Source: a virus
Taxonomy: Duplodnaviria; Heunggongvirae; Uroviricota; Caudoviricetes
Direction: 5' to 3' (one strand)
Length of the DNA stretch: 4,632 nucleotides
Virus record (IMG/VR): IMGVR_UViG_2690316321_000001
Shown here: positions 1 through 4,632 of the stretch, piece by piece
Layout: every line of letters starts with the position of its first letter
Numbering within the stretch: position 1 is the first letter of the stretch
Made by a program: the position numbers and the translations under genes
The notes under the pieces: generated by a model
Databases searched by the model: none
Seen by the model: only the letters and a program-made list of their open reading frames with translations
What the model was told of the DNA's origin: nothing

Positions 1-371
1 GTCAGATCGGCTGAACTCCACAGGCCCGCATCATCGTCGCGCCGGTAGTCATAGCCACTGGCCACCATACTGGTGATCAAATCTGACAGTGCCGGGATAT
101 CTCTCATCACCGGATAAATCCGGGACTCCATCCACGCATCCAGCTCTGAATCCGGCACCTGAGCAGGCAGGAAAACTTCGATATGCAGCTCCGCCTGCCA
201 GGTATCGCTGTCCAGCTCTTCGCCCGTGTATTCAGCGCCGGTGAGATAAACGGCAACTGCCGGAAAATCCGCCTCATCAAAAACAGCGGGGCGACCATCA
301 AAAAGCGTCGCCCCGGTGTCATGCTTCTCCAGTGCATCCAGTACGGCTGCACGGAGTTCAGTATGTTTCAT
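1..371 (-). CDS. U: Tail terminator protein U (gpU), partial: the 3' end lies beyond the window start
   Basis: My own reverse-complement translation from the ATG at 371..369 gives MKHTELRAAVLDALEKHDTGATLFDGRPAVFDEADFPAVAVYLTGAEYTGEELDSDTWQAELHIEVFLPAQVPDSELDAWMESRIYPVMRDIPALSDLITSMVASGYDYRRDDDAGLWSSADL with no stop before position 1 (123 codons). This matches lambda gpU as I recall it (about 131 aa, so about 8 codons are missing). It is absent from the ORF track, apparently because no stop falls inside the window. The start overlaps the Z stop (ATGA). Confidence 0.9.
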   Translation of the reverse strand, partial: MKHTELRAAVLDALEKHDTGATLFDGRPAVFDEADFPAVAVYLTGAEYTGEELDSDTWQAELHIEVFLPAQVPDSELDAWMESRIYPVMRDIPALSDLITSMVASGYDYRRDDDAGLWSSADL

Positions 372-946
372 CGCTTTATTACCATTCTCAGTTGATGCTG
401 CAGCGCATAGCCCAGCTCTTTCGGAAGACGTTCACGCCGTATCCGTTCAATATTCTGTTTAAACGCCGTGGTCAGCGGCACCGCCATCGGGATTTTCACC
501 ACATCAATGGGGTAACGGTTTTTCCCGGCCACACGCTGCATGACATGCCAGCGGCCATTTTTCAGTTGCTGAATAAACGCGCCGGGAATACGACGGTTTC
601 CCACCACAAGCACGCTGCCGCCACCTTTCAGGGCTGAACGCTGCCCCTTTTTACGACGCCTGCGTCGGGACAGGACAATCCGCGCGTTACCCAGCTTTAT
701 TACGGGCAAATCCCCCCGGTTAACCCTGATTCTGGCCTGCGGATTTTTGACCGTGGCCCTTTTCAGCCTGGCCCTTTCCTTTACCAGTTTCCGGCGTACC
801 TTTGTCTCACGGGCAACCTGTGACGCCGACTGCGATATCGCGGATGAAGCAACGCGGTTAATGGCCATTGCTGACGCACCAGGCACCGCCGTTCTGCTGA
901 TACGGCTGAGGTTTTCAACGGCCTGCTCAAGACCTTTTATGGCCAT
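368..946 (-). CDS. Z: Tail completion protein Z (gpZ), 192 aa
   Basis: Track ORF 368..946 (-), MAIKGLEQAVENLSRIS...LRMVIKR, matches lambda gpZ in sequence and length. The minus strand upstream reads TGA-aagggggatgtat-ATG, giving an AAGGGGGA Shine-Dalgarno about 5 nt from the ATG. Position between FII and U is canonical. Confidence 0.93.
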   Translation of the reverse strand: MAIKGLEQAVENLSRISRTAVPGASAMAINRVASSAISQSASQVARETKVRRKLVKERARLKRATVKNPQARIRVNRGDLPVIKLGNARIVLSRRRRRKKGQRSALKGGGSVLVVGNRRIPGAFIQQLKNGRWHVMQRVAGKNRYPIDVVKIPMAVPLTTAFKQNIERIRRERLPKELGYALQHQLRMVIKR

Positions 947-957
947 ACATCCCCCTT

Positions 958-1311
958 TCAGCGGCGACGGTTAACGGCAGGCGGTCCCCCCCGCCCAAGC
1001 CAGAGATGACAGCTTCCGCCATCATCCGGCGTAACCCGATCTACCCAGAAGTTTTCCTCACCGATGGTCAGCGTGTCTCCACGCCGCAGCTGCCGCACAT
1101 CATCAGTCCGGACAAACAGGGACGGGCTGGAGCCTTCAACGCGCACGCCCTGTCCGGCATAGCTGATATTTTCAGGGTCATCAAAAACACCACGTATCAC
1201 AGCACCGGACTGCTCACCGGATGTCATGGTGGCTGACGTTCCCATGTACCCGCGTATCGTTTCATCGGCGCGGGCAATGGCAGCATCGAACAGGTTATCG
1301 AAATCAGCCAC
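958..1311 (-). CDS. FII: Head-tail joining (head completion) protein FII, 117 aa, GTG start
   Basis: Track ORF 958..1311 (-), MADFDNLFDAAIARADETIRGYMG...PPAVNRRR. The start codon is GTG (plus-strand cac at 1309..1311). The minus strand reads TAA-cgGGAGGcgct-GTG, so a GGAGG Shine-Dalgarno sits 4 nt upstream, directly after the FI stop. Length matches lambda gpFII. Confidence 0.92.
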   Translation of the reverse strand: MADFDNLFDAAIARADETIRGYMGTSATMTSGEQSGAVIRGVFDDPENISYAGQGVRVEGSSPSLFVRTDDVRQLRRGDTLTIGEENFWVDRVTPDDGGSCHLWLGRGGPPAVNRRR

Positions 1312-1322
1312 AGCGCCTCCCG

Positions 1323-1718
1323 TTATTGCATTCTGGCCAGGCCATGTTCTGTCATTTCGGCTGCCACACTGGCAGAGACACGGAACGCCGTTCCCGGCAG
1401 TACGAATGCCACTGGTTCATCCCGCGTGGCGTGAAGTGCAACAGTGTGCAGCGTCACCAGTGCCACGACCGTGACCAGAGCAGCCGTATCAGTCACGGTA
1501 TCCGGCTGCGCTGATACCACCTCATTTTCATGCCCGGTCAGCGCATTTTCCGGGCTGACAGACGTGTCCTGACCGGCAGCGTCATCCGTGTCATCAAGCT
1601 CCTCTTCCAGCTCTGCCACACGGAGCGCCAGTTCTTCTTTCGTCCCCGTCAGGCTGACATCACGGTTCAGTTGTTCACCCAGCGAGCGGAGACGGGCAAT
1701 CAGTTCATCTTTCGTCAT
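1323..1718 (-). CDS. FI: DNA packaging / head assembly accessory protein FI, 131 aa
   Basis: Track ORF 1323..1757 (-) is 144 aa, but the recognisable gpFI N-terminus MTKDELIARLRSLGEQLNRD begins at residue 14 (ATG at 1718..1716). That ATG is preceded by gtGGAGAAGtcc (Shine-Dalgarno), whereas the track's upstream ATG sits inside the E-FI hairpin. I trimmed the start accordingly. Confidence 0.88.
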   Translation of the reverse strand: MTKDELIARLRSLGEQLNRDVSLTGTKEELALRVAELEEELDDTDDAAGQDTSVSPENALTGHENEVVSAQPDTVTDTAALVTVVALVTLHTVALHATRDEPVAFVLPGTAFRVSASVAAEMTEHGLARMQ

Positions 1719-1739
1719 GGACTTCTCCACAGAGAGACA

Positions 1740-1757
1740 ATGGCCCCGAAGGGCCAT
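1740..1757 (-). other. Stable RNA stem-loop with a C(UUCG)G tetraloop between the E stop and the FI ribosome-binding site
   Basis: The minus strand reads UAA(E stop)-uc-AUGGCCC-UUCG-GGGCCAU-ugucucucuguGGAGaagucc-AUG(FI). That is a perfect 7-bp stem (plus 1740..1746 pairing with 1751..1757) closed by a UUCG tetraloop. Confidence 0.45.
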
Positions 1758-1759
1758 GA

Positions 1760-2785
1760 TTACGTCAGTTGTACGGACACGAACTCATCAGGGTCAGCCA
1801 GCAGCATCAGCGGTGCTGACTGAATCATGGTGAACTCACGCGCCGGATCGCCGGTGGTCACCCAGTTTTTCGGGTAACGGGCAGAGGCGTTAATGCCTTC
1901 GCGCTGTGCGTCCGCATCCTGAATGCAGCCATAGGTGCGCAGACCGCGTGCCTGAGTGTTGCCCAGCACCATCGTGTTGTCCGGCAGGAAGTTCTTTTTG
2001 ACACCATTTTCCACGTACTGTCCGGAATACACGACGATGGCCACATCGCCATACATTCCCTTATAAGACACCGCTTTGCCCAGGTCTTTTACCGCTGTCT
2101 CCAGTTCGGAATGAGAGCCGCGACGGGTATCCAGCTTCTCCCTGACGGCTTTGAAGGAACGGAACAGCGCCCAGCCTTTCGGGTCAAACACGATGATATT
2201 CACCACGCCGCTGGCGTTCAGCGCGTAGGCTTCGATATCGTCGGTCGGGTCATACGTGGACTTGTCACGCTTGCTCCACTCCGTGCCGCCGGACTGCGTG
2301 ATGTTGTTCGCCGCACTGCGGCCCATATCCACCTCAACCGGATCGAAGGCTTCACCGGTCATGGTGTATTTGCCCCTGAGCACGGCAGAAACTGCCTGCA
2401 TCTCTTCGACCTGAGCAATGGCCAGCTCTTCGTCACGCATGTTCTGCAGGATGATGCGACGGCGGCGGTAAGCCGGGTCCGCCAGATTCTGCGGATCTTC
2501 ATCCGGCAGGCGACGCAGGGTCATCTGCGGATTCACTTCATGCTTGGGTTTGACATATCCCGGCGTAAATTCAGAGGTGGAGCCGCCACGGGAACGGATA
2601 ACCTCACCGGAAACAATCGGCGAAACGTACAGCGCCATGTTTACCAGTCCCGGAATTTGTGAGAGATAGACTTTCTCCGTAGTGAAGGGATAGCTCTCAC
2701 GGAAAAAGAGACGCAGAAACAGCGGATCAAACTTAAATTTCTGCTCATTTGCCGCCAGCAGCTGGGCGGTTGTGTACATCGACAT
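1760..2785 (-). CDS. E: Major capsid protein E (gpE, HK97-fold), 341 aa
   Basis: Track ORF 1760..2812 (-) is 350 aa, but the lambda gpE N-terminus MSMYTTAQLLAANEQKFKFDPLF begins at residue 10 (ATG at 2785..2783). The track's upstream ATG lies inside the D-E terminator-like hairpin and U-tract, so I trimmed it. Length of 341 aa and C-terminus ...DPDEFVSVQLT fit gpE. Confidence 0.94.
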   Translation of the reverse strand: MSMYTTAQLLAANEQKFKFDPLFLRLFFRESYPFTTEKVYLSQIPGLVNMALYVSPIVSGEVIRSRGGSTSEFTPGYVKPKHEVNPQMTLRRLPDEDPQNLADPAYRRRRIILQNMRDEELAIAQVEEMQAVSAVLRGKYTMTGEAFDPVEVDMGRSAANNITQSGGTEWSKRDKSTYDPTDDIEAYALNASGVVNIIVFDPKGWALFRSFKAVREKLDTRRGSHSELETAVKDLGKAVSYKGMYGDVAIVVYSGQYVENGVKKNFLPDNTMVLGNTQARGLRTYGCIQDADAQREGINASARYPKNWVTTGDPAREFTMIQSAPLMLLADPDEFVSVQLT

Positions 2786-2798
2786 AAAAAAATCCCGT

Positions 2799-2819
2799 AA
2801 AAAAAGCCGCACAGGCGGC
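2799..2819 (-). terminator. Terminator-like GC hairpin plus U-tract in the D-E intergenic spacer (sense orientation)
   Basis: The minus strand reads TAA(D stop)...cacuaaaG-GCCGC-cugu-GCGGC-UUUUUUU-acgggaUUUUUUU-AUG(E). That is a 5-bp all-GC stem (plus 2806..2810 pairing with 2815..2819), a 4-nt loop, and 7 U immediately 3' (plus A-run 2799..2805). The stem can extend by A-U and G-U pairs into the flanking A and U runs. Confidence 0.4.
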
Positions 2820-2840
2820 CTTTAGTGATGAAGGGTAAGG

Positions 2841-3173
2841 TTAAACGATGCTGATTGCCGTTCCGGCAAACGCGGTCCGTTTTTTCGTCTCGTCGCTGGC
2901 AGCCTCCGGCCAGAGCACATCCTCATAACGGAACGTGCCTGACTTGTAGAACGTCAGCGTGGTGCTGGTCTGGTCAGCAGCAACCGCCAGGATGCCAACG
3001 GCAGCACCGTCGGTGGTGCCATCCCACGCAACCAGCTTACGGGTGGAGGTATCCGGCATCAGCGGGGTCATTGCAGGCGCTTTCGCACTCAATCCTCCGG
3101 GCGCGGTTGCCGTATGTGCCGGGTCACTGTTGCCCAGCGGCTGGTAATGGGTAAAGGTTTCTTTGCTCGTCAT
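2841..3173 (-). CDS. D: Capsid decoration protein D (gpD), 110 aa
   Basis: Track ORF 2841..3179 (-) begins [29 protein letters not shown]; lambda gpD begins [12 protein letters not shown] therefore call the second ATG (3173..3171), which lies 6 nt downstream of the AAGGG that follows the C stop. The first ATG is directly adjacent to that Shine-Dalgarno, which is too close. Confidence 0.9.
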
Positions 3174-3182
3174 AAACATCCC

Positions 3183-3578
3183 TTACACTGGTGTGTTCAG
3201 CAAATCGTTAACGGCATCAGATGCCGGGTTACCTGCAGCCAGCGGTGCCGGTGCCCCCTGCATCAGACGATCCAGCGCAGTGTCACTGCGCGCCTGTGCA
3301 CTCTGTGGTGCAGCTGCCATAATGCGGCGGGCCGTTTCCACGGTCATACCGGGGGTTCCGGCCAGCACGCGGGCCTGTTCTTCGCGTCCGTGAGCCTCCT
3401 CACAGTTGAGGATCCCCATAATGCGGCTGTTTTCTGCCGCAACCGCAGCGGTGATCTGCGCGTTCACGTCCGGCTGCGCCGCGCTGGCGTTTTCGCCCTC
3501 CGTCGCTGGCACCACGTCAGTAACGTCAGCCTGCGAAGCAGTGGCTGAAACAGTTGTTGATTGAGTCTCTTTGGTCAT
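3183..3578 (-). CDS. Nu3: Capsid scaffolding protein Nu3, translated from an in-frame internal start within C (131 aa, C-terminal third of gpC)
   Basis: An internal ATG at 3578..3576, in frame with C, gives MTKETQSTTVSATASQADVTDVVPATEGENASAAQPD...NDLLNTPV. It is preceded by tctcAGGAGGgcga-ATG, a strong Shine-Dalgarno embedded in C coding sequence. An alternative in-frame ATG at 3788..3786 (MDATRRMFAQ..., 201 aa) has no recognisable Shine-Dalgarno. Confidence 0.7.
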   Translation of the reverse strand: MTKETQSTTVSATASQADVTDVVPATEGENASAAQPDVNAQITAAVAAENSRIMGILNCEEAHGREEQARVLAGTPGMTVETARRIMAAAPQSAQARSDTALDRLMQGAPAPLAAGNPASDAVNDLLNTPV

Positions 3579-4502
3579 TCGCCCTCCTGAGAGACGGGAT
3601 TTACGTGCATCCAGTGCATCACGCATGACGGTGATCGCATCGGTACTGTTAACAAGTTCATCAGCCAGTCCGGCATCAATGGCCTCCTGACCGCTGTACA
3701 CTGCAGCCTCGGTATCCAGCACAGCCTGCACGGACAGGCCGGTATATGCCGACACCTTCTGTGCAAACATCCGGCGGGTTGCATCCATCCGGGACTGCAG
3801 TGTTTCCCGGACATCATCCGGAAGATGGCTGTAGGGGTTGCCATCCACCTTATGGCTGCCGCTGTAAATCAGCGTGATTTCCACACCCTGTTTCTCCAGC
3901 GCAGCACCGTAATTACTGTGAGCCATCATGACGCCGATGGAGCCTGTCCGGGCGGTCTGCGTGACCAGACGCCGGGAGGCGGCACTGGCAAGCAGCTGAC
4001 CTGCGCTGCAGTTCATGTCATTGGCCAGCGCCCATACCGGCTTTATGTCACGCACACGGGCGATGATGTCAGCGCAGTCAAATGCCCCTGCCACCATTCC
4101 GCCGGGCGTGTCCATATCCAGCAGAATGCCGTCCACCATCGGGTCACTGGCAGCCTGTTGCAGACGGGCGATAATGCCGTTGTAACCGGTCATCCCCGAA
4201 TACGGCTGCAGCGCCCGCGTCCGGCTGACCAGCGTGCCGGAAACCGGCAGCACGGCGATGCCGTTCATGACCTGATAACTGCGGGCCTGTCGTGGTCCGT
4301 CATCATTAACGGATAACGCCAGCGTCGCGGGTGCCTCTCCGGCAGTCAGGCTGTCACCGGACACCGCATCTGTCAGGCGGCTGATCCCAAGCTGGCCTGC
4401 AAGCGCACAAAAGAAAACCCGCGCATAGGCGGGTTCAAGCATCAGCGGCTCATTAAAGGCCATGCTGGCAATATGCGGGAGATTACGCAGCTCTGCTGTC
4501 AC
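3183..4502 (-). CDS. C: Prohead (capsid assembly) protease C, S49 peptidase family, 439 aa, GTG start
   Basis: Track ORF 3183..4616 (-) is 477 aa. The gpC N-terminus (M)TAELRNLPHIASMAFNEPL begins at a GTG (plus-strand cac at 4500..4502), preceded on the minus strand by caacagaGGAGGAGaaga-GTG, a strong Shine-Dalgarno. The track's upstream ATG at 4616 lies inside the B coding region and has no Shine-Dalgarno. The resulting 439 aa equals lambda gpC. The predicted nucleophile Ser166 (NDMNCSAGQ) is encoded at 4005..4007. Confidence 0.9.
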   Translation of the reverse strand: MTAELRNLPHIASMAFNEPLMLEPAYARVFFCALAGQLGISRLTDAVSGDSLTAGEAPATLALSVNDDGPRQARSYQVMNGIAVLPVSGTLVSRTRALQPYSGMTGYNGIIARLQQAASDPMVDGILLDMDTPGGMVAGAFDCADIIARVRDIKPVWALANDMNCSAGQLLASAASRRLVTQTARTGSIGVMMAHSNYGAALEKQGVEITLIYSGSHKVDGNPYSHLPDDVRETLQSRMDATRRMFAQKVSAYTGLSVQAVLDTEAAVYSGQEAIDAGLADELVNSTDAITVMRDALDARKSRLSGGRMTKETQSTTVSATASQADVTDVVPATEGENASAAQPDVNAQITAAVAAENSRIMGILNCEEAHGREEQARVLAGTPGMTVETARRIMAAAPQSAQARSDTALDRLMQGAPAPLAAGNPASDAVNDLLNTPV

Positions 4503-4632
4503 TCTTCTCCTCCTCTGTTGATTGTCGCAGCCCGGATTCAAATGCCGCAGCCGCCCAGGCGGGCGGTTTAAGACCAGCCGCGCGGCGCTCCATCGTTTCA
4601 CGGACCTGCTGGGCAAAAATTTCCTGATAGTC
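4483..4632 (-). CDS. B: Portal protein B (gpB), C-terminal fragment: the 5' end lies beyond the window end
   Basis: My own reverse-complement translation from 4632 gives an open frame DYQEIFAQQVRETMERRAAGLKPPAWAAAAFESGLRQSTEEEKSDSRAA ending in TAA at 4485..4483. The stop lies 20 nt downstream of the C GTG start, reproducing the B/C overlap of lambda. It is absent from the ORF track because it is partial. Confidence 0.8.
   Translation of the reverse strand, partial: DYQEIFAQQVRETMERRAAGLKPPAWAAAAFESGLRQSTEEEKSDSRAA

Follow-up and report, generated by a model that had tools for sequence, protein, structure and literature searches.

A stable hairpin at the E-FI junction

The minus strand of the window (the whole stretch of DNA that was analysed, 4,632 nucleotides in length) encodes an RNA hairpin directly after the major capsid gene E, and this hairpin is real and the dominant fold in its context. 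We propose, with a probability of roughly 0.4, that in the lambda lineage it represents a conserved terminator-like stem-loop which follows the capsid gene and which would stabilise E-containing mRNA against 3' exonucleases.

The hairpin, AUGGCCC-UUCG-GGGCCAU, is located at 1740..1757 (-), with the 5' arm at 1757-1751, the loop at 1750-1747 and the 3' arm at 1746-1740, and was recognised from the sequence, as inverted repeat I16, by folding and by conservation. The stem, as read from the sequence, comprises seven Watson-Crick pairs, five G-C and two A-U, and the UUCG loop is closed by a C-G pair, as in extra-stable UNCG tetraloops. Across the junction the minus strand reads CUG ACG UAA UC AUGGCCC UUCG GGGCCAU UGUCUCUCUGUGGAGAAGUCC AUG ACG; the hairpin starts 2 nt past the E stop codon, and 21 nt separate its end from the FI AUG. 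The stem, loop and coordinates (1740-1757) of the original prediction are those found on the minus strand, and its spacing of 2 nt after the E stop and about 20 nt before FI was also correct, the exact distance to the FI AUG being 21 nt.

The isolated hairpin has a free energy of -12.3 kcal/mol (z = -3.3; 1 of 200 shuffles was equally good). In a 111-nt fold it is present in both the minimum free energy (MFE) and the centroid structure, in a 301-nt fold it is present in the centroid and the MFE structure retains six of the seven pairs, and in a 262-nt ensemble the stem has a pairing probability of 0.96. Folding, which had been suggested as a check, therefore favours the stem in context as well as alone. 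A constraint imitating a ribosome at the E stop codon lowered the stem pairing to 0.32. An Rfam covariance-model scan of the whole window, with E-values up to 1, gave no match at 1700-1800, and elsewhere in the window only three chance-level matches, all with E >= 0.2. A processing site for RNase III was rejected, since this enzyme needs about two helical turns (~20 bp) and the stem has 7 bp and is not coaxially extended in any of the context folds.

Stability as stand-alone evidence was also rejected. The hairpin is the second most stable 24-nt window of the transcript strand, but in this G+C-rich stretch about ten others lie within 1.3 kcal/mol, and in 22 related loci 12% of the control 80-nt bins were as stable as, or more stable than, the bin after E. 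The placement was assessed with a class of compact hairpins, defined by at least six contiguous pairs, at least five of them G-C, and a loop of 3-6 nt. The remaining 4.5 kb of the transcript strand contain five such hairpins, which corresponds to about 0.045 expected in the 41-nt E-FI spacer. Among the related loci the background is 7.3e-4 per nt, equal to 0.044 expected per 60 nt; a compact GC hairpin was found at most 60 nt after the E stop in 13 of the 22 E-homologue loci (expected 0.044 per locus), and the remaining nine mostly have a 5-bp or imperfect version. Chance does not explain the location of the hairpin after E.

Position in the late operon

Gene E, encoding the major capsid protein of 341 aa (start AUG at 2785), occupies 1760..2785 (-) and was identified by Pfam Phage_cap_E (E = 8.5e-71). 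Its maximal open reading frame in this Pfam assignment is 1760-2812(-), and the 341-aa query gave full-length matches in relatives. The UAA stop codon at 1760..1762 (-) is supported by the ORF list, the sequence and Phage_cap_E. Gene FI, encoding a DNA-packaging chaperone, occupies 1323..1718 (-) and was identified by Pfam Packaging_FI (E = 8e-51); its start, the AUG at 1718-1716, agrees with the annotation of phage 434. Thus, both flanking genes had been named correctly from the sequence. The spacer between the hairpin and FI (1719..1739, -) consists, by sequence, of a pyrimidine-rich tail, UGUCUCUCU (1739-1731), followed by the FI Shine-Dalgarno sequence GGAG (1728-1725). Other genes recognised by Pfam in the flanks encode an S49 protease/scaffold (C/Nu3), D, FII and Z. 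Since every recognisable gene lies on the minus strand and the window matches lambda-like coliphages at about 97.5% identity, the minus strand is the late transcript. The final sense codon of E in the window (1763-1765, -) reads ACG (Thr), compared to GCG (Ala) in all other lambda-like junctions tabulated, which looks, at the sequence level, like a private C-terminal substitution.

Phage 434 (OL657226) has, from Nu1 to J, just three spacers longer than 20 nt, namely D-E (55 nt), E-FI (41 nt) and I-J (60 nt). Terminators are annotated in the D-E and I-J spacers and the E-FI spacer holds the hairpin studied here, while the remaining late genes abut or overlap; the spacers of lambda-type late operons seem to exist to hold hairpins. 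The D-E element, annotated as 'terminator, rho-independent' in phage 434 (OL657226 6100-6120), has its counterpart in the window at 2799..2823 (-), 13 nt before the E start codon. This sister hairpin is terminator-like and consists of AAAGGCCGC-CUGU-GCGGCUUUU and a run of 7 U. The late operon is transcribed in lytic growth by Q-modified polymerase, which reads through terminators, and capsid stoichiometry requires E in amounts at least equal to D. Since E lies downstream and is needed at least as much as D, the D-E terminator must be read through in lytic growth and, therefore, efficient termination in lytic growth is an unlikely purpose of either the D-E or the E-FI element. The idea that every abundant structural gene is followed by a hairpin was rejected, since none stands after the major tail gene V (the V-G spacer of 434 is 15 nt), in contrast to D and E.

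Conservation of the hairpin and its replacement in distant lineages

A set of close relatives was compiled from prophages and viral contigs and comprised 102 lambda-like junctions (50 haplotypes). Across these 102 junctions only 1 of the 14 sites of the stem was variable, compared to 8 of 21 in the 21-nt spacer 3' of the hairpin, 19 of 50 third codon positions in the last 150 nt of E and 22 of 50 in the first 150 nt of FI. Pooling of the third positions of E and FI gave 41 variable sites out of 100, and the stem differed from these pooled neutral sites with a Fisher p of 0.017. At the sole variable stem site, the first position, A is changed to G, by which the A-U pair becomes G.U and pairing is retained. 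Judged from these alignments, the stem is under purifying selection in lambda-like junctions, and because of this selection a function of the hairpin is likely.

A wider set comprised 17 distinct enterobacterial variants (alignment A2) with E proteins 86-90% identical, from Kluyvera, Phytobacter, Klebsiella, Enterobacter, Buttiauxella, Citrobacter, Trabulsiella, Pluralibacter and N15/phi80/HK225. The core of five pairs, GGCCC/GGGCC, was invariant over the 17 variants and the loop had 4 nt. The outer pairs varied: pair 1 was G.U in six, A-U in five and G-C in four variants, and pair 2 was U-A in ten and C-G in three. Paired cells made up 95.8% of the 17-variant alignment versus 33-57% when the 3' partner was slid by 1-3 columns. 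As far as the alignment goes, the covariation of the outer pairs is real but thin, being limited to two variable pairs in related sequences. UNCG loops were present in 12 of the 17 variants; UUCG was usual, and UCCG, UGCG, UUAG, AUUC, UGUC, UGUU and UUUC were also found, indicating at the sequence level that the identity of the UUCG tetraloop is favoured but not required. The hairpin of the window shares both traits of this E-distal GGCCC-N4-GGGCC family, the site between a Phage_cap_E gene and an FI homologue and the core with pairing outer pairs.

Beyond this family, the distant E genes of 4C10, PhiR5_1 and 204576 are followed at the same site by an unrelated hairpin, CGGGGGC-GAAAU-GCCCCCG, and then by UGUCUUUUUU. 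Prophages of Pseudomonas and of marine gammaproteobacteria have other strong stems after E, with -13 to -22 kcal/mol, and in the comparison of related loci one locus (L072) had no hairpin after E. Independent replacement by unrelated hairpins at one position is the strongest argument for a functional hairpin there. Of 5,426 complete E. coli genomes, 3,205 carry the E-FI junction, a single genome having as many as five copies. The junction also occurs in records of Stx1a-converting phages, at about 97.5-97.8% identity.

The searches also returned lambda E at 95-100% identity on short low-coverage contigs assigned to Chromatium, Kitasatospora, Neobacillus, Bradyrhizobium, an Akkermansia MAG and others (L011-L026, L043-L081). 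Such matches are almost certainly due to contamination of those assemblies with lambda DNA.

Terminator character and the degenerate U-tract

Homologues of the hairpin have been annotated before. The stem-loop of N15 (NC_001901, 7053-7073) is listed as 'putative rho-indep. transcription terminator' and that of HK225 (JQ086371, 7009-7028) as 'rho-independent terminator'. Both share with the window the site between the E and FI homologues, the GGCCC/GGGCC core, the 7-bp stem and the 4-nt loop; they differ from it in a closing pair that is G-C and not A-U, in the loops AUUC and UGUC instead of UUCG and in a distance of 9 nt, not 2 nt, from the stop codon. The lambda-type E-FI hairpin is unannotated in the detailed record of phage 434. 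The homologues are already known, and what is new is the previously unannotated lambda-type copy. The structure given in the original prediction holds, but the homologous, annotated terminator-like class in N15 and HK225 and the U-tracts of relatives had been missed. By its sequence, the hairpin is an ordinary terminator-like stem-loop in a Q-antiterminated operon and belongs to a recognised capsid-distal class.

With seven pairs, five of them G-C, and -12.3 kcal/mol the window has the G+C-rich stem-loop of an intrinsic terminator, but not the U-tract: its tail, UGUCUCUC, contains 4 U in 8 nt, and a simple terminator scan of the window did not call the E-FI hairpin. The lambda/434 tail UGUUUCUC (UGUUUCUCU) contains 5 U in 8 and is borderline; it was called by the simple terminator scan. 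Relatives with the same core carry a genuine U-tract with 7 U in 8 (UUUCUUUU, UUUUUUUU, UUCUUUUU, UUUUUUCU). The decaying T-score was 1.91 for the window and 1.76 for N15, versus 3.7-4.5 in relatives with true U-tracts, and the tail of the window was among the two poorest of the variants compared. A U-tract was lacking in the window, N15/phi80, L073, L077, L078 and L068 and present in L031, L038, L074, L040, L066 and L047. The tail UGUCUCUCU of the window may be regarded as the degenerate counterpart of the relatives' U-tract, and since this tract is degenerate the hairpin would be at best a very weak intrinsic terminator. Because several independent lineages keep the hairpin without a U-tract, the hairpin and not a complete terminator is the constant feature.

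A weak, leaky intrinsic terminator could nevertheless serve either to cut transcription of FI and of the genes that follow it by a constant proportion or to stop polymerases that are not Q-modified, as in spurious or read-in transcription in the lysogen. The annotations in N15 and HK225 speak for such a function, as do the many relatives in which the same core is followed by UUUCUUUU or UUUUUUUU and the terminator call on the lambda/434 version. Moreover, exactly these two roles, partial termination or the stopping of non-antiterminated transcription, are suggested in the phage L paper for such elements in P22-like phages, where intra-operon terminators end the procapsid module and are common but 'their roles are not known' (PMC8022706). 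The P22-like elements resemble the hairpin of the window in being terminator-like and in directly following the coat-protein module inside one antiterminated late operon; unlike it, they are linked to unrelated capsid genes, have an unrelated sequence and are predicted full terminators, whereas the window has no U-tract. We consider weak termination rather unlikely as the main function: with 4 U in 8 nt the tail of the window escaped the scan, several independent lineages have no U-tract at all, Q-modified polymerase is established to read through terminators and E is highly expressed despite the far better terminator-like element in the D-E spacer.

The poor T-score, one of the two lowest, would also be compatible with a decaying relic of an ancestral terminator that has no present function in the lambda lineage, and a phage in which the hairpin is disrupted by IS4 (see below) has been deposited as a complete genome with a named host. 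This we regard as improbable, since over the 102 junctions the stem is far less polymorphic than the adjacent neutral sites, its only common variant still pairs and the junction is kept in 3,205 of the 5,426 complete E. coli genomes.

A natural disruption by IS4

In PhiR70_1 (PV340577.1; L005 901-920, L163 36-55, 1478-1500) an IS4 element, recognised by its transposase InsG, is inserted exactly inside the E-FI hairpin. The target duplication is 12 bp, GGCCCTTCGGGG. As a result, E now precedes an IS4 end that has a hairpin of its own with U7, and FI follows 1.4 kb further on. The record is that of a complete phage genome with E. coli C as named host and, therefore, an intact hairpin appears to be dispensable for viability and any effect of it is probably modest.

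The insertion at this very site would also be expected if the feature acted at the DNA level, as a conserved 'linker' at a module boundary which promotes recombination in mosaic phages or as a preferred insertion target, the RNA fold then being incidental. Between E lineages the DNA similarity indeed does not extend past E (the last matching position is query 203, corresponding to window 1758), and prophages with diverged flanking coding DNA share an identical 14-nt core. Still, an identity of 14 bp is too short for efficient homologous recombination, and a linker predicts neither compensatory changes that preserve pairing nor unrelated hairpins that take its place at the same site, so we consider it very improbable.

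Proposed protection of E mRNA against 3' exonucleases

Two functions had been offered for the hairpin, protection of the upstream mRNA and reduced downstream translation, and of these protection of E mRNA against 3' exonucleases fits the data best, because the hairpin recurs across lineages, often without a U-tract, in an operon that is read by a terminator-resistant Q-modified polymerase. The degenerate U-tract, together with read-through of terminators by the Q-modified polymerase, likewise points to the RNA hairpin itself as the selected feature. As expected for a 3' stabiliser, a stable hairpin (0.96 paired) stands just 3' (2 nt past the E stop) of a cistron that is needed in greater amount. 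In the mechanism that we propose, the long late transcript would be cut by endonucleases downstream of E, and the 3'-to-5' exonucleases PNPase and RNase II would stall at the G+C-rich, UUCG-capped stem. RNA ending just after E would then outlast the RNA of FI and beyond and could add to the high yield of capsid protein. We infer the exonuclease barrier, as the most likely role, and any effect on the E:FI ratio. A minor second role in weak termination of polymerases without Q modification is possible.

Several points weigh against such a barrier. Sampson et al. are said to have concluded in 1988 that the relative yields of lambda late genes are set by translation initiation and not by mRNA level, which leaves little room for a large effect of mRNA stability. 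The stop codon 2 nt ahead of the hairpin is used heavily, and the ribosomes that terminate there must open the stem time and again; this counts against a barrier, as does the major tail gene V, which is also very highly expressed and has no such hairpin. No usable direct data came out of a literature search that covered the lambda E-FI junction, the 3' ends and decay of late mRNA and the abundance of gpFI, and an ONT-cappable-seq paper on Pseudomonas phage contains nothing on capsid-gene terminators.

The favoured mechanism, stabilisation by a 3' hairpin, is known from bacteria. In 3' stabilisers such as the REP element in malE-malF and the hairpins of the puf operon, 3' ends and effects on half-life have been measured. 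Like them, the E-FI hairpin is stable and directly follows the upstream cistron, the one required in larger amounts, and theirs is the mechanism favoured here; it differs in that a REP pair is far larger and in that terminating ribosomes can reach it. In phage T4, C(UUCG)G hairpins between cistrons were reportedly described by Tuerk et al. in 1988 and proposed to be a terminator, processing site or stabiliser. These have in common with the window an extra-stable, C-G-closed UUCG hairpin in a short spacer of late cistrons and the same proposed roles, but they belong to a different phage without homology, and in the E-FI hairpin family UUCG is common but not conserved. T-phi, which follows capsid gene 10 of T7, is an efficient terminator for T7 RNA polymerase; like the element of the window it is a hairpin right after the capsid gene that separates off less abundantly needed downstream genes, whereas the element of the window is read by an antiterminated host polymerase and has no U-tract. 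A link to the Pas sRNAs of lambdoid prophages was rejected: although encoded in the neighbourhood of capsid and tail genes, these sRNAs have intergenic genes of their own that end in poly-U terminators, and the 41-nt spacer is too small for one.

If E RNA is indeed stabilised, the stoichiometry of lambda capsid proteins would depend on differential mRNA decay as well as on translation initiation, and a function would be at hand for the 'intra-operon terminators of unknown role' recorded after capsid genes in many phage annotations. In practice the feature is an ordinary one: it occurs in more than half of the complete E. coli genomes, its homologues are annotated and it is probably dispensable for viability.

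The hairpin and translation of FI

The proposed reduction of downstream translation, that is, of FI, was not supported, since deletion of the hairpin left the predicted accessibility of the FI ribosome-binding site unchanged. The predicted mean unpaired probability of this site was 0.34 for the wild type and 0.35 for the deletion; of two arm mutants, one had a slightly higher value (0.37) and the other a slightly lower one (0.28). Downstream of the hairpin, 11 nt separate it from the FI Shine-Dalgarno sequence GGAG. A hairpin that sequesters the ribosome-binding site, or a translational operator, was therefore rejected, since neither the Shine-Dalgarno sequence nor the start codon is included and the accessibility is 0.34 with versus 0.35 without the hairpin. 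The original prediction presumed that gpFI is present in catalytic amounts; in the current model, gpFI binds the gpE lattice of proheads (PMC4856287).

A separate, weak hairpin, GUGGA-GAAG-UCCAU (1716-1730, -), partly covers the FI Shine-Dalgarno sequence and AUG in the context folds, with an unpaired probability of ~0.25. The arms of this GUGGA/UCCAU stem are identical in lambda/434, where the loop is GGAG (sequence only), and the stem is absent from N15-type junctions.

The hairpin could also act as a translational insulator that stops ribosomes finishing E from sliding on and re-initiating at FI, or that otherwise lowers FI translation. It does separate the next start from a stop codon that is very heavily translated, and its distance to the AUG is 17-24 nt in all 19 of 19 junction types. 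Nevertheless, there is little probability in this idea: the Shine-Dalgarno sequence and AUG are outside the hairpin, the accessibilities predicted for the deletion and the arm mutants (0.35, and 0.37 and 0.28, against 0.34) give it no support, a similar hairpin precedes E, which is itself translated at very high rates, and it is instead the weak GUGGA-GAAG-UCCAU hairpin, not conserved in N15-type junctions, that partly sequesters the FI Shine-Dalgarno sequence and AUG.

Finally, the 5' arm of the E-FI hairpin starts with an AUG (1755-1757, -) from which 13 open codons lead in frame into FI. The equivalent triplet is GUG in N15, phi80 and the E. albertii type, and the FI CDS of the RefSeq phi80 record starts at this GUG (L003 811-813), whereas that of HK225, with the same intergenic sequence, starts 36 nt later. 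Ribosomes ending E might thus unwind the hairpin and reinitiate at its AUG, which would give an N-terminally extended FI in proportion to E translation, gated by the hairpin. Such termination-reinitiation is highly improbable: a start-like triplet that is in frame and open was found in only 10 of 19 junction types, was out of frame in four and absent from five, so that the evidence leans against it, and the in-frame AUG was rejected as a conserved alternative start of FI. Going by the sequences, the in-frame triplet is probably coincidental and the FI start of phi80 over-extended.

What the first reader, a model, noticed from the sequence alone, without database searches (positions are those of the whole stretch)
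2786..2822. Intrinsic-terminator-like hairpin and U-tract inside the late operon, between D and E
A GC stem (GCCGC/GCGGC, 4-nt loop) followed by 7 U, in the direction of transcription, sits between the D stop and the E start. A second U7 run lies immediately before the E ATG. Lambda late transcription is Q-antiterminated, so such a signal would be read through during infection. It could still act as a processing or stability element. The U-rich leader may also serve as a translation enhancer for E, whose only Shine-Dalgarno candidate is a weak GGGA about 7 nt upstream.
Basis: partly seen in the sequence, partly recalled or inferred. Interest (0 to 1): 0.45.

Follow-up and report, generated by a model that had tools for sequence, protein, structure and literature searches.

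The report
Conserved terminator hairpin before lambda capsid gene
The hairpin plus U-run between the lambda-type head genes D and E is a real, strongly conserved, textbook-shaped transcription terminator inside the late operon; public phage records already annotate it, but nobody has tested what it does.

Summary
Observation confirmed. The window is about 97% identical to phage lambda bases 4288-8922, with the genes on the minus strand. On that strand the D stop (2843-2841) is followed by AAAG-GCCGC-CUGU-GCGGC-U7-AC-GGGA-U7-AUG of E (2785-2783).

An all-GC 5-bp stem followed by T6 occurs once in the window, against 0.0005 per dinucleotide shuffle. In my whole-lambda terminator scan it ranks 6th of 1238 candidates, among sites I place (from memory) at t_oop, tR2 and tI.

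All 60 distinct D-E spacers from relatives (E identity down to about 68%) keep four things:
- a perfect 6-7 bp stem, in nine stem types that include compensatory and sense-strand-only G·U changes;
- freely varying loops;
- 6-9 U directly after the stem;
- an A after the U-run in 56 of 60.

The second U7 is not conserved; it is A-rich in most relatives.

GenBank records for phages 434, HK629, HK225 and N15 already annotate this site as a rho-independent terminator. It is therefore already known, but functionally untested.

Most likely it is a conditional terminator. It would stop polymerase that lacks Q just before E's ribosome-binding site, and Q-modified polymerase would read through it. The hairpin and U-tract may also serve mRNA stability and E translation. 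A second conserved hairpin follows E. Interest is low to moderate.

The parts
2841..3179 (-). Gene D (head decoration protein). Stop codon UAA at 2843-2841, 17 nt before the extended stem.
   Evidence: the ORF listing. Pfam HDPD PF02924, E = 3e-20. Aligns to lambda D 5747-6079.
2820..2823 (-). A-rich 5' flank AAAG. It can pair with the first four U of the U-tract, extending the stem to 9 bp.
   Evidence: RNAfold minimum-free-energy structure. An A-rich flank is present in most relatives.
2806..2819 (-). Core hairpin: GCCGC (2819-2815), loop CUGU (2814-2811), GCGGC (2810-2806).
   Evidence: Sequence. Core stability -7.7 kcal/mol. Perfect stem in 60 of 60 distinct relatives, with 9 stem types and 25 loop sequences. 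97.3% of cells paired, and 0 of 500 shuffles reach the covariation score.
2799..2805 (-). U-tract (U7) directly after the stem.
   Evidence: Sequence. Total U-run is 6-9 in all 60 distinct relatives, and exactly 7 in 41.
2797..2798 (-). AC after the U-tract. With G2807-C2806 it gives GC(U)7RY, the 'bubble-edge' positions of the HUB terminator model. Predicted RNA release is around 2797-2799.
   Evidence: Motif definition from bioRxiv 10.64898/2026.05.29.728758. An A follows the U-run in 56 of 60 relatives, across six different SD contexts. GC(U)7RY is present in 32 of 60.
2793..2796 (-). Weak Shine-Dalgarno GGGA of E, 7 nt before the AUG.
   Evidence: SD:anti-SD duplex -4.1 kcal/mol, second weakest of 20 lambda late genes. 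Replaced by GAGGA, AGGA, AGGU or UGGA in some relatives.
2786..2792 (-). Second U7 run, the spacer between SD and AUG. Lineage-specific.
   Evidence: Present in the lambda group, L119 and L130. It is AAAAUCU or similar in most relatives. Predicted mostly unpaired, 0.8-0.9.
1760..2785 (-). Gene E (major capsid protein), AUG at 2785-2783.
   Evidence: Pfam Phage_cap_E PF03864, E = 8e-71. Aligns to lambda E 6135-7160. The 350-aa GTG-start ORF (start 2812, inside the hairpin loop) is a mechanical over-extension.
1740..1757 (-). Partner hairpin just after the E stop: AUGGCCC-UUCG-GGGCCAU, followed by a weak U-rich tail. Together with the D-E hairpin it brackets the E cistron.
   Evidence: Sequence. 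Stability -12.9 kcal/mol, z = -3.65. Conserved with different stems across the family. Listed by the consensus scan in lambda at 7163-7180.

Best explanation
The feature is a genuine intrinsic (Rho-independent) terminator module. It sits in the 55-nt spacer between the head-decoration gene D and the major-capsid gene E of a lambda-type prophage, and it faces the direction of late transcription.

Proposed mechanism:
1. RNA polymerase that does not carry the Q antiterminator pauses on the U7 tract.
2. The GC hairpin folds at the RNA exit channel.
3. The RNA is released at about 2797-2799. This is 12-14 nt before the E start codon and just before E's Shine-Dalgarno sequence.
4. Stray, Q-independent transcription therefore cannot express E or the genes downstream. 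The element acts as a fail-safe or insulator.
5. Q-modified polymerase coming from pR' reads through it. During lytic growth the element is simply transcribed.
6. In that mRNA the stem-loop remains as a stable intercistronic hairpin. The U-tract and the A/U-rich spacer form the unstructured, SD-poor leader of E.

Shown here:
- the architecture and its statistical non-randomness
- family-wide conservation with compensatory and sense-strand-only wobble changes
- a match to the hairpin / U-tract / bubble-edge (HUB) terminator definition
- a fixed register relative to the E start
- a single copy in the lambda genome

Inferred, not shown:
- that it actually terminates
- that Q bypasses it
- any contribution to mRNA stability or to E translation
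For: Architecture:
- GC stem, tetraloop, U7, then AC.
- Stability -7.7 kcal/mol for the core and -11.8 kcal/mol extended.
- One such feature in the window, against 0.0005 expected per shuffle.
- Sixth of 1238 candidates in lambda. It scores next to candidates at the positions I recall for t_oop, tR2, tL2, tI and t_imm. It is the best sense-strand candidate inside Nu1-J.

Match to the HUB definition (GC at -11/-10, U7, R at -2, Y at -1):
- The window has GC-U7-A-C.
- 32 of 60 distinct relatives have GC(U)7RY.
- An A follows the U-run in 56 of 60, whichever SD variant comes next.

Conservation:
- The hairpin, U7 and AYGGGA are invariant between lambda and the N15/phi80/HK225 group. The rest of the spacer differs and carries a 12-nt indel.
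- All 60 distinct spacers have perfect 6-7 bp stems, 25 different loops and 6-9 U directly after the stem.
- Stem variants: GGCCAC/GUGGCC, ACCGCGC/GCGCGGU and GGGUCGC/GCGGCCC. Single C-to-U variants give G·U pairs only in the sense-strand RNA (L045, L058).
- 97.3% of cells paired. Two pairs show double changes. No shuffle of 500 reaches the covariation score.

Context:
- Independent annotators call the same site a rho-independent terminator in 434, HK629, HK225 and N15.
- The D stop lies 17-40 nt before the stem. That is far enough for at least partial terminator function even with a trailing ribosome.
- Intra-late-operon terminators are recognised in P22-like phages. The proposed roles include stopping spurious, non-antiterminated transcription.
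Against: - There are no experimental data for this site in the searchable literature.
- No promoter-like site above chance lies upstream in the sense orientation that would need insulating. The benefit of a fail-safe here is therefore conjectural.
- The stem is short, with 5 G-C pairs in the core.
- Position -1 is C, not the preferred U.
- In the lambda group the D stop is only 17-21 nt from the stem. In the tR2 study, efficiency at that distance ranged from 0.12 to 0.8.
- The hairpin's position is fixed relative to the E start (14-20 nt) but variable relative to the D stop (0-40 nt). This also fits a role tied to E's leader.
- More distant relatives (E about 60% identical) keep a GC hairpin after D but have no canonical U-tract. 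The E-FI hairpin in lambda also lacks one. The feature shared most widely is therefore a hairpin, not a terminator.
Confidence: 0.55

Rival explanations
1. RNA-level stabiliser or processing boundary. After Q-dependent read-through, the D-E hairpin and the conserved E-FI hairpin act in the mRNA. They would block 3'-to-5' exonucleases, protecting Nu3/D and E respectively. After cleavage in the AU-rich spacer, they could leave E with a protective 5' stem-loop. This would give the most abundant head proteins long-lived message. Terminator activity would be incidental. This is not exclusive of the best explanation.
For: - Hairpins flank E on both sides, and both are conserved across the family with different stem sequences.
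- Relatives with E about 60% identical (L123, L127, L128) keep a GC hairpin right after the D stop but have no canonical U-tract.
- The lambda E-FI hairpin has a UUCG tetraloop, -12.9 kcal/mol, z = -3.65, and only a weak U tail.
- D and E are each needed at roughly 400 copies per head (about 420 for D; E from established knowledge).
Against: - An exonuclease block does not need a U7 directly after the stem, nor the conserved A after it. Both are kept in 56-60 of 60 distinct sequences.
- No end-mapping or half-life data could be found.
Confidence: 0.3
2. Translation enhancer for E. The U-tract and the A/U-rich spacer recruit the 30S subunit through ribosomal protein S1. This would compensate for the weak GGGA Shine-Dalgarno. 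The hairpin would be secondary. This is not exclusive of the other explanations.
For: - E has the second-weakest SD:anti-SD pairing of 20 late genes (-4.1 kcal/mol), although it is the major capsid protein.
- The U-tract ends 13-15 nt before the AUG, and its distance to the AUG is tightly fixed.
- The SD-AUG spacer is predicted 0.8-0.9 unpaired.
- U-rich, S1-dependent enhancers upstream of the SD are documented for rnd and manY.
Against: - The second U7 is not conserved.
- Relatives with a good SD (GAGGA, L147 group) still keep the hairpin and U7.
- The hairpin lowers predicted accessibility of the U-tract (0.43-0.51, against 0.73-0.90 without it). It does not change SD or AUG accessibility.
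- An enhancer does not explain conservation of a GC stem with compensatory changes.
Confidence: 0.2
3. An internal promoter for E, as annotated in one phi80 record: -35, -10 and a transcription start site in the same spacer.
For: FN582354 annotates minus_35, minus_10 and a transcription start site between gene 7 and gene 8.
Against: - The consensus promoter scan finds nothing in this spacer in the window or in lambda.
- The hexamers I read at the annotated coordinates (TTTCTA and a CATAAA-like element) are weak. They lie partly in a 12-nt segment that the lambda group lacks.
- The annotated start falls inside the hairpin.
- Other records of the same sequence family annotate a terminator instead.
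Confidence: 0.03
4. A chance palindrome, or a DNA-level protein-binding inverted repeat with no RNA role.
For: The stem is short and its sequence, not only its pairing, is highly conserved.
Against: - Expected 0.0005 per window by chance.
- Loops vary freely while stems stay paired.
- Variants include G·U pairs that are tolerated only in the sense-strand RNA, plus fully different stems.
- The U-tract always follows on the sense strand.
- The covariance model finds a single copy in lambda.
Confidence: 0.03

Closest known systems
The 'rho-independent terminator' annotated between the head-decoration and major-capsid genes of phage 434 (OL657226 6100-6120), HK629, HK225, mEp237 and N15 (AF064539 5980-6004)
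   Same: - It is the same element at the same position.
- The window's hairpin, U7 and ACGGGA are identical to the 434 and HK629 sequences. They differ from N15/HK225 by one loop base and one flanking base.
   Different: - Those annotations are computational ('putative').
- The lambda reference records J02459 and NC_001416 do not annotate it.
- No function has been assigned.
Canonical intrinsic terminators of lambda (tR2, t_oop, tI), as defined by the hairpin / U-tract / bubble-edge (HUB) model
   Same: - GC-rich stem, short loop, U7.
- GC at -11/-10 and a purine at -2.
- A score comparable to candidates at the positions I recall for these terminators in a uniform scan.
   Different: - It lies inside an antiterminated operon, between two essential genes that are expressed together.
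- Its U-tract ends 13 nt before a start codon.
- The stem is shorter (5-6 G-C pairs).
- Position -1 is C, not U.
[quoted passage not shown]
   Same: - A predicted intrinsic terminator within a single-promoter, antiterminated late operon next to the capsid genes.
- The authors state that the roles of such terminators are unknown. They suggest partial termination, or a block to spurious non-antiterminated transcription.
   Different: - Different phage lineage and different capsid genes.
- In L/P22 the terminator follows the procapsid module. Here one element precedes the capsid gene and a second hairpin follows it.
U-rich, S1-dependent translational enhancers (E. coli rnd, manY)
   Same: - A U-rich tract just upstream of a suboptimal translation start.
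- From memory, not verified here: the rnd element is also a terminator-like stem-loop followed by U8.
   Different: - No evidence here for S1 binding or any effect on translation.
- The hairpin and U-tract are retained even where the SD is strong.

Membership tests
Intrinsic (Rho-independent) terminator, classical plus HUB definition | GC-rich hairpin with a short loop immediately upstream of the U-tract | tested here: met
   GCCGC-CUGU-GCGGC, -7.7 kcal/mol for the core and -11.8 kcal/mol extended.
Intrinsic (Rho-independent) terminator, classical plus HUB definition | Uninterrupted U-tract of about 7 directly after the stem | tested here: met
   U7 at 2805-2799. The run is 6-9 U in all 60 distinct relatives.
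Intrinsic (Rho-independent) terminator, classical plus HUB definition | Bubble-edge GC at -11/-10 | tested here: met
   G2807-C2806 immediately precede U7. Criterion. GC precedes the U-run in 45 of 60 relatives.
Intrinsic (Rho-independent) terminator, classical plus HUB definition | Bubble-edge RU at -2/-1 | tested here: inconclusive
   The window has A-C, which is R-Y. This matches the elemental-pause consensus, and C carries minor information at -1. A perfect GC(U)7RU is found in only 4 of 60 relatives; GC(U)7RY in 32 of 60.
Intrinsic (Rho-independent) terminator, classical plus HUB definition | Enough free RNA between the upstream stop codon and the stem for the hairpin to fold behind a ribosome | tested here: inconclusive
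   17 nt to the extended stem and 21 nt to the GC core in the window. 29-40 nt in many relatives. For tR2, efficiency was 0.12-0.8 at 17-18 bp and about 0.9 beyond 30 bp.
Intrinsic (Rho-independent) terminator, classical plus HUB definition | Releases RNA from unmodified RNA polymerase in vitro or in vivo | not testable with these tools
   No experimental data were found in the library.
Terminators bypassed by lambdoid Q antitermination (inside the late operon) | Lies in the sense orientation within the pR'-driven late operon | tested here: met
   Between D and E of a region 97% identical to lambda, on the same strand as all the late genes.
Terminators bypassed by lambdoid Q antitermination (inside the late operon) | Read through by Q-modified RNA polymerase | not testable with these tools
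   Follows from established knowledge of Q antitermination. E and the tail genes downstream must be expressed from pR'.
A/U-rich S1-dependent translational enhancer | Single-stranded U/A-rich tract 5' of or around a weak SD | tested here: inconclusive
   Mean predicted probability of being unpaired is 0.43-0.51 for the first U-tract and 0.80-0.89 for the spacer. The SD is weak, -4.1 kcal/mol.
A/U-rich S1-dependent translational enhancer | The U-rich element is conserved among relatives | tested here: inconclusive
   The first U-tract is conserved. It also belongs to the terminator, so it is not diagnostic. The second U7 is replaced by AAAAUCU or similar in most relatives.
A/U-rich S1-dependent translational enhancer | Binds S1 or the 30S subunit and raises translation | not testable with these tools
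   Needs reporter fusions, toeprinting or binding assays.
Intercistronic mRNA-stabilising hairpin | Stable stem-loop conserved by pairing rather than by sequence | tested here: met
   Nine stem types. Hairpins persist after D in the group with E about 60% identical, which has no U-tract. The partner hairpin after E is conserved with different stems.
Intercistronic mRNA-stabilising hairpin | Processed RNA ends at the hairpin and different stability of the flanking segments | not testable with these tools
   Needs end mapping and decay measurements in induced lysogens.
Any curated Rfam RNA family | Reaches the family's gathering score | tested here: not met
   The only overlap is Leu_leader RF00512, 20.3 bits against a gathering score of 50, E = 0.84. 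The match is below threshold and not significant.

The most novel reading that the evidence does not exclude
The major-capsid cistron is deliberately boxed in by two family-wide conserved hairpins.
- The upstream one is a true conditional terminator. Its selected role would be to keep capsid protein at zero in lysogens, for example to avoid triggering host defence systems that sense the capsid protein.
- After Q read-through, the pair would delimit a processed, long-lived E message whose U-rich leader drives SD-independent initiation.

One 37-nt element would then act at three levels: transcription insulation, mRNA stability and translation.
Probability: 0.12. Interest if true: 0.55.

Novelty: already known. 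Interest (0 to 1): 0.25.

Why it matters
Lambda's late operon is the textbook case of one promoter, one antiterminator and one 26-kb message. Even so, it carries a near-perfect terminator 13 nt in front of its most highly expressed head gene.

- The same junction is present in 3200 of 5426 complete E. coli genomes.
- The comparative data here show that the element is under selection as a structure, and probably as a terminator. That makes the question directly testable with simple reporter and end-mapping experiments.
- It is also a practical caution for lambda display and vector engineering around D and E.
- It exposes a false negative of simple terminator scanners when an A-tract lets the stem extend into the U-tract.

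It is not a new kind of element.

Tried and rejected
1. The built-in promoter/terminator scan did not list the site in the window or in lambda. I rejected this as evidence against the feature. The site satisfies the classical criteria by eye and ranks 6th of 1238 in my own scan.
2. An Rfam scan with permissive thresholds gave nothing significant.
3. Covariance model R1 and its alignment A4 mis-registered the Serratia-like L147 group by one column. The five 'not paired' cells at two pairs are an alignment artefact. A per-sequence stem search shows perfect stems in those sequences.
4. I tested whether the hairpin insulates or exposes E's ribosome-binding site. In silico mutation or deletion leaves SD and AUG accessibility essentially unchanged. 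That idea is dropped.
5. I tested whether it is a repeated element. It occurs once in the lambda genome.
6. A bidirectional terminator is unlikely in the window. The antisense tail is CUUUAGUG, which is weak, and no antisense candidate near this site appears in the top 40.
7. The internal promoter annotated in one phi80 record is not supported by the scans.
8. Ten literature searches and several direct look-ups found no experimental study of this site. Liu 2013, Sampson 1988, Casjens & Hendrix 2015 and Zhang & Deutscher 1992 are not held. The only text hit to the hairpin sequence is a recombineering oligo.
9. My scan did not place tR' in its top 40, so its ranking is imperfect and should be read as relative only.
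10. Which candidates are the known terminators (t_oop, tR2, tL2, tI, t_imm) is assigned from my memory of their coordinates. NC_001416 annotates no terminators.

Full report
WHAT THE WINDOW IS

The 4632-base window is 97% identical over its full length to phage lambda J02459 4288-8922, in reverse orientation. It is 97.5% identical to several lambda-like phages. On the minus strand it carries C/Nu3, D, E, FI, FII, Z and the start of U. Pfam confirms three of these: D as HDPD (PF02924), E as Phage_cap_E (PF03864) and FI as Packaging_FI (PF14000). The finding lies in the 55-nt spacer between D and E.

THE OBSERVATION

Read on the minus strand, the spacer runs as follows:
- D stop UAA, 2843-2841
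- 17 nt of spacer
- AAAG, 2823-2820
- GCCGC, 2819-2815
- CUGU, 2814-2811
- GCGGC, 2810-2806
- U7, 2805-2799
- AC, 2798-2797
- GGGA, 2796-2793
- U7, 2792-2786
- AUG of E, 2785-2783

The core hairpin folds at -7.7 kcal/mol. The version extended by A-U and G·U pairs into the U-tract folds at -11.8 kcal/mol, z = -2.6. The whole spacer folds at -14.5 kcal/mol, z = -2.4.

An all-GC 5-bp stem with a 3-8 nt loop followed by T6 occurs once in the window. It occurs on average 0.0005 times in 2000 dinucleotide-preserving shuffles.

I wrote a d'Aubenton-Carafa-style scan and ran it on the whole lambda genome, both strands. The site ranks 6th of 1238 U-tract candidates. It scores next to candidates at 38605, 40619, 33930, 27543 and 35806. 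From memory these are the positions of t_oop, tR2, tL2, tI/sib and t_imm; NC_001416 itself annotates no terminators. The D-E site is the best sense-strand candidate within Nu1-J.

The session's simple consensus scan did not list the site in the window or in lambda. I infer that it extends the stem into the U-run, which leaves too few T in its tail window. I treat this as a false negative.

ALREADY ANNOTATED ELSEWHERE

A distant-mode search of the phage collection showed that several records annotate exactly this site:
- 'terminator, rho-independent' in phage 434, OL657226 6100-6120
- the same in HK629
- the same in HK225
- 'putative rho-indep. transcription terminator' in N15, AF064539 5980-6004

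The lambda reference records do not annotate it. One phi80 record instead annotates a -35, a -10 and a transcription start site in the same spacer.

CONSERVATION

Lambda and the N15/phi80/HK225 group are about 74% identical in this region. They share an invariant hairpin, U7 and AYGGGA. The rest of the spacer differs and carries a 12-nt indel. The second U-run is replaced by AAAAUCU.

I collected 262 loci that encode E relatives, from viral contigs and from one genome per species. These reduce to 60 distinct sequences of the 49 nt before the start codon. All 60 have the following:
- a perfect 6-7 bp stem with 4-6 G-C pairs
- a 3-4 nt loop, with 25 different loop sequences in total
- 6-9 U directly after the stem

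There are nine stem types:
- GGCCAC/GUGGCC (L130), a G-C to A-U double change
- ACCGCGC/GCGCGGU (the Serratia-like L147 group)
- GGGUCGC/GCGGCCC (Trabulsiella)
- two single C-to-U variants within the lambda group (L045, L058), which give G·U pairs in the sense-strand RNA and would be A·C mismatches in the antisense RNA
- the common AGCCGC, GGCCGC, AGGCCGC and GGGCCGC forms, which differ only in the outermost pairs

On a model-fitted alignment, 97.3% of cells are paired and two pairs show changes on both sides. None of 500 shuffles reaches the observed covariation score. The five unpaired cells there come from a one-column mis-registration of the L147 group.

The covariance model finds a single copy in the lambda genome. 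The junction is present in 3200 of 5426 complete E. coli genomes.

DOES IT LOOK LIKE A WORKING TERMINATOR?

[quoted passage not shown] It summarises these as GC(U)7RU, which resembles the elemental pause consensus GS(N)7RY, with minor information for C at -1.

The window reads GC-U7-A-C. That satisfies the hairpin, the U7, GC at -11/-10 and the purine at -2, with the second-best base at -1. The predicted release point is about 2797-2799. This is just before the GGGA and 12-14 nt before the AUG, so terminated RNA would lack E's ribosome-binding site.

Among the 60 distinct relatives:
- 32 match GC(U)7RY
- 4 match GC(U)7RU exactly
- an A follows the U-run in 56, across six different SD contexts (ACGGGA, AUGGGA, AUGAGGA, ACAGGA, AUAGGU, AAUGGA)

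That pattern is what selection on polymerase behaviour would give. A mere RNA hairpin would not require it.

The D stop lies 17 nt before the extended stem (21 nt before the GC core) in the lambda group. In other groups it lies 29-40 nt before. For lambda tR2, ribosomes repress termination when the stop codon is a few nt away. Efficiency was 0.12-0.8 at 17-18 bp and about 0.9 beyond 30 bp. Termination is therefore possible here, but could be modulated by a ribosome translating D.

LINKS TO E EXPRESSION

The distance from the end of the extended stem to the AUG is 14-20 nt, mostly 16-18. The distance from the D stop to the stem ranges from 0 to 40 nt. The element is therefore registered on E's start, not on D's end.

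E's SD:anti-SD pairing is -4.1 kcal/mol, second weakest of 20 lambda late genes. D (-5.3) and V (-5.9) are also weak. U-rich, S1-dependent translational enhancers are documented for rnd and manY.

Three results argue against the hairpin existing mainly for translation:
- Relatives with a strong SD (GAGGA) still keep the hairpin and U7.
- The second U7 is lineage-specific.
- In silico disruption or deletion of the hairpin leaves SD and AUG accessibility unchanged. It increases accessibility of the U-tract.

A SECOND HAIRPIN AFTER E

Immediately after the E stop lies AUGGCCC-UUCG-GGGCCAU at 1757-1740, with -12.9 kcal/mol and z = -3.65. It is conserved across the family with different stems. Several lineages add a strong U-tract, for example L220, L252 and L118.

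Relatives with E about 60% identical (L123, L127, L128) keep a GC hairpin just after the D stop. They have no canonical U-tract and they have a proper SD.

The feature shared most widely is therefore a pair of stable hairpins bracketing E. That keeps an mRNA-stability or processing role alive.

INTERPRETATION

I commit to a conditional intrinsic terminator, with confidence about 0.55 that this is the main selected function. In this model:
- It stops polymerase that lacks Q just before E's ribosome-binding site.
- Q-modified polymerase reads through it. This rests on established knowledge of Q antitermination and is not tested here.
- In the lytic mRNA, the hairpin and U-tract are probably reused as an intercistronic stabiliser and as part of an A/U-rich, SD-poor leader.

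The stabiliser model (0.3) and the translation-enhancer model (0.2) are rivals that do not exclude it. The promoter annotation and the chance or DNA-site readings are unlikely (about 0.03 each).

Authors of a phage L genome paper state that intra-late-operon terminators occur in P22-like phages and that their roles are not known. They suggest partial termination, or a block to spurious non-antiterminated transcription.

Against the fail-safe idea, I found no promoter-like site above chance upstream in the sense orientation.

NOVELTY AND VERDICT

The element is real, non-random and strongly conserved. It is a standard kind of element, and other annotators have already marked it at this exact place in closely related phages. 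No experimental work on it was found in ten literature searches.

I rate it 'already known', with interest 0.25. The residual value is that a small, well-defined question becomes easy to test: why does a Q-antiterminated operon keep a near-perfect terminator in front of its capsid gene?

Noticed in passing
window 1740-1757 (minus strand): A stable hairpin AUGGCCC-UUCG-GGGCCAU (UUCG tetraloop, -12.9 kcal/mol, z = -3.65) lies 2 nt after the E stop and before FI. It is conserved across the whole E family with different stems, and some lineages add a strong U-tract. E is therefore bracketed by two conserved hairpins.
   Followed up: partly
window 4415-4436 (minus strand); lambda 4484-4505: A terminator-like hairpin lies inside the coding sequence of gene C, in the sense orientation: GAACCCGC-CUAUGC-GCGGGUUU followed by UCUUUUGUG. 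The consensus scan lists it, and it ranks 13th in my lambda-wide scan.
   Followed up: no
L146 (lambda) about 15466-15491, the I-J spacer; also 18920-18945 and 19612-19643: There are other sense-strand terminator-like hairpins in or at the end of the lambda late operon:
- CCGCCUGCGGGCGG-UUUUGUCAUUU between I and J
- one between J and lom
- the top-scoring one after lom
   Followed up: no
L004 (phi80 FN582354) 422-456: This record annotates a -35, a -10 and a transcription start site for gene 8 in the same D-E spacer. They overlap the hairpin that the N15 and HK225 records call a terminator. The public annotations of one conserved sequence therefore conflict.
   Followed up: partly
L089-L104, L107, L122, L125, L129, L131, L134-L141, L143-L145: Many genome assemblies of unrelated organisms contain short contigs 95-99% identical to lambda E, several labelled with coverage near 1x. 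Examples are Chromatium, Neobacillus, Kitasatospora, Paenibacillus, Bradyrhizobium, Akkermansia and Prevotella. This is almost certainly lambda DNA contamination or spike-in.
   Followed up: no
L146 (lambda) starts of D, E and V: The genes for the abundant virion proteins D, E and V are among those with weak SD:anti-SD pairing (-5.3, -4.1 and -5.9 kcal/mol, in a set of 20 late genes that ranges from -3.3 to -12.0). High output with a poor SD may be a general property of these genes.
   Followed up: no
window 2799-2805 and 2786-2792; loci L015, L036, L045, L050, L057, L075, L087: Both U-runs vary between 7 and 8 (occasionally 6) among otherwise near-identical lambda-like prophages. This is either homopolymer slippage or sequencing error.
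   Followed up: no
window 2812 and 1757 (minus strand): The mechanical ORF list extends E upstream to a GTG inside the D-E hairpin loop (350 aa). It extends FI upstream to the AUG inside the E-FI hairpin (144 aa). Both are artefacts when compared with the lambda annotation.
   Followed up: yes
window 2799-2894 (minus strand): There is a sub-threshold Rfam match to the leucine operon leader: RF00512, 20.3 bits against a gathering score of 50, E = 0.84. It is not significant.
   Followed up: partly
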